Part shown: piece after piece, positions 1 through 64,000 of the stretch
Layout: each line of letters starts with the position of its first letter
How positions within the stretch are numbered: the stretch's first letter is position 1
From: a virus
Length of the DNA stretch: 64,000 bases
Strand: one strand, 5' to 3'
IMG/VR virus record: IMGVR_UViG_3300013114_000098
The notes under the pieces: generated by a model
What the model saw: the letters and a program-made list of their open reading frames with translations, nothing else
Databases searched by the model: none
Told to the model about the DNA's origin: nothing
Made by a program: the position numbers and the translations under genes

Positions 1-3000
1 TTTGACTTAGTAAATTAAATACTTCGTCATTTTTACTATTCATTGCGAGATAAGATAACATTGACACTAACTTAGCCATTGCACCCTGTTCACCTGAGTA
101 TTTAATTGGATCTTCATTGTCAGGATGTTCAGGATCATTTGGATCAATGTTAAGCTGAAAATCTTCCTTGTCTTTAATCATATCGTATACACGATTGATA
201 TTAGTTTTAGTTAGATCTGTCATGCTATCTTTCTCTTTTACAATACGGGCTACTGTTTCTAAGACCGCATCCATATTCGCAGTCTTAAATGTATTGTACA
301 TGAACTTGTCAGTTATGTCAACCGCTTCTTTATCATTTTCTTCTACAATCGCAGTAGATTGAGCCTGATAGGCGTTATAACCTCTAGAAGTTTGTAAACG
401 TTTAACTGTACTCTTAAATTCTTTTAATTTCTCTTTAATAGTTTCAACGATATTTTCATTTCCTTCGTTAACTAATTTGTGTGAACGCACATGTCTCAAA
501 AATTGAGTACATTGCGACACTTCTTCAGATAATTTTATAATTGATTCACCAATTGCATCATATGGTGTCCCACCATGGCTTACATGATTGGCCATAGCTC
601 TTGCACCTTGTAAATATTTAAATGGGAATCTAAATCTTTCACCAGCACTATTTTCTACAAATAATGCTTTAATATTTCTACTTCTTGCACCGCGTTTTTC
701 TTCATTTACAGCCGCTGAGTGCCTAATAATAAGTTTAGTTGCCTCAGGTAATTGTATATAACTTGTCTTAATACTTCCTGTTGCACGTGAATACCCTTCC
801 ATAATTATTTTATGGTTTTTATCATTTTTGTCATGAACATCTGCTACAATAGCATCACCAAATCTAGATAAAACTACTATATCACTTGATTCAACTAGAG
901 TTATTTCACTTGGGTCAAACTCTTCATCTTCTTGTTCTTCTGTTGCACCTTGTACAAGATGACCTGGAACATAACCTGCTCTATCAAGCATATCTTGTGG
1001 AGTATAAGTAACACTACCTTCTCTGTTAATAGTATCAACTGCTTCTTGAGCAAAACCCATATAATCTTCTTCTTGTGAGAAGAACCAACTCATAAAGTCT
1101 TTGAAACTTACTTTTAATTCGCCAGCTTCAGTAACTGTTTCTTCACCATAAAGACCACGCCTCTCATCTCTACGACGCTGTAATTCTTCATATTCTGACT
1201 CGTCTTTGTCTTCTTCGTCATCACCATAAAGACCGTGCTTCACATCTCTACGATGCTGTTCTTTTTCATCTTCGTCTTGTTCTGTTTTATTACTTTCAAA
1301 CATTTTTGAGTAATCTGATGAGTATTCTGCAATATTTTCACCTGGGAATAACACGTTAAATAATGCAGGGTCTTTTGATATTGAAACCTGGAAATAATAT
1401 ATCAAACTATCTCTGTCTTGAGTATCCATATAGTCTGGTTGCATCATATCTACAACATCCATATCGCCAGCATCCATCATATCATCTAGATGATTAACAA
1501 ATTCTTCACCTTCATCTGGATAATCTTCTGGATCATAATCAGTATGTTTTATTATTGCCGCTCTAACATTTTTAATGTGTGGTAAAAGTTGAGCGTGTGT
1601 AACATCATCTCTACCAGCTTCAATAATCTTCTGGCGTTCGCCATCTTTGACTGGCCTTATTTCAAAGGCATTTTCTCTCCATTTACCTGAGTCTCTATAT
1701 TTTTGAACAATTTTCTCTGCATCATCATATGTGACCCATCCTTGATGTACTTTAGCACCAGCAATCCAAACACCGTATTGCTTCTCTTCTTCTACTAACT
1801 TAACACCTGCTAATTCTTTTAATCTTCCAACTGCTTCTTTCATATCATATGCTTCCAAGTGTGCTACACCTGATGCCTGCATACCTTGTTCACTCCATTT
1901 AACATCTCTACCGACAATTTTACTAATACCGGCTTCAAATCCTTTATCTGTATAAATTTCCCAAGGACCATTATGTTCAACGTGTACTTCATACCATCCA
2001 TCATCGTGCTGTTCAACTGTAATATCTCCAACTGTTACATGATCTGCTTCCCACATTTCATCTTCAAGCCAAATACTATCACCTGCTAATTCAACATCTT
2101 TATTTACTTTTATTGTTTTATGGCCTTCGCCTGCTTTTGTATTAAATTCTGTTAATTCTTCTTCTGTTGATTCTGAATTAAAAATATTCTTATCACCTAT
2201 TTCGTTATTAGTTTTGCCATCACGTGGAACTTCAGTAGGTTCACCATCTGGAATTTTACTTACGTCAAACTCACCTGCTGGTGAATCATCACCTCGTTGA
2301 CGTTTAAGATCTGGATCTCTTGGATCCATACGTCTAAACGGATGAGGACCTTGCTCTAGAGCAAAGTCAGGATACATTTCAACTGCTTTAGCATAAATGT
2401 CTGGATGATCATTTTTTAGTTTAGTCTTGTGTTCTGTATTTGCTTCATCAGTTAATCCTGCCATACGAGATTCCATATCGCCTGCCCACATTTCAAGTGA
2501 CCATTGTTCTTTATCTTTATCAAGTTGCGGGTGCATACTTGCAAGACCATATTTTGGAACTGGAGCTGAGCCTTCAATATCTGCACCTTGTGGTGGCATT
2601 TCTGCTTCGTTCCATTCATCATATGTAAGTACTTTGCCTGTATCACCGTCTGAATAGTTTCCTTCTCCTGGATTATAATAAATTACACGACCCGAATGAG
2701 TCGCAATAGGACCATACTGCTTTTTATTTGCTGGATATTTTTTTGGATCTGGCTCTGGCAAACTGCGATCCCAATTTACATTTCGTCTGCTTCGATATTC
2801 AGTAAGTTCTTTTTCTTCGGTTTTAATACCTGATAGTTCTTTTAATCTAGTTATTAATTCACCTTCTTCGTTTACTACATCGTGAGCAAAGTCTTTTGGT
2901 TCAATATTTTTATCAAATTTTCTAATGTTATATTCTGCCATTGCATTATGTCCTGCTTTCTTAATACTATCTAATAAATCTTTATGTTCATTAAAGTTAA

Positions 3001-3193
3001 AACTAGCTCCTGCCTGTACAACTAGTTCAGTTAGATCATCCTCTTCTCTTATTGTAACTAAAAAATCCTTATCGTAAGCATAAAATCTAGCTGAACGCTC
3101 AGGATCTAGTGTTTTGTTTCCTGCTGGATCAAACAATTTTAATTTAATGTTTGCTCCTTTGAGAATGTTAAAAATTTCTTGCGATAGTTGCAT
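1..3193 (-). CDS. Large putative head/virion protein, >1064 aa, runs off the window edge (absent from the ORF track)
   Basis: Manual translation from ATG at 3193 (MQLSQEIFNILKGANIKLKLFD...) showed no stop in the segments read, which extend to base 1. It has an AAGGA RBS and a late promoter upstream. The distal part carries LIIRHS..VNEEKRGARSRNIKALFVENSAGERFRFP...ARAMANHVSHGGTPYD, a block I recognise from jumbo T4-like phages. Confidence 0.85.
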   Translation of the reverse strand, partial: MQLSQEIFNILKGANIKLKLFDPAGNKTLDPERSARFYAYDKDFLVTIREEDDLTELVVQAGASFNFNEHKDLLDSIKKAGHNAMAEYNIRKFDKNIEPKDFAHDVVNEEGELITRLKELSGIKTEEKELTEYRSRRNVNWDRSLPEPDPKKYPANKKQYGPIATHSGRVIYYNPGEGNYSDGDTGKVLTYDEWNEAEMPPQGADIEGSAPVPKYGLASMHPQLDKDKEQWSLEMWAGDMESRMAGLTDEANTEHKTKLKNDHPDIYAKAVEMYPDFALEQGPHPFRRMDPRDPDLKRQRGDDSPAGEFDVSKIPDGEPTEVPRDGKTNNEIGDKNIFNSESTEEELTEFNTKAGEGHKTIKVNKDVELAGDSIWLEDEMWEADHVTVGDITVEQHDDGWYEVHVEHNGPWEIYTDKGFEAGISKIVGRDVKWSEQGMQASGVAHLEAYDMKEAVGRLKELAGVKLVEEEKQYGVWIAGAKVHQGWVTYDDAEKIVQKYRDSGKWRENAFEIRPVKDGERQKIIEAGRDDVTHAQLLPHIKNVRAAIIKHTDYDPEDYPDEGEEFVNHLDDMMDAGDMDVVDMMQPDYMDTQDRDSLIYYFQVSISKDPALFNVLFPGENIAEYSSDYSKMFESNKTEQDEDEKEQHRRDVKHGLYGDDEEDKDESEYEELQRRRDERRGLYGEETVTEAGELKVSFKDFMSWFFSQEEDYMGFAQEAVDTINREGSVTYTPQDMLDRAGYVPGHLVQGATEEQEDEEFDPSEITLVESSDIVVLSRFGDAIVADVHDKNDKNHKIIMEGYSRATGSIKTSYIQLPEATKLIIRHSAAVNEEKRGARSRNIKALFVENSAGERFRFPFKYLQGARAMANHVSHGGTPYDAIGESIIKLSEEVSQCTQFLRHVRSHKLVNEGNENIVETIKEKLKEFKSTVKRLQTSRGYNAYQAQSTAIVEENDKEAVDITDKFMYNTFKTANMDAVLETVARIVKEKDSMTDLTKTNINRVYDMIKDKEDFQLNIDPNDPEHPDNEDPIKYSGEQGAMAKLVSMLSYLAMNSKNDEVFNLLSQ

Positions 3194-3210
3194 TATAGTA
3201 TTCCTTTAAT

Positions 3211-3219
3211 GTATTTATC
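3211..3219 (-). promoter_or_regulatory. T4-type late promoter
   Basis: GATAAATAC, 18 nt upstream of ATG 3193. Confidence 0.75.
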
Positions 3220-3234
3220 AAGATGCATTGAAAA

Positions 3235-3450
3235 TTACTTTCTTTTGAAGCCTTTATACCGCTTATGAAACTGCTCTACACGACCTTCAGTATCCATAAT
3301 TCTAGTTTTACCTGTAAAAAACGGATGACATTTTGAACATACATCTAATTTCATTGTTTCTTTATTAAGAGTTGACCGAGTTTCGAACGTAGCACCGCAT
3401 TGGCATACAACAGCAATGGTCTTGTATTGAGGATGGATATTCTTCTGCAC
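3235..3450 (-). CDS. rpmE: 50S ribosomal protein bL31, Zn-binding (C+) type
   Basis: 71 aa with MQKNIHPQY...CQC...TRST...LDVCSKCHPFFTGK.RIMDTEGRVEQF.KRY; GTG start with GGAG RBS. Confidence 0.96.
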   Translation of the reverse strand: MQKNIHPQYKTIAVVCQCGATFETRSTLNKETMKLDVCSKCHPFFTGKTRIMDTEGRVEQFHKRYKGFKRK

Positions 3451-3471
3451 TCATCTTGTCTCCGATATACA

Positions 3472-3480
3472 CTATTTATT
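3472..3480 (-). promoter_or_regulatory. Late promoter for rpmE
   Basis: AATAAATAG overlapping the terminase stop codon. Confidence 0.7.
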
Positions 3481-5035
3481 ATAATAAACTAAAAGGCATT
3501 GGTTCCATGCCATCGGAATCTTCAAAATCATCATTTAAATAATCAAATGCTTCTTCTTCATATTTAGATACTTCCATACTCATACGTACAATTAAATTAA
3601 CTGCCATTACAAGGTCATCTGTTTCACCAGATTTTGCAGAATAACTATTACCTTTTGCTATAAATGTTTTTAATTCTCTTAATAATGGTTTACTTGCTAC
3701 TTCTAATTTTTCTGTTTCTACCCAATGTTTTAACTTTGCACAAGCAGATATTTTGGCTTTGTGTGTAGTAGTAAACCCTCTTCTATAGCGTTTAGCATTA
3801 CCATGTTGCCTTGTTTCAGTTAAAAATGTTCCTGGAAAATTTTCTTCGCCTTGTTCTTCTACAACAACTAATGCGGCTTCACCTAAGGTATTGTTCTCTA
3901 CACTGTAGTAAATTTCACAATCACCGTTAGATTCAGTATCAATATGTTGTGCTATTTCTCGCAAAATTTTTATCTGTCCTTGTACAGTTGTTCTATTGTG
4001 CATCCATTCTGCTATTTGTTTCATACCTGGCATACTATATACTTGTATAGCACTATTATCTCCACCTGTACCTAAACTAGGATCAAGTCCTATCATATAC
4101 AATTTACCTTTAGCAACTGGCGAATACCAGCGTACCTGTCCAGATATAGCGTATGGATCACGTGCTTTCATATTAGCAAGTTTAATACTATCAATTAATG
4201 TTTCATCATACGCAATAAATTCACATTTATGTTCACGTCTAAATCTTTCTTCACCTATTTTACCATATTCAAGATCTGCCCATTCTTGATCTCTTTCTGG
4301 ATGTCTTTCCCATGTAGCTAGATAATGTGCAAATCCATTTACGCCAGTATCTGTTTCAATACCATATTCATCAATGTTTTTATTCGCATCTCGCCAAATT
4401 TGTGCAAACTGATCATCATCCATATTAGGTGTGCTTGTAATAATACATTTACCACCTGTTGCTAATGTGGGAGACAGTGAAGTCCAAAATTCTTTTGCTA
4501 CATTTGGACGGACAAATGCAAACTCGTCTAAATATGCTAATGAGATACTTAAACCTCTTCCTGTATTTTCTGTTGTACTTTGTGCAATAATACGTGAACC
4601 ATTATCAAACTCTAAACTACCTTTGTTGTATGCTGTTACACCAGCACGTATATAATCTGGTAATGTTTCGTATGAGAATCGTACACGTTGCATAATTTCT
4701 GATGCACCTGCATATTTGTGTGCCGCTACTAATATAGTTTGATCTGGATTAAACATTGCATACCATAGCAAATATCCTGCCGCACAAGTTGACTTACCCA
4801 TTTGTCGTGCCAGCATATTAATACTGTATCTATTGTTGTGATATACGTCAACTAATTCGTCTTGAAAGTCATATAAATCAAATCTTAACCTGCCTTTTAC
4901 AGGATGTTGAATATAACAATGCTTACTCATAAAGTATTTGGGATCATCTGCACATCTAGCAAGTTCTAAAAGTTGCTCTTCTGTGTACTTTTCTCTTCTA
5001 TACGGAGTTTTTGTTAATTTAGTATCTACTGACAT
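3479..5035 (-). CDS. gp17: Terminase large subunit
   Basis: ARQMGKST Walker A, YLDEFAF Walker B, ITSTPN, GLDPSLGTGGD nuclease motif, DDLVMA. Start placed at MSVDTK (TAATG overlap with the upstream stop). Confidence 0.96.
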   Translation of the reverse strand: MSVDTKLTKTPYRREKYTEEQLLELARCADDPKYFMSKHCYIQHPVKGRLRFDLYDFQDELVDVYHNNRYSINMLARQMGKSTCAAGYLLWYAMFNPDQTILVAAHKYAGASEIMQRVRFSYETLPDYIRAGVTAYNKGSLEFDNGSRIIAQSTTENTGRGLSISLAYLDEFAFVRPNVAKEFWTSLSPTLATGGKCIITSTPNMDDDQFAQIWRDANKNIDEYGIETDTGVNGFAHYLATWERHPERDQEWADLEYGKIGEERFRREHKCEFIAYDETLIDSIKLANMKARDPYAISGQVRWYSPVAKGKLYMIGLDPSLGTGGDNSAIQVYSMPGMKQIAEWMHNRTTVQGQIKILREIAQHIDTESNGDCEIYYSVENNTLGEAALVVVEEQGEENFPGTFLTETRQHGNAKRYRRGFTTTHKAKISACAKLKHWVETEKLEVASKPLLRELKTFIAKGNSYSAKSGETDDLVMAVNLIVRMSMEVSKYEEEAFDYLNDDFEDSDGMEPMPFSLL

Positions 5036-5730
5036 TAATATCTCCCAAACGCCCATTCACGTTCTTTACACCACCAACATTTTTTACAATGTGTAACCAT
5101 TTTATCAGGTTGATCTGTATTTTCTTCAGCATGTTGTTCACAACTTCTTGTATATGGAAATAATTCTTCTATCATATTAAAATGCTCATATAAATGTGCT
5201 ACCATACGTTTATCAACTGCCATAAGTGGCGTCCAACGTGTAATTCCTGGTACATATTCCTTTAATATAAGTCTACCATGTCCTGGATCACGTGGTTTAT
5301 GTCTATTATTTATAGTATCAAACTTAACATCTAACGGAGGATTTTGTGTAGTACCATGTAATGTAAAGGTTATACCATGCAAATCTTGTTGCATTTTTTC
5401 TGTATCATCAAGTTCTGATCTAATTTGATCGGTACTATAAAATGTATAATGACTTTTAATTAGTTTTGTTCCTGTGAGCTGGAGTACTCTATTAAGTACT
5501 CTAGTACTCCAGTTAGCGTTATACCACCCCTTAATAGGGTTAGCAGACGTTATAACATGCAGTTCTGCCTCTGGTATATATTGCTCACAGTATTGGATTA
5601 GCATCAATAATAATATGGCACTATCTGCACCACCTGAGATGTTAATACAAATCTTGTTATGAGGCTTTGGTACTGTAAATTCTATATTCTGACCGAAATT
5701 ATCCGTATATGTTTCAATAGGCCTTTTCAT
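5035..5730 (-). CDS. QueC-like PP-loop ATP pyrophosphatase
   Basis: SGGADS PP-loop; TRSC...HCKKCWWCKER Zn motif. Confidence 0.75.
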   Translation of the reverse strand: MKRPIETYTDNFGQNIEFTVPKPHNKICINISGGADSAILLLMLIQYCEQYIPEAELHVITSANPIKGWYNANWSTRVLNRVLQLTGTKLIKSHYTFYSTDQIRSELDDTEKMQQDLHGITFTLHGTTQNPPLDVKFDTINNRHKPRDPGHGRLILKEYVPGITRWTPLMAVDKRMVAHLYEHFNMIEELFPYTRSCEQHAEENTDQPDKMVTHCKKCWWCKEREWAFGRY

Positions 5731-5735
5731 ATTAC

Positions 5736-5743
5736 TATTTATA
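5736..5743 (-). promoter_or_regulatory. Late promoter TATAAATA, likely leaderless transcript
   Basis: Exact T4 consensus, 5 nt before ATG 5730, no RBS. Confidence 0.75.
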
Positions 5744-5747
5744 AAGA

Positions 5748-5780
5748 AAAACGGCGTAGTTAATTAAAACCACACCGTTT
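5748..5780 (-). terminator. Putative intrinsic terminator
   Basis: Imperfect inverted repeat aaacggcgtagtt...aaccacaccgttt with a T-run on the minus strand. Confidence 0.45.
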
Positions 5781-5809
5781 AATTTTCACCTGGGAGGAAA
5801 CGTGAACTT

Positions 5810-6691
5810 TTATTTTTCTTTTGACTTTTTGTATGCTTCTCTAATTTCTTCAACTGTATGTTCTTTTAAGCCTACTTTGAAATTTTCTGCATCTAAATAC
5901 TTCTTCAAACTTAGGTTAACGCTTTGTGCAAAATTTTCGTATGGTTCACCATGTGATGTAGCTTCATCTTCAGCCGCACCTTCTGGTGTATTTGCCCATT
6001 CATTTAATTTTGTTTGAATTAATTCTTCGCTTAAACCTGCATTTCTAAGTAATGTAATTAATTGAGTTGTGTCCATTGTTGGAGCCTCCTCTATTTTTTC
6101 TTCTGTAACTGCATTGCATCCACAACTGCATTCTGGACCACAATTACAATCTGAACCATGCCCACATGAACAGTCTTCAGTTATAGTTTCTTCTTTCATT
6201 GCTTTTTTAATTGCTTTGTCTTTAGCTGCCATGTAATCATCTGAATCAATATCACCGTCTTTATCGTGATCTTTTTTCTTACCTTCTTCTACTGGCTCTT
6301 CTGCTACCATGTCTACAGGAGTTTTATTTGTTATTTTTTTCTTTTTACTTAACTGTTCTGTTTTAATTTCTTCTTCTGCTGGTGCTTCTTCTGCTGGTGC
6401 TTCTACACTCTCTTCAGCATGTCCGCCTTCTGGCATATCGTGGTTTCTACGGAAATTTTCAACAAATTCTGTTATATCTTGTCCGCTCATCCAACGTGCC
6501 ATTTCATCAACTAAAATATTATCTTCAAGACCTAATTCGTCTTGTAAATCATATAATGGTTGAGAAAATTCACCAACTGCTTCTTTTGTTACTGGTACTT
6601 CTTTTAATTCTCTTTCTGCTGGAACTTGGCTTTGAGCATCATTGTCTATGCCGTGTCTAGCAAGGGTTAATATTCTGTCTAAATCACTCAT
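5810..6691 (-). CDS. Acidic putative internal head protein with a DxDxDG motif and a Cys-rich segment
   Basis: E-rich; many (I/L/V)xE sites; DHDKDGDIDSDD; CSCGHGSDCNCGPECSCGC. Confidence 0.6.
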   Translation of the reverse strand: MSDLDRILTLARHGIDNDAQSQVPAERELKEVPVTKEAVGEFSQPLYDLQDELGLEDNILVDEMARWMSGQDITEFVENFRRNHDMPEGGHAEESVEAPAEEAPAEEEIKTEQLSKKKKITNKTPVDMVAEEPVEEGKKKDHDKDGDIDSDDYMAAKDKAIKKAMKEETITEDCSCGHGSDCNCGPECSCGCNAVTEEKIEEAPTMDTTQLITLLRNAGLSEELIQTKLNEWANTPEGAAEDEATSHGEPYENFAQSVNLSLKKYLDAENFKVGLKEHTVEEIREAYKKSKEK

Positions 6692-7184
6692 TGCCTTTTT
6701 CCTTTTCTTTTTCTTTCTTAATTTTCATTAATTCTTTAATGAAACTGTTATTATATTCGTCACCGTAATGATCTTCTGCTTTAACTTTTTCAGCATCTTT
6801 ATACTCACCATCAGCTAAAACGCTTTTTACATCTTCACTTTGTGGTGGAATATTTTCATTTGGTTCGTGAGCGCCGTGTACTTTAAGTACGCCATCTGTT
6901 AATCCAAGCATATTACGGATATCATTTTGTATTTGCCAACCGCTGGCAATTCTATCCGTTTCAAATTCATGTGTATAAACTTCATATCCTTTGTGATTTG
7001 GGAAATCACGTGGAGCACTTTGTAAAATTGTTTTCTTGGCAGCACCGAGTCCTTTTGAGTCGTATTTACCGAGGTGCTTCTCAATGCGATCACATTGTTC
7101 ATCAGTTAAATCGTGTATTGTTTTAATACTAAATTTCCACGACTTATTCGATTCTTTTAAATATTCTGAAAATAGTTTTTTCAT
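6684..7184 (-). CDS. Hypothetical head-associated protein
   Basis: N-terminus MKKLFSEYLKES resembles T4 capsid-targeting leaders; late promoter at 7206-7214. Confidence 0.6.
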   Translation of the reverse strand: MKKLFSEYLKESNKSWKFSIKTIHDLTDEQCDRIEKHLGKYDSKGLGAAKKTILQSAPRDFPNHKGYEVYTHEFETDRIASGWQIQNDIRNMLGLTDGVLKVHGAHEPNENIPPQSEDVKSVLADGEYKDAEKVKAEDHYGDEYNNSFIKELMKIKKEKEKEKGNE

Positions 7185-7205
7185 TGCGGTTCTCTCCTAT
7201 TAATA

Positions 7206-7748
7206 CTATTTATCTTTTTCGTCTAAATTTTTCATAATTTCTGCTAACATAGCAGTTCTATCGCCTACAATATGTCCTTCTGTGTCTACTTCATCACCAA
7301 TTTCATGTTTTTTGCCGGCTACATACGCATCAATCTTCTGACTATCCTTTTCAAGTCTAGCTTGACGCATTTGTAATTCAATCATTTTCATCTTTTTATC
7401 CATTTTAGCCTGCTTTGCTTGTAAAGCTGCCGCTATCATTTTTGCCGCACTATCAAATATAGGTGCCGCATGTCGATCTTCTACATTTTTACCCAAATCA
7501 ACTAAATCTTCAAATGTATCCATGGCTTTATTAGCATATGCATCCATTTCTCTATCAAGCTCTGCTAATCCTTCAACTGTTGGTAAAGCCGCTTGAGCTC
7601 TATCTACCATACTCATTTCTTTTTCTATAGTAGCAATTTCCTGTTTTGCTTCTTCAGTTGTGGGTTCTTTTGATTTTTCTTCTTCCTGTTCAGGAAGTAA
7701 TTCTTCTAAATCAGGTAAATTTAATTCTTCTTCTAATTTTTTTGTCAT
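7206..7748 (-). CDS. Putative terminase small subunit
   Basis: 180-aa helical protein near TerL and gp4, with a gp16-like layout (inference). Confidence 0.5.
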   Translation of the reverse strand: MTKKLEEELNLPDLEELLPEQEEEKSKEPTTEEAKQEIATIEKEMSMVDRAQAALPTVEGLAELDREMDAYANKAMDTFEDLVDLGKNVEDRHAAPIFDSAAKMIAAALQAKQAKMDKKMKMIELQMRQARLEKDSQKIDAYVAGKKHEIGDEVDTEGHIVGDRTAMLAEIMKNLDEKDK

Positions 7749-8191
7749 TTTCTTTTCTTTTTAGAGTTTTGAGGTTTATTGAATATTTGTTTTTCAGTTA
7801 TAACCCTAAAACTCATGCCTTGTTGTTTACACCATGCATTTGCCGCTGCCCATTTAGCATGATTAACTACTGCTGACGCTTTTTGTTGTTGTGTTCTTGC
7901 TTCATTTAATGTTTGGCTCGCTGGTTTAATCTCAACCATTTCAGCGTGGTTTTGTCCTTTTTTATCCTTATACACTAATAATAAATCAGGAACATAAGTA
8001 GTTTTCCTTCCAGTAAGTGGATTTTTATAAGGTATTCTATGTGTTTCACTACCCCAACCTAATATAGCTGGATGATTATCACACATACGAAATACGGCTA
8101 ATTCCCACCCACTTCTGTAATGTGGTATTCTTTTACCTAAGTATTTATCAGGGTTAGTAAGGGTGTATTTTCCGCTTTGAAATTTAGGCAT
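7745..8191 (-). CDS. gp4: Head completion nuclease (TnsA-like PD-(D/E)xK)
   Basis: YRSGWE, WGSE..IPY, YVPD, VEIKP, N.AKW.AA..WC, FRVITE. Confidence 0.9.
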   Translation of the reverse strand: MPKFQSGKYTLTNPDKYLGKRIPHYRSGWELAVFRMCDNHPAILGWGSETHRIPYKNPLTGRKTTYVPDLLLVYKDKKGQNHAEMVEIKPASQTLNEARTQQQKASAVVNHAKWAAANAWCKQQGMSFRVITEKQIFNKPQNSKKKRK

Positions 8192-8193
8192 TT

Positions 8194-9171
8194 TTAATCC
8201 TTAAATAATTCAGGATTGTTTTCTTTTGATACCATATATTGTTGTCCGTCAAGTGTAACAATTTTATTTTCGCCCAATACAAATTTAGCATCTGTCACTT
8301 TATTTGCGTCTATAGCAATTGCGGCCATTTCTGCATCACGAGCCGCGGCATCTGTACTAGTTATACCTTGAGCTCTTATTATTTGTGCATCTTCTAAAAC
8401 TTGATAAGTTGGATATTTTATTAGCTCTGCTTTGTTTGATTCCATTTTTGTTGCACCATTTTCTAAAATATTCAGCATCTTTTCAGAAGTAGTTTCATAA
8501 GTACCAGATGTATCAGAAAACTCTTCTACATGATTTAATTCTTCTAAAGCATTCAGCATCTTTTCAGAAGTAGCTTCACGTTGAGTGATGTCACTAAGTA
8601 TTCTATATCCTTCATAATTAAATGACACTCTGAATACTGTAGGACTACTATCTGAATAGTCTAACGTATCAGCATCTGCGTTTGCAATAAATGGATGGAA
8701 AATTTCAATTTCGTTTGATAAAATGACTTTTTTGCCTTCTTTAGCATCAATTCTTTTAATAATCATTGATTTTATATAATGACCATCAGCTGGAACTTCA
8801 ATACCTTTTGCGCCAAGTAACCAACTAGCATAATCATCGTCATTCATTGGACCGGCAACATAATGCCTTGCGTAATCTTTTAGAAATTTTTCAAATTCAG
8901 CATCTTTATTATCATATGCTGTAAGTGTTATAGGAGTATAATCTATTCCTGTTTGGACTACATGTTTGTGATTATATCTGTTGATTGTTTGTGTTCTATA
9001 CACAAACGATGGCATTTGTACATTGGCTATACGTGTAAGATCAACTGATCCGACTATTGTGTTTAAACTGACTGTAAAGGAAAATTTATTCCTTGGAATA
9101 GCAGTCATCACACCTTTAGTAAGACCCTGTCGATAATTTACATATGCTTGATCACCTAAACCTAAAGACAT
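8194..9171 (-). CDS. Tail-tube-like protein (gp19/gp54 fold) with C-terminal extension
   Basis: VQMPSF...NRYN...IDYTPITLTAYD...DTLDYSDS; follows the tail tube gene. Confidence 0.7.
   Translation of the reverse strand: MSLGLGDQAYVNYRQGLTKGVMTAIPRNKFSFTVSLNTIVGSVDLTRIANVQMPSFVYRTQTINRYNHKHVVQTGIDYTPITLTAYDNKDAEFEKFLKDYARHYVAGPMNDDDYASWLLGAKGIEVPADGHYIKSMIIKRIDAKEGKKVILSNEIEIFHPFIANADADTLDYSDSSPTVFRVSFNYEGYRILSDITQREATSEKMLNALEELNHVEEFSDTSGTYETTSEKMLNILENGATKMESNKAELIKYPTYQVLEDAQIIRAQGITSTDAAARDAEMAAIAIDANKVTDAKFVLGENKIVTLDGQQYMVSKENNPELFKD
8461..8573. repeat. Intragenic direct repeat, 81-bp period
   Basis: attcagcatcttttcagaagtag at 8470-8492 and 8551-8573 (TSEKMLN twice). Confidence 0.85.
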
Positions 9172-9190
9172 TACTGACCTCCTAGCCTAC

Positions 9191-9802
9191 TTAGCTAGTA
9201 GCACCAGTTTCGCCTGCGTCGCTACTTGCACTTCCGTCTGATAATACATCTTTAGTATCAACTTCGTGTGCCGCGTGATCGTAACGTAATGTTAATGTAA
9301 CTTGAACCATATTACTATCTGCGTAGTTTAAATCACCATATTGTATTCCACTAATAAAGCAACCCATTAGTGACCACTTATCAAATGTAGTTGGAGCATC
9401 TGCCGCTCCATTAGCACCATCTAATGTTTCAATAGTAGTTTCAAATTTATATGCACTTCCAGCAATAGAACTTGCTTGATCTGCATGATCAACTTGTTTA
9501 TTTAATTGTGCTCCTAATTGTTTGATAACATTTGAATTCATATCATCACGGAATACAATTGTTACTGGTTCCCAGGTATGTTTACCTGCTAGATACATTT
9601 TTGAGTTGTAAGAATCAACTACAACTTCTTCATGTGTTAAATTTGGGCGTGAAGCACTAATAACGTTCTGTGTCATTTCAGATTTTAGCGTTCCATCACC
9701 AATATTGTTGAAGCTCACCCTAAAACGATATTGCAGTTTAGGCATCAAAGTCGTGCCAGCTGAACTGTCTGTTGGGACTCCAAAATTTGTAATTACAGCC
9801 AT
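9191..9802 (-). CDS. gp19: Tail tube protein
   Basis: MPKLQYRFRV...YLAGKHTWEPVT..FRDD...YGDLNY; directly after the sheath; late promoter at 9847-9855. Confidence 0.9.
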   Translation of the reverse strand: MAVITNFGVPTDSSAGTTLMPKLQYRFRVSFNNIGDGTLKSEMTQNVISASRPNLTHEEVVVDSYNSKMYLAGKHTWEPVTIVFRDDMNSNVIKQLGAQLNKQVDHADQASSIAGSAYKFETTIETLDGANGAADAPTTFDKWSLMGCFISGIQYGDLNYADSNMVQVTLTLRYDHAAHEVDTKDVLSDGSASSDAGETGATS

Positions 9803-9898
9803 TTGTTTTTCTCCTATAATACTATATTGTAGTATTCTGTTATATTGTATTTATCAAATCAATGATGAAAATTAACAATCTCCCAAATTTACCACATT

Positions 9899-9930
9899 AA
9901 AGGCTACTATATCTCTATAGTAGCCCTTTT
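9899..9930 (-). terminator. Hairpin terminator after the sheath gene
   Basis: ggctactata-tctc-tatagtagcc flanked by A/T runs. Confidence 0.7.
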
Positions 9931-9951
9931 ATGTATAATTAAATTAAAATA

Positions 9952-12399
9952 TTAAGCTAATTCGCCAGTATTTACAATTCTAATTGGAATGTAAATGAAT
10001 TCTGCTGATTTAGTTGGCTCAATTGCCACATCAACATAAAATTCATTAGCATCTATTCTTGCCGCTGTATTGTTTGTTTCATCACATACAACTGCAAAGT
10101 CGTAAACACCACGTTGTTGCATAATATTTGATAAAAATCCATCAAATGTTGCTTTAGCGTTTGCACGAGTTCCTGCGTCATTAGTTTCAAATAAGTAAGG
10201 TCTTGCAATAACTGCAAAACGTTCTCTTAAATAAGCCGTAAGTCTTGCAACGTTAACTCTGTCTAATGCTGATGCTGAGGCGTGCATTGACTTTTGTCCA
10301 AATACTACAACGCCATCTGAAGGGAATTTAGCAATTGGATTAAGTTTTTGTGCATACATTGCATCTCTAGATCCTTGAGTTAATGATAGTTTAACAAACT
10401 CATTTTCAGTATTCAAATAACCAACGTTAGTTGCATTTTGTACAACACCACGTGTTAAGCCTGCTGGTGCAAACCATTGGTATGATGCATTATCGCTGTA
10501 AGCATATGTATACAATGCTATGTGTGATGCTGGTGCAACAACATTATCACCCGTTGCTGGGTTAGTTGTTAATGCATGTGGATAATAAACAGCACTATAA
10601 GTATTTGCTGTTACTAGTCCAACTTCACCATTTTCTGTTGCAGTTGTACCTTGTTTCCAAGCTACTGCTTCAGTTGCATTTAAACGGAATGGAGCGTCAA
10701 CAATAATAAATGCTGTTTCGTCTCTGTCTGCGTTTAATGTTACCATTTCATCATATAACTCTGTATAACTTGGAGCCGCAATTAAACGGAATGCTACAGT
10801 ATCTTCACGTAGTTCTGCAACTGCCGCTGATGCCTGCATAGCTGTTGTAACAACTCTACGCTGACCTAATCTACCAAATGAACCTGAGCCATTTGCTTGA
10901 TTACTAGCTTTGTTACGCCATTTCCAAGTTGTTGATAATGTTGAATCATATTCTCTAACAGTTCCGCCTGAACGACACATATTAATACCTGTCATTCCTA
11001 CTGGATGTGTAAGTGGATTTGGAGCACCTGCTAATAGAGTTGCTTCAAACGTGTCTGCAGTTGTATCATTAGCTGTAATATCGCCAAATGTAACACCTGC
11101 CGCTGTAGTTTGATCTGCGTTGTCTTTAACAACCCATGCTGTACCGTTATGTCTGTAAATTACAGGATAACCACTTGCATCTGTATCAACCCAATAGTCG
11201 CCGTCTGCTAATGCCGCACCGCCAGTATCTGTAGTTGGTGCTGTTGTTGTGTATTGTACATCTGCGGCTCTTTTCCATTTTTGTACTCCTGAATCAGCTT
11301 CTACTTCGTAGACTGCTAATTCGTTTACATCTGGATCATACCAAAGTGTACCAGTTACTGGTGCACCAGATGGTTGTGTTGTCGAAACTGACATTACAAA
11401 ACCGCCTGTTGCTACTGTGGCATCTGTTGCAATATTGTCCCAATCAGATTGTACACTATCATAACGTTTTAATACAATTTTACCACTTGTACCGTTTTGT
11501 GCATCATGGTCTAACCAAATGTCTCCATCTGAGAAAGAACGTGCTGTTGCTAATGTTCCGTCAGCAAATACGTCTGCTGTAGTTCCTGCTGGTGTACCGT
11601 TTTGTGCATATACAGGAGCTTTCTTTACGAATGCACCTGCTACGTCTGTAAATAATTGTGGGTCAATTACAAATCCGCCTGGAGTTGTAGTTTTAATCCA
11701 AACATCACCACCTGTTGGTGAAGTTGGTGCTGTATAATGTGCTGACCAGTTAACATCGTCTGAGAACCCATTGTCTAATAGATCCCAAGCACCTGATACA
11801 CCTTTATAATAATAAAATGCTGTTTCAGTTGCACTGTTAACTATTTCAACTAGGTAATTGCCGTTAACTACTGTGGCCGTTGCCGCGCCTGCTGTAGTTA
11901 CAACTTCAACTGTTGGAGTTTTTTCTAACCAAGCACCGTTAGTATATTCGTTTATACCAAATGTAGCACCTGTTGGATTTATCCAATATGTGTTATTTGC
12001 AGGGTCACCTGTTGGTGCCGCTGACTGAGGTCTAAGTTGTGATAAGTTCACGTCAGCACGTACTATGTACGCCGCTGCACTTTGACCTAAAAATGAATAT
12101 GCTGCCAATAATCCGTATTCATTTGTTTCGTCACCTTGTTGAACTGTACCACCTACTTTATGAAAATCGCAATTTCCAAAGTATTGTGTTAGTTCACGTT
12201 GTGAAGTAACTAGAATAGGTTTGTTTGAATTCGCAGACTTCGTATATTTTGCAATGCCGTCTGATTCAGTTAGGGTTGGATCAACCTTGTCCTCACCAGT
12301 AGCAATGAATAACATAGGAACTGTACCCGCTCCGCCAGGACCGTATACTGATTCGTCTGTTACTGAAACCTGTACGCCAGGTGAAGTAAGATTTGCCAT
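9952..12399 (-). CDS. gp18: Tail sheath protein
   Basis: LTSPGVQV, WFAPAGLTRG, FGQKS, SALDRVNVARL, VCDETNN, EFIYIPIR; late promoter at 12448-12456. Confidence 0.96.
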   Translation of the reverse strand: MANLTSPGVQVSVTDESVYGPGGAGTVPMLFIATGEDKVDPTLTESDGIAKYTKSANSNKPILVTSQRELTQYFGNCDFHKVGGTVQQGDETNEYGLLAAYSFLGQSAAAYIVRADVNLSQLRPQSAAPTGDPANNTYWINPTGATFGINEYTNGAWLEKTPTVEVVTTAGAATATVVNGNYLVEIVNSATETAFYYYKGVSGAWDLLDNGFSDDVNWSAHYTAPTSPTGGDVWIKTTTPGGFVIDPQLFTDVAGAFVKKAPVYAQNGTPAGTTADVFADGTLATARSFSDGDIWLDHDAQNGTSGKIVLKRYDSVQSDWDNIATDATVATGGFVMSVSTTQPSGAPVTGTLWYDPDVNELAVYEVEADSGVQKWKRAADVQYTTTAPTTDTGGAALADGDYWVDTDASGYPVIYRHNGTAWVVKDNADQTTAAGVTFGDITANDTTADTFEATLLAGAPNPLTHPVGMTGINMCRSGGTVREYDSTLSTTWKWRNKASNQANGSGSFGRLGQRRVVTTAMQASAAVAELREDTVAFRLIAAPSYTELYDEMVTLNADRDETAFIIVDAPFRLNATEAVAWKQGTTATENGEVGLVTANTYSAVYYPHALTTNPATGDNVVAPASHIALYTYAYSDNASYQWFAPAGLTRGVVQNATNVGYLNTENEFVKLSLTQGSRDAMYAQKLNPIAKFPSDGVVVFGQKSMHASASALDRVNVARLTAYLRERFAVIARPYLFETNDAGTRANAKATFDGFLSNIMQQRGVYDFAVVCDETNNTAARIDANEFYVDVAIEPTKSAEFIYIPIRIVNTGELA

Positions 12400-12491
12400 G
12401 TTAAGCTCCTTTTCTGATATAGACTAATGCCTAAATTTACTATATATGTATTTATTTAGATTTGTTTAAATCAGCGGTTTATAGAGTTAAC

Positions 12492-14711
12492 TTAGTTGTT
12501 AATATGGCCTATATTTATCAAAAGTTGCTCAAAACTTTCAATAATGCACCTTTCGAATCCTTTGCCCCAAAGCCCATGAACAATCATATGAATTCTATTT
12601 TCTGTTCCATTATGAAGCACTGAATGTTTTCTTCCTATATCAATGCCACGTACCTCTCCTGGTTGCCATGGAATTAGTCCAGCATCTTCTAATGCAAACT
12701 GTACTCCTGGTGGATTACTTAACGAAACATTAAAAGCCGCTATGCTTCTTGTGTCAAAATCTTGATGTGGTTTAATATACCCGCCTGGTTCTATTAACAT
12801 AAACCTAACTCTGTGAAATTCATCAAATGGAAATTTATTTTTTAACCAATCTACTGTAACTGGACAATCTTTTGCTATACTTGTCCAATCATATGGAGCA
12901 CTATTTTCTTTGGTATCAATTCCTTCTTCTATATAATAATTTGCAGGTTGTGTTCTATCTACATCTTGTCCATGAATTACAATACTGCTCCAGCCTGGAT
13001 TCCAACCTCCTCTATGTTTAACATATCGTCCTAAAAATTGTTCTGCTTCTGCTGTCATTTCTTTATATGGTACTGGAATATTTAAAAGTAAACTTGGAGT
13101 ATTGCTATGATGAACAATCCAGTCACAATATTGTGGTATTAAACTATTATCTTCTTTCCATTTTTTAAACTTCTCATCAGGAAGTTTTAAATCTTGATAG
13201 TGTGTTTTTTCACAACATTTATTAATAAACTGTTTTACTATCTTTAAATTACGTATATAAAGTTTATTGTCTACTTGTTCTGTTTTAGCATTTTTATTCC
13301 ACTTTAATAGCTTCATTGGATTTGTTTCTGGAATATCAGAAAATTTAACTATTTCACAATCGTCTATCCAATTTAGCATAGGAGTACATTGACCTGCGCC
13401 ACGTGCCGCATATACTAATATATTATTATTTTTTGATACTTCTTTTAATTGAATTAAAATATCATTACACAATTGCCATCTTTGCTGTAGGCTATAATAA
13501 AATGATGTAGGCATATAATGAAATATATTACTTAAATGTAAATAAGTAACTTTATCTTGTGTTAAATCGTTTGTTATGTCTTCAAAATGCTCTGGGTTAA
13601 GAATATCTATATTTCTATAATGAACATTTATATGAGGAAGTATTTCATTTACCCATCTTTGAAATCCTTCTAATTCTTTTATAACTCTATCAGCATCTTC
13701 TATTTTATTATAACCTCTCCATTCAACAGAATTATCCTTTAGCATTTCTTTAGCAAAATTAAAATAATCACTACCGTCCCATTCTTTTATTATCTTTTTT
13801 GTAAATTTAAGGGCAGTTCTTGAACAATCATACGCAACAATAGTATCATTTTTTTGTAAATTTAATTTAAATGCAAATATAAGTGTACTAAGTCCAGCGG
13901 CAGGTGTTATTATTTGCTGAAACTTTTTATCCCATTTAGGAAAAGTATGTTCACTTCTGTAATCAATTAGCTCTTCTAAATTAGGTAATGTTTCAGTATT
14001 AGCAATGAAAAATACATCTGTTTCTAATTGTTCTAAAAGTTCGCCACGATGTCTAGGACCATCATCATCAACTTCTGCATATGCATAATATTTTGTTACT
14101 CTTACTTTTTTAGGCCAAGACATGATTGTTTGACCATCTTCTATTAATGCTCTTACTAAATTCCAGCCTTCTCTTTTTCCTGAATATGTTCTTAATTGTT
14201 TGCCTGGTGCTACCCAATGAGGAGTATATTCATCATGATGATTTTCTTTACTACGAATAGGTTCTATTGTTTCAAATGATTCAGGGTCCCATTCACCCCA
14301 TTCGGGAAATCCAGCATCAGCCCACCAATTAAGATCAATTAAAAATGTTTGTGGATGAATTCTATAATAAGTTTCATTATGATCTAGTATGTGCCCAACA
14401 AACTTAGCATCACTATTATCATTATAAAACTTTATAAATTCAGTGTGAAATTTATCATCACGAGGCATACATCCTTGTTTGAAAACAAGTATTTTTGAAA
14501 ACCCATTATTGTATGCTTGTTTTAATAAATCAGATATAGTATCACTAGCAAAAGATTGCCAAATAAAATTAGACATTTCAACTGACCAATAGTCAGTTAA
14601 ATTTCTTGTATAACCTTTAGCAAAGTCATCTTTAATGTCATTATTATATAACCAACCTAATGTTAATTCTTTTGATTTATTTTTGGATTGCCACCATTCT
14701 TCATTAAACAT
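12492..14711 (-). CDS. Fusion of an uncharacterised N-terminal region with a C-terminal Asp/Asn beta-hydroxylase-like 2OG-Fe(II) oxygenase
   Basis: RVRFMLIEPGGYIKPHQD (HxD) ... HSVLHNGTENRIHMIVH; late promoter at 14736-14744. Confidence 0.7.
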   Translation of the reverse strand: MFNEEWWQSKNKSKELTLGWLYNNDIKDDFAKGYTRNLTDYWSVEMSNFIWQSFASDTISDLLKQAYNNGFSKILVFKQGCMPRDDKFHTEFIKFYNDNSDAKFVGHILDHNETYYRIHPQTFLIDLNWWADAGFPEWGEWDPESFETIEPIRSKENHHDEYTPHWVAPGKQLRTYSGKREGWNLVRALIEDGQTIMSWPKKVRVTKYYAYAEVDDDGPRHRGELLEQLETDVFFIANTETLPNLEELIDYRSEHTFPKWDKKFQQIITPAAGLSTLIFAFKLNLQKNDTIVAYDCSRTALKFTKKIIKEWDGSDYFNFAKEMLKDNSVEWRGYNKIEDADRVIKELEGFQRWVNEILPHINVHYRNIDILNPEHFEDITNDLTQDKVTYLHLSNIFHYMPTSFYYSLQQRWQLCNDILIQLKEVSKNNNILVYAARGAGQCTPMLNWIDDCEIVKFSDIPETNPMKLLKWNKNAKTEQVDNKLYIRNLKIVKQFINKCCEKTHYQDLKLPDEKFKKWKEDNSLIPQYCDWIVHHSNTPSLLLNIPVPYKEMTAEAEQFLGRYVKHRGGWNPGWSSIVIHGQDVDRTQPANYYIEEGIDTKENSAPYDWTSIAKDCPVTVDWLKNKFPFDEFHRVRFMLIEPGGYIKPHQDFDTRSIAAFNVSLSNPPGVQFALEDAGLIPWQPGEVRGIDIGRKHSVLHNGTENRIHMIVHGLWGKGFERCIIESFEQLLINIGHINN

Positions 14712-14739
14712 ATAATGTCCTTTACAACAGTATATATAT

Positions 14740-15381
14740 TTATCTGACTATTTTGTCTAGGGTATGTTTTCTGAGTTCTTCAAGTGTAGATGTGTTTAAA
14801 AGTTCAATATCAAATTTCCAGCCTGCCCAACTCCATTCACTTTTGTGTACTTCTGGATGTCTAGCCTTCATTCCATCTACAATATGCATTGGCTTTTTTG
14901 AAACTTTTGCTTCATTAAGAATAGATGCGTTGTTCCACCATTCTGGTTTATCATATCGCCATACAACTGCTGTTTTTCCGCCGAGATTTTTAATAGCTTG
15001 AAGTTCATTAAAAAATCTGCAATCACTTATAACAACACTTTTTTCTGTACTTACAATTTGACGTTCACAAGCGGCAACCCATATATCAGGATGAAAGTGC
15101 GTTCTTAATGCATCTGTACCTACTTGTTGTAATGCAAGACGTGGAGTAAAATTTGGAATTTTTAAACGAGTGGCCCACCATTCATCAACTGTTTCTCTCC
15201 ATACTCTGCCTTCTGCGGTGTTGCCTTCTAATAGTATTCTATCCCATCCAAATATATTAGCACATGCATCTTTTAATACACCTGCAAAACTAACTCTTTC
15301 AAATCCTTCTTCAATTAAGAATCCTGCCGCTGTATCTTTTCCGTGCCCTATAAGTCCACATATACCAATTATTTGTTTCAT
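14740..15381 (-). CDS. gp1: Deoxynucleoside monophosphate kinase
   Basis: IIGICGLIGHGKDT, SFA..LKD, TPRLALQQVGTD, VISDCRF.NE, H.SE. Confidence 0.92.
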   Translation of the reverse strand: MKQIIGICGLIGHGKDTAAGFLIEEGFERVSFAGVLKDACANIFGWDRILLEGNTAEGRVWRETVDEWWATRLKIPNFTPRLALQQVGTDALRTHFHPDIWVAACERQIVSTEKSVVISDCRFFNELQAIKNLGGKTAVVWRYDKPEWWNNASILNEAKVSKKPMHIVDGMKARHPEVHKSEWSWAGWKFDIELLNTSTLEELRKHTLDKIVR

Positions 15382-15387
15382 GTACGT

Positions 15388-15416
15388 ATTATACTAAATT
15401 ATTACTAAAGTGTCAA
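15388..15416 (-). promoter_or_regulatory. Consensus sigma70 promoter, leaderless dNMP kinase mRNA
   Basis: TTGACA-17-TATAAT, then 6 nt, then ATG. Confidence 0.85.
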
Positions 15417-15721
15417 GTTCTTCTTTTGCTTAGATTCTGCATATGTTGTAATAGTTGTTCCCAAGTAACTTCCTTTTTTGGTTTTTTAAAGCCTTCAGGA
15501 TTAATTTTTTTAAACTTAAGATTATAAGTTTTAGGTTTAGGTTGGTCAGGTTGTGTACATTGTTTACATCTACAATGATCACAAACTTTTATTTCTCTAT
15601 ACTCACCGCCATCTACTTCATAGTCTTGTTCTGTAACATAACGAGGATTGCCGCAGTGAGAACCTGTGCCACAATTTTGACAATAGGTGTTAGAAAATGA
15701 GTGAATTGTGTTTGGGTACAT
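15413..15721 (-). CDS. Small Cys-rich (Zn-binding?) hypothetical protein
   Basis: CQNCGTGSHC ... CDHCRCKQC. Confidence 0.65.
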   Translation of the reverse strand: MYPNTIHSFSNTYCQNCGTGSHCGNPRYVTEQDYEVDGGEYREIKVCDHCRCKQCTQPDQPKPKTYNLKFKKINPEGFKKPKKEVTWEQLLQHMQNLSKRRT

Positions 15722-15722
15722 A

Positions 15723-16460
15723 TTATCCGATTACAAAACCAAGTCCAACACTTCCGTCATTGTATAATGTTAATTCTGTTTCTAAGTTAGTGATGTCGGT
15801 CATAGCGTCTTGACGTAATTGATCTGCATTCATTGTAGTTCCGCCTTGTGGCCCTGCAATTTGTGTAAACTTACCACGTGCTTCTGCCAACATTAATTTA
15901 GCATGTGCGAACGCATAATCCTTTATCCAAGGACCAGCGTAAGTATCTGCTAATAAACTCTCAGTTGGTCTGTAATTATAACAATGCAAAACTGCATTAT
16001 CATCTGCTTTAATTTTTCTTTGTAGGATTAATCTCTTATCTTGTGGGCGCCAAGTAAATAAAAGTTCAGCACCAAATAGTCTACCCATTGCTTCTCTATT
16101 TTGCTGTAAGAAATCAAAAGATGTTAATCCACCAGATCTAGTGCTACCTAAAAGGTATGTATTAAGATATGCGGCTTGAAACGGTTCTATGTCATTTCCT
16201 GTTCCACTACTTACACCAGTTGTACGTCTATAAATATCTCTTACTTCCATTACTTCTTCTGGTAATGTATATTCATTTTGACCTTCTAATATTTCTAAAA
16301 TAATGAAACTTTCTTCTACTGCATTTTCTGCACGTTGTCTATATTTTTGAAGTGCTTTATCAGCGGCAAGTTCATAATGTTCTGGATCGAGTTCGACATC
16401 GATCATTCCGCCGCCTAGGCGTAGTTCTATTTCTTTTTGAAGTTTATTCAATTGAGCCAT
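15723..16460 (-). CDS. gp13: Neck protein
   Basis: RLGGGMIDVELD, WIKDYA.A.AK..L..ARGKF...GPQGG..MN; late promoter at 16480-16488. Confidence 0.85.
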   Translation of the reverse strand: MAQLNKLQKEIELRLGGGMIDVELDPEHYELAADKALQKYRQRAENAVEESFIILEILEGQNEYTLPEEVMEVRDIYRRTTGVSSGTGNDIEPFQAAYLNTYLLGSTRSGGLTSFDFLQQNREAMGRLFGAELLFTWRPQDKRLILQRKIKADDNAVLHCYNYRPTESLLADTYAGPWIKDYAFAHAKLMLAEARGKFTQIAGPQGGTTMNADQLRQDAMTDITNLETELTLYNDGSVGLGFVIG

Positions 16461-16494
16461 TATTTAATTCTCCTACTATGTATTTATCACAGTA

Positions 16495-17787
16495 TCACTT
16501 ATTGAAGGCGGCTATTAGGATGATCTCTCCATTAACACGTCCATTTAGTTTAGTTTCTGTTGTTTTTAACGATTGAAACAACTTTTCTGTTTTAGCTCTT
16601 GTGGCTTTTTTAATTTGAGGTAAGAACTCAGCTGGTTTACGTACTGTTCGTTGTAAACTCTTTCCTTCATCAAATCCTTTTATTGTGGTTCCTTTTACAT
16701 TAAGTCCACTACCTTCACGTTTTAATCCCATAGGGTCAACATTACGAGCATAATACAGCCCGATCTTGCGGTTTTTAGTGTTAAAAACCACCAGTATTCG
16801 CGAGTAAATAATGTCTGCTGGTAAGATGCTAGCCAAACCATATTCGGTGTCTGTTTGCTTAAATTTGAGCTTCTTAACAATGGCTTCTGGGCTTCTAATT
16901 CGTACTTTACGTGGCTTACGATTTGCTTTACTTTCTGCCGCAAGTATATCACATGCATCTACTATTTTTCTATATACTTCAAGACATGCTTTATGTTGTA
17001 CAGGAGTCATATGACTATATCCTTCTTCCAACTGTAAACGCCAATCATCTTTATCTTCTTTTGATACTTTTGTAAGAAGTTCTACAAATTCATTTACATT
17101 ATCTATATATAAATTACGAATAATACGCGAATGTGCTTGTTTTACTCCTGCTTGTCGAAGCATACTAACTGGTTTAAAGTCTTTAACTGTTTTAGGATTA
17201 TACCCATTATCAATCCAATCTTCAAGCCAACATTCAATATCATCAGTCATTTGATATGCGGCACGATGTAGTAATTCTTGAATAGTAGGCTTGCGATTGT
17301 TTTCTTTATTTTTTGCTAATTGTTTTGCAAGTGCTTCTGCTTTTTCTACATGAACTTTGCCATCTTCAATTGCGGCTTTAATATTCTTGTTAATAAATTC
17401 TGTATGAGGCTTCGGAGTTCCCATTGTACCAGCAAGACTCTCCCAATATCTATTATGTGCTTCATGTACATCTGGACATCCCATAGTAAGCATTCTGCAA
17501 TAATATCCTAATGTAGAGCTAATAGAAGATCCTGTAGATGCCTTAGCACATCTTACATCATATTTACTATATCCATTTTCCAACATCCAATCATATGCAT
17601 ATCCATGCAAAATTGCCGCTTTATAATTTCTATAATAATAATCAGTTGCACCTGATAACTTACGATGCATTTCTTCGCCAGACCATTCACTAGCACCTTC
17701 CCAACTAGGATCTTTTAAATCGCCAGCACGAATTCTCCTGGAAGGTCTTGTGGGTTTTTTTCGTTTAATACCTTTAAGTAAGGCCAT
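16495..17787 (-). CDS. Conserved hypothetical phage protein
   Basis: 430-aa basic ORF with GGAG RBS; C-terminal VFNTKNRK...VKGTTI...RKP...NGRVN block. Confidence 0.75.
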   Translation of the reverse strand: MALLKGIKRKKPTRPSRRIRAGDLKDPSWEGASEWSGEEMHRKLSGATDYYYRNYKAAILHGYAYDWMLENGYSKYDVRCAKASTGSSISSTLGYYCRMLTMGCPDVHEAHNRYWESLAGTMGTPKPHTEFINKNIKAAIEDGKVHVEKAEALAKQLAKNKENNRKPTIQELLHRAAYQMTDDIECWLEDWIDNGYNPKTVKDFKPVSMLRQAGVKQAHSRIIRNLYIDNVNEFVELLTKVSKEDKDDWRLQLEEGYSHMTPVQHKACLEVYRKIVDACDILAAESKANRKPRKVRIRSPEAIVKKLKFKQTDTEYGLASILPADIIYSRILVVFNTKNRKIGLYYARNVDPMGLKREGSGLNVKGTTIKGFDEGKSLQRTVRKPAEFLPQIKKATRAKTEKLFQSLKTTETKLNGRVNGEIILIAAFNK

Positions 17788-17819
17788 TTTTTTCTCCGTG
17801 GTATTTTTGTAGTTATCAA

Positions 17820-17850
17820 TAAGAAGAAAAATTCGCTAGTTTAGCGAATT
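17820..17850 (-). terminator. Terminator closing the early two-gene cassette
   Basis: aattcgcta-aac-tagcgaatt followed by ttcttctt on the minus strand. Confidence 0.6.
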
Positions 17851-17888
17851 AATCTCAATCAAAAACAAGTTTACAACGAAAATGGATT

Positions 17889-18254
17889 TTAGTCAACCTT
17901 TGCGAAACCACGACTAGCAACAACGTGCTTAATTCCGTCTGGGCCTTCTACAACATCAGCAACACTAAGGCTATGCATTTTAGTTAACCTTTCAATGTTT
18001 TCTTCTGGACCCATGTTTCCAACATGAAACACATCTTCAAGTCCATCAGCAGTGATATTAGCAACGTGTGTGTAATAACCTTTATCAAAAGCATCTTTGG
18101 CTAATGCACCAATGTTATCAGCAAAATTCATATCCAATTTTGCTTTATGATGAGGAACACTGTTATGTCCTTTGTCATTAATCATATCAACATCTGCTTT
18201 TGAAAGTTGTATTTGGTAAATTTTATATGTTTTATTTAATTCGTTACTTCTCAT
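17889..18254 (-). CDS. YodL-like domain protein
   Basis: YKIYQI...LEDVF..GN...HSLSVADVV; start MRSNEL by TAATG overlap. Confidence 0.65.
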   Translation of the reverse strand: MRSNELNKTYKIYQIQLSKADVDMINDKGHNSVPHHKAKLDMNFADNIGALAKDAFDKGYYTHVANITADGLEDVFHVGNMGPEENIERLTKMHSLSVADVVEGPDGIKHVVASRGFAKVD

Positions 18255-18526
18255 TATAATGCTCCTTGTTTTGATTTCCAAGTTTCCATAACAGTTGTAT
18301 ACCAACTTGGGTTAGTGTCTTTAAGAATTGTTAATGGTGCTTTGCCTTCTTTCATAGCCGCTGTATAACTTTCTACAGTATGACTAGTAAGAAGTTCTTT
18401 AAGGAACTTAGCTTTAGTAAAAGGCCCACCATGTTTAAAACGTGCAATAAAAATGTCACGTTCACCGTTTTCTAGGTTATATGTTAAATACCCACCAAAA
18501 TAACTAAATTTCTCTTTTTTAAACAT
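18254..18526 (-). CDS. Hypothetical early protein
   Basis: 90-aa ORF with GGGAG RBS directly after a sigma70 promoter. Confidence 0.75.
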   Translation of the reverse strand: MFKKEKFSYFGGYLTYNLENGERDIFIARFKHGGPFTKAKFLKELLTSHTVESYTAAMKEGKAPLTILKDTNPSWYTTVMETWKSKQGAL

Positions 18527-18560
18527 ATTTCTAACTCCCTTTTTTATTAACTATACTTAT

Positions 18561-18589
18561 AGTATACAGTAAGACGTCTTACTTGTCAA
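18561..18589 (-). promoter_or_regulatory. Sigma70 promoter with a palindromic spacer
   Basis: TTGACA-17-TATACT; the spacer contains AGTAAGACGTCTTACT. Confidence 0.85.
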
Positions 18590-18604
18590 GTTTTTCTGCC
18601 ATAA

Positions 18605-18641
18605 AAAAATCCTTATAAATCAATGACTTACAAGGATTTTT
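18605..18641. promoter_or_regulatory. IHF-consensus site inside an inverted repeat
   Basis: AATCAATGACTTA (WATCAANNNNTTR) at 18618-18630, between AAAAATCCTT and AAGGATTTTT. Confidence 0.55.
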
Positions 18642-18654
18642 AATTTTTTTTGAA

Positions 18655-18692
18655 AATAATACCCGAAAATCGTTAAATTATCGGGTATTTTT
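18655..18692 (-). terminator. Terminator after the sbmA-like gene
   Basis: aatacccga...tcgggtatt inverted repeat with T-rich flank. Confidence 0.55.
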
Positions 18693-18694
18693 GG

Positions 18695-19669
18695 TTATTC
18701 CATTTTTTTGATCTTGTCTTCAAATTCACGTAAACGTTTGTATACACTAGCCAACTCAATAATAGTAGGCCATGCTTTAAACAAATATTGAAGTGATCCT
18801 TCAACACGTCCGAATGCACGTAAAATCTGTTGCATTACACCTAAAGTCATAACTCCTGCAATAATTGCAGGTGCTAAGAAGATGTATCCTGCTAACACGT
18901 TAGCCTGCAAGTATGCAAGTCGTCCTATGTTAAAATACAAATATCTTAAATAACTCTTATAATGAATTTTTCTTACACCATCAAACAGCTCTTCTAAAGA
19001 CTTTGGTCTTGTAGTTCCATCGTCCTCTGCAATAACAAGTATTTTTCGATAAGCCGCTTCTTTCTTCTGTAGATCATATTCAATGCCTACAAGTCTTAGT
19101 AACCATGCTAGTACAATCATTAAAACTGTACCACCTACAGCCCAAATGAGTGCACCAGATACTAATCCATATTCCCAATCGCCGAACCATAATATTGGAA
19201 TACCAACACTTAGACCCATTAATAGTGGGAAGAATTCTACAAGTACCATGACACTCTCAATTAAAGCAGTGCCGAGTCCTTCCATAATTCTACTGAATTT
19301 TATTGTATCTTCTTGTACACGTTGAGCCGCACCTTCAATAGTACGTGCTTTATCGTATACAGCATGATACCATTCAACCATACTGGCACGCCAACGGAAT
19401 AAAAAGTGTGCAGTTAAGAAGCTGGTAGCTAATCCTAACACAATCCATAACACCGCTAACTTACCGAAACTGGCTAAACTTCCCCAATAGTCGGCCGCTG
19501 TAATAGCATTTGGGGATCCTAATGCTGTTTGAATCATATCATAGAAACCGCCAAACCAATGGTTAATTTGAACATCGATTTGAACTGATAACCATAAAGA
19601 TGATAAAATTACGGCTGAACCAAGATAGGCCCAAAGAGCCCATTTCTTAGATTTGAAAAAATTAAACAT
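18695..19669 (-). CDS. sbmA: SbmA/BacA-family peptide transporter
   Basis: DVQIN.W.G.FYDMIQ.AL, H.LFRWR.SM, IEGAAQRVQEDT..F, Q..EAAYRK.LV..EDD, AFGRV.GS.QYL...WPTIIEL.S.YKRL..FE. Confidence 0.9.
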   Translation of the reverse strand: MFNFFKSKKWALWAYLGSAVILSSLWLSVQIDVQINHWFGGFYDMIQTALGSPNAITAADYWGSLASFGKLAVLWIVLGLATSFLTAHFLFRWRASMVEWYHAVYDKARTIEGAAQRVQEDTIKFSRIMEGLGTALIESVMVLVEFFPLLMGLSVGIPILWFGDWEYGLVSGALIWAVGGTVLMIVLAWLLRLVGIEYDLQKKEAAYRKILVIAEDDGTTRPKSLEELFDGVRKIHYKSYLRYLYFNIGRLAYLQANVLAGYIFLAPAIIAGVMTLGVMQQILRAFGRVEGSLQYLFKAWPTIIELASVYKRLREFEDKIKKME

Positions 19670-19750
19670 AATATTTTCCTTATATAATGCAGAGTTACTA
19701 ATAATGTTATCTCAGTTCGTACTCTATATCAGCGTTAACTGCATACATAA

Positions 19751-19797
19751 CTATTTAGCCTATATAAGAATATATAATGATAAAGAAGGATAAATAC
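19751..19797. promoter_or_regulatory. Back-to-back late promoters
   Basis: GCTAAATAG (minus, 19751-19759) and GATAAATAC (plus, 19789-19797). Confidence 0.65.
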
Positions 19798-19817
19798 AAT
19801 ATAACAAGGAAAACCAC

Positions 19818-20885
19818 ATGCCAAGACTAAGTTTATATAAAGGTTATAAAAGTAACGACTATACATTTATGGATAGAGCTATCCGTGAACAATTTGATAT
19901 AGGCGGAACAGGTGTTCATGTACATAAGTACCTAGGACCTTTACCACAATCAAAAAATACAGATGCAAGTGAACCAAACTATGGCAGTGGTTTAGAAATA
20001 GATAACATAACTGGTGAAGAAATTAATCCAGAAGGATTAATTGATGAAACTAATGTACAAGACCTATTGTTTATGGAAAATAGAGATCGTAAATACGATC
20101 CAGATATTTTTGATTTACGTGGTGTATATAATGTAAGTGATAACGACTTTGATTTAACACAATTTGGTTTGTTTTTAACAAACGATACATTGTTTATTAG
20201 TTTTCATATTAACGATATGGTAGAGAGATTAGGTCGTAGACTTATGCCCGGTGATGTAATAGAATTACCACATTTACGTGATGAGTTATTACTTACTAAT
20301 GACAAAGAAGCTATTAATAAGTTTTATGTAGTACAAGATGCCGCTAGGGGAAGTGAAGGTTTTTCCCAAACATGGTATCCACATATTTGGCGTGTTAAAG
20401 TAGCACCATTAACAGATACACAAGAATACGCAGATATACTTGGTACTGCTAGTGATCCAGATAGTCTTAAAAACGATCTTAGTTCTTATAAAACAGAACT
20501 TAATATTAGTAATGCTATTGTAAGAAGTGCAGAAGAAGCTAATCCAAATAATTTACCGTTAGCAGATCATTTATTTGGTCAAGAAGATACTAGCAAAACA
20601 TATGAACACGGTGAAGTATTACAACAAGGTGATCAGTTTCCTACAGAACCAAACGAAGGTGAGTATTTTGTAAGAACAGATTTTACTCCTAATAGATTAT
20701 TTGTAAGACGTGGAAGTAAATGGCATAGACTATATGATAATATTACTGATCAAACTTGGAGTGATACAACATATAATGCTAGTCAATTTATTAACAATGA
20801 TGCTACAACAATTATTGACAATAAAGAAGTTCCAGAAAAACAACCTCTATCTAAAGTTATTAAACCAAAAAGTGATTTTGAATAA
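19818..20885 (+). CDS. gp14: Neck/head closure protein
   Basis: DLTQFGLFL, MPGDVIELPH; precedes the gp15-like gene. Confidence 0.75.
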   Translation: MPRLSLYKGYKSNDYTFMDRAIREQFDIGGTGVHVHKYLGPLPQSKNTDASEPNYGSGLEIDNITGEEINPEGLIDETNVQDLLFMENRDRKYDPDIFDLRGVYNVSDNDFDLTQFGLFLTNDTLFISFHINDMVERLGRRLMPGDVIELPHLRDELLLTNDKEAINKFYVVQDAARGSEGFSQTWYPHIWRVKVAPLTDTQEYADILGTASDPDSLKNDLSSYKTELNISNAIVRSAEEANPNNLPLADHLFGQEDTSKTYEHGEVLQQGDQFPTEPNEGEYFVRTDFTPNRLFVRRGSKWHRLYDNITDQTWSDTTYNASQFINNDATTIIDNKEVPEKQPLSKVIKPKSDFE

Positions 20886-22243
20886 TGGCACAACAATATT
20901 TTTACGATAAACAAATTCGCAGATACATTCAACAGTTTATAAGACTGTTTAGTGGATTTAGTGTACAAATGGGAAAGAACGATAATGATCTCCCCATATA
21001 CCAACAAGTACCTGTACGTTATGGTGACATTAATCGTATGGCGGCACACATAACAAGAGAGAACAGTGAGAACATTGTTAATACTGTTCCATTTATAAGT
21101 TGTTATGTAACATCATTAGATATGTTTGCTGAAAGACGAACATATCAAGATCATGTTGATAAAGTACAAGTCAATGAAAAGAAATATGATGAAACTACTG
21201 GAAAATATACTAACGAACTAGGCAACCAATATACTGTTGAAAGATACGCACCTGTTCCTTATATGTTAGTAATGAACTGTGATATTTGGACATCAAATAC
21301 AGATCAAAAGTTACAATTAATGGAACAAATCTTAGTATTGTTTAATCCAACATTAGATATTAGAACTAACAACAGTCCAGTTGATTGGACTGCTTTAAGT
21401 CATGTAGAATTAACAAATACATCATGGAGTACTAGAAGTGTAGGATCAAGCATTGATGATATTATTGATGTAGCCACATTAACTTTTAATATTCCAGTGT
21501 ATATTACTCCTCCTGCAAAATTAAAACAGCAAAAACTTATTCATACTATTATTAGTGAATTATATAGTTTAGATGATGTTGACTTAGAAAACTTTAAAGA
21601 AAATAAAACATTTGATACATCAACATTAAAATATACTGTTGTAACATACAAAGATAAAAAAGCAAAATATCTAAATGGTAATTTACAAATACTAAATGAC
21701 AAGGGAACAAATCTAGACGACGATGGAGTAGTATTAGAATGGGATAAAGTATTGTTACCATTTGGTGTATTAAGAAATGGAATAAGTCAATTAAGACTTA
21801 GAAAAGGTAGTGATATAGATGATGATTCAAACGATATAATTGGAAGACTAGAAGAACACCCATCTGATCCTAACCTTCTTAAAGTTACAATAGACAATTC
21901 AACATTACCAACAAATACACTAACGGCCATTGATGCTGTTGTAGATCCTGCTAAAAATTATCCAGGTGATGGAAGTGTTCCAGCCGCAGTTACAGGGCAA
22001 CGTTATATTATATTAAACAATGCTCCTATAAATGCTTTATGGACTAGCGTAGTTGCTAACAAAAATGATATTATAGAATACAACGGTTCAACTTGGACTG
22101 TTAGTTTTGATAGCTCTACAATAAGTGATACACAATACGTAACAAATGTTTCATCCGATGACCAACTTGAATGGAATAGCAAAGAATGGATTAACAGTTA
22201 TGAAGGCATATATAATTCAGGTTACTGGCGAATATATCTCTAA
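20885..22243 (+). CDS. gp15: Tail terminator / sheath stabiliser
   Basis: YFYDKQIRRY..QF.RLF, VPVRYG, PVPY, QLMEQILVLFNP. Confidence 0.85.
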   Translation: MAQQYFYDKQIRRYIQQFIRLFSGFSVQMGKNDNDLPIYQQVPVRYGDINRMAAHITRENSENIVNTVPFISCYVTSLDMFAERRTYQDHVDKVQVNEKKYDETTGKYTNELGNQYTVERYAPVPYMLVMNCDIWTSNTDQKLQLMEQILVLFNPTLDIRTNNSPVDWTALSHVELTNTSWSTRSVGSSIDDIIDVATLTFNIPVYITPPAKLKQQKLIHTIISELYSLDDVDLENFKENKTFDTSTLKYTVVTYKDKKAKYLNGNLQILNDKGTNLDDDGVVLEWDKVLLPFGVLRNGISQLRLRKGSDIDDDSNDIIGRLEEHPSDPNLLKVTIDNSTLPTNTLTAIDAVVDPAKNYPGDGSVPAAVTGQRYIILNNAPINALWTSVVANKNDIIEYNGSTWTVSFDSSTISDTQYVTNVSSDDQLEWNSKEWINSYEGIYNSGYWRIYL

Positions 22244-22252
22244 TTTTTTAAT

Positions 22253-22684
22253 ATGATAATAGCGAGCGGTTGCATTTTTTTAAGCATAGACACTGGCAGA
22301 GTAATGCTACAGCAAAGAAGTGGTGCAGTTAATCATCCTAGAACGTGGGGATTTTTTGGTGGTAAGGGTGAAGAAAATGAACGACCTATTGAAACTTTAT
22401 ATAGAGAAATGGAAGAAGAAATAGGATTAGTACCTTCTATTGATAAAGTTATTCCTATAAACAAATTTACTAGCCCTAATAAAAAATTTATATATAATAG
22501 CTTCGTTGTTACTGTAGATGATGAATTTATTCCTGTACTTAATAACGAAAGCGATGGCTACTGTTGGGTTAAAATAGGAAATTGGCCTAGACCATTACAC
22601 CCTGGTGCAAAAATACAATTTAATTCAAAACAGTTTGTTAAAAAACTTAAAACTGTACACGCACAACAAATAAAGAAAAAATAA
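22253..22684 (+). CDS. NUDIX hydrolase
   Basis: GGKGEENERPIETLYREMEEEIG Nudix box. Confidence 0.9.
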   Translation: MIIASGCIFLSIDTGRVMLQQRSGAVNHPRTWGFFGGKGEENERPIETLYREMEEEIGLVPSIDKVIPINKFTSPNKKFIYNSFVVTVDDEFIPVLNNESDGYCWVKIGNWPRPLHPGAKIQFNSKQFVKKLKTVHAQQIKKK

Positions 22685-22685
22685 T

Positions 22686-22961
22686 TTAATTATTTTCTTT
22701 CATAAAGACTTTATATTCTTCAACTTTATCTTTGTTTAAACATGCAAGTCTAACTAATGAAACTGGTTTATTTTTAATTACATCTTCAAATTCTTGCAAT
22801 ACTTCTATTTTATGTTCTTTTCCAAACGTTGGATCAGATATCATTGACAAGCACGAAGATGCACTTGGATATAAACTATCCTCATTAATATGATATAAGT
22901 ATTGGTATTTGTTTGTGCTACTGTTGAACATCACTATCATAGCGATAATAAAATAATTCAT
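22686..22961 (-). CDS. Small hypothetical protein with hydrophobic N-terminus
   Basis: 91 aa, abuts the upstream gene; possible signal or anchor sequence. Confidence 0.6.
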   Translation of the reverse strand: MNYFIIAMIVMFNSSTNKYQYLYHINEDSLYPSASSCLSMISDPTFGKEHKIEVLQEFEDVIKNKPVSLVRLACLNKDKVEEYKVFMKENN

Positions 22962-24050
22962 TTACTCAGTTATTCGCTTTTTCATACTAGCAACAAACTG
23001 TTCACGTAACCATTCATAATCATTAATTTTATTTAATTCTTCTGGGTTATCTTTATGTTCTATACCGTATGCTTTACCTTCTAATGCACCTTTAATACAA
23101 TAACGTCCAAAACGTCCACCATTATCAATTGTACACCATGCTTCTAATCTTGCATCTGTTTCTTCTTGTTTTTGGTTAGGGTTTACAGAACTTGCTAACT
23201 TAACACATTCACGAAATGCACTACGCCATGTTCTATATGGATCTTTATTAAATCGAGTAATATTTGATATATCACTTACTGGTTGATAAAATGCTGAACC
23301 TGTTGTATAATCTGGCAATTCATGTCCTAATGAAAGTAATTGTTCTTTTGGAAATAACTTAACACCACCATAACCATATTCTAAATCGTTAATTGGGTTT
23401 CTTGCACTCCATACAAAAGTTGTATTTTTTCTACTACTCATTGGTGGAATATAATCAAAACTAAAATGTCCTGTTATATCTGCATCAGCGTCAACAATAT
23501 AAACCATTTCTGTTTTTGCTAATTCACCTGCACGTTTATGTGCATTGCCAATACCTTCAACATTTTTTACGTGTTGAGCATCTTTAAATCTATTTCTTAA
23601 TTTTTGGAAATTTTCATCTGCTTCAGCTTCATGAAAACTAATCATGAATACATCAAATTCTGCTACATGATAACTTGATACAAGTTTGTTTTGTACTGTT
23701 CCATGTGACATACTGTTTGTAGGAACTAATTGAATGTCTCCCCAACTAACTGGTCTGTTAGTTCGTTTAACTACTCTAGGAAATGTATGAATAAAATTCT
23801 TACCCATATCACTAGGTCTATATTGCCATGAAAACGTTGGATTTACTTCAATTTCATCAAATACTATCCAAGCCATATCATGTTCATCTTTATATTTAGA
23901 TGCTAACTCTAGTAACGCTTCTTCGTCCGTTAATTTTATAGGTGTTTTAATAATTGGATATGAATCAAACATAAACTTTTTCAATCTATCCCAAGGTGTT
24001 ACAACACTTTGTCCTTGGAAATCTTTTCTTGTATTAATTAAATTAATCAT
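22962..24050 (-). CDS. GT-A-fold glycosyltransferase-like protein with a duplicated domain
   Basis: DVFMISFHE...YIVDADA (DxD)...NPINDLEYGYGGVKLFP...WRSAFRECVKL; start at MINLIN. Confidence 0.7.
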   Translation of the reverse strand: MINLINTRKDFQGQSVVTPWDRLKKFMFDSYPIIKTPIKLTDEEALLELASKYKDEHDMAWIVFDEIEVNPTFSWQYRPSDMGKNFIHTFPRVVKRTNRPVSWGDIQLVPTNSMSHGTVQNKLVSSYHVAEFDVFMISFHEAEADENFQKLRNRFKDAQHVKNVEGIGNAHKRAGELAKTEMVYIVDADADITGHFSFDYIPPMSSRKNTTFVWSARNPINDLEYGYGGVKLFPKEQLLSLGHELPDYTTGSAFYQPVSDISNITRFNKDPYRTWRSAFRECVKLASSVNPNQKQEETDARLEAWCTIDNGGRFGRYCIKGALEGKAYGIEHKDNPEELNKINDYEWLREQFVASMKKRITE

Positions 24051-24693
24051 TGCAATCGTCCTTAATTGTATATGCACGTGTTCCTATGTGTGCAATTCTG
24101 TCACTTAACTCGTGACTAATATTTACTTCGTATCCATTGTCGTTAGCAAGGCTACAAAAGTATATATCTTCTCCTACTAAATTAGTATAATCTTTGCTAT
24201 ACTCAATCTTGTAATGAGGTCGAGAAATATTTTCGTATACTTCTCTTTTAACTAACATCATTCCACTTCCTACTGCCCAAACTTTTTCAATTCCTTTTCC
24301 TGAAAAAACTCTACTATCTAAATCATTTTTACTTTTAAAGGCAACCGGCCTATGTGGTGGAACTCTTGTTGAATAATTTCCTGCTATAATGTCTTTATCA
24401 GCTGCCAATAATATATTTAATGTATCTACTGGAAACTGCATATCTGCATCTATCCACATTATATGTGTGCATTTTGTATCTAGTGCTTGATCAACTAACT
24501 GTTGTCTTTGCATTGCTACTTCACTGCCCATATTAAAATGCAATGAAGTTATGAGTCCAGTTTCACCACACTTTTTTTGAAGCATGGCTAAACTGTACGC
24601 AAAAACCGCTGTAACTTGATTCTGCACAGGAACACAAATTGCTACATCTGCGGAATTATTCTTTTTATAATAATGGTTTGTTGTACTGACCAT
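24043..24693 (-). CDS. GT2-like glycosyltransferase
   Basis: VAICVP, HIMWIDADM, GSGMMLVKREVY, GEDIYFC, HIG. Confidence 0.8.
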   Translation of the reverse strand: MVSTTNHYYKKNNSADVAICVPVQNQVTAVFAYSLAMLQKKCGETGLITSLHFNMGSEVAMQRQQLVDQALDTKCTHIMWIDADMQFPVDTLNILLAADKDIIAGNYSTRVPPHRPVAFKSKNDLDSRVFSGKGIEKVWAVGSGMMLVKREVYENISRPHYKIEYSKDYTNLVGEDIYFCSLANDNGYEVNISHELSDRIAHIGTRAYTIKDDCND

Positions 24694-24696
24694 TAA

Positions 24697-25119
24697 TTAC
24701 TTTTCAGAAGCGAGTTCTGATTGTAGTTCTGCTTCAATTTGCTGAACTTCGTAATTAAGTTGTTTAGCTATTGATGTAGCCGATTTAACACATGCGGCAA
24801 ACGCCTCATCTTCTAAGGCTACCATGTAATTCATGTGTTCTGGTTGTACTTTACCAATTGTTAAAATATCAATCGCCGCTAATTTTGCTAAACGATTTAC
24901 CCAATATTCTTCTTCTGAAGAATCAATATCAGCCAATAATGCGTCTACATCATGTTCTGCACTAAAGTCTTTATAAATATCTTCTAGAATTTGAAGATCA
25001 GGGTGTTTTTGTTCTCGAGCCTGCATAAGCTCTTGGGTTAATACTTGTGCTTTCCTCGCTGGTGTTGGGTGAGCGCCAAGTACAAACGTTTCAATTTCAA
25101 AACGTGTTCTAATACTCAT
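24697..25119 (-). CDS. Hypothetical protein
   Basis: 140 aa, AGGAG RBS, late promoter at 25183-25191. Confidence 0.75.
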   Translation of the reverse strand: MSIRTRFEIETFVLGAHPTPARKAQVLTQELMQAREQKHPDLQILEDIYKDFSAEHDVDALLADIDSSEEEYWVNRLAKLAAIDILTIGKVQPEHMNYMVALEDEAFAACVKSATSIAKQLNYEVQQIEAELQSELASEK

Positions 25120-25159
25120 TGTATATTTTCTCCTGTGTCTTTATTTTATTGTATAATAA

Positions 25160-25182
25160 CAACGCTGTCATTGACAGCGTTG
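25160..25182. terminator. Hairpin, probable terminator
   Basis: caacgctgtca-t-tgacagcgttg. Confidence 0.6.
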
Positions 25183-25210
25183 CTATTTATGTTATTCGTA
25201 TGACTAACTA

Positions 25211-25396
25211 TTAACCGTCTGCTCCAGTCGGATTAGGATTCTGCCATCCACCGAAAGTTGCTGATAATTTAATATTTGTTGTTACTGATGGTGAAATGTA
25301 GTTACCAAGTGTACTCATAGAAATTGTTCCACTAAGTCCAAAGTAGTTACGTACTTGTCCCATTGTAATAGTTGCGCCTGTTGCTGGTAATGCCAT
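25211..25396 (-). CDS. Small tail-fibre-associated protein
   Basis: MALPATGATITMGQVRNYFG resembles fibre-tip adaptor N-termini; AAGGAG RBS; late promoter at 25453-25461. Confidence 0.65.
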   Translation of the reverse strand: MALPATGATITMGQVRNYFGLSGTISMSTLGNYISPSVTTNIKLSATFGGWQNPNPTGADG

Positions 25397-25490
25397 AATT
25401 TGACTCCTTGCGTGTAATTATCGATAAATGCACTGCATATTGCATTGCAATTATATTTATCTAAATGCCCTCAGAGCATATAGTAGTATA

Positions 25491-26606
25491 TTATTCTTTA
25501 TTTTGGTTTTCTTTTAAGTCTGTTAGTTGTTTTTGTAAACCTTCTATAATTCCTTGTTGCTCTTTAATTGCTTCAATTAATAAACCTGTTATATTTCCAT
25601 ATGCTACAGATTTCATTCCTTCGCTATCAGTATGAACTACTTCTGGAAAAAATTCTTCTACTTCTTGTGCTATAACACCTGTACTATGTCTTCCATCTTT
25701 CTCAAAGTTTACACCTCTTAAACAATTAACTAGATCTATAGGATTATTAATTGTTTCTATATTTCTTTTTAATCTCTTATCTGAGTATGCTGTAATATCA
25801 CCAGTCGCTGTAAAACTACCAGTGTATGAACCACTCATTTCAAATTCTGTAGTATTTAATGTTAGTCCATTACCTGCTGTATATGTTGTGTTGCCTGTGT
25901 CAACATAGTTACTAGCATGAATAGTTCCAGCAGATGCGGCTGTCCAATCTATATGTTCGTTAGCAACAAAATCTGAAAATCCATCATGTGTTAATGCTGA
26001 AATTGCTGATGTACGTGCTGTTGTTTCTGCACCAATTAAATTAGTTATTGTTGTACTGAAATTAGCATCATCGCCTAACGCCGCGGCTAATTCATTTAAT
26101 GTATCCAATGCACCTGGTGCTGAATCTATCAATGCATCAATTTTTAATTGTGCTCTAGCATCTGCTCTAGCATTAGTAAAATATAAATTACTTGCTTCTG
26201 CTATATCATCTGTGTCTAAAGATCCTGTTCCTGATGTTACTGCTGAATTTACATATGCTTCATATGCAGTTGTAATTGAGGCTGTTTGTGCTGTATCTGC
26301 CGCCGCAAATTCTGTACGAATTAACGCACGATCTGTTGTAGCTGCCGCTGTTATAGTTGAAAGTGCTGATACTGCTCTAGCGTCTGTAAAGAATATGTTA
26401 GTTGAGCCTTCTGTTAAGTTATCTGTGTTTATTGATGATTCCATAGCATCTTGTACAACTACATTTTTTAATGTAATCGTGCCGCCACTATGCGTTAACA
26501 CATCTACGCCATTAATTTGTAACTTATCTAGATCACTACTAGTTGAAATACCCGCACCAGCGTCTGTATCTGATATTACTTTATCTGTTCCTATATAGAA
26601 AGCCAT
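25491..26606 (-). CDS. Tail fibre with peptidase S74 intramolecular chaperone
   Basis: GDITAYSDKRLKRNI...GVIAQEV...KSVAYGN...LIEAIKE. Confidence 0.85.
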   Translation of the reverse strand: MAFYIGTDKVISDTDAGAGISTSSDLDKLQINGVDVLTHSGGTITLKNVVVQDAMESSINTDNLTEGSTNIFFTDARAVSALSTITAAATTDRALIRTEFAAADTAQTASITTAYEAYVNSAVTSGTGSLDTDDIAEASNLYFTNARADARAQLKIDALIDSAPGALDTLNELAAALGDDANFSTTITNLIGAETTARTSAISALTHDGFSDFVANEHIDWTAASAGTIHASNYVDTGNTTYTAGNGLTLNTTEFEMSGSYTGSFTATGDITAYSDKRLKRNIETINNPIDLVNCLRGVNFEKDGRHSTGVIAQEVEEFFPEVVHTDSEGMKSVAYGNITGLLIEAIKEQQGIIEGLQKQLTDLKENQNKE

Positions 26607-26648
26607 AACTTTTCTCCATTGTTATTAATGTATTTATCATAAATTATA

Positions 26649-26990
26649 TTAATATCCAGGAGATTCAACCCAGCCTAGACTGTTATCACCTTGATAAACT
26701 GATTCAACCCAAACATAAGTTTTACCATCTGTTGGATATGTTATAGGTGGTTGCCAATCATGATTATCATCTAATGTCCATGAATCATGTGGCTGAGGCC
26801 TAACAAATACTTCATTTGTTTTATCCCAAGTAAAGCCTATATCGGCTTTTTGTTTTCTAAAGTTATTATTATAACTATATTGTACCCAACGAAACTCATC
26901 ACCTCTTACACCAGTGTTAATAAAATCTTTTTCAGCAACGATTAGTTCTGTGACAATATTGTTATTATCTATTTTTGCAAAATGTGACAT
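26649..26990 (-). CDS. Tail-fibre accessory hypothetical protein
   Basis: MSHFAKIDNNNIV...W.Q.SYNNNFRK..A.IG...PQP..SW, typical downstream of Gly-rich fibre genes. Confidence 0.65.
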   Translation of the reverse strand: MSHFAKIDNNNIVTELIVAEKDFINTGVRGDEFRWVQYSYNNNFRKQKADIGFTWDKTNEVFVRPQPHDSWTLDDNHDWQPPITYPTDGKTYVWVESVYQGDNSLGWVESPGY

Positions 26991-28912
26991 TATGTTTCAT
27001 ACCTTATAATTACAATTCCAGAGCCGCCGGCACCGCCATTACCATTACCGTGAGCGCCACCACCTCCTCCACCGCCAGTATTAGCACCGCCATTACCTGC
27101 TGTAGCAGTACTGCTGGCACCATTACCACCTGCGTTTCTTGCTGTACCACCACCGGTACCACCACTAGAAGATTCAGCAGATCCGCCTCCTCCTCCGCCT
27201 TCGCCGCCGTTGCCGGCCGCGGAACACATACCGCCGCCTCCGCCGCCACCTGCATAAAAGTATCCGTTTCCATCTAAATTCCATAGTTCGCCACCACCGC
27301 CACCGCCAGATGGGCCACCTTGAGCTCCATCTCCACCGACAGCCGCTTTACCGCCACCGCCTCCTGCCGCGTGGCATCCTGTTTGGTTTCCGTTACCACC
27401 ATTATTACCTTGACCTGCTGTACCTTGACCTGGCGTACCAGATGATGCTCCTGTACTATGTCCTTCACCACCACCTGAACCACCAGCGGCGCCTGTACCA
27501 TATCCTGATCCGCCACCGCCTCCACCAATTGCTGTAGCAATGCTTCCAAAAGAAGTGTTGCCACCATTACCTGCTACACCATTTGTATGTGTAGAACCCG
27601 AGCCGCCACCGCCAATAGATATTACGTGAGCTCCTGTACTAATAGTATAATTTGTTGCTGTTAACATACCACCAGCACCACCGCCACCACCAATGTGGCT
27701 TCCTCCGCCACCTCCGCCTGCGACAACTAGGTAATCAATAGGACCTCCTGTTGTAACAGTAAATGTTCCTGATGATGTAAATGTGTGCATAGTATAACTT
27801 CCATATGTTGATGTAGTGCCACCCGATGCTGAACCACCCCATCCGCCATATAAATCTCCTTCGCCCTCTCCTATATTACTCCAAATATTATTATTAGTTG
27901 TAGCATCGGTACAAACATAAGATTCACCAGAAGAAGAATTAATCCAAAGATGTCCTACTGCTGATGGGTTAGCTGTTATAGTTGGGTCTGAAGATGATAC
28001 TGTAGCATCTGTTAAACTAGCAAGTGTTGATGAACCTGATGATATACCTGTTAAGGCAGAACCATCTCCAGTAAATGCTGTTGCACTTACGGTTCCTGAT
28101 ACAGTTACACCAGAAGCAGTTGTTTCAATTTTCTTAGAGTTGTCGTAATATAAATCTACAGAGCCATTTACATCTGCTCTGATAAGAACTTCACTACTAG
28201 CTTCGTTTACTACATAAAAGTTACCATTAGTTCTCAATGCTAAATTACCAGTACCTTTATCTTTTATTATGCTATCAGAACCATCATGATAAATATTAAA
28301 ATCATCACCAGTACCCATTTGTATTATACCATTATCAGCAAGAATAATTTCATTAGCACCCATATTAAGATTGCCTGACATAGTTCCGCCAGTTGTCATT
28401 AATGCACCAGATGATGTTACATTTGCTGTATCAGTTACGTCTGCTAAAGTCTCAATAGTATCTAATTTATTCTTTAATGTATTTGTAAAGTTATTTTGAG
28501 TTAATCCGCCGTCACCTACTGAATATGTAGTATCTGTGTAATTACTAGCATGTATAGTACCTGCTGATGCTTGTGCCCAATCAACAATACCAGAAATATT
28601 AGTTAAAGCAGAACCATCTCCAACAAATGAAGTTGCTGTAACTGTACCTGCTGTAAGATTACCTTTAACAAGACTTAAATCTGTGGCATCAACACTATTA
28701 ACTGAGGTTGATCCTAAACTAATTGAATTTATTAAAAGAAACTCATCTGTACTGCTATCTTTAACAAGACCTGCATATGATGTAGCTCCTATTTTACCTA
28801 AAAATCCAACATCAACCGCAGATGATCCGTCTTTGTTCAGTATAAGAAGTGGGTCAGTAAACCCAACCTCTGTACTTATTATGTTAGTTGATTGTATTCC
28901 TCTAAAAGCCAT
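26990..28912 (-). CDS. Tail fibre with glycine-rich (polyglycine sandwich) tip
   Basis: HTFTSSGTF, YLVVAGGGGGG ... GGSGIVIIRY; late promoter at 28936-28944. Confidence 0.8.
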   Translation of the reverse strand: MAFRGIQSTNIISTEVGFTDPLLILNKDGSSAVDVGFLGKIGATSYAGLVKDSSTDEFLLINSISLGSTSVNSVDATDLSLVKGNLTAGTVTATSFVGDGSALTNISGIVDWAQASAGTIHASNYTDTTYSVGDGGLTQNNFTNTLKNKLDTIETLADVTDTANVTSSGALMTTGGTMSGNLNMGANEIILADNGIIQMGTGDDFNIYHDGSDSIIKDKGTGNLALRTNGNFYVVNEASSEVLIRADVNGSVDLYYDNSKKIETTASGVTVSGTVSATAFTGDGSALTGISSGSSTLASLTDATVSSSDPTITANPSAVGHLWINSSSGESYVCTDATTNNNIWSNIGEGEGDLYGGWGGSASGGTTSTYGSYTMHTFTSSGTFTVTTGGPIDYLVVAGGGGGGSHIGGGGGAGGMLTATNYTISTGAHVISIGGGGSGSTHTNGVAGNGGNTSFGSIATAIGGGGGGSGYGTGAAGGSGGGEGHSTGASSGTPGQGTAGQGNNGGNGNQTGCHAAGGGGGKAAVGGDGAQGGPSGGGGGGELWNLDGNGYFYAGGGGGGGMCSAAGNGGEGGGGGGSAESSSGGTGGGTARNAGGNGASSTATAGNGGANTGGGGGGGAHGNGNGGAGGSGIVIIRYET

Positions 28913-28953
28913 TTGCTATTCCTTTAATTATAATAGTATTTATCGAATAGCCA

Positions 28954-28982
28954 TAAAAAAGCAGGGTATTTCTACCCTGCTT
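28954..28982 (-). terminator. Intrinsic terminator
   Basis: agcagggta-tttc-taccctgct with an A6 run (U-tract on the minus strand). Confidence 0.8.
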
Positions 28983-29003
28983 GATTATTTTGTAATTAAA
29001 TAA

Positions 29004-30278
29004 TTACTTAGCTTTAAGTTCTGCTACTTGTGCTGAAAGTTCTTTAACAGCTTCAATTAATAGACCTGTAATGTTACCATAAGCAACACTCTTAAGTCCG
29101 TTAACGTCTGTATGAACCGCTTCTGGAAGTACTGCTTCAAGTTCATGAGCCACAACACCTGTTGAGGTTGAACCATCTTCAATACGATCAAAAGTTACAC
29201 CACGGATTGCTTCAACTCTACCTAATGCACCGTCAATTACTTGAATATTAGTTTTCAAGCTCTCATCGGAATAAGCAGTAATGTCACCAGTTGCTGTGAA
29301 GCTACCAGTATATGAACCACTCATTAAGAACTCAGTACCACTTAACGTCATACCGTTGCCGGCTGTGTAAGTTGTATTTGCATCATTTGCATCTGCATAG
29401 TTTTGAGCCGCTGTTTGAGCCGCTGCAATTGCCGCTGTTACTGATGCCGCATAGTTTGCGTCGTCACCTAATGCTGCCGCTAGTTCGTTCAACGTATCCA
29501 GTGTACCTGGAGCTGAATCTACTAGGTTAGCTACTGAAGTATCAGTGTAAGCATTTGCTGTTGTAACTGCGTCTGCTTCAGCTGTATCTGCGTAAGTTTG
29601 TGCAGAAGCTAACGTTGCCGCGTCGCCTGCTGCCCATGCAGTATTTTGTGCTGTAGCAAGAGCTGTATTAGCCGCTGCCGCTGTTGCTTCTGCCGCCGCT
29701 TGTGCCGCATTTGCTTTAGAAGTTGCATCTGCCGCCGCTGTAGCAATTGCGTCTGCTTCTGCAGTATCTGCATAAGACTGTAACGAAGTTGTTTGAGCTG
29801 TATCAGCCGCTAACCACGCCGCATTAACTGCTAGGTCTGCGTTTGTTGCGAATGCCTGAGCATTTGCTTGAGCTGTATCTGCTTTGGTAGTTGCATCTGC
29901 CGCTGCTGTTGTAACAGTTGCCGCATCTCCCGACGTAATAGCTGCCGCATTAACAGCATCCGCCGCATCTACGTATGTAGTTGCCGCTTTTGTGCCAATA
30001 CTTGCAGTGATTGTTGCCGAAAAGTTTGCATCATCGCCTAGTGCTGCCGCAAGTTCGTTGAGTGTATCTAACGTACCTGGAGCTGAATCTACTAAACTTG
30101 CAATCTCAGCATCGACATAACCTTTACTTGCACCATCGCTACTTGCTGTTGCCGCTGCAACATTTAGGATTTTATTACCATCCATATCAATTGTGCCGCC
30201 CATTGTCAAGTTAGCTAATAGCTCAGAAGCATCGTCAGTTTTAAAACCACCGTCAATTATAAATTTTCTTTGTGCCAT
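29004..30278 (-). CDS. Ala-rich tail fibre with S74 chaperone
   Basis: Two DSAPGTLDTLNELAAALGDDAN units; GDITAYSD.SLK.NI; KSVAYGN. Confidence 0.85.
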   Translation of the reverse strand: MAQRKFIIDGGFKTDDASELLANLTMGGTIDMDGNKILNVAAATASSDGASKGYVDAEIASLVDSAPGTLDTLNELAAALGDDANFSATITASIGTKAATTYVDAADAVNAAAITSGDAATVTTAAADATTKADTAQANAQAFATNADLAVNAAWLAADTAQTTSLQSYADTAEADAIATAAADATSKANAAQAAAEATAAAANTALATAQNTAWAAGDAATLASAQTYADTAEADAVTTANAYTDTSVANLVDSAPGTLDTLNELAAALGDDANYAASVTAAIAAAQTAAQNYADANDANTTYTAGNGMTLSGTEFLMSGSYTGSFTATGDITAYSDESLKTNIQVIDGALGRVEAIRGVTFDRIEDGSTSTGVVAHELEAVLPEAVHTDVNGLKSVAYGNITGLLIEAVKELSAQVAELKAK

Positions 30279-30303
30279 TTTATTGACTCCTTCTTAATTT
30301 AGA

Positions 30304-32925
30304 TTACACATCAATGTAAGTTGCGATAACTTTCACTGTTGCTGATCCTGTTGTTGGTGTATACTGTAGTAGAACATCACTGCCCGACATAGTAACACTT
30401 GCATCACCAATTAAGTCTGCTCCGGTATAAACCATTGCGTACTCAGTGATGTATGCAGTCGTACCATCGTGTACAACTAATGCTTCTCTTGATTCGTAGT
30501 TACCTGCACCGTCGTCAACTTGCATGATATATTTTGCTGAACGGTATGTACCGCCTGCAAAAGTATCAATTGTAGTTGCACCTGTTACTGCAACGTCAGA
30601 TCCTTGTACATACGCCTTAACGTCTGTGCCCGCGATTTGAGTTGATGTTACAGAACCTGCCTGTAATACTGGTACTGAAGCTACTGCTGGGTTAATTACA
30701 ACCGCCTGCGTTCCTGTTGGAATGTTTGACGTAAATGTAATTGATGAACCAGTAATAGTATAGTGAGTTGTTGGATCTTGAATAACACCACCTACAAACA
30801 CATAAGCATGGCTTTGTGAGCCTGTGAAGCCTAGTGCGTAAGTTGCTACTCCTGAACCGTTTATTACTACACGATTCTGACTGCCCCAAACAACTACTGC
30901 TGGATCTACAAGTTCCATCGCTGTTGCGCCGGAATTAACTTGTAAAACGTAATCAGCTTTTGCTGTAAATGTATTATCAGTTACGTCAGTTAGCTCTAAT
31001 AGAGCTGCCGCCGCATCACCAACTATCCATTCGCTGCCATCATGCTTTAAGAACTTACCTGAAGCTGCACCTGTTGTGTCAACATCTGCAAGATCTCCAA
31101 CGCCTGCTAAAGCAATACGTGCATCTGCTACTGTGATTCCACGTGCAGTTGTCCAATATAAATTTGAAGCTTCTGCAACGTCGTCAGTATCTAATGCTGA
31201 GATTGTGTTGTTAATTGTTGTAACTTGACCATCTACGTATGTTTTGTTAGCCGCATCACCGCCTGCTGCCGGAGCTGCAAGACCTGTAATTGAGTTTGAA
31301 CCCATTGCAATGTTGCCAGTCATTGTACCACCAGCTAAAGCTAGTTTCGTTGCTAGATTTGTTGTCATTGTACCTGCGAAGTTAGCGTCATCATTTAATG
31401 ATGCGGCTAGTTCGTTCAATGTATCTAGAGCCGCTGGTGCCGCGTCAATAACCGCTGCAACTTGAGCATCTACATATGTTTCTGTAGCATATGAGTTTGT
31501 ACCTAAGTACGATGCAACACGTGCATCTGTGTAGTATAAGTTACCTGAACCTTCTGTTAGGTCATCAGTATCTTTTGTAGCAAGACGTGCATCAAAGTTA
31601 GCGTCTTTGTATGTTACTACACCGAACGCACCAGTAGTTGAGTTATAAGTTAAATCACCTGTTGCCGAAAGGGCACCACGTGCTAACGCCTCAATTGCTG
31701 AGTTTGTACGCTCTGTATAAGACATAACACCAGTTGTTGCATTATATGCCAACGAACCGGATGCACTTATTGAGCTACGTGCTCTTGCTGTTGTAAAGTA
31801 CAAGTTTGTACCTTCACTTAAATCATCAGTATCTAATGCCGCAATACCCGCATTAAAGTCTGCTGTATCAAAGTGATCAGCTGTTGTAAATGATGAGCTT
31901 CCACCATCCCAAACGATTGTGTTACCGCCTGCGATTCCTGAAATATCAACATCTGAAAGATCACCAACCGATGCTCCAGCAATAACTGCGTTTGCACGAG
32001 CATTTGTAAAGTATAAGTTGCTTGAACCTTCTGATAAATCGTCTGAATCAGCTGCTGCTAACTTTGTATCAAACGCCGCATTTGCACGAGCGTCTGTGTA
32101 GTATAGGTTTGTTGAACCTTCTGATAAATCATCAGTGTCAGCCGCTGCAATTGCTGTATTGAAACGTGCTTGTGTCCAATATAGGTTGCTTGAACCTTCT
32201 GATAAATCGTCAGTGTCGTGGTTAGCAATTGATGAAACTGTACCAGTTACTGTACCAGTTATGCTACCAAGAAATGAACCTGATGTGTATAGGTTTTCTG
32301 CACCTATTGACCATCTGTCATTTGTTTCGTCCCAGATAAACGACTTGTCGCCATCTGATCCACGCTCAACTGTAATACCTGCGTCTATTGTACCCGTTGT
32401 TGCGTCTTTGTTTAATACAAGGATGTTATCAGAAATTTCAACTGTAGTTGAGTTAACTGATGTAGTTGTACCTTGAACTGTTAAGTCACCACCAACAATC
32501 ATGTTACCAGAAGTTGTCACGGTAGCTGATGTGATGTCATCTGTTGTTAATGTACCGTCAACTGCTACGTTGTTAAACGTAACGTTGTCTGTAGTAGCAA
32601 CAGCCTGACCAATTGAGATAGCTCCACCTGCAACAGCAACACCTGTGCCGCCTGTTACATAGCCGTCTACTGAAGTACGCACACGTGCGTCTGTAAAGTA
32701 AACATTGGTAGAACCTTCACTTAAATTATCAGTATCATAAGAACCAATTAGATTAGCTGAGGTGATTTTTTTCAAAGCACCGTTTGCTGAATCATGAACC
32801 ATTAATTCGTCTGCTCCAATAAGTGATGTAACAGCTGAGTGGCCTGAAACTGCTGTAACGTCTAGCTTGGCTGTGATAACTGCCTGATCCGCAAGAGCAG
32901 GAGTTTTAATTTGTCTAAAAGCCAT
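30304..32925 (-). CDS. Long tail fibre / virion structural protein
   Basis: Repeated DTDDLSEG..NLY.T.AR units; C-terminal YRSAKYIMQV domain; start MAFRQIK after GGAG. Confidence 0.8.
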   Translation of the reverse strand: MAFRQIKTPALADQAVITAKLDVTAVSGHSAVTSLIGADELMVHDSANGALKKITSANLIGSYDTDNLSEGSTNVYFTDARVRTSVDGYVTGGTGVAVAGGAISIGQAVATTDNVTFNNVAVDGTLTTDDITSATVTTSGNMIVGGDLTVQGTTTSVNSTTVEISDNILVLNKDATTGTIDAGITVERGSDGDKSFIWDETNDRWSIGAENLYTSGSFLGSITGTVTGTVSSIANHDTDDLSEGSSNLYWTQARFNTAIAAADTDDLSEGSTNLYYTDARANAAFDTKLAAADSDDLSEGSSNLYFTNARANAVIAGASVGDLSDVDISGIAGGNTIVWDGGSSSFTTADHFDTADFNAGIAALDTDDLSEGTNLYFTTARARSSISASGSLAYNATTGVMSYTERTNSAIEALARGALSATGDLTYNSTTGAFGVVTYKDANFDARLATKDTDDLTEGSGNLYYTDARVASYLGTNSYATETYVDAQVAAVIDAAPAALDTLNELAASLNDDANFAGTMTTNLATKLALAGGTMTGNIAMGSNSITGLAAPAAGGDAANKTYVDGQVTTINNTISALDTDDVAEASNLYWTTARGITVADARIALAGVGDLADVDTTGAASGKFLKHDGSEWIVGDAAAALLELTDVTDNTFTAKADYVLQVNSGATAMELVDPAVVVWGSQNRVVINGSGVATYALGFTGSQSHAYVFVGGVIQDPTTHYTITGSSITFTSNIPTGTQAVVINPAVASVPVLQAGSVTSTQIAGTDVKAYVQGSDVAVTGATTIDTFAGGTYRSAKYIMQVDDGAGNYESREALVVHDGTTAYITEYAMVYTGADLIGDASVTMSGSDVLLQYTPTTGSATVKVIATYIDV

Positions 32926-33151
32926 ATAGATTTCTCCAATCAAATATATTTGATTTCCCTATAATCTATATAAGGAAAAGGTTAAGTGTGGTATATGAAC
33001 TCCACATTTAACACTACGCAAGTATGAGTAAAATTCTTTTCTTATAAACATACTTACGTTACACAGGTCGTAAAACCTTGTGCAAGTGTATTTACCTATA
33101 TTTGAGTGGAATTAACTTATTTGAGAACTAGGATTTTAAAAAAATATTTCC

Positions 33152-34696
33152 CTAGATTGGGAAATATCTAAAGTCAACTGTAGCACTATTTGCTGGTGCA
33201 GTTGACATTGTTAGTGTCGAGCCTAGTATACTATATTCTGATGGTTGCAATATTAATCCATCGACTATAACTAACATACTATGAACAGTATGTCCTGATT
33301 GTATAGTATATTGTGTAGTACTATTGTTTCCGGTATACTGGTCACTAGTATATATCAAATCTAAGTGTTGGTTTTCTACAGAGTTATTTACTAAACTTAC
33401 ATTTGTTGCATTCGGATATCTATACTTAACATATATGTTATCATCAATAGCAGGAGTTTCATTAAATGTTAATGTAGTTCCGGCTAATGAATAAATGCTT
33501 GGACGTTGCAAAACGTCATTTACATAAACGTCAATTGATTCTTCATCTGCTGGTGAATCTGTTAATGTAAAGTCTACAGTTGATCCATCACCTGTAAAGT
33601 CTTGAGAAGTAGGAATAGAGTTAGATGTAATACTATTATTTGTAAATGAGAAGTTACCATTACCATCTGTTTGTAATACTTGTCCAACTGTACCATCAGC
33701 TATGCCAAGGTCTAATAAATCACTAATATCACTAGCAATTGTTATACCTTGTGAACCTGGAGTAGTAACCGGAGTAATTGTAATGTTATTACCAGCACGT
33801 ATATCAATTTCATCAACACCTGACGCAACAATATCAGTTGCTGTTGTATCTGTTGCAGTATCATAGACATGCCACGTTTTAAATGTTGACTCAAGTTTTA
33901 CTGTTACTGTACCGTCTGCATTGTCTGTAAGTGCAAACCCACCGTCTACGTCAAATTTTAATCCTGTTACATTTGATACTGATACATTTGATACTGGGTC
34001 ATTAATTTCACTAACTGTAAGTTGTTGAGCTACTAAGGCCGCGTTTGTTGCTAAGTCTGCCGTCTGGAATGACGAAACAATTTCTGTTAATGAATCTAGT
34101 GTTGCTGGATCTGTATTTGATAGTATGTCATCTATTTGCGATTGTAAGTTGCTTATAGCACTACTTGAACTTACTCCAAATAGTCCAGTATATGTAGCAC
34201 CTGTAATATAAACACTTTTACCAGTAAAGTTTACACCATTAGGTAAGTTATCACCAATAAAGTTTAATACACCACTTTGATAATCAAAGAACCATTCGTC
34301 GTTGTTACCACTACCAGTAGTAAATACTTTGTTGCTTAAACTTTCAGCACCTGCTGAATCACCAGCAGTGTGAATATAAACATTTACTAAGTAAGTACTA
34401 CCAAATTCTGTTGGAATCCAATCTGTAAGTCCTGTTTTCCAAGTTCTATTAGTTGATGCTGTAATATCTGCTGTTGCTTCTACTGCTGTTTGTAAAGTTA
34501 CTACACCACTTGTTGTTCCAGGTTTTACTGCTGGAATATTACCTGCTTCAGCCCAAACTTTATCACCACGTAATAAAAGTGGACTTGGTATGCTTTCATT
34601 AGCCGCTAATTTATTAAAAACTGTATCTGTTTTAGAAGCGCCGAAACCGACCTTCTTAAATAAATAATCTAATTTTTGATTATCAGAGATTGCCAT
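33152..34696 (-). CDS. Virion structural protein
   Basis: WFFDYQSGVLNF; FTGDGST..F.L...DVYVN.VLQ.P repeats; in the fibre cluster. Confidence 0.7.
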   Translation of the reverse strand: MAISDNQKLDYLFKKVGFGASKTDTVFNKLAANESIPSPLLLRGDKVWAEAGNIPAVKPGTTSGVVTLQTAVEATADITASTNRTWKTGLTDWIPTEFGSTYLVNVYIHTAGDSAGAESLSNKVFTTGSGNNDEWFFDYQSGVLNFIGDNLPNGVNFTGKSVYITGATYTGLFGVSSSSAISNLQSQIDDILSNTDPATLDSLTEIVSSFQTADLATNAALVAQQLTVSEINDPVSNVSVSNVTGLKFDVDGGFALTDNADGTVTVKLESTFKTWHVYDTATDTTATDIVASGVDEIDIRAGNNITITPVTTPGSQGITIASDISDLLDLGIADGTVGQVLQTDGNGNFSFTNNSITSNSIPTSQDFTGDGSTVDFTLTDSPADEESIDVYVNDVLQRPSIYSLAGTTLTFNETPAIDDNIYVKYRYPNATNVSLVNNSVENQHLDLIYTSDQYTGNNSTTQYTIQSGHTVHSMLVIVDGLILQPSEYSILGSTLTMSTAPANSATVDFRYFPI

Positions 34697-37284
34697 TAAC
34701 TAGCCTCTCCTATTGATAGCCCTGTAATTTCTTTACCGGCTGATAGTGCAATTCTAACTAATACAACATTATCAGTTGCATTACTCATATTCTCACTACC
34801 TAATGTCATTGTATAACTTGAATTAATACTTGAACCTGTTGGAACAACGTCTGCACCTGTTAATGCACAACCGTTTGATCCATTACCACCGTTACCTGTA
34901 TCACTACCTGGTACGCCAGCACCTGCATATTGAGATGTACATTCAAGCCAACCGTTTAAACCACTAGCACTATCAATAGCAGTGCCTGGTGCCGCTATCC
35001 ACATACCTGCTATACCATTTGAATTAATATCTATATCAAAGTTAGCAACAACTTGTCTGCGGAATGCAAATGTAAAATATTGTGTTCCTGTATCTGCACT
35101 TCTATTTGGCCCTACTGGCAAATAGCCAGTTGATAAATCTGTTACAAAATGTTTTATATCTCCCCATCTAGTAGTTGCTTCTTGTGTTCCTTCAACTGCA
35201 ACTGCTCCATTAAATAAACTGTTTGTATAAAAATTAGTACTACTAGTATACGAAGGTGTGTCTGTTGTTTCTGAAAGGAAGTCTGAAATTCTTTTACCGT
35301 CATCTGTGTAAGTACCATTTCCTAAACTATTTGCAACTGATATATCTTCTTCATCTATACCACTTGGACTTGCTGTATGTACTTGAATTAGTGTTGTATT
35401 ATCTACATCAAATGAACCTGATCCATTTGAGTTTTTTGCTCTCATTTTAATTGACTGAATTGATCTTCTTGAACTTGTTGTAATTGGTAGAGTTAATGCT
35501 GTTATTGCATATGGTGTTCCTACGCCTGTGTCAGCAATTGGGGTTCCACTACTAAGCATAGTTGACGCACCATCTATATTGCTGTATGTAAAATCTAAAT
35601 TATTAATAACATCGCCACTTGTACCTTCTTGGTTTATTGCACCTTCAACTTCAACTGGACTTGATGTGTTTTGATATGTTTGTCCTACAAAATTTTCTAC
35701 TGTACTTCCTGTAAGAGTTAAACTAGGTGAACCTGTATTATAATATGGTATACCTGAAATAAATCTAAAAGTTCCTGGAACGTTTTCTGTAATAGTTCCA
35801 ATTACACTAGTAGGTGTTGCTGTTAATGTATCTTTAACAAACTCAACAGTATTAGTTGCACCTGTTGTACTATGATTTAACTGCATACTGTTTACACCAT
35901 TGCTTATACCTGAAGCTGATGTTGATACTTTTGCTTTAAATCCTTTGTATAATCCTGGGTGGTATATGCTATTTGCAAAACTTGTACTTGTTCCACCTGC
36001 ATTTAATAAATTATAATCTTCTTCATCAGTTACTGTTAAACTAGCATTTGATCCAGTTTCATTACCACTAGTAAATGCTATGCTACCGTCTACTGCATTA
36101 TTAACTTTTGCTTCTAATGTTCCTGCATCAGCATCATATGCATATGAAGTAATTACATCACTCTCAATATTACCTGCTGTTGCTGTTACCCTTTTAACAC
36201 TGCTACCAGCAGTTAAACTAGTACCTGGAGTATTATCTGTGAAACTTGCCGCTAAGTATGGAGATGATCCTGTTGTATCACTAAATGATAATGTTTTAGC
36301 ACTTAACCCATTGGGTGCAGTTGGCGAACTAGCATAAACTTTTAACTGTTTTGTAGTTGAATCGGGAATAGAGGAAGGTAATGCTGTACTATGCGTTAGC
36401 AAAGTTAATGTAACTGTATCCCTAGATGTTCCTGATGATGTACTTGGAGCCCATGTATGCAATAATCTTGCACCATTGACTCCTCCATCTGCAGAATCAC
36501 TAGCAATGTTATCAACAGATGAGCCATCACCCCAATCCATTGAATATGTTACATCTGCACTACTTGTGTTAGTAGTATCGTTTTCTAAGTATAAATTATC
36601 ACCTTCAACAACATACAAATTGTTGCCTGTTAATGCTGATCCGCCTGTTGCATTTCTATACAACTCCATAACTGCGTTTGGATCACTTGTAAAAATAGTA
36701 ATGTAGTCTTGCCTTAATTTACTTGATGTTGAGCCTGTTCCTACACCTGCATTGTTAAATGCAGTAACAGTAACATCAAATGGGCTACCTGAGTTGGTAG
36801 CGTAAGTATGTGAGGGAGTAGAATCGGAAGTAGCTGTAGTTGAATTGCCATCACCCCAATCTACGGTATATCTATTAGGGTTTCCTGTTGCAGTAATAGT
36901 AAGAGTAGTATTAAGTCCTGCACCACCTGTTGTAGGATTAGCGGTAAAATCCACACCTTTAACAAATGTACTATTTTGTACATTTAACATTGCTTCATTT
37001 AAGTCGTCAATAGCATCACCTACTGTCGTACTTTGAAGCCATCCTTCAATTGCGCCATCTGTCCAACTACTATCTGAACTTACGCCCAATGTTAAATCAA
37101 TGGCACTGCTACCACTGTTTGCTTCGAGGTATGATTTTGTTACAAGGTCTTGTGCATCTACTGGGTCTGATGCGTTTTTAACAATCTTTGCCGAAACATC
37201 GATGTTACTTGCCGCACCTGCGTCCAGTATTAAGTCAGATTCAGATTTGATCTTATCTGCACTATGATTTATATTAATAGCCAA
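34696..37284 (-). CDS. PKD-domain virion structural protein
   Basis: Two Y..DWGDG...HT(Y/W) PKD motifs; TTG start with GAGG RBS. Confidence 0.75.
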   Translation of the reverse strand: MAININHSADKIKSESDLILDAGAASNIDVSAKIVKNASDPVDAQDLVTKSYLEANSGSSAIDLTLGVSSDSSWTDGAIEGWLQSTTVGDAIDDLNEAMLNVQNSTFVKGVDFTANPTTGGAGLNTTLTITATGNPNRYTVDWGDGNSTTATSDSTPSHTYATNSGSPFDVTVTAFNNAGVGTGSTSSKLRQDYITIFTSDPNAVMELYRNATGGSALTGNNLYVVEGDNLYLENDTTNTSSADVTYSMDWGDGSSVDNIASDSADGGVNGARLLHTWAPSTSSGTSRDTVTLTLLTHSTALPSSIPDSTTKQLKVYASSPTAPNGLSAKTLSFSDTTGSSPYLAASFTDNTPGTSLTAGSSVKRVTATAGNIESDVITSYAYDADAGTLEAKVNNAVDGSIAFTSGNETGSNASLTVTDEEDYNLLNAGGTSTSFANSIYHPGLYKGFKAKVSTSASGISNGVNSMQLNHSTTGATNTVEFVKDTLTATPTSVIGTITENVPGTFRFISGIPYYNTGSPSLTLTGSTVENFVGQTYQNTSSPVEVEGAINQEGTSGDVINNLDFTYSNIDGASTMLSSGTPIADTGVGTPYAITALTLPITTSSRRSIQSIKMRAKNSNGSGSFDVDNTTLIQVHTASPSGIDEEDISVANSLGNGTYTDDGKRISDFLSETTDTPSYTSSTNFYTNSLFNGAVAVEGTQEATTRWGDIKHFVTDLSTGYLPVGPNRSADTGTQYFTFAFRRQVVANFDIDINSNGIAGMWIAAPGTAIDSASGLNGWLECTSQYAGAGVPGSDTGNGGNGSNGCALTGADVVPTGSSINSSYTMTLGSENMSNATDNVVLVRIALSAGKEITGLSIGEAS

Positions 37285-37349
37285 CTTCTATTCCTCACAA
37301 TTTCGCCGCTCTTGCGTTTTTGTTTCTATTATTCTTTACTAACGTTGCT

Positions 37350-37949
37350 TTATGCTACGCTAGGTCCATAAACAGAAAGAATAGACCAGCCTGCACTTGT
37401 ATAAATCATCTCTACACTTTGACCAGCTGTTGTGAACGCTACAGTACTGAAACCGTTCGCTGTACTAGGAGTTACAACAACTGTACCGGCTGGTGTCGCT
37501 GTAGTAACTATAACTTTTCTCTCACCCTCTATACCGTTTGATAGTGATAGTGCTAAATCTGTACTTGCGTCTACGTATACTGTGCCTCTAGTATCTAGTG
37601 AAACAGAATTTGTAGCTGACTTTGTTAATATTACTATTTTTTGTAAATACCCAACATTCCATGGATTAGTGTTACTACCTATATTATATTGTATGCCTGA
37701 GTCTATATTAGGTATAACATCGCTACTGATATTGGCATTTAATGTTAAGGAACCGCCTCCGTTACCTAGTGATATAACATCTCCGTTTACAACAAGGGTG
37801 CCTCCGATATACATATTACCGGCCGCATACGTTCCACCTTTATTATAAAGAGATGCACCTACTGGATCAACAGGAGATACGCCAACATCCAATGTGTTGG
37901 TGCTTTCTATAACTAATGTTCCAGAATCTGGATTAATGTGTGATGACAT
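37350..37949 (-). CDS. Hypothetical structural protein
   Basis: 199-aa beta-rich ORF; late promoters at 37972-37980 and 37992-38000. Confidence 0.7.
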   Translation of the reverse strand: MSSHINPDSGTLVIESTNTLDVGVSPVDPVGASLYNKGGTYAAGNMYIGGTLVVNGDVISLGNGGGSLTLNANISSDVIPNIDSGIQYNIGSNTNPWNVGYLQKIVILTKSATNSVSLDTRGTVYVDASTDLALSLSNGIEGERKVIVTTATPAGTVVVTPSTANGFSTVAFTTAGQSVEMIYTSAGWSILSVYGPSVA

Positions 37950-38025
37950 AATACTTTTTTCCTACTACTTCCTATTTATATAATTATATATGTATTTATC
38001 AAAGGTAAGATGTTTTGAACTGTCA

Positions 38026-38063
38026 TAAGAAAAGACACATTAAATTAATAATGCGTCTTTTCC
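38026..38063 (-). terminator. Terminator closing the ncRNA unit
   Basis: gaaaagacgcatta...taatgtgtcttttc followed by tt on the minus strand. Confidence 0.6.
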
Positions 38064-38076
38064 GTTAATAAGTTAA

Positions 38077-38285
38077 ATAGGTAGGACTTGGTTACACCTA
38101 CAAGCCGGAAACACAGATACCATTCTATAATTCCAGCAACCTAACCCCGCCAGTGACTGCGATGTGACTCCCTCTGTTTTCCAGATAAAGCCTGGGTACC
38201 ACCCCTGGTTAGTCAAGTTAGAGCCTCTGGTAAGACCCTCTTCCTTGCACTATTAACAAAAAGTAATTAGTTTTTTGTTACTTAT
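38077..38285 (-). ncRNA. Putative structured ncRNA (~200 nt), family unknown
   Basis: No credible ORF, GC-enriched, several stems, own promoter and terminator. Confidence 0.7.
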
Positions 38286-38291
38286 GTGTTT

Positions 38292-38320
38292 AATATATAA
38301 CAGTTTTGCCTAAAGGTCAA
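38292..38320 (-). promoter_or_regulatory. Sigma70 promoter for the ncRNA
   Basis: TTGACC-17-TATATT with upstream A-tracts. Confidence 0.7.
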
Positions 38321-38357
38321 CCTTTTTTTTAATCTTTTTTTAATTTTATCCACAGCC

Positions 38358-38389
38358 AAAAAAATAGGCCCATTTCTGAGCCTATTTTT
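38358..38389 (-). terminator. Terminator after the major capsid gene
   Basis: aaaaataggc...gcctattttt, bidirectional. Confidence 0.8.
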
Positions 38390-38417
38390 ATGTAAAAAAT
38401 TGTATTCTAGTAAAATA

Positions 38418-39587
38418 TTACTGGAATGACAAGTTACTTGCGTTAACATCAATTTTAGAAACGTAGTCCGCCGCATTACCAAGAGATGAAGCCTGGTTAT
38501 TTAGCTCAACATAGCCATAACGTGTCATAAATGATACTGTTGGCTCGAATGTTGCCGGATCTAATACTGTGCCTGAAGACATTAGTGGAATGTATGGGCA
38601 ATAAAATGCTGCCGCATCAATTTCACCGTCGCCTTTATAGCCAACTAGTACTGGAGCATTATCTGCCGCGTACTGGTCAACAAAAACACGCATAGTGCCA
38701 TTCAAAGTACCTACAAATTTAGTATTTGTTGGAGCTTCAAAAGGTCCTTCAGTTGTTCTTGCGAACGCTGAAGTTGTTGCACTTTGTAGTACTGTTAACA
38801 TAGTTGGTGAAACAACGACATAGTTACCTGCACCACGACGTGTTCTTGCCGCGATTAGGTTAGCTGATCTGTTTATAAGAACTGCTAGTGCCGCATGTTG
38901 GTCTCCAACGAAAGTTGCTGTACCTGATACTGAACCTTGGTCATATGTATCAGTTGCCGCGCCTGCTAATGTACGTAGTGAACCGATCACTTCTTGATCA
39001 ATCTCAGCAGTAATTTCTTGGGCAAGTGCCTGCATAATTTCTGCTTCAACGTCTAGACCGTGCATTGCGTTTGCGTCTTGAGCCGCTTCAAACGTCCAAC
39101 GAGCACTCAATTTACGAGTTTTCGCTTCAACTGTTTGCTTCAATACTTGGATAGAAAGTTTCTTTCCAGCTTCTGCTTCTAAAGAAGAAGTTGAAGTTGC
39201 TGCGCCTGCTGATGCGTTTGCATCACCTGAGTATCCTTTTGCAATTGCAAATGGAGATAAAGCTTCATCACCTGCTGAAACGCCTGATGCTGTTTCGCCA
39301 TATCTTACTCTAAGTGTATGTATTTGTCCTACTGGACCTGTCATAGGCTGTACGCCTACAAGTTCGTTTGCGATAACTGTTGGCATCACACGTCTGATAA
39401 CTGGAAGAATCACTTTGTTAAGTGATGCAACGTTACCCGCCATAGTTGTGCCAGCTGTAGCTGATTCTGAAAGGTAGCTCTTAGTGTTTTCAAGAACTGA
39501 TTCCATTACAACCTTTTTGTTACCTTCTAAGCCATCTGTTAGGGCGTCTTTTGTAACGTCCCAATTTTCAAATAGATTCTGTGTCAT
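38418..39587 (-). CDS. gp23: Major capsid protein
   Basis: LPVIRRVMP..IA.ELVGVQPMTGP.GQI..LR, VEAKTRKLSARWTFE, EIDQE, AFYCPYIPL, FMTRYG. Confidence 0.97.
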   Translation of the reverse strand: MTQNLFENWDVTKDALTDGLEGNKKVVMESVLENTKSYLSESATAGTTMAGNVASLNKVILPVIRRVMPTVIANELVGVQPMTGPVGQIHTLRVRYGETASGVSAGDEALSPFAIAKGYSGDANASAGAATSTSSLEAEAGKKLSIQVLKQTVEAKTRKLSARWTFEAAQDANAMHGLDVEAEIMQALAQEITAEIDQEVIGSLRTLAGAATDTYDQGSVSGTATFVGDQHAALAVLINRSANLIAARTRRGAGNYVVVSPTMLTVLQSATTSAFARTTEGPFEAPTNTKFVGTLNGTMRVFVDQYAADNAPVLVGYKGDGEIDAAAFYCPYIPLMSSGTVLDPATFEPTVSFMTRYGYVELNNQASSLGNAADYVSKIDVNASNLSFQ

Positions 39588-39599
39588 TTGGAATTCTCC

Positions 39600-40700
39600 T
39601 TAGTTGATTCCTGCTAACTTTTTAAGGTTAATAATTTCGGCTTCACTATCCGTGTTTGCTGGAGTGTTAGCCTTGTTACCGGTAATCTCAGTCTTCTGAG
39701 ATTCTGTTAGTGTTTTTTGTGAATCTTTGTTTGTGCCTGACTCATTAAGTACCGTTGGTAGGTATTTGTTGAATTGGGCTTTTAACTTGCTTGTAGCTAT
39801 GCTTTCAAGTAAGTTGTTCATTAATTCACGTTTATCTTTGGCCAAAGGAGACATAAGTTCAGTTATAACTGCCTCACGCTCACGGCTTTCATTAATTCTA
39901 GCAACTTCATTTGTTGCTTCAGTAATTTTTGCCTCTTTAGCTTCAATTTCTTTTTGCGATTCTTCAATTTGAGTCTTCGCATCTGAAAGTTCTTTTGAAA
40001 GTTTTGAAATATGTGTTCCCTCAGCGATATGCGAACCCATAAACTCAGCCGCAAAAGTTTCGAACAGTTTACGTCCGAACATATTTTCTTTTGCCTGCTT
40101 AATATCTTCTTTTAACGTACCTAATTCTGTTGTAAGTGTCTTATCAACAATAGTAGCTAGTTTTGTAGAAGCCTTGTCTATGAAGTCAGTTTTTGCTTTG
40201 GTAATCATTTCTTTACCTTCTGCAACAAGTTTTACCTTTTGTTCAATAAGGTCTTTCTTGTCTTTATGGAATTCATTAAGTTCTGAAGTAAGTTGTTCCA
40301 TCACAAAGTCTTCTAACTTCTCAAAATTGCTTTCTTGAAGTTTTCTGTCGTTGCGTAGTTCGCCAATTTCCTTTTTAAGTGTTTCCATAACAAACTTATC
40401 AAGGAGCTCAGCATGTTCTGCGATTTTACGTTTATACTCAACTTGAGATTCAACTGCCGCTTTTTTATCTGCTGCAAATTCTGCTAATTCAGTTTTAATT
40501 GTATCTGATACCATTGCATCTAGTGCTTCCACCATTTGCGTTTTGTCAGTTTCATATCTGTTAGCGAATTCTTCACGTAATTCGGCAGTGATCTCTTCAC
40601 GAGCTTCACTTAATCTTGCTTCCCATGCTTCTGAAAGTGTTGAACGCACTTCCTCAGATAGGACTTCTGAACTTAGGAGTTGTTCTATTGCATTTGCCAT
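39600..40700 (-). CDS. Prohead core scaffolding protein (gp22-like)
   Basis: Coiled-coil protein between the protease and MCP; ends LKKLAGIN. Confidence 0.8.
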   Translation of the reverse strand: MANAIEQLLSSEVLSEEVRSTLSEAWEARLSEAREEITAELREEFANRYETDKTQMVEALDAMVSDTIKTELAEFAADKKAAVESQVEYKRKIAEHAELLDKFVMETLKKEIGELRNDRKLQESNFEKLEDFVMEQLTSELNEFHKDKKDLIEQKVKLVAEGKEMITKAKTDFIDKASTKLATIVDKTLTTELGTLKEDIKQAKENMFGRKLFETFAAEFMGSHIAEGTHISKLSKELSDAKTQIEESQKEIEAKEAKITEATNEVARINESREREAVITELMSPLAKDKRELMNNLLESIATSKLKAQFNKYLPTVLNESGTNKDSQKTLTESQKTEITGNKANTPANTDSEAEIINLKKLAGIN

Positions 40701-41330
40701 TTAGCTTCTCCTAATATCTAGTTTTTCAATGAACTTTAATACTTCCTTCTGGAGGTATTGATTTGCTATTGTGTCGTCTTTTACTGCGGATGCAACGTCA
40801 AGTAAGATGTTACCACGTTTACCATTCATAATTTGTTCATATAAAGGGTCTGGGTAAGCATCTGGTGCACTTGGATTAGCAACAAGATCAACTGTTTGAA
40901 TTTCAAACTCGCTAACATTGCCGCTTTCTGTTACATTTCCACTACCTCTTGACGAAACGCCAAGTTTTACTCCATTCTCTATAAGGGTTTTACAAATATT
41001 TCCCATTGGAGTAGGTAACAGTTTTAATCGACCATAACCGTCTTGACCGTCCATCCACATTTTTTCAATCATGTGACTAACACGGTCTAAATTAACTTGC
41101 AAATCATCTGGATGATCTGCCTCGCCTAAAACCGAATATCCAGTTTCAATTTTTTCTTGTATTGCTTTAACAGCTTTTGAAATTTCATTAACTGGGTAAA
41201 CTCTTGAGTTTTGATTACGAGTATTTCCTTGTACAAAGATACCTTGCATAAAAAGGCTTTTACCGTCCTGAGCTGTCTCAGTTATGATTTTAGCCTGATC
41301 ATATGTTAGGTTCTCTTTAAGTGTAAGCAT
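40701..41330 (-). CDS. gp21: Prohead protease
   Basis: GIFVQ...N.N.RVYP, LGEADHP, RVSH, PTPMG, LGVSSRGSG, DLVANPSAPDA. Confidence 0.95.
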   Translation of the reverse strand: MLTLKENLTYDQAKIITETAQDGKSLFMQGIFVQGNTRNQNSRVYPVNEISKAVKAIQEKIETGYSVLGEADHPDDLQVNLDRVSHMIEKMWMDGQDGYGRLKLLPTPMGNICKTLIENGVKLGVSSRGSGNVTESGNVSEFEIQTVDLVANPSAPDAYPDPLYEQIMNGKRGNILLDVASAVKDDTIANQYLQKEVLKFIEKLDIRRS

Positions 41331-41332
41331 AA

Positions 41333-42238
41333 TTATTCAGCTTTGCCTTTTTTCTCAGCGCCATGACCTTTTGGTTCTGCTTTAAGATCGCCTGCCTCTT
41401 GTGGGCCATCAACGTTCATATCTTTAGCATCGCCTGTTAGGCCTTTTTTGCTGCCGTCTGAAGATTTCTTAGACATGTCTACTGCTTTGCCGCCCATATC
41501 GTTTTTACCTGCAACTGGTGACGCTTTACCGTCATCGCCTGCTGGCATACTAACTGGAGCTGCTTTTAGTTCTGCACCTTCTTCGATTTCTTCTGTTTTT
41601 TCATCGGCTTCATCTTTTGCTTCTTCTACTTCCTCTTTATCAGATTTAGTATCTTCAGCTTTAGTGTCCTCAACAACAGCAGTTTCTTCCATTTCTGGTT
41701 CCATTTCTAGTTCTGGTTCCATTTCTGGTTCCATTTCCATTTCTGGCTCTTCTGCTGGAGCTTCGTCGCCCATTACTTTAGCAAATTCTGCTTTTAGATC
41801 AGCTAGTGCGTCTTCAACGTCTACTAACTTATCTTCAATCTCTGCGTGATCTTCTTCGTGACTGTCTACTTCACCGTCACCGTCCATATCAGCTTCGCCA
41901 TCTTCATCTGATAATTCCATTTCAGCTTCTGGTTCTGTTAGTTCAGCTTCGGGTGCGTCTTCGCCCTCAGAATCTTCACCATACATCTCTTCTGCTTCAA
42001 TTTCGTCATCATCTTCTTCGATGTCGTCAATGAAGTCGTCAGCTTTTTCGTCGCCTATTGCTTCATCTATATCTTCTTCCGCTACTTCATCTTCAACAAC
42101 TTCGTCTGCTTCGACTAAGTCATTCCAGATTTCACGTGCTTTTTCTACGAATGCTTCGTGTAAGAGGTCAGAAGCTTTAGCCTCCTCACCATTAACTAGG
42201 CTTTCTATTACTTTAATATAACGTTCGCGAGTACTCAT
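41333..42238 (-). CDS. Highly acidic prohead core protein
   Basis: D/E-rich, between portal and protease; late promoter at 42272-42280. Confidence 0.7.
   Translation of the reverse strand: MSTRERYIKVIESLVNGEEAKASDLLHEAFVEKAREIWNDLVEADEVVEDEVAEEDIDEAIGDEKADDFIDDIEEDDDEIEAEEMYGEDSEGEDAPEAELTEPEAEMELSDEDGEADMDGDGEVDSHEEDHAEIEDKLVDVEDALADLKAEFAKVMGDEAPAEEPEMEMEPEMEPELEMEPEMEETAVVEDTKAEDTKSDKEEVEEAKDEADEKTEEIEEGAELKAAPVSMPAGDDGKASPVAGKNDMGGKAVDMSKKSSDGSKKGLTGDAKDMNVDGPQEAGDLKAEPKGHGAEKKGKAE
41686..41750. repeat. Short tandem repeat encoding EPEMEM
   Basis: Iterated ttccatttctgg units. Confidence 0.8.
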
Positions 42239-42308
42239 TTGACATTCTCCTTTATCGAGGTTATAACGTATGTATTTAGTCTTGGTTTACGGTAAGATGT
42301 CTTAAATA

Positions 42309-42338
42309 CAAAAAAAACCGTGGTTTTGACGCCACGGC
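42309..42338 (-). terminator. Intrinsic terminator
   Basis: ccgtgg-loop-ccacgg with an A-run (U-tract on the minus strand). Confidence 0.75.
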
Positions 42339-42369
42339 TATGATTTTTGTCGTTATGTAGGTGTATTAC

Positions 42370-42567
42370 TTATTCTTTATCTTGGCTAGTGCCATACTGT
42401 AATTGCACGTCTTCTATCTTATCTGCATGTTCAGATCGTGTCATTTCACGTCTATTTCGCATTTTATTTAAATGTTTTAACGTCAACTTAGGTCTACGAG
42501 TATCATCTTCGTCCCATTTATTGAAGTTATCATCTTTTGCGTTTTGTGCTAATTCATTAAATCGCAT
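42370..42567 (-). CDS. Small conserved head-region protein
   Basis: MRFNEL...DDTRRPKLTLKHLNKMR...QYG; GGAG RBS; overlaps the portal end. Confidence 0.75.
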   Translation of the reverse strand: MRFNELAQNAKDDNFNKWDEDDTRRPKLTLKHLNKMRNRREMTRSEHADKIEDVQLQYGTSQDKE

Positions 42568-44227
42568 CGTCTGGTACTCCTGTATCTCCACCAGCATCTG
42601 GTACTTCTGCACCGCCAGTGTCTCCTAAGTCGGATTCGGGTTCTGCATTTTCTGCGTCGACATCAGTAGGTTGGAAACTATCTACGTCTGAGCCTCGTAA
42701 TCCCATTCCACCCAAGTCACCGGTTGCTGAGCCCGATGGTTTATTACCTGCTTGGTTTTCTTCTTTCCACATTCTTTCATTCTCAACCATTTCTTCTTCG
42801 TTAAGTCCTAAGTATCTTGCAAGTATAAATCTTCTTGATAGATAAGGAACACCTTCAATAGAACTGAATAGATTTGCTTTTTGTGCATCAATTTCAATTG
42901 TTCTATATTGTGAGAAACTTTGTGGTTCAGTAAATGATAAATCAAATAAACTAGCACTAATATCTAGTCCTCTGTGTTTACAAAATAATTTAAACTCATG
43001 GTCTAATGCTTGTTGTAGTGTTAGTTGTAATCTTTCACAATACTTCGCAAAACGGAATTCTTGAATCATTGCTGTACCTATACGTCCGTCATTAAACGCC
43101 GCTATACCGTCTTCACTTCCAGTAGGAAGGTACGATGTTGGTACACGAAGTCCACGCATTAACTTGTTATTAAAGTATTTTAAATCATCAATCTCACCAA
43201 GGTTTTCACCACCCGGTAAAACTTCAACTTTAGATCCACGTCCTTCTGCTGTTTGTGCAAAGAAATAATCTTCCATTATTGATAACGGATTATAAGCCGC
43301 ATCAACAACTTTAGTACCACCACCACTCATATTTGGAATACGTGTTTGGTGTACCTCGTTTTTAACTCTTTCAACAAAGCCCATTGCTTTGTGTGCTGGC
43401 ATATTACCTACGTCAATATAGAACACACGTCTTTCAGGTGCTCTTTGTACACGATAGATAATAATACTATCTTCTAATAATTCTTTTTGTTTATAAACTT
43501 TAAATACAGGTTCTAAAATACTATCACCAAATGGCCAGTTACTATTCATTCCATCTGATAAACTAACATGTACTACATGCGTAGAGTCTACTGCAAATTC
43601 TGAATTCATACCTGATGAGTTTGGTGTTACAATACCTGCATTTCCTTTTCCTACTGTATAACCTGTTGTAGGATTAACTGCTGTAGCATCTTGATGTTTT
43701 TTAGTATCTGTTGCTACTAACTCTTGTAAGTTAAGTGCAATATTTTTAATAACGTATTGATCAATTCTTCTGCCTTCGCTTTCATTGACAATTGTTTTTA
43801 CTACATCACCGGATTGTACCGCAATAAGTTTATATGTTTCTGGATCTCTAATAAAAAATTGATCTCCATATTTAATGCAAGATCTAAACATAGAAAAAAT
43901 TCTACGTTCAAAGTTATTAATGTTAACCCATTGTTTTAATGTAGTTTCTAATGCAGTTACTTCTGAATCAGTTGGATTTGTTTTATATTGAATTTCAAAT
44001 GGTATATTAGATTCTGGATGTAATTGTGTACTAAATTCTGCAATTGTATCAAGTGCCGCATTAATTTCACTGTCTTGATCCATTTGATCATATTGTGTGT
44101 AACGTTCAATACGGTTTGGTTGGCCCGAGTATACCTCTGGTAGCCAACTCTGCCAACGGCTGGTATTCGCTGATCCGCTTGTTCCATCCATTGGATTATA
44201 TCTTGTAAAGTGTTTTTTCCAACTCAT
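42557..44227 (-). CDS. gp20: Portal protein
   Basis: LLEDSIIIYRVQRAPERRVFYIDVGNMP, EDYFF, GRGSKVEVLPGG, YFNNKL..GLRVP; late promoter at 44252-44260. Confidence 0.97.
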   Translation of the reverse strand: MSWKKHFTRYNPMDGTSGSANTSRWQSWLPEVYSGQPNRIERYTQYDQMDQDSEINAALDTIAEFSTQLHPESNIPFEIQYKTNPTDSEVTALETTLKQWVNINNFERRIFSMFRSCIKYGDQFFIRDPETYKLIAVQSGDVVKTIVNESEGRRIDQYVIKNIALNLQELVATDTKKHQDATAVNPTTGYTVGKGNAGIVTPNSSGMNSEFAVDSTHVVHVSLSDGMNSNWPFGDSILEPVFKVYKQKELLEDSIIIYRVQRAPERRVFYIDVGNMPAHKAMGFVERVKNEVHQTRIPNMSGGGTKVVDAAYNPLSIMEDYFFAQTAEGRGSKVEVLPGGENLGEIDDLKYFNNKLMRGLRVPTSYLPTGSEDGIAAFNDGRIGTAMIQEFRFAKYCERLQLTLQQALDHEFKLFCKHRGLDISASLFDLSFTEPQSFSQYRTIEIDAQKANLFSSIEGVPYLSRRFILARYLGLNEEEMVENERMWKEENQAGNKPSGSATGDLGGMGLRGSDVDSFQPTDVDAENAEPESDLGDTGGAEVPDAGGDTGVPDDAI

Positions 44228-44266
44228 AGTGTGTTTTGCCTCATTCTATTTGTATTTATCTATTGT

Positions 44267-46264
44267 TTAACCGTTTATGTAACCCATTGCAATTCTGGCT
44301 TCTTTGCTAAACTGAATATTCTCTTTTATTTGAATTTCTTTTTCAAGTGATGTTATCATTAATTTTGTTAATCTTATCTGTTCCTCTATTTGCCTTTTCT
44401 TTGCGTTTCCTACCGCACCAGAAAAATCCCTAGGAGTATTAGTTATTATATTAGGATTTGTAAGAGTTGTCAACCTTTCTTTCAACATTGGAAGGTCTTT
44501 TTCAGTTGCATTTGCTGGTAAATCAGCTACATTTTCTAAAACAGTCGTAGCTGACACTTTAGATGTGTCATTTTTACTAGAATTTACTGTATTATCTTTA
44601 GATTCTACTGTAGCATCGCTATCTTCTTTATAATCATTAAATAAACCATTTAACCAATCTGAACCATCAGCTAATAATCCAGTTACAAATTCCAACTTCT
44701 CACCCATATCTTGCATAGGATATGTAATAAACTCTTGGGCTGTTAGAAACATTTTTGACATATCATTCATTGCTACAGTTGATTTACCACTTGCTTCTTG
44801 CATTTTTGCTTGAATCTTTTTTTGTTCTTCCATATTTACGCCTTCTAACTTACCAAAGTTTTGCATTATTAAGTATAAACTATTTTGCAAACTCTGTACT
44901 CTACCAATACCTTGATTACCTGCGGCAACGGCCGCTAATCTTTCTCTATCATATGTTGCTAATATATCTATTAAAAAAGTTTCAGATAATTTACCACCTG
45001 TAGTTTCTGCATCTTGAACTGTTTCATTAATTTTTGTAAGTAATCCAGGAAGTGCTACTTCTAAAGCACCTACTGCTTCACCATCCATTGCACGTAATAC
45101 TTGTATAATATCAAAATTACCCATATTGTGAGAAAACTGAGCTGTTGCATTATTCATTGCTGTTTGTACTTGTCCCAATAAATCAGATGGTCCAACATCT
45201 GAAAATAGAGAAATTTGTTTTGCAAGAGATTCAACTACGTCTGCTGTTTTTTCTAATCCTTGATCTTCTATTGCCGCAAGTCCTGCCGCTAAGTTTGTGT
45301 CTGACAATGCACCTAACATTTTTGCCATTGTCTCACCTCTAGTAAGTGCTGTTAAGTTTGCTATTGCTCCTGATTCAAGTACTAATGATTTAAAACTAGC
45401 CTCAAGTGCTTCACCTTCTCCTACTAGTTGTTTATCTAACTGTCCTGTTATACGTTGCGTTTCTATATAACCTGCATAAGCATTCATTAAATCTACGTTT
45501 GACATACCCAAGTCACCTAATATTTCTGAATTATCAGAAAGTCTTTTAAACATTCCTATATATGCTTGAGCACCTCGAGATACATCTCCGCCTATGCCTA
45601 CCATTGTTCCACCAAAATTACTAATAATTGATGCAAAACTTTTATACGTTATACCTGCTTGAAAACTGTCTTTATATAATTGATCAAATACATCAGCAGT
45701 GTCATATACAATAGCACCGGAGTCTATCATCATTTTTTGTACTTCAGCAAACTGTTCAAACTTGGCTGCATTCCAACCTGCCCATGCTAACCCAATATCT
45801 ACTGCTACGTTGGCTACTTGTCCTAAAGTTTTTGTCATCATCTTAGCAAATGGAATTTGTGCCGCTGTACTTTTGTCTAACTTGCCTGACGCTCCTTTAA
45901 GTTTCTTTACTATATCTTCAGTCGCACTAACCATACTAGTTAATGGCTTCTCTGAATCACCAAAGAAAGTAGCAGTGTCTTTTATTTGCTGTGCACCTTT
46001 TAATAATAAACTTGATCTACCTTTTGCATTTTCTTCATTTGCCTTAGAATTTTTTACTCCAATTTGTAAATTCTTTTCTACTGCTTCTATAATTTCATCA
46101 TCTAACTTAGTGTTCTTTTTAACATCACCTAACATTTCTTTAGTAAGAGAAACTGCATTCTTTGATTGCATTGCCAATGCTTCCATTGTTGTTTCACTTG
46201 CCCAAGCTGGTACCTGAAGTATTAAATCATCTGAAATTGGTATTTGATTTGTTTTATCAGCCAT
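44267..46264 (-). CDS. Tape-measure-like protein 2
   Basis: Long helical, Ala/Gly-rich; paralog of the upstream gene. Confidence 0.6.
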   Translation of the reverse strand: MADKTNQIPISDDLILQVPAWASETTMEALAMQSKNAVSLTKEMLGDVKKNTKLDDEIIEAVEKNLQIGVKNSKANEENAKGRSSLLLKGAQQIKDTATFFGDSEKPLTSMVSATEDIVKKLKGASGKLDKSTAAQIPFAKMMTKTLGQVANVAVDIGLAWAGWNAAKFEQFAEVQKMMIDSGAIVYDTADVFDQLYKDSFQAGITYKSFASIISNFGGTMVGIGGDVSRGAQAYIGMFKRLSDNSEILGDLGMSNVDLMNAYAGYIETQRITGQLDKQLVGEGEALEASFKSLVLESGAIANLTALTRGETMAKMLGALSDTNLAAGLAAIEDQGLEKTADVVESLAKQISLFSDVGPSDLLGQVQTAMNNATAQFSHNMGNFDIIQVLRAMDGEAVGALEVALPGLLTKINETVQDAETTGGKLSETFLIDILATYDRERLAAVAAGNQGIGRVQSLQNSLYLIMQNFGKLEGVNMEEQKKIQAKMQEASGKSTVAMNDMSKMFLTAQEFITYPMQDMGEKLEFVTGLLADGSDWLNGLFNDYKEDSDATVESKDNTVNSSKNDTSKVSATTVLENVADLPANATEKDLPMLKERLTTLTNPNIITNTPRDFSGAVGNAKKRQIEEQIRLTKLMITSLEKEIQIKENIQFSKEARIAMGYING

Positions 46265-48219
46265 TATTCAACTGTTGCCTCCTCTTTTCCTAATAATTCA
46301 ACTTTCTTTGCTTGTAACTTTTCTTGGTATGATAATAATTCATTTAATTCATCTTGTTGATCCATTAATAAGTTCTCTAAGTTTTGTCTTTGTTCATCTG
46401 TAATTTTTTCTCCCTCAATAACTTCACCAGTTTCAGGATCTGTCCAATCAGGTGCCATTCCATCTTTAGCATCTAATATTGCTTGTAACTCATCTGTAGA
46501 TTCTCTCATTTGTTTAATTTGCATCTCAACTATTTGGACATTAGATACAACATTACCTTCATTTATTTGTGATAACCTTTTGTCATGTATTGAAGCTCTG
46601 TGTTCTTCCCAAAAAGTTTCAAATCTATTATCACCTTGTTCGTCACCATGAAAAAGTTTGCTTACGCCTCTACCAAATCTCATCAAACTTCCAGATAACG
46701 TTCTAAATCCAGTTGCCATGCTACCAAATCCAGGTGTTAATAGCTCTTGCATTTCTTGGAATGCAATTGCCATATTATTCATTACTTCTATACTAGTATC
46801 TGCATTATCAGCAAGATTTGCATAATAACCTGATGTTAATGTATCTGTGTCTGACATTAAAAACTCTTCAGCACCTGCCGCTGTTTTAGCTGATGCAAGT
46901 AATGCGTTAAGTGCTTCAAGGTTAGGATCACCTGCTGTTACTTTAAATGGTACATCTCTTATTAATTTAAAAAACTTCTTATAAGCATCTACTGTTTCTG
47001 CTTCAGTTTTAAATTGCCCTGTACCTATTTTTTCAACAAGATCAATAAGTGCTTCTGACGCACCTGGAGCACCTTGTAAAGTTTCTATCATTGTTTTGCT
47101 TATATTATTTGCCGCTGTCTGATCAAAACTAATATCACCCACGAATCCTGTTATGACACTTTCCATGGCTCCAGCAAAATCTGCACCAAATAATTGTTCA
47201 TTTAATACTCTAACAAGACCGGTTGCGTCTGAAATGTTTTTACTAGCTTGTTCGCCATATGTTTTTTCAATAAATGCTTTATTTTGCAACAACCCAACCC
47301 TTAAATCAACATTATTCCTTGCCTCATCTCTTAATCTTAATGCTTCTTCTCTTTGCATTCCAAAAACATCACCAGTAAATAATGCAAGGTTATTTGCTGA
47401 TCTATATGAATCGATTACTCTTTTTCTACCAACTTCATTCATGGAAGTTAATTCTCCTAGCTGATATAATGTTTGTATTTCTTGAGCAATGAATCTAGTT
47501 TGGTCTTGTATTCCCATTCCAAAGTCTCTAAATGTTTTGTCTTGATCAATTTCTTTTGCAAACTCTGCTAATCTTAAAGCACCTTCGAATAAATTTTCTT
47601 CTGCTTGAACAAGAAACGGTTTAGACTCTGCCATTAAATCAGTAAAGTCTTTTAGTCCCATTCCTAAATCTCTAGTTGCAAATCTTAAGTTAGTCCAATG
47701 ATCTACATCACTTACTACTGCACCAAAGTCTATTAACTGTCTAGCTTGTTTTTCTTGCTCGGTTAATAACTTTGCAAAAATTATACCCATACCTGTTGCT
47801 ACTACAAGTGGAGTACCTGCATGTCTTGCCACCATTTTAAGACCCGAAGCCCATTTTCCCATTCCTGCTCCCATGTTTGACACACCTATACCAGCATTTG
47901 CCATAATCTTTGCTGCCTCGTGTGCTAATTCAGCGGTAGCATTAACAGGATCACTGCTTTTCATTATTACATTCATTGCACCGCCTGCTACTTTTGTGGC
48001 TTTTACAGTAGCTTCACCGGATGCTGTAACTAGATCTTCTGCTTCTTCTGCGTCAGCACTTAATGCTCTTATAGACGCCGCATCTTTTTTACCTAGCACA
48101 GCCGCAATCATGGCCATAGTAGAATTGTTTATGGTCATGCTAGAGCTTACTTTTTCTAATGTAATCTCAGTTGCCCAAGGATACTGTTGATAAATTAGGT
48201 CTATTTGTTGTTGGTCCAT
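46264..48219 (-). CDS. Tape-measure-like protein 1
   Basis: Long helical, Ala/Gly-rich; divergent from the gp26-like gene. Confidence 0.6.
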   Translation of the reverse strand: MDQQQIDLIYQQYPWATEITLEKVSSSMTINNSTMAMIAAVLGKKDAASIRALSADAEEAEDLVTASGEATVKATKVAGGAMNVIMKSSDPVNATAELAHEAAKIMANAGIGVSNMGAGMGKWASGLKMVARHAGTPLVVATGMGIIFAKLLTEQEKQARQLIDFGAVVSDVDHWTNLRFATRDLGMGLKDFTDLMAESKPFLVQAEENLFEGALRLAEFAKEIDQDKTFRDFGMGIQDQTRFIAQEIQTLYQLGELTSMNEVGRKRVIDSYRSANNLALFTGDVFGMQREEALRLRDEARNNVDLRVGLLQNKAFIEKTYGEQASKNISDATGLVRVLNEQLFGADFAGAMESVITGFVGDISFDQTAANNISKTMIETLQGAPGASEALIDLVEKIGTGQFKTEAETVDAYKKFFKLIRDVPFKVTAGDPNLEALNALLASAKTAAGAEEFLMSDTDTLTSGYYANLADNADTSIEVMNNMAIAFQEMQELLTPGFGSMATGFRTLSGSLMRFGRGVSKLFHGDEQGDNRFETFWEEHRASIHDKRLSQINEGNVVSNVQIVEMQIKQMRESTDELQAILDAKDGMAPDWTDPETGEVIEGEKITDEQRQNLENLLMDQQDELNELLSYQEKLQAKKVELLGKEEATVE

Positions 48220-48248
48220 AATGCTTTATTAAGTGGTATTTTAATTCA

Positions 48249-48285
48249 GATAAATACTATTGTATATACGTTACTACTATTTATG
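48249..48285. promoter_or_regulatory. Face-to-face late promoters
   Basis: GATAAATAC (plus, 48249-48257) and CATAAATAG (minus, 48277-48285). Confidence 0.65.
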
Positions 48286-48325
48286 GAAATCATAATATAC
48301 GTATATAATTGGAGAAATACAAAAC

Positions 48326-49156
48326 ATGACAAACCCATTAATTCAAGCATATAGAAAGCCTGCTTTATACATTCCATTACCAAGTGGCGGTAAATTCTAC
48401 AAAAAGAAGCCGAAACTTAGCATAGATAATGAACTGGCAGTATATGCTATGACAGCAAGGGATGAACTTATTACTAAAACCCCAGATGCTTTGTTTAACG
48501 GAGAAGCCACAATTAGTTTGATTAAAAGTTGTTGCCCTGATATTGTTGAACCAGAAACAATGCCAGTAAGCGACTTACTTGTAATCTTAGTAGGTATTAG
48601 ACAAGCAAGTTATGGAAAAAATATAGACATCGATGTTAAATGTCCTAAGTGTGAGTTTGATAATCAATTGCAATTAGATGCAAATATAATGTTATCAAAC
48701 GCAAAAACTGGCACAATTGAGCAAAGTGTAACATTACCAAGTGATTTTAAAATTATTTGTAATCCATACACATTAAACGATAGAACTATGTTACAAGTTC
48801 AACAAATTAAACAAAACAAAATGATACAAGGATTGGCTAGTGAGAAACTAGAAGATGCTGAAAGACAAGATCTTTTTGGAAAAACATTTGTTGAAATTGC
48901 AGAACTTACTGTTAGTTTAATTACTAATAGTATTGTAAGTGTACAAGGTAAAGACACTGATGTTATCACAGATAAAGATACTATTAAAGAATGGCTACAA
49001 AATATTACTAAAAATGATTACGAAGTAATCAGAACTAAAATAGAGGAACTAAGCGAAAGTGGCTTAGAAACTAAATTTGCTGCCAATTGTCAAGACTGTG
49101 GACATAGTTGGAAGACTGGTGTGGACTTAGACGTCGCAAATTTTTTCGGGGGTTGA
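48326..49156 (+). CDS. gp26: Baseplate hub assembly protein / tail chaperone
   Basis: LPSGG, MTARDE, IR.ASYG, CPKC, CQDCGH, terminal NFF. Confidence 0.8.
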   Translation: MTNPLIQAYRKPALYIPLPSGGKFYKKKPKLSIDNELAVYAMTARDELITKTPDALFNGEATISLIKSCCPDIVEPETMPVSDLLVILVGIRQASYGKNIDIDVKCPKCEFDNQLQLDANIMLSNAKTGTIEQSVTLPSDFKIICNPYTLNDRTMLQVQQIKQNKMIQGLASEKLEDAERQDLFGKTFVEIAELTVSLITNSIVSVQGKDTDVITDKDTIKEWLQNITKNDYEVIRTKIEELSESGLETKFAANCQDCGHSWKTGVDLDVANFFGG

Positions 49157-49380
49157 TAGCTTCTCGTCAACCCGAAGACATTGTAAAATTAGTTGAACAG
49201 TATAATAAGGATTTAGAAACTACAGAAGGTAGCTACTTAGATGTAGTTATTCGTAGTGAAGGTGCGGTTAGTTATAAAGACATTCTGCAAATGCCTGTGA
49301 GCAGTATTAAACTCTTAATAGAACGTATGAATAGTCGTGTTGAGGAAATTAATAAAGCAAGAAAAGGTAATAGACGTTAG
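49141..49380 (+). CDS. gp51-like ORF, probably reached by -1 frameshift from gp26
   Basis: G.VSY.DIL.MP..... motif; no ATG or RBS near its 5' end; T TTT TTC slippery site. Confidence 0.6.
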   Translation, partial: FFRGLIASRQPEDIVKLVEQYNKDLETTEGSYLDVVIRSEGAVSYKDILQMPVSSIKLLIERMNSRVEEINKARKGNRR

Positions 49381-49820
49381 TGGCCTGTTATTAAATTATA
49401 ATAATCTTCTGGCCAACTGTCATAATATGTGGTGTTTTTGTGTAAATGTTTACGTTTTTCATGTAAATCGCTTTTTCTTTGAACAAACACACAGTCAGTA
49501 AAGTTCTTTACAAAATGTCCACTTGTTCTTGTACTAGTAAAATATAATAAGTGAGGATGTTTTTCTCTAAGCTCTGCACAAGTCTTTTCTATAAAAGACA
49601 TATCATCTACATCACCCAACCAACAAATAGCCATTTGGTACTTAACATGGTCAAATGATTCTAAAGCCAGAACATTGTCACGTGCATCAACAAACTGTAA
49701 TGCATTTTTAATTCTTGCACTTTTTGCATACGGACATATAGGATATCCATCATCCTTTAAAGGCTCAACTGATTCTTCTGCAAACTTTAAAAATTTAATC
49801 CGAAATTCGTCCAACGTCAT
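49377..49820 (-). CDS. Hypothetical protein (CPYAK motif)
   Basis: 147 aa, AGGA RBS; PICPYAK.AR...FVQR...L....YYDSW. Confidence 0.75.
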   Translation of the reverse strand: MTLDEFRIKFLKFAEESVEPLKDDGYPICPYAKSARIKNALQFVDARDNVLALESFDHVKYQMAICWLGDVDDMSFIEKTCAELREKHPHLLYFTSTRTSGHFVKNFTDCVFVQRKSDLHEKRKHLHKNTTYYDSWPEDYYNLITGH

Positions 49821-49949
49821 GTATATGTTTTCCTGATATAATTGATGTCTTCGACATCATCAACTTCGCAAAGCTAATCGCTTTGCTCGTTGTTGTTGCT
49901 TACGCTTTATACACTTATTTATGTTAATTTATATTGAATTTAAATGACT

Positions 49950-50418
49950 ACTTGACAAGATGCTTTATTCACACTTAGCCTTATACAGGCCAAGTGTAAA
50001 TTGTTCTTGACATAGAACTCTACCCACAGATACTATAGTAAACCTAGTTTAGCACCTAGGAAGGGCGGTTACGCGGTACCCTTATTACATACTGCTTTAT
50101 AACGCAGAAACACCCATTGCCATAGTATCAACTTTGGGTTGTCCTCAAGTTCCAAATTGTCAGGAGAGCTTGATCATTTTGATTTGTCAAATCAGTGCAT
50201 TGACTTATAGGCACACCAGTTCTGGTCACAATGAAGTAACCTCAAGGTGAGTCGAGCGAATCTCGACCAATCAGGGCCTTGTAGCCTATGTTAGTTTTTA
50301 TTAGCCTAAAATTGTATTTGAGTTGGAGCCGGACTTTAAGTCTGTATGAGTTTTGGTTTTACACTATTAGTTATCTTATGCTTTAATTATTAGCTGATAA
50401 TAAAGTTAAAACGCTACT
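49950..50418 (-). ncRNA. Putative large structured ncRNA (structured core ~49960-50290)
   Basis: Lies in a ~630-bp gap with no ORF; nested long-range helices; sigma70 promoter upstream. Confidence 0.65.
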
Positions 50419-50424
50419 TTTGTT

Positions 50425-50453
50425 ATAATAACAAAAATTTAATACGTTGTCAA
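50425..50453 (-). promoter_or_regulatory. Sigma70 promoter overlapping the GIY-YIG stop codon
   Basis: TTGACA-17-TATTAT. Confidence 0.75.
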
Positions 50454-50896
50454 CCTTTCTTTAAGTGTTCCGTAAGAATTTTTGAACTACCCACCCTTAC
50501 GTTAATAATGCCGTTATAGTATTCATCGGTTTCTAATACTCTACGGTCAAATTGTTCTTTTGCTTCCATGTAACTTAATACACCTTTACTAGGACAATAA
50601 TGTAAAATTTCTCTAGTAAATTTATTTGAACCAAGTGTTAGGACATCTGCGTTTAAATGATCTGATGACCCCCAATAGTCTTGCCAATCACTTTCTTTAT
50701 ATCCACGTCTTTTATTCTTTTTACCTTTAAGTGGTGGCTTAGTTGTTTTAAATCTTGCTAGTTTTTTACCTATGTATTTTTTATTGTTAGTAAGATTTGT
50801 AATTACATATACAAATCCTTCGCAATCATTAGGTAATTCATTGACTATTTTATTTTTATATGTCCATGGACAATTATTCTTCTTTGACCCATTCAT
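50450..50896 (-). CDS. GIY-YIG family endonuclease (catalytic domain only)
   Basis: GFVYVIT...KKYIGKK...YWGS...FTREIL...EAKEQ...YYN. Confidence 0.8.
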   Translation of the reverse strand: MNGSKKNNCPWTYKNKIVNELPNDCEGFVYVITNLTNNKKYIGKKLARFKTTKPPLKGKKNKRRGYKESDWQDYWGSSDHLNADVLTLGSNKFTREILHYCPSKGVLSYMEAKEQFDRRVLETDEYYNGIINVRVGSSKILTEHLKKG

Positions 50897-51032
50897 TTAT
50901 TGTTTTCCTAATCAAGTCTAAAGTATCTATACCTAGTTCGTCCTTTTTTATTGTTTCCGGTGCATGTAATAATACATAAGTCCATTTTTCGTGTAATTCT
51001 AATTCTTCTTGTTTGTTATATGTATTACGCAT
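50874..51032 (-). CDS. 52-aa hypothetical protein (below the ORF-track cutoff)
   Basis: MRNTYNKQEELELHEKWTYVLLHAPETIKKDELGIDTLDLIRKTINEWVKEE; fills the gap between gp46 and the GIY-YIG gene. Confidence 0.55.
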   Translation of the reverse strand: MRNTYNKQEELELHEKWTYVLLHAPETIKKDELGIDTLDLIRKTINEWVKEE

Positions 51033-52803
51033 CAATTACTTCTACTTCAGTGTCAAATGTAGTGAAGCCATTTTCTTTAGTAACTTGTAGCACTCTGCTA
51101 ACTCTACCTACTAATTCATCTCTGTGTGAAATAAGTAAAATATTCTTATTTCTATCACGTTCAAATTTCTTTAACACACCTAATGCACTATCAACACCAA
51201 CTGTGTCCATACCACTATCAACAAGTTCGTCTATACAAACAAAGTTAATAGGATGATTCATACTTTCAAATACATCACGGAATGCCCAACTAAGTCCAAG
51301 TATAAGTCTATTACGTTCTCCCCTTGATAAATTATCAAAATCTAAATCTTGACCAAGTTGTGTAATAGTTACAGTTAAGTCACTTTGAAATTCTACTTCA
51401 TGCGGTAAACCTAGTCGTGTAATATAATATTCTAAACGTGTGTTTAAAAATTGTAAGTTTTGTTCAATAATCTTTTTACGAATAAAACTATCTTTGTTAG
51501 TTAATAGTTTTAATAAAAAGTCTTGATGTTCTCTTAATTCTTCAAGTGTATTTACTTCTTCCCAATCTACATCTTGTAATCCTGTATTTTTTAAAACATC
51601 AATTTGTTCTATATACGGATTAGTTTCGTTTGCGGCATTAGTCATTGATGATTGTAACTTATCTATTTTACTTTGATGCTTATATGCTTCTTGTAAGGTA
51701 TTATATTCAATTGTGGGAGCATTTCCAATTTCACCAATGGCAGTAATTGCATTTGTGTACGATTCAATTAATTCGTTCTCTTCAGTAATTTGAGTTTGAC
51801 TTTCATTTACAAGTTCTGTTTTTTGAGAAACTATTTTATCATGTTGTTCATCATGAATATCTTGTCCACATGCATAACATTTATGTTCTAATGTAGCAGT
51901 TAAATCTTCTTGTGCCTTATCTAAACGTTTCTGTTCACGTTCAGAACTACTTGTAAGTCTAGCTATTTCAGCATTTAAAGTATCTATTTGGCCTTTCTTT
52001 TCATTAAATTCAGCAAACTCTTCGTGTGCTTTTATTTCTTTATCAATGTCAATATGTTCTAATGCTTGTATCTCACTAGTATATTCTTGAATACGTCCTT
52101 CTAGTTGTGAAGCCCATGTCTTTTCTCTACGTTCAAGATCTTTAATACTATTATTAATACGTTCGTTTGCATCTTCTACTCCTTTAAGTCTATATGTTTC
52201 TTCAGTTATTCTGTCTTTAGTATTTTTTAATAGTTCTTTAAGTATATCAGCCTTCTCACTAAGTTTAGTAATTCCTAACAATTGCTCAATCATGTCACGT
52301 TGATCATTTGCTCTCATACTTAAAAATGGTTCAGTGTATGTATTCAGTGCAATAATATGCTTAAACATATTATGAGTCATACCAAGTGTTTGTTCAATTA
52401 CGTGTTGGCTTTCTCTGCCTTGCCCTTGCATTTCATCTGTAATGTCGTCGTCATTGCTATCTACGTCATTGACTAGATATTTAAATACATTGGGTTTGCG
52501 TCCACGCTCAATACGATAATTTACACTGTCTATTTCAAAATCAACAGTGACCATCATATTTTTATTATTAGTTTTATTAACTAAGTTATCTTTTTTAATA
52601 CTGTATAACGCACTACCAAATAATGCATAACTTAATGCATTAATAATTGTTGTCTTACCTGTACCATTACGTGATCCATCACCACCTAAATCTAAATTAT
52701 TACCTAATACAAGTGTTAGCCCTGCATCATCAAAGTGAACAGCCTGTGTGACATTGCCCACACTCATAAAGTTCTTTACGGTGATATTTTTAATTATTAG
52801 CAT
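51025..52803 (-). CDS. gp46: Rad50/SbcC-like recombination ATPase
   Basis: KNFMSVGN, NGTGKTT, CYAC zinc hook, LSRGERNR, IDELVD, ISH. Confidence 0.95.
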   Translation of the reverse strand: MLIIKNITVKNFMSVGNVTQAVHFDDAGLTLVLGNNLDLGGDGSRNGTGKTTIINALSYALFGSALYSIKKDNLVNKTNNKNMMVTVDFEIDSVNYRIERGRKPNVFKYLVNDVDSNDDDITDEMQGQGRESQHVIEQTLGMTHNMFKHIIALNTYTEPFLSMRANDQRDMIEQLLGITKLSEKADILKELLKNTKDRITEETYRLKGVEDANERINNSIKDLERREKTWASQLEGRIQEYTSEIQALEHIDIDKEIKAHEEFAEFNEKKGQIDTLNAEIARLTSSSEREQKRLDKAQEDLTATLEHKCYACGQDIHDEQHDKIVSQKTELVNESQTQITEENELIESYTNAITAIGEIGNAPTIEYNTLQEAYKHQSKIDKLQSSMTNAANETNPYIEQIDVLKNTGLQDVDWEEVNTLEELREHQDFLLKLLTNKDSFIRKKIIEQNLQFLNTRLEYYITRLGLPHEVEFQSDLTVTITQLGQDLDFDNLSRGERNRLILGLSWAFRDVFESMNHPINFVCIDELVDSGMDTVGVDSALGVLKKFERDRNKNILLISHRDELVGRVSRVLQVTKENGFTTFDTEVEVIDA

Positions 52804-53826
52804 TTATGTTGTTAGTCCTCTGTAAATATCTACTAGTAGTTGCTTTTTAATAGTATCACTTTGTACTGAGTTAAGTTGCGACAGTACAATGCTATCTACG
52901 TTTTCTACTTGGATATCAACTCCTTTATTCCAGTCTTGTGTATGTTCTTCTTTTTTGCTAGGCATAAGAGCAATCTCACGTAAGTTGTATTGTTTAATAA
53001 ATGTTTCTTTAATAAAGTTTGCTTCTTCGTATGTAATACCAACATCTAATGTAACACGGCAATGTGTTTTATCAGATAAGTATTTGTCTGGGTTATCTAT
53101 TAATTTACTTAATGTTAAAGTTCTATACTTAGGAGCATCTGGCCATGCTAGATATTCTATATTGCCATCCCAATCTAAAAACATGCATCCTCTGTCGTCG
53201 TCCCATGTATCAGCATAGTTATGTGGGAAACAATTGCCTGGGTAAATTACATTGCCACGTTTTTGTCTTTTATGAAAGTGTCCACTAAAAACCATCTCAG
53301 GTTTTGATAAGTCTTCTGCTTTAAGACCTCCTGTGTCTGGCATTTGTACAAGGGCATTCATATAAAAGTCTGGCAATTCAAAATGACCAAACATAAATTT
53401 ACATTCAATTTGTTTTAACTTTTTCCATTCGTCATCACATAGCCAAGGAATAAATGCTACGCCATCTTCAATAAGCATTTCCTTGTTTACCATTCTAATT
53501 TTTTTGAAGTCCTCAATCATTGATAAACTATGAATCTCACGCTTTTCACGATAATATAAATCATGATTACCAGTGATCATTATAATCTCATCAAAGTTCT
53601 CATTAAGTCTTCGTAAGTTACTAGTGGTATAATTTAGTGTGCTAACATTGATACTAGCACGATTGTGATGCCAATCTCCTAAGAAGAAACATTTTTTAAT
53701 GCCTCTTTTATGAGCTTCAGCAATCATCCATATGATAAAATCTTCACAATCCTGGTTATGATATCTACTGTTATTCTTCATGCCAAAGTGAATATCAGTA
53801 AAGATCACTGCTTTGTCAAAAAACAT
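52804..53826 (-). CDS. gp47: Mre11/SbcD-like nuclease
   Basis: DIHFG, LGDW, GNHD, FGHFE, SGHFH. Confidence 0.95.
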   Translation of the reverse strand: MFFDKAVIFTDIHFGMKNNSRYHNQDCEDFIIWMIAEAHKRGIKKCFFLGDWHHNRASINVSTLNYTTSNLRRLNENFDEIIMITGNHDLYYREKREIHSLSMIEDFKKIRMVNKEMLIEDGVAFIPWLCDDEWKKLKQIECKFMFGHFELPDFYMNALVQMPDTGGLKAEDLSKPEMVFSGHFHKRQKRGNVIYPGNCFPHNYADTWDDDRGCMFLDWDGNIEYLAWPDAPKYRTLTLSKLIDNPDKYLSDKTHCRVTLDVGITYEEANFIKETFIKQYNLREIALMPSKKEEHTQDWNKGVDIQVENVDSIVLSQLNSVQSDTIKKQLLVDIYRGLTT

Positions 53827-54744
53827 TTACTCTCCTGTTTCTTCAGTTTCTTCGTCGGGAATTTCGTATGTTGTTACTTTTAACGTAGGATTTTCTAGTT
53901 TCTTTTTTTCTTCACTTCTAAGATGAGCTTCCCATTCTGCATTAAATGTTCTAGTGCTACTTGGATTTAGCCCTTCTTCTTCTAGTAAGTCATCTCTAAT
54001 ATTTTGACTACGTTTTTCTAAGTTTAAAACTCTTGTAAAACTATTATTAATTGCCGCAGTATAATAAGCAAATGGGTTTTGACTCTTAAGTTCATTAAAT
54101 TGTAAGCCAATTTGTGCAAGTTGTAACAACGCCTGCCCACGCATCTCATCTACATATGTGTATCCACGCCAGTTACCTCGCATACTATAACGTTCGCATA
54201 GTTTAATATACATTTTTGCTAAAGAATCTGTTGTTTGTCCATGATGAACATTAAAATGACCGTTATCTTTTCCACCTTCCCAATGGCTTCTAACTACTTC
54301 ATTCCATTTGCCATTCTGCATTGCATAATGTTTAAATGGAGGAAAATTACATTTACTATGTAAATCTGCTTCTGATTTTGGTTTATTTTTTCTATTTTCT
54401 TCTGGTATATGATCAAATGTCATTACACGTACTACAATGTCATCATCTTTAATAGTATCAATATCAACTGCAAAATCTGCAGCTCTTGGTTTAGTTTTCT
54501 TTCCTGTTAAACCTTGCTCCCATCGTCCTACTTCAACTTGGTGTGCTAACTTTTGTAATCTTGTTGCTCTGTTTTGTTTTGCTTCTGCAATTGCTTCTTT
54601 TGTTATTTCTTCAAATCCGGTTACAATAAGATCAAAATGTGTATAATTATCATCTTTAGTCCAACAATACGTCATTTTACTATTATGTATTTCTCTTAAC
54701 AAATCTTTATTTGTTAAGTAAAAAGTTTTCTTTTTGGTTGTCAT
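53827..54744 (-). CDS. gp55: Late transcription sigma factor
   Basis: NWRGYTYVDEM...FNELKSQNPFAYYT...NSF; consistent with the TAAATA promoters. Confidence 0.85.
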   Translation of the reverse strand: MTTKKKTFYLTNKDLLREIHNSKMTYCWTKDDNYTHFDLIVTGFEEITKEAIAEAKQNRATRLQKLAHQVEVGRWEQGLTGKKTKPRAADFAVDIDTIKDDDIVVRVMTFDHIPEENRKNKPKSEADLHSKCNFPPFKHYAMQNGKWNEVVRSHWEGGKDNGHFNVHHGQTTDSLAKMYIKLCERYSMRGNWRGYTYVDEMRGQALLQLAQIGLQFNELKSQNPFAYYTAAINNSFTRVLNLEKRSQNIRDDLLEEEGLNPSSTRTFNAEWEAHLRSEEKKKLENPTLKVTTYEIPDEETEETGE

Positions 54745-54772
54745 AATGTGAAAGTTCCTTTATGTAATTAGT

Positions 54773-54802
54773 ATTATACGGCATATGCCATGTCTGTGTC
54801 AA
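54773..54802 (-). promoter_or_regulatory. Sigma70 promoter for gp55-gp47-gp46
   Basis: TTGACA-18-TATAAT; the spacer holds the palindrome GGCATATGCC. Confidence 0.8.
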
Positions 54803-54846
54803 CCTGTTTTTTTAAATTGATAAATACTACGAACGGAGAAGTAATT

Positions 54847-55458
54847 ATGTTAATTGAACATGTTTTAAAAGAGGGCGTAGACAACATAGCTGTATTTTAT
54901 GGCGGTCGTTTTCAACCTATGCACCAAGGACATCACGATGTTTATAAACATCTAATCCAAAAGTTTGGTGCTGATAATGTATTTATCGCCACAACATTTA
55001 GCCAAAAAGCTGTGAAAGCACACTCACAGGGCGACTACGGTAGTGATCCTTTTACATTTGATGAAAAGGCAAGTATCATGAATAAGATGTTCAATATACC
55101 CGGTGATAAGATTATTAAAACTAATCCATATAGACCAGACATGGCAGCGGCAGGTAAAGACCCAGAAACTACTGCACAAATACTTGTGTATGGTGAAAAA
55201 GATGCTAATAGACTTGCTACAGGTGGTGAAGGGTTCTTACATAAATTACCAACCGATATGAATGAATTAGTTCCTACAGCACAAGAACGAGGCTACGTAT
55301 ATGTAGCACCACTTATGCAAGGTGGAATGAGTGCAAGTGATTTCCGTGCAACAATGGCTAAAACAATGGACGAAAAAGAGAAACAACAAGCATTTACAAA
55401 GTTTTTTGGCAAATTTGACGAACAAGTTTATCGTTTTATTGAGGAGAGATTAACATAA
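54847..55458 (+). CDS. Cytidylyltransferase-like (HxGH) nucleotidyltransferase
   Basis: GGRFQPMHQGH, DPFTFDEK, GEKD, MSASDFR; late promoter at 54819-54827. Confidence 0.8.
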   Translation: MLIEHVLKEGVDNIAVFYGGRFQPMHQGHHDVYKHLIQKFGADNVFIATTFSQKAVKAHSQGDYGSDPFTFDEKASIMNKMFNIPGDKIIKTNPYRPDMAAAGKDPETTAQILVYGEKDANRLATGGEGFLHKLPTDMNELVPTAQERGYVYVAPLMQGGMSASDFRATMAKTMDEKEKQQAFTKFFGKFDEQVYRFIEERLT

Positions 55459-56102
55459 TGGCAGGCGTAACAAACAAAGCAAAATTACTAATGAAAGAAA
55501 AAGGTAAACCATTTTTCTTAGGTTCTGGTAGATTAACTCATGAGCAAAGTATATTAAACCCACTTAGTAATGACGGTGGTGTAGTGTTTCCTTTAACACC
55601 TACTATTCAAATGTCACATAGTGCTAACTATGGAACATATGATGTGACTGGATCAATATATCAACAAAATTATTATATTAACACACCAAATCCGCCTATA
55701 TCAATAACAGCATTGTTTCCTTCTAATACAGCAGAAGAAGCGGCATATACAGCGGCGTCATTACATTTTTTTAAATCATGTATGAAATCTGATTTTGGTT
55801 CACAAGCAGGAGCTACAGCAGGTACTCCACCACCAATATTAAAGTTTAGTTGTTATGGCTCAGTACATGCCTCAAACGTTCCGTGTGTTATTAGAAACTT
55901 TACATACACATTACCAGAAGACACAGACTACGTAGAAGTTAAAGCAGGAAACGGTGAAATGATTGCCGTTCCTACATTATCACTAGTATCAGTAGAACTA
56001 GTACCTCAACTTCCACCAAAAGCAGTTAAAGATCGGTTCAACATAAGAACATATGCAAGTGGAATTGCATTAAATGATGGCAACCCAGACGGATTTATAT
56101 AA
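55458..56102 (+). CDS. Baseplate / tail-tube initiator-like protein
   Basis: VFPLTPTI...GTPPPILKFS.YG...VPCVI..F; first gene of the baseplate cluster. Confidence 0.65.
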   Translation: MAGVTNKAKLLMKEKGKPFFLGSGRLTHEQSILNPLSNDGGVVFPLTPTIQMSHSANYGTYDVTGSIYQQNYYINTPNPPISITALFPSNTAEEAAYTAASLHFFKSCMKSDFGSQAGATAGTPPPILKFSCYGSVHASNVPCVIRNFTYTLPEDTDYVEVKAGNGEMIAVPTLSLVSVELVPQLPPKAVKDRFNIRTYASGIALNDGNPDGFI

Positions 56103-56103
56103 T

Positions 56104-56388
56104 ATGGCAAATTACAGAACAGACAGTTTATACAGAGATACAAAAATCATTAATAAACAATATTTAGATGTATTAGATGTTAACAGTATTGATATAGCTA
56201 ATACAGCAACTAAACTATTAATACTAGAAGAAAAATATAATGAGAAACCAGATCTGTTAGCATACGACTTGTATGGTAACGCAAAATTATGGTGGGTGTT
56301 TGCTTTATTTAATCAAGACGAATTAGCAGATCCTATTGTAGATTTTAAAACAGGCTTAAAAATATCAGTTCCTATAAGGTTCTCATAA
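56104..56388 (+). CDS. gp53: Baseplate wedge protein (LysM-like)
   Basis: KPDLLAYDLYGNAKLWWVFALFN. Confidence 0.8.
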   Translation: MANYRTDSLYRDTKIINKQYLDVLDVNSIDIANTATKLLILEEKYNEKPDLLAYDLYGNAKLWWVFALFNQDELADPIVDFKTGLKISVPIRFS

Positions 56389-56389
56389 C

Positions 56390-58294
56390 ATGGCATTCGA
56401 AGATACAACAGGAACATCAACAGTTAAAGAAATTAGAGAAATAAGAAATCTAACTACTTTAAAAAACACTGTTTCTCCTAATTGGTTAAGTTTAGTTGAT
56501 AGTCCAACATATCTTTGGACATTATATCTTGTAAGCAATGAAATCTGGAATGATCCTAACTTAATAGGAAATGATGATGCGGCCTTAAACAACAAACAAG
56601 CATTTATTGTTGCTAAACAAGGAGTAGACGCTGAATTTAGTTTAGACAATTTTATGTCGTTAGCAACAATCACACCAGGACAAAAACATGGTAATGCTAC
56701 TCCTGGTATAATACAATTTGATTTATTTGAAACTTTAGGATTTACATTTATGGATAGAATTCTAACTGCTGGTAAAAATCTTGGCAAACCATCTAACTTA
56801 TATTCACAAAACTTTATATTAAAATTAGAATTTAAAGGAAGAGATCCAGTAACTAGTGCAAGTGTTCCATTTCCTGGTGTATACTTATATCCAGTTAAGT
56901 TTAATCAAATAAGGAGTACTACAGGACCAGAAGGAACACGATATAATATTATTGCATGGTCTTCTCTTAAACACGCACAGACAGAAGGGGTATTAGATTC
57001 TGATGTTACTATAGAAAACATTAGAACAGTAGAAGATTTTGTTAAAGGATTTGAAAAAGAATATAATGATGGACAGTTAAGTCTTATGAGTCCAATGGAC
57101 CAAAGAAATGGAATGCCAGCACCTAAACAAATAGAAATAAATTTTGATAAAAAAACTTCATATGCAAAACCAGGTACAGAAAGAAAAATTAAAGGAAATC
57201 CGTTATCTTGGTTTCATTTGCCATCAAAACCTTTTTCAGGCACAACAGACCAAGCAACCAGTTCTAGAACTGGACAAGGTTTACACAATGATTATAAAGA
57301 CACAAATACAGTTACAGTTGAAAGAGAAACTAACATCGGTATGTGGCTTCAAAAAACAATATCTAATAATTGTACTGCTTGGAGCGAATGGGTAATTGAA
57401 GCAAACAAGTTTGGATTAACGCCTCATATAGTAGTTGAAAGTGAAGTAAAATATCCACCAGGTACAAAAAAAGAAAACTATGGTAACGTGGAACCAACAT
57501 TAATTGTATATACTATTAAAATAGGATATGGTGATACAACATACGACGCTAGTATAGCTGAAGGAAATAAAAAATTAAATGATACAAAACACCAAGTAGA
57601 TAGATTTAAAACATTACCTATTGAAAAAAGTTACACATATTTGTATACAGGTTTAAACACAGAAGTAATAAATTATCAATTAGATGTACAAAATTTATTC
57701 TTTGTATTAGATCAACCAGGGGCGGCTACATTTGTAGCAGGTAAAACTTCAGAAGGTAAACAGCAATTTACGCCAACTCAAATAACAGATTCTATATATC
57801 TATCAGATATAAAACAATCATCTGTTGAATTGGGATATTTTAATCCAGTAGTAGGTGGTGTTGCAAAAACAGATTCAGCTGAAAAGGCGCAAGTAAATGA
57901 ATATAATTTAAATGAAAACTCAGCACTAGCACGTAGATTACAAGACATGGCTAAGAGAGAATATGATGCATTAAATGTTTCTATAGAAATTAAAGGTGAT
58001 CCACATTGGATGGGCAACATGCAGGCAGTAATAAAAGGAAAGTTAGAGAAACCAGACTATGCTAAACAAGATGCACTTATAACGTTCTTACAGTTTAACC
58101 CTAATGCTGATAAGTTATTAACTGAACAAGTTAAAGGTGAAATTGATCCAATTAGTACAGGAATATATAAATTAACTACAGTAGAAAGTAGATTTCAAGG
58201 TGGACGATTCACCCAAACATTAAACGGATACAAAGATGTTAATTCAAATACGTCTTTATTGTTACCGAGCATAATAGAACTATCAGGAGTATAA
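56390..58294 (+). CDS. Baseplate hub protein (gp27-like)
   Basis: IKGDPHW, GIYK...VESRFQGGRFTQTL; precedes the gp5-like gene. Confidence 0.65.
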   Translation: MAFEDTTGTSTVKEIREIRNLTTLKNTVSPNWLSLVDSPTYLWTLYLVSNEIWNDPNLIGNDDAALNNKQAFIVAKQGVDAEFSLDNFMSLATITPGQKHGNATPGIIQFDLFETLGFTFMDRILTAGKNLGKPSNLYSQNFILKLEFKGRDPVTSASVPFPGVYLYPVKFNQIRSTTGPEGTRYNIIAWSSLKHAQTEGVLDSDVTIENIRTVEDFVKGFEKEYNDGQLSLMSPMDQRNGMPAPKQIEINFDKKTSYAKPGTERKIKGNPLSWFHLPSKPFSGTTDQATSSRTGQGLHNDYKDTNTVTVERETNIGMWLQKTISNNCTAWSEWVIEANKFGLTPHIVVESEVKYPPGTKKENYGNVEPTLIVYTIKIGYGDTTYDASIAEGNKKLNDTKHQVDRFKTLPIEKSYTYLYTGLNTEVINYQLDVQNLFFVLDQPGAATFVAGKTSEGKQQFTPTQITDSIYLSDIKQSSVELGYFNPVVGGVAKTDSAEKAQVNEYNLNENSALARRLQDMAKREYDALNVSIEIKGDPHWMGNMQAVIKGKLEKPDYAKQDALITFLQFNPNADKLLTEQVKGEIDPISTGIYKLTTVESRFQGGRFTQTLNGYKDVNSNTSLLLPSIIELSGV

Positions 58295-58295
58295 T

Positions 58296-59501
58296 ATGGC
58301 AGGATTAATAAAACACGACGGTGTACATGTTTCAAACAGAGGCAAACAAAGTAGTGAAATAGGTATCAACAACCTTAGTGGAATATATGTTGGTGAAGTT
58401 ATTAATAATACTGATAGTTTATATACAGGCAGAATAACTGTACGCATATCAGAGTTTGGTGCAAAAACTTCTGAGAGGATTTGTTTATTAGTTACACCAT
58501 ATGGTGGGCATACAAAAATTCAAGATAGCGGTAAAGATGTAAAAAAAGAAGCACAGGCACCAGTAAGTTATGGTCTATGGCCACAGCCACCAGAAATAGG
58601 AACAAATGTTGTTATAGCATATACTGGTAGCATGGAGCAAGGTATTGTAATTGGTTCTCTAATAGCCAAAGACAGAAATGCAATGATGGGTGGTAAAGCA
58701 AGTGGACAAGTTTATGCTAATGATCAAACAAGTTTAGGAACTGCCGTAGAGAAAAATCCACACGATATAAATGATGCCGACACCAAACCACTAGATGAAT
58801 ACTTTCAAGCGATATTAAATCAACAAGGACTAAGTCTTGACTATGTTAGAGGACACAGCCAAAGTAGTGCAAGAAGAGAATCACCTAGTAAAGTTTTTGG
58901 AATTACAACACGACAAGGGCATGTTCTTACAATGGACGATGGTGATGCTAATGGTACCAGTAACAATATTAGATTGAGAACCAAAGGTGGTGCTCAAATA
59001 TTAATGGACGATAGTAATGGTTTTATTTTTATTACAAACCAACAAGGCAGTGCTTGGGTTGAAATGGATATTGCAGGACACATAGATGTTTACAGTCAGT
59101 CAGGTATAAACATGCACACAGAAGGTGATTACAATGTACATGCTAAAGGCAGTATTAATATGCAGGCTGAAATTGGAGTCAATATAAAAAGCTCAGGCGG
59201 TGAAGGAATAAAATTAGAAACAAGTGTAGCTGGTGTTGATGTATATAGTGCGTTAGATATAAATTTACAAGCAGATGCTAATTATAATTTACTAGTAGCA
59301 GGAAACATAATTTCTAAAGGTACTAGAATAGATATGAACGGCCCTGAACCAGGTACTGCAACAAAACCTACAGTACAAAATCAAATATCAAACACTAGTG
59401 TAAAGACTAGTATAGCAAGTAGAGTACCCGAACATCATCCGTGGCAAGGAGTTAGTGGAGTAGAAGAAACATTTACAGCAGGAAAAGGGAACACATCATA
59501 A
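58296..59501 (+). CDS. gp5: Central spike (gp5/VgrG-like OB-fold plus beta-helix)
   Basis: GRITVRI, SYGLW..PPEIG, GH.L.MDD, IRLRT, C-terminal P.HHPW. Confidence 0.8.
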   Translation: MAGLIKHDGVHVSNRGKQSSEIGINNLSGIYVGEVINNTDSLYTGRITVRISEFGAKTSERICLLVTPYGGHTKIQDSGKDVKKEAQAPVSYGLWPQPPEIGTNVVIAYTGSMEQGIVIGSLIAKDRNAMMGGKASGQVYANDQTSLGTAVEKNPHDINDADTKPLDEYFQAILNQQGLSLDYVRGHSQSSARRESPSKVFGITTRQGHVLTMDDGDANGTSNNIRLRTKGGAQILMDDSNGFIFITNQQGSAWVEMDIAGHIDVYSQSGINMHTEGDYNVHAKGSINMQAEIGVNIKSSGGEGIKLETSVAGVDVYSALDINLQADANYNLLVAGNIISKGTRIDMNGPEPGTATKPTVQNQISNTSVKTSIASRVPEHHPWQGVSGVEETFTAGKGNTS

Positions 59502-60208
59502 TGCCAAGTTTTAGTTTACAATCAACTGTTGATAGTAAAAATCTAATAGATTATGGATTGTTTACCGTAATTGACAGTACAGCGGTTAAAACATTAATAA
59601 ACTTGTCTGAACACGAAGCAAGTGATAAATTAATTAATTTTAAAATTAGAAGTACTAGATGGTTAGGCTATGCAAAGAATTCAGTTATTGGATATAAAGG
59701 AACAGTAGGTTTAACTAGTAAAGGATTAACTGAAGCAGAATCTTATACAAACTGGTTAGAAGAATTTAAAGACAAAGAAAGAAGTTTTAAAAAACAACTT
59801 CCATTAACTACATTATCACAATCACAATATGATGCAATGTTAAGTTTATATGTAGATACAGGATCATTTACTCATGTTGGTACTAAAAACAGACAATTTG
59901 AAATATTAGAATTTATTTCTAATAGACAATGGGAACATGTGGCCACTGCATTAACACTTAGTGGTGCCGATAGGCTTACTAGGCAAGTAGAAGCAAAAAT
60001 ATTAATATTAGGTGACTATGGAACATATAAAAATAGATCTTATATTAAAGAAGAAGGTATACGAACTCTTATAAAAGATTATAGTACTAATCAATTAAAT
60101 GATGAACAAACGAAACAAGCAGAGTATGTTTATTACGCAGAAACAAAAAGATTCTTACCTAATATGACTGAAAGTAGAAAGAGACTTCTAGCAAACGAAC
60201 TCAGTTAA
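59501..60208 (+). CDS. Degenerate GH24 lysozyme-like protein
   Basis: IGY, LT..E, LSQSQYDAMLSL, R..EA; catalytic E/D/T not evident. Confidence 0.55.
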   Translation: MPSFSLQSTVDSKNLIDYGLFTVIDSTAVKTLINLSEHEASDKLINFKIRSTRWLGYAKNSVIGYKGTVGLTSKGLTEAESYTNWLEEFKDKERSFKKQLPLTTLSQSQYDAMLSLYVDTGSFTHVGTKNRQFEILEFISNRQWEHVATALTLSGADRLTRQVEAKILILGDYGTYKNRSYIKEEGIRTLIKDYSTNQLNDEQTKQAEYVYYAETKRFLPNMTESRKRLLANELS

Positions 60209-60249
60209 TTCATAATAATCCAATCATAAACTACATAGTTAATCTTTTG

Positions 60250-60258
60250 CATAAATAG
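60250..60258 (+). promoter_or_regulatory. Late promoter, likely leaderless
   Basis: CATAAATA, then 5 nt, then ATG. Confidence 0.7.
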
Positions 60259-60262
60259 TTGT

Positions 60263-60646
60263 ATGAGCAATATATTTGGATATACAACATTAGACCAACC
60301 TTACACAAGTAAGAGTCTGAGTGGCTTAGAATTAGCCAAACAGGATCTGTTAAATCATTTTAAAATCCGTAAAGGTGAGAAATGGTCAGACCCTACGTTT
60401 GGGTGCGACTTAGAATTATATGTATTTCAACCGTTAGATCAAGAAACACAAGATAGCATCAACGAAGAGGTTTATAACGTAATAAGTTATGATCCTAGGT
60501 TTGAAATATCTGATTCAACTATAAATGTTGTACATGATGCCCATTCGGTAACAGTTAATGTAAAATTAACTTACTTACCAACAACAACTGCGACCGAGTT
60601 GCAGATTAAATTCGATAAAGAATTCACAGAAAACGAAGAGTTTTAA
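60263..60646 (+). CDS. gp25: Baseplate wedge / sheath initiator
   Basis: DLLNHF.IRKGEK..DPTFGC...FQPL...DPR. Confidence 0.9.
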   Translation: MSNIFGYTTLDQPYTSKSLSGLELAKQDLLNHFKIRKGEKWSDPTFGCDLELYVFQPLDQETQDSINEEVYNVISYDPRFEISDSTINVVHDAHSVTVNVKLTYLPTTTATELQIKFDKEFTENEEF

Positions 60647-60648
60647 TT

Positions 60649-63600
60649 ATGGCACAGAAATCAAGACAAAATAAACTTTTTGCGGCAGAGGACTTTACAG
60701 TAATTTATGAATCATACATTAATGCAAACTTTCAAGCATTTGATTATGATACTATTAGAACTGCAATGGTTGACTATGTACGCAATAATTATCCAGAAAA
60801 CTACAATGACTGGATAGAATCAGCTGAATTTGTTTCACTACTCGATGTAGTCGCACAATTTGGGCACAACTTAGCATATAGAGTAGATATGAATGCTAGG
60901 AATAATTTTTTAAGTACATCAGAACGACAAGAATCAGTTTACAAATTAGCAGAATTTTTAGGTTATCAGCCAAGACGTAATGTGCCAGCGTATGGCGAGC
61001 TAAAAGTAGTAAGTGTTAAAACAAACGAAAATATTATTGGAAGCGATGGAACAAGTTTAGGTGGAACTGATATTAAATATGAAGTTTCAAACAATGTAAG
61101 TAACTTAGATGATTTTATTACTATAATGAATTCAGTTTTACAAAATAGTAATCATTATGGTAGTCCAAAAAAATCAGTAGTAATTAATAACATAACAACA
61201 GAATTTTATGATCTTAATAACAATCCTAATCAATTTAAATTTGATGTTAATGGAGCAGTATTAGGTTCTTCATCTACATTTAATGTTATAAGCAGTGACT
61301 ATGATAATACTACAAAATCATTTGCAGAAAAATCTCCAGACTCTGCAGGAAGTTTTGGAATATATTTTAAAAATGATGGCAAGGGTATAAACAGTGTTAA
61401 TACTGGATTTTTCTTTGGCGTTAAGCAAGGAACATTACAATATGAAGATTTTACTATAGATACCCCAATTGATAGTATGTCATTAGATGTAACTTCTAAA
61501 AATGTAAATGACACAGACGTATGGGTACAGAATATTGATAGCACAGGTGGCATTGTTAAAGAGTGGACAAAAGTAACAGATGTTAATAGTAATGTAATTT
61601 ATAATAATCTAGCAACAGGTGAACGAGATATATTCAGTGTAAAAACAAGAGAAGATAATAAAATATCAATTTTATTCCCTGATAGTACTTTTGGTAATAT
61701 TCCAAAAGATACAATTAGAGTTTGGTATAGAACAAGTGCTAATAGTACATATGTTTTAAGACCAGATGATTTAACAAGCAAAAAAATACAAATAAACTAT
61801 ACTGGGTTTGATGGTAACACATATGTAGCGGCATTTACTATGCAACTTAAACAATCAGTATCAACAGCAAGTTCAAATGAAACTATAGATGAAATAAGAG
61901 AAAACGCACCAAAGAACTATGCTAGTCAAGACAGAATGATTACCGCACAAGACTATAATACTATGTTAGGAAATTCTAATGGAGGTATTGTAAAAATTAA
62001 AAGTGTTAATAGAACATTCAGTGGGCATAGCAGATATTCAAAATTTATCGATCCTACAGGAACATACAGTAATTTATATTTAACAGGAAACGATGCAGAA
62101 ATAAGATCAGCTGACAACTTAGAAGAATCTGCAACAGCATCAACTGAAAATGCAAAGTTAATATATGAGAAATATGTAAAAGATATTTTAAATAATGATG
62201 AGTTTGTAAATTTATATTATACAAGATTTAGAAAACATTTTGTAGCATTGGCAGTTACAGCTGGTCACTTTGATGGCACAATTGATTCGGGTACTGGATT
62301 TTCTGCAGACACTACGGAAACTGTAGAAGCATCATCTACATATACATGGAACACAGATAGTACTACTGCAAGTAACATTTTAAATGGCTATTTTACAGAT
62401 CCAGCAAATGCTATTAAACGAGTAGGTACTACAGTAACTGATTATACACAATACATTACACCAGGTGCCTTAATTAAATTTAAGCATATTGATACAACAG
62501 TAACTCCTAATGTAACTACAACTAAGTGGGCAAAAGTAGTTGACATAGTTGGGCATGGACTTGGTATAGAAGGTACAGGAAGTAATGCAGGACAACCAAC
62601 TGGTAAAAAATCAGATGGTACGGGTGCTATTGTATTAGATGTTGGAATACCAACTGGTAGCACTATTGAAATTGTATATCCAGGATTATCTAAAAAGTTT
62701 TCTACTAGAGAACAAGAAATAATTACAGATCTGTTAGAAGCAAAAAGATCATTTACTATAAAGTATAGCCCAGCAACTAAAGCATGGGTTGCAGATGTAA
62801 CACCTGCTGTATTTAATGCGACAACTACTTTCCCTACAGACTTTGATACTGCAGATGCAAGTTGGGTTATTTATTTTAATTATGCAGACACATCATATAA
62901 TATTTACTTGAGAACACTAGGAATTAAATTTAAAAGTTCTAAAGTAAACTTAGGAAACATTAGAAATGAATTAGAGATAGGAACATATACTAAAAAAGCA
63001 AAACGAGATATTATTACTATGTTAGGCTCAGATGGCACAAACATAACTAACAAAGGAACTTTCTACGTATATGGTTATAATGTTTATGTTAATTATAGTG
63101 ATTACAGACTAACGTTAATTGATGGCAATGCTGACGCTAGACCAGATAATCCAGATACATTTAGAGATGTAGTAGGCGTAGGAAAAACAACATTACTTGC
63201 TACGGCTGATGTTCCAGTAAACTTTCAATGGGAACATATTGCCGCAGACAATCAAGTAGTAGACCCTAGCTTTACAAACATCATTGATGTATTTGCTTTG
63301 TCAAAAACATATGACACAGAATATAAAAATTACTTAAATGATGTAATCATAACAGAACCTACACCACCTACTAGTTATCAACTAGGAACACAATTTGCTG
63401 GCCTTGATGGCAAAAAAGCAATAAGTGATACTATTGTTTATAAACCTGTTAAGTATAAACCAATGTTTGGAACACATGCAGAATCACATCTTAAAGCAAG
63501 GTTTAGAATAATTAAATTATTTGGTTCGAACATTACTGACAGTGATTTAAAATCAAAAACAGTATCAGCTATAAATGCTTTCTTTGAATCAAGCAATTGG

Positions 63601-63828
63601 GAATTTGGTGAAACATTTTACTTTACAGAACTAGCGGCATATGTACATAAAGAACTCGCTGGTGTATTAAGTAGTTTTGTTATTGTACCACAAGGAGCAG
63701 GTAGTGTATTTGGTGATATGTTTGAATATACACCAAACACAGATGAACTTATTATAGCAGATGTAGATGTAGATGATATTGATATTATTGAAAACATCAC
63801 AGACGCAAACATTAAAGCAGGAAGTTAA
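60649..63828 (+). CDS. gp6: Baseplate wedge protein
   Basis: FDYDTIR, NFLST.ERQESV..LA..LGY.P, FG.IP, ETIDEIR.NAP..Y.SQDRMIT.QDY. Confidence 0.88.
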   Translation: MAQKSRQNKLFAAEDFTVIYESYINANFQAFDYDTIRTAMVDYVRNNYPENYNDWIESAEFVSLLDVVAQFGHNLAYRVDMNARNNFLSTSERQESVYKLAEFLGYQPRRNVPAYGELKVVSVKTNENIIGSDGTSLGGTDIKYEVSNNVSNLDDFITIMNSVLQNSNHYGSPKKSVVINNITTEFYDLNNNPNQFKFDVNGAVLGSSSTFNVISSDYDNTTKSFAEKSPDSAGSFGIYFKNDGKGINSVNTGFFFGVKQGTLQYEDFTIDTPIDSMSLDVTSKNVNDTDVWVQNIDSTGGIVKEWTKVTDVNSNVIYNNLATGERDIFSVKTREDNKISILFPDSTFGNIPKDTIRVWYRTSANSTYVLRPDDLTSKKIQINYTGFDGNTYVAAFTMQLKQSVSTASSNETIDEIRENAPKNYASQDRMITAQDYNTMLGNSNGGIVKIKSVNRTFSGHSRYSKFIDPTGTYSNLYLTGNDAEIRSADNLEESATASTENAKLIYEKYVKDILNNDEFVNLYYTRFRKHFVALAVTAGHFDGTIDSGTGFSADTTETVEASSTYTWNTDSTTASNILNGYFTDPANAIKRVGTTVTDYTQYITPGALIKFKHIDTTVTPNVTTTKWAKVVDIVGHGLGIEGTGSNAGQPTGKKSDGTGAIVLDVGIPTGSTIEIVYPGLSKKFSTREQEIITDLLEAKRSFTIKYSPATKAWVADVTPAVFNATTTFPTDFDTADASWVIYFNYADTSYNIYLRTLGIKFKSSKVNLGNIRNELEIGTYTKKAKRDIITMLGSDGTNITNKGTFYVYGYNVYVNYSDYRLTLIDGNADARPDNPDTFRDVVGVGKTTLLATADVPVNFQWEHIAADNQVVDPSFTNIIDVFALSKTYDTEYKNYLNDVIITEPTPPTSYQLGTQFAGLDGKKAISDTIVYKPVKYKPMFGTHAESHLKARFRIIKLFGSNITDSDLKSKTVSAINAFFESSNWEFGETFYFTELAAYVHKELAGVLSSFVIVPQGAGSVFGDMFEYTPNTDELIIADVDVDDIDIIENITDANIKAGS

Positions 63829-63831
63829 TAA

Positions 63832-64000
63832 ATGGCTAAGAAACGATCAGGACAGCAAACGGTCAATAATGTAAAATCTAGTAACTTCTTACCTACTGTT
63901 TTTCAAACAGAACTTAATAAAAGTTGGTTAGATAGTACACTTGATCAAATGGTTTCTAAAGGACCACTTGAGAATATAGATGGTTACATTGGAAGTAGAA
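63832..64000 (+). CDS. Start of a large baseplate protein (gp7-like), truncated by the window edge
   Basis: MAKKRSGQQ...FLPTVFQTELNKSWLDSTLDQMVSKG...GYIG. Confidence 0.7.
   Translation, partial: MAKKRSGQQTVNNVKSSNFLPTVFQTELNKSWLDSTLDQMVSKGPLENIDGYIGSR

Follow-up and report, generated by a model that had tools for sequence, protein, structure and literature searches.

A probable accessory cassette for zinc-type ribosomal protein bL31 beside the terminase gene of an uncultured marine jumbo phage

Introduction

Why a phage should keep a gene for a ribosomal protein of the cell among the genes for its own virion is the question raised by a locus in the window, by which we mean the whole stretch of 64,000 nucleotides analysed in the present study. 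A first-pass annotation had read this locus as a bL31 gene that is placed next to the terminase gene and wired into the late programme of the phage. In the ribosome, the N-terminal domain of bL31 lies on the central protuberance, while its C-terminal part reaches the 30S head (bridge B1b). Viral ribosomal protein genes blur the line between viruses and cells, and the answer matters in either direction: if the phage bL31 enters host ribosomes, phages tune the bridging of the subunits in the late phase and not only initiation, as with bS21, and if it stays out of ribosomes, the family has another role. The locus represents a clean and minimal test case for this question because it is a cassette of 255 nt, the insertion of which is datable against sister phages that have no bL31, and because it combines a predicted late promoter with conserved differences in the subunit-bridging part of the protein.

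Viral bL31 has been described before. Mizuno et al. (2019; Nat Commun 10:752; PMC6375957) reported it in 15 aquatic contigs, all of them environmental and none from an isolate, and found at least two acquisitions and a pN/pS of 0.14. Their contig counts (1310 for bS21, 30 for bL12, and 15 for bL31) agree with the first-pass statement that bS21 and bL12 are the common viral ribosomal proteins and bL31 a rarer one. The same authors placed bL31 among the loosely bound, exchangeable ribosomal proteins, and proposed that viral bL31 and HPF homologues might prevent the formation of ribosome dimers. Chen et al. (2022; PMC9723584) studied huge Bacteroidetes phages in which a bS21 gene lies in the terminase/capsid module and is transcribed with the late genes. 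In terms of bL31 itself, a protein that is intact down to its C-terminal 8 residues favours translation and the association of the subunits (PMC9966373), and the two paralogues of E. coli are not equivalent with respect to fitness in the cold, processivity, and the maintenance of the frame (PMC7363858). The locus in the window confirms and refines this known phenomenon and is not a new kind of system. Beyond the findings of Mizuno et al., it adds the jumbo-phage lineage, the exact cassette adjacent to the large terminase gene and its narrow spread, noting that their 15 contigs may include the present clade; a late-type promoter, mosaic alleles, and clade-specific residues in the linker and tail of the protein are also new.

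Results and Discussion

An intact zinc-type bL31 gene

The coding sequence (rpmE-like, zinc-type A) occupies positions 3235-3450 on the minus strand, and comprises 216 nt for 71 aa with a GTG start and a TAA stop. The GTG is directly preceded in frame by TGA and is, thus, the only start that yields full-length bL31; a longer form is impossible. The predicted protein matched PF01197 (Ribosomal_L31) over its full length (E 1e-31, with 109 bits where the cut-off is 27), TIGR00105 (E 8e-33, 112 bits against 38), and NF000612 (E of about 1e-32, 112 bits against 70). The model of the cysteine-less type-B paralogue, NF002462, gave 65 bits, which is under its cut-off of 86, and the protein in the window is only 71 aa long. 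The zinc ligands C16, C18, C38, and C41 as well as H42 and P43 were invariant in 65 aligned sequences, which include the viral clade described below and 45 bacterial homologues. These scores above the Pfam and NCBIfam cut-offs, together with the invariant cysteines, bear out the first-pass call of an intact four-cysteine gene. The CHPFFTG motif is present, with F44 being invariant in the viral clade and found in more than 90% of the sequences overall, and the N-terminal IHP motif and full-length basic tail have also been kept.

Residues 1-70 aligned without gaps to the bL31 chains of solved ribosomes, and the best-scoring structures included that of Acinetobacter. The AlphaFold2 model had a pLDDT of 69, a moderate confidence that is expected for a protein extended on the ribosome. 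Its N-terminal domain superposed on the solved chains with a TM of 0.7-0.77 and an rmsd of approximately 3 Å, and all PDB matches listed by Foldseek with E <0.001 were bL31 chains from ribosome structures. The bacterial type A proteins (RpmE of E. coli, Acinetobacter baumannii [6ysi], and Thermus) are approximately 50-58% identical to the phage protein, and resemble it in length, the four-cysteine zinc knuckle, the CHPFFTG motif, the basic C-terminal tail, and the superposition of the N-terminal domain. In contrast to them, the present gene is encoded by a phage, starts with GTG, and has no rpmE leader RNA: an Rfam scan of positions 3100-3800 gave nothing near the gathering score, and the known rpmE leader was not found there. 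No PHROGs family matched the protein. When identity and architecture are considered jointly, it is very probable that 3235-3450 is a genuine and intact zinc-type bL31 gene carried by a phage.

The phage and the genes surrounding bL31

The window is part of a 123,388-bp viral record in IMG/VR that was estimated by CheckV to be 34% complete, which corresponds to a phage of approximately 360 kb. The gene for the large terminase subunit (TerL; 525 aa, 3479-5056, minus strand; PF03237 and PF17289) precedes bL31 with a gap of 28 nt between its stop and bL31. On the other side, a gap of 41 nt separates bL31 from the gene for a large structural protein (positions 1-3193, minus strand), which runs off the start of the window and encodes 1118 aa in the full contig. 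The first-pass annotation had placed bL31 between TerL and a head gene; the TerL side of this description holds, whereas the downstream gene matched a PHROG family with the broader label "virion structural protein", of which a head protein would be one possible case. This structural protein ranges from about 420 to 1118 aa among relatives, with conserved N- and C-terminal parts and a variable middle, and residues 470-632 of the copy in the window have no counterpart in that of one relative (L003:7342-10308).

The best match of TerL among cultured phages was at 53% identity to the group of the Pseudomonas jumbo phage PA5oct, followed by Atu_ph07, a Vibrio jumbo phage, and Rak2-like phages. Genes for a tail tube, sheath, head-tail adaptor, portal, major head protein, and tail fibres surround bL31 on the contig. 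The hallmark genes for TerL, the portal, major head protein, sheath, tube, and a late sigma factor share the contig of bL31, which, thus, represents a bona fide viral genome. No bS21, bL33, or tRNA was found in the 123-kb contig. The source is an uncultured marine jumbo myophage of an abundant group with a TerL related to those of PA5oct, Rak2, and Atu_ph07. The sequence of the window differs from the genome record by seven single bases (9347, 10495, 34099, 48508, 52423, 52445, and 52471), none of which is near bL31.

Insertion of the cassette downstream of TerL

The history of the locus was traced in TerL relatives from IMG/VR, of which we fetched 80 out of at least 595 that matched, with TerL identities of 65-97%, and searched each locus for bL31. 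The gene was present in 4 of the 80 loci, always approximately 30 nt after TerL and always with a TerL that was at least 92% identical. A fifth bL31-bearing locus, L003 (TerL 95%), was found separately, and one partial locus at 91.8% had no bL31. The same junction between TerL and bL31 was detected in five other IMG/VR contigs (L002/L095, L003, and L096-L098) from five different metagenome datasets. This recurrence rules out an assembly chimera, the objection that the first-pass annotation had itself raised, alongside its call for a comparison of synteny in relatives.

We inspected 18 junctions that have no bL31. In 16 of them, a late-type promoter (GATAAATAC or a variant close to it) comes within 10-40 nt after the TerL stop and leads into the structural gene; the other two (L173 and L161) carry a different, unrelated insert of 344 aa. 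Alignment of the window to bL31-less relatives delimited an inserted cassette of approximately 255 nt, which contains the promoter, the leader with its ribosome binding site (RBS), and bL31, and extends from about 3222 to 3475 on the minus strand. Ten larger relatives (75-205 kb) gave no PF01197 match in the DNA searched. We conclude from this distribution that bL31 is a lineage-specific accessory cassette, which is confined to a young sub-lineage and does not belong to the core genes of the group.

The position after bL31 is also variable. A further gene occupies this slot in L002 (247 aa), L003 (359 aa), and L096-L098 (341-350 aa), while the window carries none, and the slot genes of L002 and L003 show no relationship with one another or with anything in the contig of the window. 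The slot just downstream of TerL is, thus, an insertion hot spot. The genes found in it among relatives (247-359 aa) belong to no Pfam family, and are located at L002:6226-6969, L003:6216-7295, L096:4818-5870, L173:1138-2172, and L161:4591-5625.

Comparative genomics of lambdoid phages has defined morons as autonomously expressed accessory genes inserted between phage late genes. The bL31 cassette resembles them in that it brings one accessory gene, together with a promoter for it, into the space between two genes that adjoin each other in relatives, in its slightly atypical composition, and in its location in a variable hot spot. It differs from morons in having no terminator of its own and in using a promoter of the phage late class instead of a host-type promoter that is active in lysogens; moreover, the phage carrying it is presumably virulent.

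The viral clade and its possible donor

The bL31 protein in the window belongs to a tight clade of metagenomic sequences with identities of 66-86% that form 16 clusters at 90% identity. This distinct viral clade contains 19 distinct sequences, namely, the window, three loci, and 15 protein clusters. Outside it, the best bacterial identities seen fall to 63-68%, and are shared by bacteria of many phyla; among GTDB genomes at one per species, the best match (63%) was a gammaproteobacterial metagenome-assembled genome (MAG) with a similar tail. An all-against-all search of representatives found no relatives closer than those already in hand. In a tree of 175 sequences, which is weak with 74 columns, the viral clade formed one side of a branch (SH-aLRT 71) and fell into a group together with Gammaproteobacteria and Actinomycetota (support 84); a single gammaproteobacterial MAG was placed close to it (80). 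Phylogeny against bacterial bL31, which had been suggested as a route to the host, accordingly recovered the viral clade as a branch, but its support on 74 columns is too weak to name a donor. A loop that is longer by two residues, which the viral protein shares with some Gammaproteobacteria, was considered as a marker of Gammaproteobacteria and rejected because it also occurs in Actinomycetota, Clostridia, and Acidobacteriota. Taken together, these data provide weak hints of Gammaproteobacteria as a possible donor.

Table 2 of PMC3087516 gives L31 without the cysteines for Alphaproteobacteria, Bacteroidetes, and Verrucomicrobia, while Gamma- and Betaproteobacteria as well as Cyanobacteria have a mixed entry. 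The first-pass remark that alphaproteobacterial L31 typically lacks the cysteines agrees with this table and extends to Bacteroidetes. The zinc form, therefore, fits a donor outside both Alphaproteobacteria and Bacteroidetes, and speaks to the donor without being proof of the host.

Selection and probable allele turnover

Pairwise dN/dS values were 0.12-0.24 for bL31 and 0.10-0.12 for TerL; bL31 is under purifying selection in the viral population. Its alleles are at the same time unusually divergent. Between the window and L002, 26 of 216 nt differed in bL31 and 51 of 1578 in TerL (Fisher P 3e-7), and the corresponding dS values were 0.44 and 0.12, such that the bL31 locus is 3-4 times more divergent than TerL; in L096-L098, TerL is 92% identical and bL31 only 70%. 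The differences are clustered, with the window being nearest to L002 in the 5' half of bL31 and to L003 in the 3' half. In contrast to the coding sequence, the 39 nt that contain the promoter, RBS, and start show no difference between the window, L002, and L003. The leaders of L096-L098 show a 1-nt deletion and a few substitutions, and the late motif is conserved in L002, L003, and L096-L098. The promoter, RBS, and start codon have, thus, been conserved across alleles that differ by 30% in protein sequence. This pattern suggests that bL31 alleles have been replaced by recombination among related phages, which would give rise to mosaic genes through allele swapping. The codon usage of bL31 is mildly atypical: its GC3 is 0.306, while 70-codon windows taken from other genes have 0.195 (P of about 0.04), and its codon-adaptation rank is the third lowest of 117. 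This mild deviation fits an old foreign origin that has been largely ameliorated.

The same codon usage and the confinement of bL31 to a narrow sub-lineage may also be expected of a neutral passenger, i.e., a recent capture of host DNA, or of a mis-assembly. This explanation is largely refuted and can hardly be maintained, considering the recurrence of the junction in five other contigs, the 19 distinct sequences of a clade that is only 63-68% identical to its best bacterial matches, the low dN/dS, and the retention of the promoter, RBS, and start by strongly divergent alleles; furthermore, no host DNA flanks the gene.

A late-type promoter within a predicted late operon

In T4, host-type promoters are used early, and TATAAATA-type promoters are then read through gp55 in the late phase. 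Upstream of bL31, a T4-type late-promoter-like sequence, ATAAATAG, is located at 3472-3479 on the minus strand and starts on the final A of the stop codon of TerL. It is followed by a 5' leader of 21 nt (3451-3471, minus strand) with the RBS GGAGA at 3459-3463, 8 nt before the GTG. The first-pass annotation had assigned the gene its own promoter on the basis of the hexamer TAAATA, which occurs 162 times in the contig with 33 copies upstream of genes; it forms part of ATAAATAG and is weak alone. The extended word ATAAATA[CG] is far more informative: it has 28 copies on both strands of the contig, 21 of which lie within 60 nt upstream of same-strand starts, a zone that covers 2.9% of positions. 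In an unbiased count, no other 7-mer was as strongly enriched in the zones upstream of genes as ATAAATA (23 of 44 copies, P 3e-25), which surpassed even the Shine-Dalgarno words. The modal spacing of ATAAATA[CG] to the start is 17-24 nt, and the copy of bL31 ends 21 nt before the GTG. The word precedes the genes for the tube, sheath, adaptor, portal, fibres, and virion proteins, and AATAAATA-G agrees with the T4 late consensus at seven of eight positions. In summary, the extended word and GGAGA uphold the assignment of a promoter and an RBS to bL31, while the hexamer by itself is uninformative.

A gene for a gp55-like late-transcription sigma factor is present at 53827-54744 on the minus strand (phrog_12791, 3.5e-91; phrog_234, 2.7e-21). 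The host-type promoter TTGACA-N17-TATAAT precedes this gene, a dNMP kinase gene (14740-15381), and a few small genes. The paper on PA5oct reported only host-type promoter motifs, and so it does not serve as an experimental anchor for the late word. On the evidence of motif, spacing, and company, the bL31 copy is to be regarded as a predicted member of the late-type promoter class of the contig, and bL31 is most likely transcribed late. The two promoter classes in the contig constitute a T4-like early/late grammar in an uncultured jumbo phage.

Regarding the claim that the promoter is dedicated to bL31, the late-type motif is indeed there, but no terminator-like hairpin was found from 3235 up to the following gene. 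The word "dedicated", thus, applies only if it is taken to mean an additional promoter that is internal to a late operon. The downstream structural gene has its own late-promoter-like sequence, ATAAATAC, at 3211-3218 on the minus strand, which in bL31-less relatives directly follows TerL. Further upstream, a terminator-like hairpin (5749-5780) is followed by another ATAAATAG (5735-5742) ahead of a QueC-like gene, and this minus-strand region (5735-5780) is the likely predicted start of a transcription unit that leads from the QueC-like gene through TerL to bL31. The QueC-like gene is an ORF of 231 aa (5035-5730, minus strand) that overlaps the start of TerL by 22 nt. QueC (PF06508, 4.8e-5) is matched by only approximately 60 of its C-terminal residues, and the late-type motif lies just 4 nt before its annotated ATG, such that either the annotated start or the presumed structure of the transcript may be wrong.

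The same bL31 clade has a second genomic context, which may represent another position in related phages or a second copy, among genes for radical-SAM/SPASM, NifU_N, IscA-like Fe-S, PanD (aspartate decarboxylase), and carbamoyltransferase proteins. The bL31 loci in this context (5995-6213 in L004/L005, 8001-8216 in L090, and 1194-1409 in L094) use TTG or ATG as the start codon and have no late motif directly upstream, and, thus, not every member of the clade is wired in this manner. Comparison of the fragments that represent these contigs (L004/L005 and L090-L093) with the phage of the window revealed no genes in common, and the carbamoyltransferases of a relative with a 66% identical TerL are only 42-45% identical to those in the second context. 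The use of ATAAATA[CG] elsewhere in these contigs and a similar G+C content are the sole signs that they are related to the phage of the window.

Late synthesis within the virion module raises the possibility that bL31 has an extraribosomal role as a small zinc- or RNA-binding protein, e.g., as a buffer or donor of zinc for phage zinc proteins, a translational regulator of phage mRNAs, or a protein packaged in the virion for the next cell. Phage proteins that are made late and used early are often packaged, and the bL31 gene sits inside the virion module, points in the same direction, and has a late-type promoter in front of it. RNA binding also has a precedent in E. coli bL31, which binds its own mRNA leader (PMC7297116). 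On the other hand, all of the hallmarks of bL31 have been retained (IHP, CHPFFTG, and the full basic tail), which corresponds to the needs of ribosome binding and is more than zinc binding requires, and the region scanned with Rfam lacks the known rpmE leader RNA. We regard an extraribosomal role as very unlikely.

Proposed exchange into host ribosomes

The reading that we prefer is that the phage bL31 is incorporated into host ribosomes as an auxiliary ribosomal protein that sustains late translation, which the sequence data make probable, if by no means certain. A cassette of approximately 255 nt (ATAAATAG, GGAGA, GTG, and the zinc-type bL31 gene) entered the genome in a single young sub-lineage, where it separates the stop codon of TerL from the late promoter that precedes the next structural gene. 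It would be transcribed late, alongside the virion genes, by host RNA polymerase with the phage gp55-like sigma factor. The product would then swap into the host 70S ribosome at the bL31 site (central protuberance, bridge B1b), and subunit association, processivity, and the maintenance of the reading frame would be kept high during the mass production of virion proteins. Considering the conservation of the hallmark residues, purifying selection, and the late-class wiring, ribosome exchange is the best-supported mechanism.

Phage bS21, for which RNA support is available (PMC9723584), offers a parallel for the late exchange of ribosomal proteins. Both are genes for small exchangeable ribosomal proteins in the late structural/packaging module of a large phage, and bS21 was argued to act during late, high-output translation. 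They differ in that bS21 belongs to the 30S platform, acts in initiation, lies on the strand opposite to its neighbours, and has metatranscriptomic support, whereas bL31 points in the same direction as its neighbours, lies behind an identifiable late-promoter word, and is known here from sequence alone.

The residues that set the viral clade apart bear on what an exchanged bL31 might do. At residue 49, the viral clade has S or T, while 94% of the bacteria sampled, a set that was chosen by similarity and is taxonomically uneven, have Q; residue 51 is V, and the tail KGFKRK (K66-G67-F68-x-R70; YKGFKRK with the preceding residue) is nearly invariant in the clade. The linker of the phage protein reads QSR or KTR, as opposed to the near-universal KQK of bacterial bL31. 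Viral bL31, thus, differs systematically from the sampled bacterial proteins in the linker that spans the interface and in the C-terminal tail, and may not be a like-for-like replacement.

These clade-conserved substitutions (S/T49, V51, and K66-G67-F68-x-R70), which fall exactly in the linker and tail, are what would be expected if the phage protein was a modulator and not a spare part, displacing host bL31 and thereby changing bridge B1b, or, in a variant, displacing the zinc-free paralogue bL31B in zinc-starved marine hosts. Possible effects include a block of 100S hibernation or of defence-induced shutdown, or the tuning of frameshifting, such that ribosomes stay active for phage messages. 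The proposal of Mizuno et al. that viral bL31 and HPF homologues might prevent ribosome dimers (PMC6375957) points in the same direction, as do the importance of the C-terminal 8 residues for subunit association (PMC9966373), the differences between bL31A and bL31B in fidelity and processivity (PMC7363858), and the elevated divergence and mosaic alleles, which are expected under shifting selection. However, dN/dS was low and similar to that of TerL, with no positive selection being seen at this resolution, the differences could be neutral lineage signatures from an unsampled donor, and the bacterial set is the uneven one described above. We consider modulation, the foremost rival to simple replacement, to be rather doubtful.

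A bolder form of the idea, which we put forward as a speculation and rate as unlikely, is that viral bL31 provides an engineered bridge B1b for phage-specialised ribosomes, with its alleles being shuffled between co-infecting jumbo phages. The linker residues S/T49 and V51 and the tail KGFKRK would then confer resistance to hibernation or shutdown, or override slow zinc-free bL31B in zinc-starved ocean hosts, and the shuffling would take place in a recombination hot spot flanked by the conserved promoter and leader on one side and conserved tail codons on the other.

Incorporation as an auxiliary ribosomal protein is also the reading that is closest to the earlier survey. The viral bL31 of Mizuno et al. 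(2019) and that of the window are both PF01197 proteins on environmental viral contigs and not in cultured isolates; both are under purifying selection (pN/pS 0.14 and dN/dS 0.12-0.24, respectively), and a replacement of the exchangeable host protein has been proposed for both. A tblastn search of bL31 against 50,697 cultured-phage records returned 23 matches, which were rejected as short unannotated fragments named "Bacteriophage sp.", Salmonella chromosomal contigs, and contigs of "Acinetobacter phage MD-2021a". Among them, the records that look bacterial include Salmonella enterica contigs with a length of approximately 160 kb; the contigs of "Acinetobacter phage MD-2021a", which measure 90-220 kb and harbour rpmE together with rpmE2, also belong here.

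Follow-up and report, generated by a model that had tools for sequence, protein, structure and literature searches.

A manA-family RNA behind the major capsid gene of a marine phage: a putative free-standing cassette with conserved loop complementarity

What is the structured stretch that separates the major capsid protein gene from the next late gene in this phage: a leader that serves the gene behind it, or a gene in its own right whose product is an RNA? The window, that is, the whole 64,000-nucleotide stretch analyzed here, belongs to a 123-kb virus record (IMG/VR IMGVR_UViG_3300013114_000098) with an estimated completeness of 34%, and the phage is therefore probably a marine jumbo myovirus of ~350 kb. 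A preliminary description of the sequence had proposed a stand-alone, early-expressed gene for a structured RNA without a recognized signature at positions 38026-38320, a span that runs exactly from the -35 box through the end of the terminator. We examined this locus and its relatives.

A manA RNA in a T4-like head-gene block

In this region of the window, almost every gene is encoded on the minus strand, as part of a T4-like head-gene block. The capsid protein shares 68-70% identity with its counterparts in the jumbo phages PA5oct, Vibrio phage 2.275.O and Sinorhizobium phage Phosso. The order 3' of the capsid gene is terminator, A-tract, promoter, G+C-richer RNA, terminator hairpin, late-promoter-like motifs and an open reading frame (ORF) of 199 aa, for which no Pfam or PHROG family was matched. 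The features are as follows.

40701-41330, minus strand: prohead protease, in the head block
39600-40700, minus strand: scaffold-like protein, in the head block
38418-39587, minus strand: major capsid protein gene, upstream neighbor of the RNA (phrog_138 major head protein, E 2e-101)
about 38356-38389, minus strand: intrinsic terminator of the capsid gene, a 13-bp hairpin (-18.3 kcal/mol, z -5.5) followed by U7
38322-38352, minus strand: UP-element-like A-tract 5' of the promoter, read from the sequence
38292-38320, minus strand: sigma-70-type promoter TTGACC-17-TATATT, matching the consensus at 10 of 12 positions
38280-38285, minus strand: predicted transcription start (A at 38285, 7 nt past the -10 box) and 5' strand of terminal helix P0 (AUAAGU)
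38071-38277, minus strand: manA RNA core (P1-P9), Rfam RF01745, 57.8 bits against a gathering score of 55.2
38068-38073, minus strand: 3' strand of P0 (ACUUAU), paired with AUAAGU in the minimum free energy (MFE) fold
38025-38063, minus strand: the RNA's own terminator, consisting of an A-tract, a hairpin (-19.1 kcal/mol, z -8.4) and UUUUCUUAU
37972-38000, minus strand: for the next gene, two motifs resembling late promoters, GATAAATAC at 38000-37992 and TATAAATAG at 37980-37972
37350-37949, minus strand: ORF of 199 aa downstream of the RNA and outside its unit, starting at 37949

The unit indeed lies behind the capsid-gene terminator (~38389-38356), as first described. Its G+C content had been put at roughly half, which is too high (0.42-0.44), but the RNA does stand out from the flanking spacers (0.28-0.32).

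Comparison of the whole window with Rfam 15 using cmscan gave a single match above the gathering threshold, namely, to the manA RNA (RF01745), covering model positions 1-192 of 192 (E 3.8e-12). The margin over the cut-off is small (2.6 bits); scores of the relatives against the same model range from 36.6 to 67.6 bits. Every consensus helix from P1 to P9 is present in the Rfam alignment of the window RNA, and the consensus blocks are kept as well: GUG after P2, GGUGGU in L5, UAA/AAC around P3, and GGU...CC...CCU at P9/P2, all supported by invariant columns among 12 relatives. The blocks AUAGUG, GGUGGUA and GUAGGU...CCUACCUAU are likewise shared with the manA family. We consider membership in this family all but certain. 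Because the curated threshold is passed, the RNA is not a new class, and the earlier statement that it resembled no known signature was wrong as far as Rfam is concerned; a match to a known family was the very outcome that the preliminary description had named as speaking against novelty. ARAGORN found no tRNA or tmRNA, and no Rfam match to ROOL, GOLLD, OLE or raiA was obtained in the window. Weak matches to STnc370, STnc50 and snoR775 at 38332-38431 (E 0.7-0.9) were discarded, being merely the capsid-gene terminator.

The manA RNA was described from marine metagenomes, T4-like cyanophages and two gamma-proteobacteria, where it was found 5' of mannose/fructose, nucleotide, ibpA and photosynthesis genes and was called a likely cis-regulatory element and a riboswitch candidate (Weinberg et al. 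2010, PMC2864571). The literature on the family gives no known ligand, and a cyanophage paper of 2023 still lists the role of manA as unverified. The 5'-UTR position, on which the 'Cis-reg' type of RF01745 is based, is a contextual descriptor of manA that stands outside the covariance model, and it is not what is found here: a terminator and late-promoter motifs separate the RNA from the ORF.

The fold and its covariation

Loci for comparison came from capsid-gene relatives in IMG/VR and from a DNA pattern scan. Our own covariance model, R1, built from five close relatives with the Rfam-derived structure, yielded 75 matches, 69 of them distinct. Across these 69 distinct relatives, 93.5% of pair cells hold standard pairs, compared to 66% in shuffles and 35-49% in slid controls, and two-sided compensatory changes occur in 49 of the 58 pairs, counted over 12 helices. 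The covariation score of 0.665 (at most 0.116 in slid controls, and reached in 0 of 500 shuffles) comes from an alignment that was fitted to R1 and hence leans towards the tested structure. An independent, unfitted MAFFT/RNAalifold run on 12 sequences gave 19 covarying pairs. The best preserved helix, P4 (CTAACC/GGTTAG), is paired in 99.5% of cases, with all 6 of its pairs covarying. The claim of a structured non-coding RNA is thus upheld by the compensatory changes in relatives. It is upheld, too, in regard to coding: of the 73 aligned sequences tested, 72 interrupt the 47-codon TTG frame at 38073-38216 by in-frame stops, the window itself being the sole exception, and we accordingly rejected a coding reading of this frame.

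The individual helices proposed from the single sequence fared unevenly. CAAG/CTTG (P3a), GGG-GTGGTA-CCC (P5), TCTG-GAAAA-CAGA (P6b), GCTGGA.../...TCCGGC (P8) and GTAGG/CCTAC (P9) all belong to the fold, and GAGGGTCT/AGAGGCTC was one base out of register, the real pairs being GGGTCT/AGGCTC. In contrast, TGACT/AGTCA and AGTG/CACT conflict with the covarying helices P4, P6a and P2, and the suggested tertiary pairing GGTACC/GGTATC between L5 and L8 has no covariation signal and complementarity at the level of chance. Helices P1, P2, P4, P7 and the terminal P0 were absent from the preliminary description.

P0, which pairs the two ends of the RNA, also covaries in the relatives (AAGC/GCUU, AUGC/GCAU, UAGC/GCUA), and the complementarity of these ends exceeds that in all 500 shuffles or permutations. 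Since P0 pairs from the predicted +1, the RNA would be closed off ahead of the terminator.

Leader or independent transcription unit

The A-tract and the TTGACC-17-TATATT promoter are present where they had been reported, with the -35 box at 38320-38315, the -10 box at 38297-38292 and a spacer of 17 nt. On the upstream side, the capsid-gene terminator insulates the unit against late read-through. At the far end, the RNA's own terminator, likewise correctly recognized at the outset, is a 15-bp hairpin (38063-38028) with a core stem at 38057-38034. The start, end and timing of the RNA are predictions; the predicted transcript is ~258 nt long, and the full 260-nt transcript folds with z = -5.5. 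The motif GATAAATAC occurs 12 times in the window, compared to 1.1 copies expected, mostly 20-60 nt 5' of the start codons of structural genes, and this excess identifies it as the late-promoter element of this phage; we take it to resemble the late consensus of T4, TATAAATA. Between the RNA terminator and the 199-aa ORF, there is one such copy. Given that the phage has T4-like late promoters, a sigma-70-like promoter agrees with the early expression proposed previously, as judged from T4 biology.

The same organization recurs in relatives. In 57 of 70 distinct contexts, TTGAC-16/17-TATAxT ends 4-13 nt ahead of the model start, with an A-rich tract ahead of the -35 box in most relatives, and 30-35 relatives (30 distinct) carry a strong hairpin with a T-run at a median of 4 nt past the model end. 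The Rfam model itself detects manA in 11 of 50 related records, always adjoining the capsid gene. Among 80 relatives of the capsid gene, 21 have the cassette, 20 on the capsid strand and 1 inverted, and 59 are without it. In the inverted case (L035/L083), the cassette lies behind the capsid gene on the opposite strand, complete with a promoter and a terminator, and points at that gene's 3' end in a convergent arrangement. Of 17 manA-lacking relatives with enough downstream sequence, about half have the next late gene immediately after the capsid terminator, and the remainder have other accessory genes at that spot; in PA5oct, it is occupied by a homing endonuclease. The spot behind the major capsid gene is a hotspot of accessory genes.

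Other members of the family are placed differently, and their 5'-UTR arrangement is real. At 12 loci, manA follows TTGACA-17-TATAAT, has no terminator, and is succeeded by a CA-rich spacer of 60-95 nt and a gp32-like gene, a call made from the N-terminal sequence by eye and from synteny with Pelagibacter phage Mosig. At other loci, it lies 12-25 nt 5' of rubrerythrin or other genes; overall, the distance from the terminator-less members to the next start codon is 12-100 nt, the genes being gp32-like, rubrerythrin or IbpA-like. Mosig, the sole match in a blastn comparison with cultured phages, contains an unannotated manA (64 bits; MT647606.1, 108164-108371), which stops ~22 nt short of its rubrerythrin gene. 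RF01745 has no match in any part of the genomes of the cultured capsid relatives Vibrio phage 2.275.O, Phosso and PA5oct.

These members, which directly precede genes without an intervening terminator, give weight to the published annotation of the family (Rfam; Weinberg et al. 2010, PMC2864571), under which the window RNA would be a cis-regulatory leader or riboswitch that senses a ligand and uses the hairpin at 38063-38028 as an expression platform that gates the passage of early transcription into the 199-aa ORF. The RNA and this ORF do share a strand, and the window's terminator has an interrupted U-tract (UUUUCUUAU), which makes some read-through into the ORF possible. However, an antiterminator had to be rejected. 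When the 5' arm of the terminator was paired with the final 90 nt of the RNA, the duplex energies were as in shuffles (mean z -0.4, n = 30), with no excess complementarity; the terminator stems are unrelated in sequence between loci; and about half of the relatives keep a strong terminator without an antiterminator signal. RNA fold and terminator are compatible and coexist in the MFE structure of the full transcript, and no expression platform exclusive with the aptamer fold is seen. Further, P0 closes the RNA ahead of the terminator, the 199-aa ORF has its own late-promoter motif past that terminator, the genes 3' of the cassette fall into several unrelated clusters, and the inverted cassette faces the 3' end of a capsid gene, where there is nothing to regulate. 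The label of cis-regulatory element or riboswitch candidate is disfavored here because of the cassette's own promoter and terminator, the lack of an antiterminator and the inverted relative, and we regard regulation of the 199-aa ORF as improbable. The evidence argues against a cis-regulatory reading at this locus and in the capsid-adjacent clade; it does not call that reading wrong for the whole manA family.

A different role at the 5' end of messages would be that of a generic stabilizer or insulator, a cap against 5'-end-dependent decay of early phage messages, which at this locus would have lost the message body and become a relic with little function left. Such an origin would agree with the placement of the RNA, which in all contexts forms the very 5' end of a sigma-70-driven transcript, at a constant spacing from the promoter. 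It would also agree with the gp32-like or rubrerythrin genes that follow the RNA in some phages and with the turnover of accessory genes at the spot behind the capsid gene. A relic would decay, however, and promoter, terminator and full covariation are kept across many divergent phages, with capsid proteins sharing only 72-93% identity. Protection would need no more than a simple 5' hairpin, and the loop-loop covariation described below would be left unexplained. This account seems to us highly improbable.

The conserved sigma-70-type promoter, the RNA's own terminator, the next gene's own late promoter and the inverted relative instead bear out the stand-alone unit of the preliminary description, and we conclude that the RNA is likely an independent transcription unit. 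The ~258-nt RNA itself would be the product rather than a leader for the next gene, which has a late promoter of its own.

Loop-loop contacts and comparison with known RNA assemblies

We extracted all hairpin loops from the alignment and tested the complementarity of every loop pair against permuted pairings; only L5-L7, L8-L9, L3-L8, L1-L1 and L9-L9 exceeded all 1000 permutations. In the window, the complementary segments are GUGGU/GUCAC for L5/L7 and UGGU/ACCA for L8/L9. At least 10 distinct complementary types occur at the same positions of L8 and L9, among them GGUA/UACC, AUGGAA/UUCCAU, AGGA/UCCU, AUGA/UCAU, GAGA/UCUC and GCUGA/UCAGU beside the window's own, and L5/L7 types comprise UGGUA/UACCG, UAGU/ACUA, UUGUC/GACAG and UUAU/AUAG in addition to GUGGU/GUCAC. 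From the loops GUUGCA and UCGGCAGA, we ourselves also read a possible UUGC/GCAG. For the third pair, L3-L8 (in the window, UACCA/UGGUA), complementarity is confined to the window's own clade and fails to track changes in L8, and we therefore treat it as a possibility rather than a conserved contact. L1 of the window is ACUAAUUAC, a 9-nt loop holding the palindrome UAAUUA, and related loops hold AUUAAU, UAGCUA and UUAUAA. Palindromes of at least 6 nt occur in L1 of 26 of 48 distinct regions, compared to 16.5% of shuffles, a count that includes several stem-plus-tetraloop artifacts. Because the loops are AU-rich and such palindromes are not rare by chance, an L1-L1' contact is suggestive only.

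These loops have counterparts in cryo-EM structures of five manA RNAs, all built from pentamers (bioRxiv 10.64898/2026.07.01.735769), with a helix numbering that equals the one derived here. The manA_A0F1 RNA forms a T=1-like 60-mer cage via L5-L7' and L8-L9' kissing loops, plus an L1-L1' contact between pentamers; 67AA, pho_A28C and pho34_A767 are decamers, and 6FAB is found as an octamer and a decamer (bioRxiv 10.64898/2026.07.01.735769). The contacts in the Photobacterium decamers are L6-P6' (a GNRA-receptor contact), L5-L7' and L3-L8' (bioRxiv 10.64898/2026.07.01.735769). All these oligomers come from other members of the family and were seen in vitro only, at high RNA and Mg2+, in a preprint that still treats manA as a putative cis-regulatory element (bioRxiv 10.64898/2026.07.01.735769). 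L8/L9 of A0F1 reads CUGU/ACAG by our own inspection of the published sequence. The covariation shows that two published intermolecular interfaces of manA, L5-L7 and L8-L9, are maintained by evolution in this phage clade. The only mechanistic evidence is a conserved loop complementarity that matches the interfaces of published homo-oligomers and points to self-assembly.

The same loops could pair within one molecule, and the sequences are equally compatible with both arrangements. In that case, the RNA would be a monomer acting in trans, with L5-L7 and L8-L9 contributing to one compact fold that binds a protein or a small molecule as a sponge or decoy, and the oligomers would be an in-vitro artifact. 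The evidence for a stand-alone cassette fits this equally well, covariation is blind to the difference between cis and trans pairing, P5/P7 and P8/P9 are adjacent hairpins, and a tentative pseudoknot was drawn in manA early on (Weinberg et al. 2010, PMC2864571). Yet in A0F1, pho_A28C and pho34_A767, monomers are joined by two or more loop contacts, and in these three as well as in manA_67AA, L5-L7' is reported to be intermolecular (bioRxiv 10.64898/2026.07.01.735769). The geometry also speaks against pairing in cis: P8, with ~10 bp and internal loops, is far longer than P9, with 5 bp, and a joint of only 2 nt links the two, which would make a P8-P9 kiss within one molecule awkward, and the 6-nt palindrome of L1 cannot pair inside its own loop. 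We consider the monomeric alternative rather unlikely.

Our preferred account, which we hold to be probable on balance, is that of an early-expressed, self-contained and self-assembling manA RNA gene at an accessory-gene hotspot, yielding a homo-oligomeric particle from early infection. A manA of canonical size would be carried as a self-contained "RNA moron" in the variable spot behind the major capsid gene. Judging from the promoter and its conservation, host sigma-70 RNA polymerase would start at ~38285; the RNA would adopt the manA core, closed by P0, that the covariation reveals, and transcription would end near 38028, at the terminator of the unit. We propose a homo-oligomeric particle, produced from early infection on, because the covarying L5/L7 and L8/L9 pairs are the intermolecular kissing loops of other manA structures; scaffolding and sequestration are candidate functions of such a particle. 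Nothing in the analysis points to the ribozyme, anti-defense RNA or protein sponge suggested at first. Taken by itself, a functional homo-oligomer in vivo is a plausible proposition for which we would claim slightly less than an even chance. More tentative is the broadest version, namely, that manA is no riboswitch but an autonomous phage gene, whose RNA might assemble in the infected cell into a closed, RNA-only particle (a pentamer-based decamer or 60-mer shell), with the conserved cassette of early promoter and terminator, next to the capsid gene in marine jumbo phages, as its natural, selectable form.

Since 2010, manA has been an orphan "riboswitch candidate", and the 2026 preprint provided RNA cages in vitro without a biological context. 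This locus and ~30 relatives present manA as a transcription unit that is insulated and has nothing to regulate. The insulated unit, together with the preserved loop pairings that hold the cages, shifts the question from "which ligand?" to the job of an RNA particle during infection. If such a particle does form in the cell, it would be the first RNA cage with in-vivo relevance backed by loop-loop covariation and gene architecture. The locus offers objects for testing, with defined predicted ends (38285 and ~38028) and loop mutants that can be complemented in trans, and Mosig, with its 64-bit match, is a carrier of manA that is cultivable as a pair with HTCC1062.

Ornate non-coding RNAs that are often phage-borne and form symmetric, RNA-only multimers via kissing loops are familiar from the cryo-EM literature of 2024-2025, in the shape of ROOL, GOLLD, OLE and raiA. 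These RNAs are 2-4 times longer than manA, with which they share neither sequence nor fold, and they are arranged as dihedral rings rather than a pentamer-based shell. With the manA oligomers themselves, the window RNA, known from its sequence alone, shares L5-L7 and L8-L9 complementarity at positions equivalent to the kissing loops of A0F1, as well as an L3/L8 complementarity (UACCA/UGGUA) like the L3-L8' contact of the Photobacterium RNAs; it differs in L6, a GAAAA pentaloop where its relatives carry a GNRA-type GAAA. With RF01745 in general, it shares a marine phage origin, the P1 hairpin, and a P2 that closes a junction with P3, the P4 three-way junction (P5-P7), P8 and P9. In contrast to the family as described in 5' UTRs, the window RNA has its own terminator and is followed by a gene with its own late promoter. 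It also has the extra terminal helix P0, absent from the model, and a 9-nt palindromic L1 in place of the consensus GACG, and its host is a jumbo phage of the PA5oct/Vibrio 2.275.O capsid lineage, not a cyanophage or Photobacterium.

Phage morons, a concept from lambdoid phages, are self-contained promoter-gene-terminator inserts between late genes. The cassette described here resembles them in having a host-type promoter and a terminator, in lying between two late structural genes, and in its patchy distribution among close relatives, with other accessory genes at the same site elsewhere; it differs in that its cargo is an RNA, not a protein. The RNA family was already catalogued, and because manA is a known family, the instance itself is not a discovery; what is added here is the free-standing architecture of the cassette, the terminal helix P0, the hotspot and moron setting, and the covariation of the cage interfaces.

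Accessory genes behind the capsid gene

Relatives carry a hotspot for accessory genes directly 3' of the terminator of the capsid gene. Its occupants are listed below (locus handle:positions in locus); gene identities at L003, L004, L005 and L027 were judged by eye, and that in the cultured jumbo phage PA5oct is annotated.

Genes in the hotspot after the capsid-gene terminator
L003:3660-4080, metallophosphoesterase-like gene
L004:1250-1670, membrane protein gene
L005:3660-4080, PstS-like periplasmic binding protein gene with its own sigma-70 promoter
L027:3555-3975, lipoprotein-like gene
PA5oct, L215:3807-5384, Hef-like homing endonuclease gene

Promoter motifs and an ORF-free gap in the window

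The motif GATAAATAC occurs 12 times in the window, against 1.1 copies expected, and is probably the late-promoter element of this jumbo phage, because most of the 12 sites lie 20-60 nt upstream of the start codons of structural genes. As such it would be a variant of TATAAATA, the late-promoter consensus of T4.

Window positions of GATAAATAC
3211, 8141, 9847, 16480, 19789, 26630, 28936, 37992, 44252, 48249, 54819, 54979

A search of the window for GTTGAC-N16-18-TATANT, a sigma-70-type pattern, returned a single further match, GTTGACA-17-TATAAT at 44445-44474 (minus strand), which lies inside a 665-aa ORF (44267-46264) with a GATAAATAC site ~190 nt downstream; this match may represent a promoter within the ORF or may have arisen by chance. 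Separately, a ~630-bp gap without an ORF has been flagged at 49950-50896 as a large ncRNA candidate; neither the whole-window Rfam scan at the gathering threshold nor our manA covariance model gave any match there.

manA and a second candidate RNA element in other phages

An unannotated manA RNA is present in the cultured Pelagibacter phage Mosig (L001:4026-4241, corresponding to MT647606.1 108164-108371; 64 bits) and ends ~22 nt before the rubrerythrin gene. Mosig is a cultivable system in which manA can be tested.

Downstream of the late promoter that serves the 'MGRPLNKR...' structural gene lies a conserved leader (L023:3775-3845), which contains GGACUUAUGCGG...CCGCGUAGACCUAGAACGUCA and folds into a hairpin 5' of the RBS. 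This leader is possibly another RNA element, acting in cis; it also occurs 3' of the manA terminator in seven loci (L085, L087-L091 and L093) and is absent from the window.

In a second phage group, manA forms the 5' end of the transcript of a putative gp32-like (ssDNA-binding) gene, identified by eye from its N-terminus, at 12 loci.

manA-to-gp32-like loci
L125:1193-1265
L152:2623-2683
L103:6720-6789
L192:3432-3501
8 similar loci

At all of these, no terminator separates manA from the gene, and a CA-rich, apparently unstructured spacer of 60-95 nt leads to the RBS. The autoregulatory leader of T4 gene 32 combines a structured 5' element with an unstructured tract, an arrangement that manA and its CA-rich spacer would, by analogy, recall.

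What the first reader, a model, noticed from the sequence alone, without database searches (positions are those of the whole stretch)
49950..50896. Large structured ncRNA candidate with its own promoter, abutting a minimal GIY-YIG nuclease gene
Seen: a ~630-bp gap with no ORF in an otherwise gene-dense genome. A TTGACA-17-TATTAT promoter has its -35 box overlapping the nuclease TGA stop. The predicted minus-strand transcript has an A-rich 5' part of ~130 nt (TAGGCTA twice), then a GC-richer core of ~330 nt. Hairpins in the core: GGTCGAG/CTCGACT, GGTTAC/GTGACC, CTGC/GCAG, AAGGG/CCCTT (loop TACCGCGTAACCG) and CCTAG/CTAGG. Nested long-range pairs: CTTGA/TCAAG, AGAACT/AGTTCT and GATACTATGG/CTATAGTATC. 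Possible pseudoknots: GTCAA/TTGAC and ACCCA/TGGGT. It closes with a 12-bp hairpin, TTACACTTGGCC/GGCTAAGTGTGA. G-U pairs favour the minus strand. The nuclease is only a catalytic domain with a basic K/R insertion and has no C-terminal DNA-binding domain. Inference: this is either a nuclease-RNA ribonucleoprotein, a large phage ncRNA or ribozyme, or a folded primer RNA of an R-loop replication origin.
Basis: partly seen in the sequence, partly recalled or inferred. Interest (0 to 1): 0.85.

Follow-up and report, generated by a model that had tools for sequence, protein, structure and literature searches.

The report
Twin-box structured RNA of marine phages
The 629-base gene-free gap behind a small nuclease gene of this uncultured marine giant T4-like phage encodes a real, knotted non-coding RNA with its own early promoter; no RNA catalogue lists it, it carries one 7-letter word twice, its job is unknown, and it does not depend on the nuclease.

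Summary
Window 49821-50449 has no conserved ORF. It carries the best sigma-70-type promoter of the region and, on the minus strand, a 330-nt core (50280-49951).

The core's fold is backed by covariation in 30 distinct relatives. 94.7% of cells pair, and 40 of 82 pairs show compensatory changes, against 7-14 in slid controls.

Two identical 7-nt boxes (TGTCAAG) flank the terminal 13-bp hairpin. They change in lockstep across relatives (about 12 words), and no complementary partner lies nearby.

Rfam has no match here. Some relatives carry Rfam Polynucleobacter-1 as an alternative 5' domain.

The nuclease-RNA complex idea is disfavoured:
- the GIY-YIG gene is replaced by a PD-(D/E)xK nuclease in some contigs;
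- it lies on the other side of the RNA in others;
- it occurs without the RNA in phage Melnitz;
- the RNA occurs in contigs with no nuclease beside it.

My best reading (about 0.45) is a stand-alone early RNA that shows two identical boxes to an unknown reader. A ColE1-like R-loop primer (about 0.2) stays open.

This scan has found the same 'twin-box' family before on other DNA. No paper describing it turned up in my literature searches.

The parts
50450..50896 (-). Neighbour gene: 148-aa SegE-type GIY-YIG nuclease with a catalytic domain only. It is a neighbour, not a shown part of the RNA system.
   Evidence: Pfam PF19835, E 2.6e-34, residues 11-131. It is 77-91% identical in contigs whose gp46 is only about 50% identical.
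50425..50453 (-). Early sigma-70-type promoter: TTGACA, 17 nt, TATTAT with a TG extension. The -35 box overlaps the GIY-YIG TGA stop. The inferred start is near 50418.
   Evidence: Best site in the scan, 11 of 12. It is conserved in 15 of the 17 relatives inspected. It is one of 19 perfect TTGACA-N16-18-TAnnnT sites in the 123-kb record. The start site is inferred, not mapped.
50281..50418 (-). AT-rich, poorly conserved leader with repeated TAGGC and CTAA motifs.
   Evidence: 70% AT. Mean identity to relatives is 68%, against 81% for the core. The leader is short or absent in L096 and L119.
50210..50280 (-). 5' domain: P0 (GGC/GCC), P1 (GGTCGAG/CTCGACT), P2 (CACC/GGTG) and P2a (GTTAC/GTGAC).
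   Evidence: Helices 1-4 pair in 95-96% of cells, with compensatory changes. Covariance model R1, built from this domain, finds the same domain in a second RNA type at E 1e-10 to 1e-18.
50181..50205 (-). Hairpin region with two competing stems (AGTCAA/TTGACA or GATTT/AAATC). Its GCAC (50198-50195) is the 5' partner of the loop-loop contact.
   Evidence: The contact with GTGC at 50055-50052 pairs in 98.2% of cells, and 3 of 4 pairs change on both sides.
50145..50173 (-). P4 and P4a hairpin (TCAAG/CTTGA and TCC/GGA).
   Evidence: 100% of cells pair, and 6 of 8 pairs show compensatory changes.
50027..50139 (-). Pseudoknotted central domain. ACCCA (50139-50135) pairs with TGGGT (50116-50112) and crosses the 11-bp helix 50130-50120 / 50038-27. 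Inside it lie hairpins P7 (50107-50092), P8 (50083-50061) and P9 (50060-50043).
   Evidence: helix 8 has 4 of 5 pairs and helix 9 has 6 of 11 pairs changed on both sides. The local pseudoknot fits better than the nested alternative.
50006..50012 (-). Twin box 1 (TGTCAAG in RNA sense).
   Evidence: It is identical to box 2 here and in 80% of relatives over 7 nt or more.
49968..50000 (-). Terminal 13-bp hairpin between the boxes.
   Evidence: 96.2% of cells pair, and 4 pairs show compensatory changes.
49951..49957 (-). Twin box 2 (TGTCAAG).
   Evidence: The longest word shared by a sequence's own two boxes averages 6.9 nt. Between boxes of different sequences it averages 3.7 nt.
49895..49950 (-). 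AT-rich, poorly conserved spacer.
   Evidence: 79% AT against 66% for the genome. The matching 50 nt are 82% AT in two RNA types and 72% in the third.
49838..49894 (-). Conserved 3' module of two hairpins (49892-49861 and 49861-49841) just before the ribosome-binding site of the next gene. Whether it belongs to the same RNA is not known.
   Evidence: 79% mean identity. Compensatory changes are visible in the alignment, for example CAAAGC/GCTTTG to TTTGAC/GTCAAA. A like module, GAGCG-N-AAGCGAA plus a hairpin, ends the other two RNA types. No minus-strand terminator was found.
49377..49820 (-). Downstream gene p147 (147 aa, no known family). It is constant after the RNA only in this RNA type.
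   Evidence: No Pfam family. Its look-alikes are viral hypothetical proteins only. The other RNA types have other downstream genes or a convergent gp26.

Best explanation
It is the gene of a large, compactly folded non-coding RNA of an uncatalogued family, called 'twin-box RNA' in earlier notes of this scan.

Shown:
- the region is conserved without any ORF;
- the fold is on the minus strand and is backed by covariation;
- the fold contains a pseudoknot and a long-range loop-loop contact;
- two identical 7-nt boxes flank the last hairpin and co-vary as direct repeats;
- the RNA family occurs with, without and on either side of the GIY-YIG gene.

Inferred:
- host RNA polymerase transcribes it early from the conserved TTGACA-17-TATTAT promoter;
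- the folded core acts as a rigid platform;
- the working end is the terminal hairpin, which holds two copies of a phage-specific single-stranded word one hairpin apart;
- a separate, two-fold reader binds them: a dimeric protein, or two copies of, or two sites on, another nucleic acid.

On this reading the RNA is a stand-alone, trans-acting RNA such as a decoy, sponge or scaffold. The small nuclease genes beside it are mobile neighbours. They probably gather next to this highly conserved RNA gene as free-standing homing endonuclease genes do.

My odds:
- real structured RNA gene: about 0.95;
- independent of the nuclease: about 0.85;
- trans-acting, two-fold display to a separate reader: about 0.45.
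For: - No conserved ORF in 25 homologous gaps.
- The gap is 72-96% identical in syntenic viral contigs.
- Covariation: 82 pairs, 94.7% of cells paired against 30-40% in slid controls, 40 pairs with changes on both sides against 7-14, and 0 of 500 shuffles reach the observed values.
- The pseudoknot and the loop-loop contact are supported.
- The strand is settled by 263 G-U against 35 A-C cells.
- The promoter is conserved.
- Twin boxes: about 12 different words. A sequence's own two boxes share 7 nt or more in 80% of sequences, against 2.7% for boxes of different sequences. The same arrangement is seen in two further RNA types.
- No complement of the boxes lies within about 3 kb in several relatives. 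The promoter's own -35 box does not change with the boxes. Both points favour an outside reader.
- Independence from the downstream gene: in L022, L078 and L079 the RNA is followed directly by a convergent gp26.
- Independence from GIY-YIG.
Against: - Expression, ends and stability are therefore inferred.
- No reader was found.
- There is no terminator after box 2. In this phage the RNA may simply be the front of the p147 mRNA.
- Keeping both boxes and a separate partner in step needs three coordinated changes. A self-templated model needs only two.
- Most sequences are closely related, so the shuffle controls overstate significance. The slid controls do not have this weakness.
Confidence: 0.45

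Rival explanations
1. Cis-acting primer RNA of an R-loop replication origin, on the logic of ColE1 RNA II. The early transcript folds. Its box 1 then anneals to the template DNA strand under box 2, which is complementary by construction. This anchors a persistent RNA-DNA hybrid at the AT-rich tract, and the hybrid primes early, origin-dependent DNA synthesis.
For: - This is the only model here that explains why two direct repeats must be identical without any third co-varying element.
- An early promoter and no terminator.
- An AT-rich tract follows box 2 in all three RNA types: 72-82% AT against 66% for the genome.
- From my own knowledge, not tested here: T4 origins use a promoter plus a downstream unwinding element, and ColE1 RNA II needs an upstream RNA element that pairs with downstream template DNA.
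- The cumulative GC-skew minimum is 4 kb away, which is weak support.
Against: - The skew minimum lies about 4 kb from the RNA, where the sign of the skew reverses.
- A covarying RNA module lies beyond the AT-rich tract. This suggests that the functional RNA runs through the tract.
- An A/U-rich hybrid would be weak.
- The RNA occurs in varied genome contexts.
- No replication data exist for this locus.
Confidence: 0.2
2. Cis-regulatory leader, or 3'-UTR element. On this reading the structure controls translation or stability of the mRNA it is part of: p147 downstream here, GIY-YIG downstream in the L010-type loci.
For: - No terminator lies between the RNA and p147. The conserved 3' hairpins sit 10-50 nt before the p147 ribosome-binding site.
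- Rfam lists the related Polynucleobacter-1 motif as probably cis-regulatory.
- p147 follows the RNA in every complete locus of this RNA type.
Against: - In other members the RNA is followed by unrelated genes or directly by a convergent gp26.
- At 330-470 nt, with a pseudoknot, a loop-loop contact and twin boxes, it is far larger than known leaders.
- The twin boxes remain unexplained.
Confidence: 0.12
3. RNA partner or guide of the adjacent minimal nuclease, in the manner of omega-RNA with IscB or TnpB.
For: - The nuclease has no DNA-binding domain.
- Of the RNA loci found from an RNA motif alone whose upstream flank is present, most have GIY-YIG directly upstream on the same strand.
- The boxes are variable, as a guide would be.
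Against: - GIY-YIG is swapped for an unrelated PD-(D/E)xK nuclease (PF24608) in L119, L122, L129, L135, L139 and L153, and by tblastn in L177 and L241.
- The gene order is reversed in the L010-type loci.
- Full RNAs occur with no recognisable nuclease beside them, for example L268 next to aldolase and SHMT genes, and L260.
- An 80%-identical GIY-YIG occurs without the RNA in phage Melnitz.
- The nuclease is 85-90% conserved while the boxes differ.
Confidence: 0.05
4. A DNA-level element, such as a recombination site, a nuclease target or iteron-like repeats around a cruciform. On this reading the RNA fold is incidental.
For: - Direct repeats that flank an inverted repeat are typical of DNA sites.
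- On the plus strand of this window both boxes read as TTGACA with a TAnnnT 16-18 nt on.
Against: - G-U pairs outnumber A-C pairs 263 to 35, so the fold is strand-specific and therefore RNA.
- A pseudoknot and a loop-loop contact have no DNA-duplex meaning.
- In relatives the boxes drift away from the -35 consensus.
Confidence: 0.03

Closest known systems
'Twin-box' structured RNA noted earlier in this scan on other phage DNA (unpublished AI notes, e.g. e1-3440727)
   Same: A large ORF-free gap next to a small GIY-YIG gene in uncultured aquatic T4-like phages, a knotted core, and two identical co-varying 7-nt boxes around the last hairpin. I re-derived all of these here.
   Different: This window belongs to a sub-type with its own 5' domain (model R1) and a constant p147 gene downstream. 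Those notes are unchecked leads, not a published family.
Polynucleobacter-1 RNA motif (Rfam RF01718; Weinberg et al. 2010, PMC2864571)
   Same: In relatives L023 and L054 the first ~145 nt of the homologous RNA behind GIY-YIG match RF01718 at 107.8 and 59.4 bits, with a gathering score of 37. The rest of those RNAs aligns with the second RNA type, which shares the window's 5' domain in other members.
   Different: The window itself has no RF01718 match even at E up to 10. Here a different 5' domain takes its place. RF01718 covers only about 141 nt and has no known function.
GOLLD, ROOL and other large 'ornate' RNAs linked to phages and prophages (Rfam; from my own knowledge)
   Same: Several hundred nucleotides long, with many helices, tertiary contacts, a phage association and an unknown function.
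   Different: No match to any Rfam model. Twin direct-repeat boxes are not a described feature of those RNAs. Nothing is known here about multimer formation.
ColE1 RNA II and T4 R-loop origins (from my own knowledge)
   Same: A promoter-driven, unterminated, folded RNA followed by an AT-rich tract. In ColE1 an upstream RNA element must match a downstream sequence, which is the same logic as twin boxes.
   Different: There is no sequence or structural homology, and no replication evidence for this locus.
Omega-RNA / HEARO with IscB, and the TnpB guide RNA (nuclease-associated RNAs)
   Same: A structured RNA lies directly beside a small nuclease gene.
   Different: The nuclease class differs, and co-occurrence is not obligatory. 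No guide-target relation was found.

Membership tests
Twin-box RNA (scan-internal, unpublished) | Two identical boxes of 6-9 nt flank the 3'-terminal long hairpin and change together between relatives. | tested here: met
   TGTCAAG at 50012-50006 and 49957-49951. About 12 words occur in 30 sequences. The longest word shared by a sequence's own boxes averages 6.9 nt, against 3.7 nt between sequences.
Twin-box RNA (scan-internal, unpublished) | A conserved multi-helix core with a pseudoknot, supported by covariation. | tested here: met
Twin-box RNA (scan-internal, unpublished) | Homology to other members shown by a model, not only by look. | tested here: met
   Model R1, built from window-type sequences only, hits the second RNA type at E 1e-10 to 1e-18. 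It gave no hit at E up to 1 in the L010-type loci, whose kinship rests on shared architecture only.
Polynucleobacter-1 RNA (Rfam RF01718) | A covariance-model score at or above the gathering score of 37 bits. | tested here: not met
   No hit in 49700-50600 even at E up to 10. The threshold is met in relatives L023 and L054.
GOLLD, ROOL, OLE, raiA, HEARO and every other Rfam 15 family | A covariance-model match. | tested here: not met
   There is no gathering-level hit in the gap. The only hit in the window is manA at 38071-38277. The E up to 10 list holds only chance-level snoRNA and sRNA matches.
Nuclease-guide RNA system (omega-RNA-like) | Obligatory co-occurrence of the RNA with one nuclease family. 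| tested here: not met
Nuclease-guide RNA system (omega-RNA-like) | A variable guide segment that matches a target. | tested here: inconclusive
   The boxes are variable. No complement lies within about 3 kb, and the box or its complement is not enriched in the 123-kb record: 9 and 6 copies seen against about 7 expected. The record is only about 34% complete.
R-loop primer origin (ColE1 RNA II / T4 ori type) | A promoter, no terminator and a downstream AT-rich unwinding tract. | tested here: met
   These features are permissive, not specific.
R-loop primer origin (ColE1 RNA II / T4 ori type) | A persistent RNA-DNA hybrid and initiation of DNA synthesis at the site. | not testable with these tools
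   The GC-skew minimum is about 4 kb away, where the sign of the skew reverses.
Cis-regulatory leader or riboswitch | A constant class of downstream gene on the same strand. | tested here: not met
   p147 follows the RNA only in this sub-type. Elsewhere the RNA is followed by varied genes or a convergent gp26.
SegE-type GIY-YIG (Pfam PF19835), for the neighbour gene | A Pfam match above the cut-off. | tested here: met
   118.6 bits against a cut-off of 25.

The most novel reading that the evidence does not exclude
The twin boxes are a self-templating device. The RNA copy of box 1 re-anneals to the template DNA under box 2, so that a folded early transcript locks itself onto its own gene as a persistent R-loop. 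That R-loop primes replication. This would be a ColE1-like, RNA-structure-dependent origin in giant T4-like phages, portable between genomes.
Probability: 0.2. Interest if true: 0.8.

Novelty: new variant of a known kind. Interest (0 to 1): 0.6.

Why it matters
Few large RNAs with tertiary structure are known, and each new class has been informative. This one is common in uncultured marine and freshwater T4-like phages and absent from Rfam. Only one alternative 5' module was catalogued, in 2010, without a function.

Its co-varying direct repeats are an unusual signal. They point to a sequence-specific reader or to self-templating on DNA, and either can be tested by swapping the boxes.

It also gives a clear counter-example to reading every structured RNA beside a small nuclease gene as a guide RNA.

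Tried and rejected
- Known RNA family: Rfam 15 gave nothing in the gap at gathering level or at E up to 10. It also gave nothing in seven related contigs.
- Known phage DNA: blastn of the gap, and of a second-type gap, against 50,697 phage records found no match.
- Hidden or broken gene: there is no shared ORF.
- Internal partner for the boxes: several relatives have no complement of 7-8 nt, G-U pairs allowed, within about 3 kb.
- The box as complement of the RNA's own -35 box: the -35 box is invariant while the boxes vary.
- Boxes as antisense promoters: both fit TTGACA-N-TAnnnT in this window only, and relatives drift away from that pattern. I rejected this as coincidence.
- Boxes pairing with each other: the near-palindrome holds for TGTCAAG but fails for other words, judged by eye on the output.
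- Boxes as codon-like tRNA specifiers: I dropped this untested, because several 'codons' would be stop codons.
- AGAACT/AGTTCT helix: only 72% of cells pair.
- Nested partner for ACCCA: it fits less well than the pseudoknot.
- Bacterial genomes: the core motif has 0 hits in 185,579 species genomes.
- Cultured example: phage Melnitz has the nuclease but no match to model R1 of the RNA's 5' domain.
- The syntenic 1.5-kb gap of Pseudomonas phage PA5oct has a TTGACA-17-TATAAT promoter, but I showed no homology. The four published PA5oct ncRNAs lie elsewhere.
- p147: no known family.
- Literature: no paper describing this RNA was found.
Full report
**Setting.** The window is part of a 123,388-bp IMG/VR virus record that CheckV rates about 34% complete, so it is a fragment of a giant phage. 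Its GC content is 34%.

On the minus strand lie, in order:
- gp47 (52804-53826);
- gp46 (51025-52803);
- a 53-aa ORF;
- a 148-aa SegE-type GIY-YIG gene (50450-50896; PF19835, E 2.6e-34);
- the 629-nt gap (49821-50449);
- a 147-aa gene of no known family (49377-49820).

A gp26-like baseplate hub gene converges on the plus strand. The closest cultured gp46 proteins are those of PA5oct-like Pseudomonas jumbo phages, at 50% identity.

- The gap has no ORF shared with its homologues.
- TTGACA-17-TATTAT with a TG extension is the best promoter-like site in 49000-51200. Its -35 box overlaps the nuclease stop codon.
- The promoter is conserved in 15 of the 17 relatives inspected.
- It is one of 19 perfect sites of this kind in the record, and 14 of them lie on the minus strand.
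- Folding the single sequence gives only z -2.5 on the minus strand and -2.2 on the plus strand. The case therefore rests on comparison with relatives.

**Relatives.** Searches of viral contigs with the two flanking proteins, and later with an RNA motif alone, gave about 50 syntenic contigs. In these the gap is 72-96% identical. The core (50280-49951) averages 81% identity to the window. The leader averages 68% and the spacer behind the core 58%.

**Structure.** I used an alignment of 30 distinct core sequences (A2) and a structure of 82 pairs.
- 94.7% of cells are standard pairs, against 30-40% when the 3' partners are slid by 1-3 columns.
- 40 pairs show changes on both sides, against 7-14 in the slid controls.
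- The covariation score is 0.267, against at most 0.06 in the slid controls.
- 0 of 500 shuffles reach the observed values.

So are the TCAAG/CTTGA helix, the 11-bp GATACTATGG/CTATAGTATC helix and the terminal hairpin.

ACCCA (50139-50135) pairs with the nearer TGGGT (50116-50112). That makes an H-type pseudoknot across the 11-bp helix, with 4 of 5 pairs changed on both sides. The nested alternative fits less well.

An unbiased scan for covarying column runs also found a loop-loop contact, GCAC (50198-50195) with GTGC (50055-50052). It pairs in 98.2% of cells, and 3 of 4 pairs change on both sides.

G-U cells outnumber A-C cells 263 to 35. The fold is therefore on the minus strand and is RNA, not a DNA cruciform. 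AGAACT/AGTTCT is not supported.

**Twin boxes.** Earlier notes of this scan pointed me to 'twin boxes', and I tested them here.
- TGTCAAG occurs at 50012-50006 and at 49957-49951, on either side of the 13-bp hairpin.
- Relatives have TGCCAAG, TGTGAAG, GGTGAAG, GGTTAAAG, GGGAAAAG, GGGAAAT and others, each present twice.
- The longest word shared by a sequence's own two box regions averages 6.9 nt. Between sequences with different words it averages 3.7 nt.
- A shared word of 7 nt or more occurs in 80% of own comparisons and 2.7% of cross comparisons.
- Several relatives have no complementary word within about 3 kb.
- The word and its complement are not enriched in the 123-kb record.

**A wider family.** The GIY-YIG protein is 77-87% identical in contigs whose gp46 is only about 50% and gp26 about 30% identical. 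This suggests a mobile or very strongly constrained gene.

In many of those contigs a gap of 550-800 nt follows the nuclease gene. It holds a second RNA type with its own covariation, UUCG hairpins and twin boxes such as ACATGAAG and ACATGATG.

A covariance model built only from the window-type 5' domain (R1) finds that domain in the second type at E 1e-10 to 1e-18. The two types are therefore homologous.

In a third group the gene order is reversed. A promoter-driven region of about 650 nt, with the same architecture and twin boxes such as GACAAGT and GAACAAG, lies upstream of GIY-YIG on the gp26 strand. R1 does not reach this group, so its kinship rests on architecture.

Two second-type members (L023, L054) carry Rfam Polynucleobacter-1 (RF01718) as their 5' domain. 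The window does not. That motif was listed in 2010 as a probable cis-regulatory RNA of Burkholderiales and fresh water, with no function assigned.

**Is the nuclease a partner?** An RNA-only motif search of the window type found six contigs with no GIY-YIG: L119, L122, L129, L135, L139 and L153. In the four I inspected, the gene before the RNA is a 177-183-aa PD-(D/E)xK nuclease; Pfam PF24608, E about 1e-25, was confirmed on L119 and L139.

An RNA-only search of the second type found 94 contigs.
- Most have GIY-YIG directly upstream.
- Two have the PD-(D/E)xK nuclease.
- Several hold full or partial RNAs in quite different surroundings with no recognisable nuclease. L268 lies between a class II aldolase-like gene and a small ORF followed by an SHMT gene. 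L260 lies about 0.6 kb from a ClpP gene.

Conversely, cultured Methylophilales phage Melnitz has an 80%-identical GIY-YIG behind its ribonucleotide reductase genes. There is no large gap beside it and no significant match to model R1 of the RNA's 5' domain in its 141.5-kb genome.

The pattern of different small nucleases on either side fits free-standing homing endonuclease genes that gather beside a very conserved sequence. That is an inference.

**Is it a leader?** In this sub-type p147 always follows on the same strand with no terminator between. In L022, L078 and L079 the RNA runs straight into a convergent gp26, and other members have unrelated downstream genes. The RNA is therefore not tied to one regulated gene.

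**Is it an origin?**
- For: an early promoter, no terminator and an AT-rich tract after box 2 in all three types (72-82% AT against 66% for the genome).
- For: box identity is exactly what a ColE1-like mechanism needs, in which upstream RNA anneals to downstream template DNA. That model needs no third co-varying element.
- Against or neutral: the cumulative GC-skew minimum lies about 4 kb away, where the sign of the skew reverses.
- Against or neutral: a covarying RNA module continues beyond the AT-rich tract.
- No replication data exist.

**Verdict.** This is a real, large, knotted non-coding RNA of an uncatalogued family that is widespread in uncultured aquatic T4-like phages. Its function is unknown.

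I commit to a stand-alone early RNA that shows two identical boxes to a separate reader (0.45). The alternatives are an R-loop primer (0.2), a leader (0.12), a nuclease partner (0.05) and a DNA element (0.03).

The same family has been reported several times by this scan on other genomes. I re-derived the key points independently here. No publication describing it was found in my searches.

Noticed in passing
window 38071-38277 (-): manA RNA (Rfam RF01745, 57.8 bits against a gathering score of 55.2). It is the only Rfam family found in the window.
   Followed up: no
window 50450-50896, and loci L008-L080: The 148-aa GIY-YIG protein is 77-87% identical in contigs whose gp46 is about 50% and gp26 about 30% identical. 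It sits between these genes in two orientations. This looks like a mobile (homing-type) gene or one under unusually strong constraint.
   Followed up: partly
L119:3059-3604, L139:10884-11435: A PD-(D/E)xK nuclease of about 180 aa (PF24608) takes the place of GIY-YIG directly before the RNA, which is a non-homologous replacement at the same spot. tblastn also finds it before the RNA in L177 and L241.
   Followed up: partly
L268:7340-7920, L260:2150-2790 (-): Full-length second-type twin-box RNAs lie outside the gp46-gp26 setting, near class II aldolase, Bax1-I, SHMT and ClpP-like genes at about 41% GC. I did not settle whether these contigs are phage or cellular.
   Followed up: partly
L169 (PA5oct NC_071039) 6517-8031: At the syntenic place in cultured Pseudomonas phage PA5oct, between a gene annotated as a RusA-like resolvase and a 150-aa gene next to the baseplate hub, lies about 1.5 kb with only tiny annotated ORFs. 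A TTGACA-17-TATAAT promoter sits near position 6651. No homology to the window RNA was shown.
   Followed up: partly
window 49838-49894; also the ends of the RNA in L008-L080: A conserved 3' module ends all three RNA types. It is a stem enclosing GAGC...GCGAA with a small inner hairpin or GNRA-like loop, followed by a second hairpin. Its role is unknown.
   Followed up: no
window 50281-50330, and the leaders of relatives: Repeated TAGGC and CTAATA-like words precede the core in all RNA types. In the L010-type loci some of them read like T4 late promoters (TATAAAT).
   Followed up: no
window 50874-51035 (-): A 53-aa ORF between gp46 and GIY-YIG overlaps both gene ends. It is conserved at 48-100% identity in relatives, so it is probably a real small protein.
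   Followed up: no
window 49868-49886 (+): Read on the plus strand, the first 3' hairpin is followed by a T-rich run. It therefore looks like a terminator for transcription coming from the gp26 side.
   Followed up: no
window 49108-49380 (+): A 90-aa ORF overlaps the end of gp26 and the end of p147.
   Followed up: no
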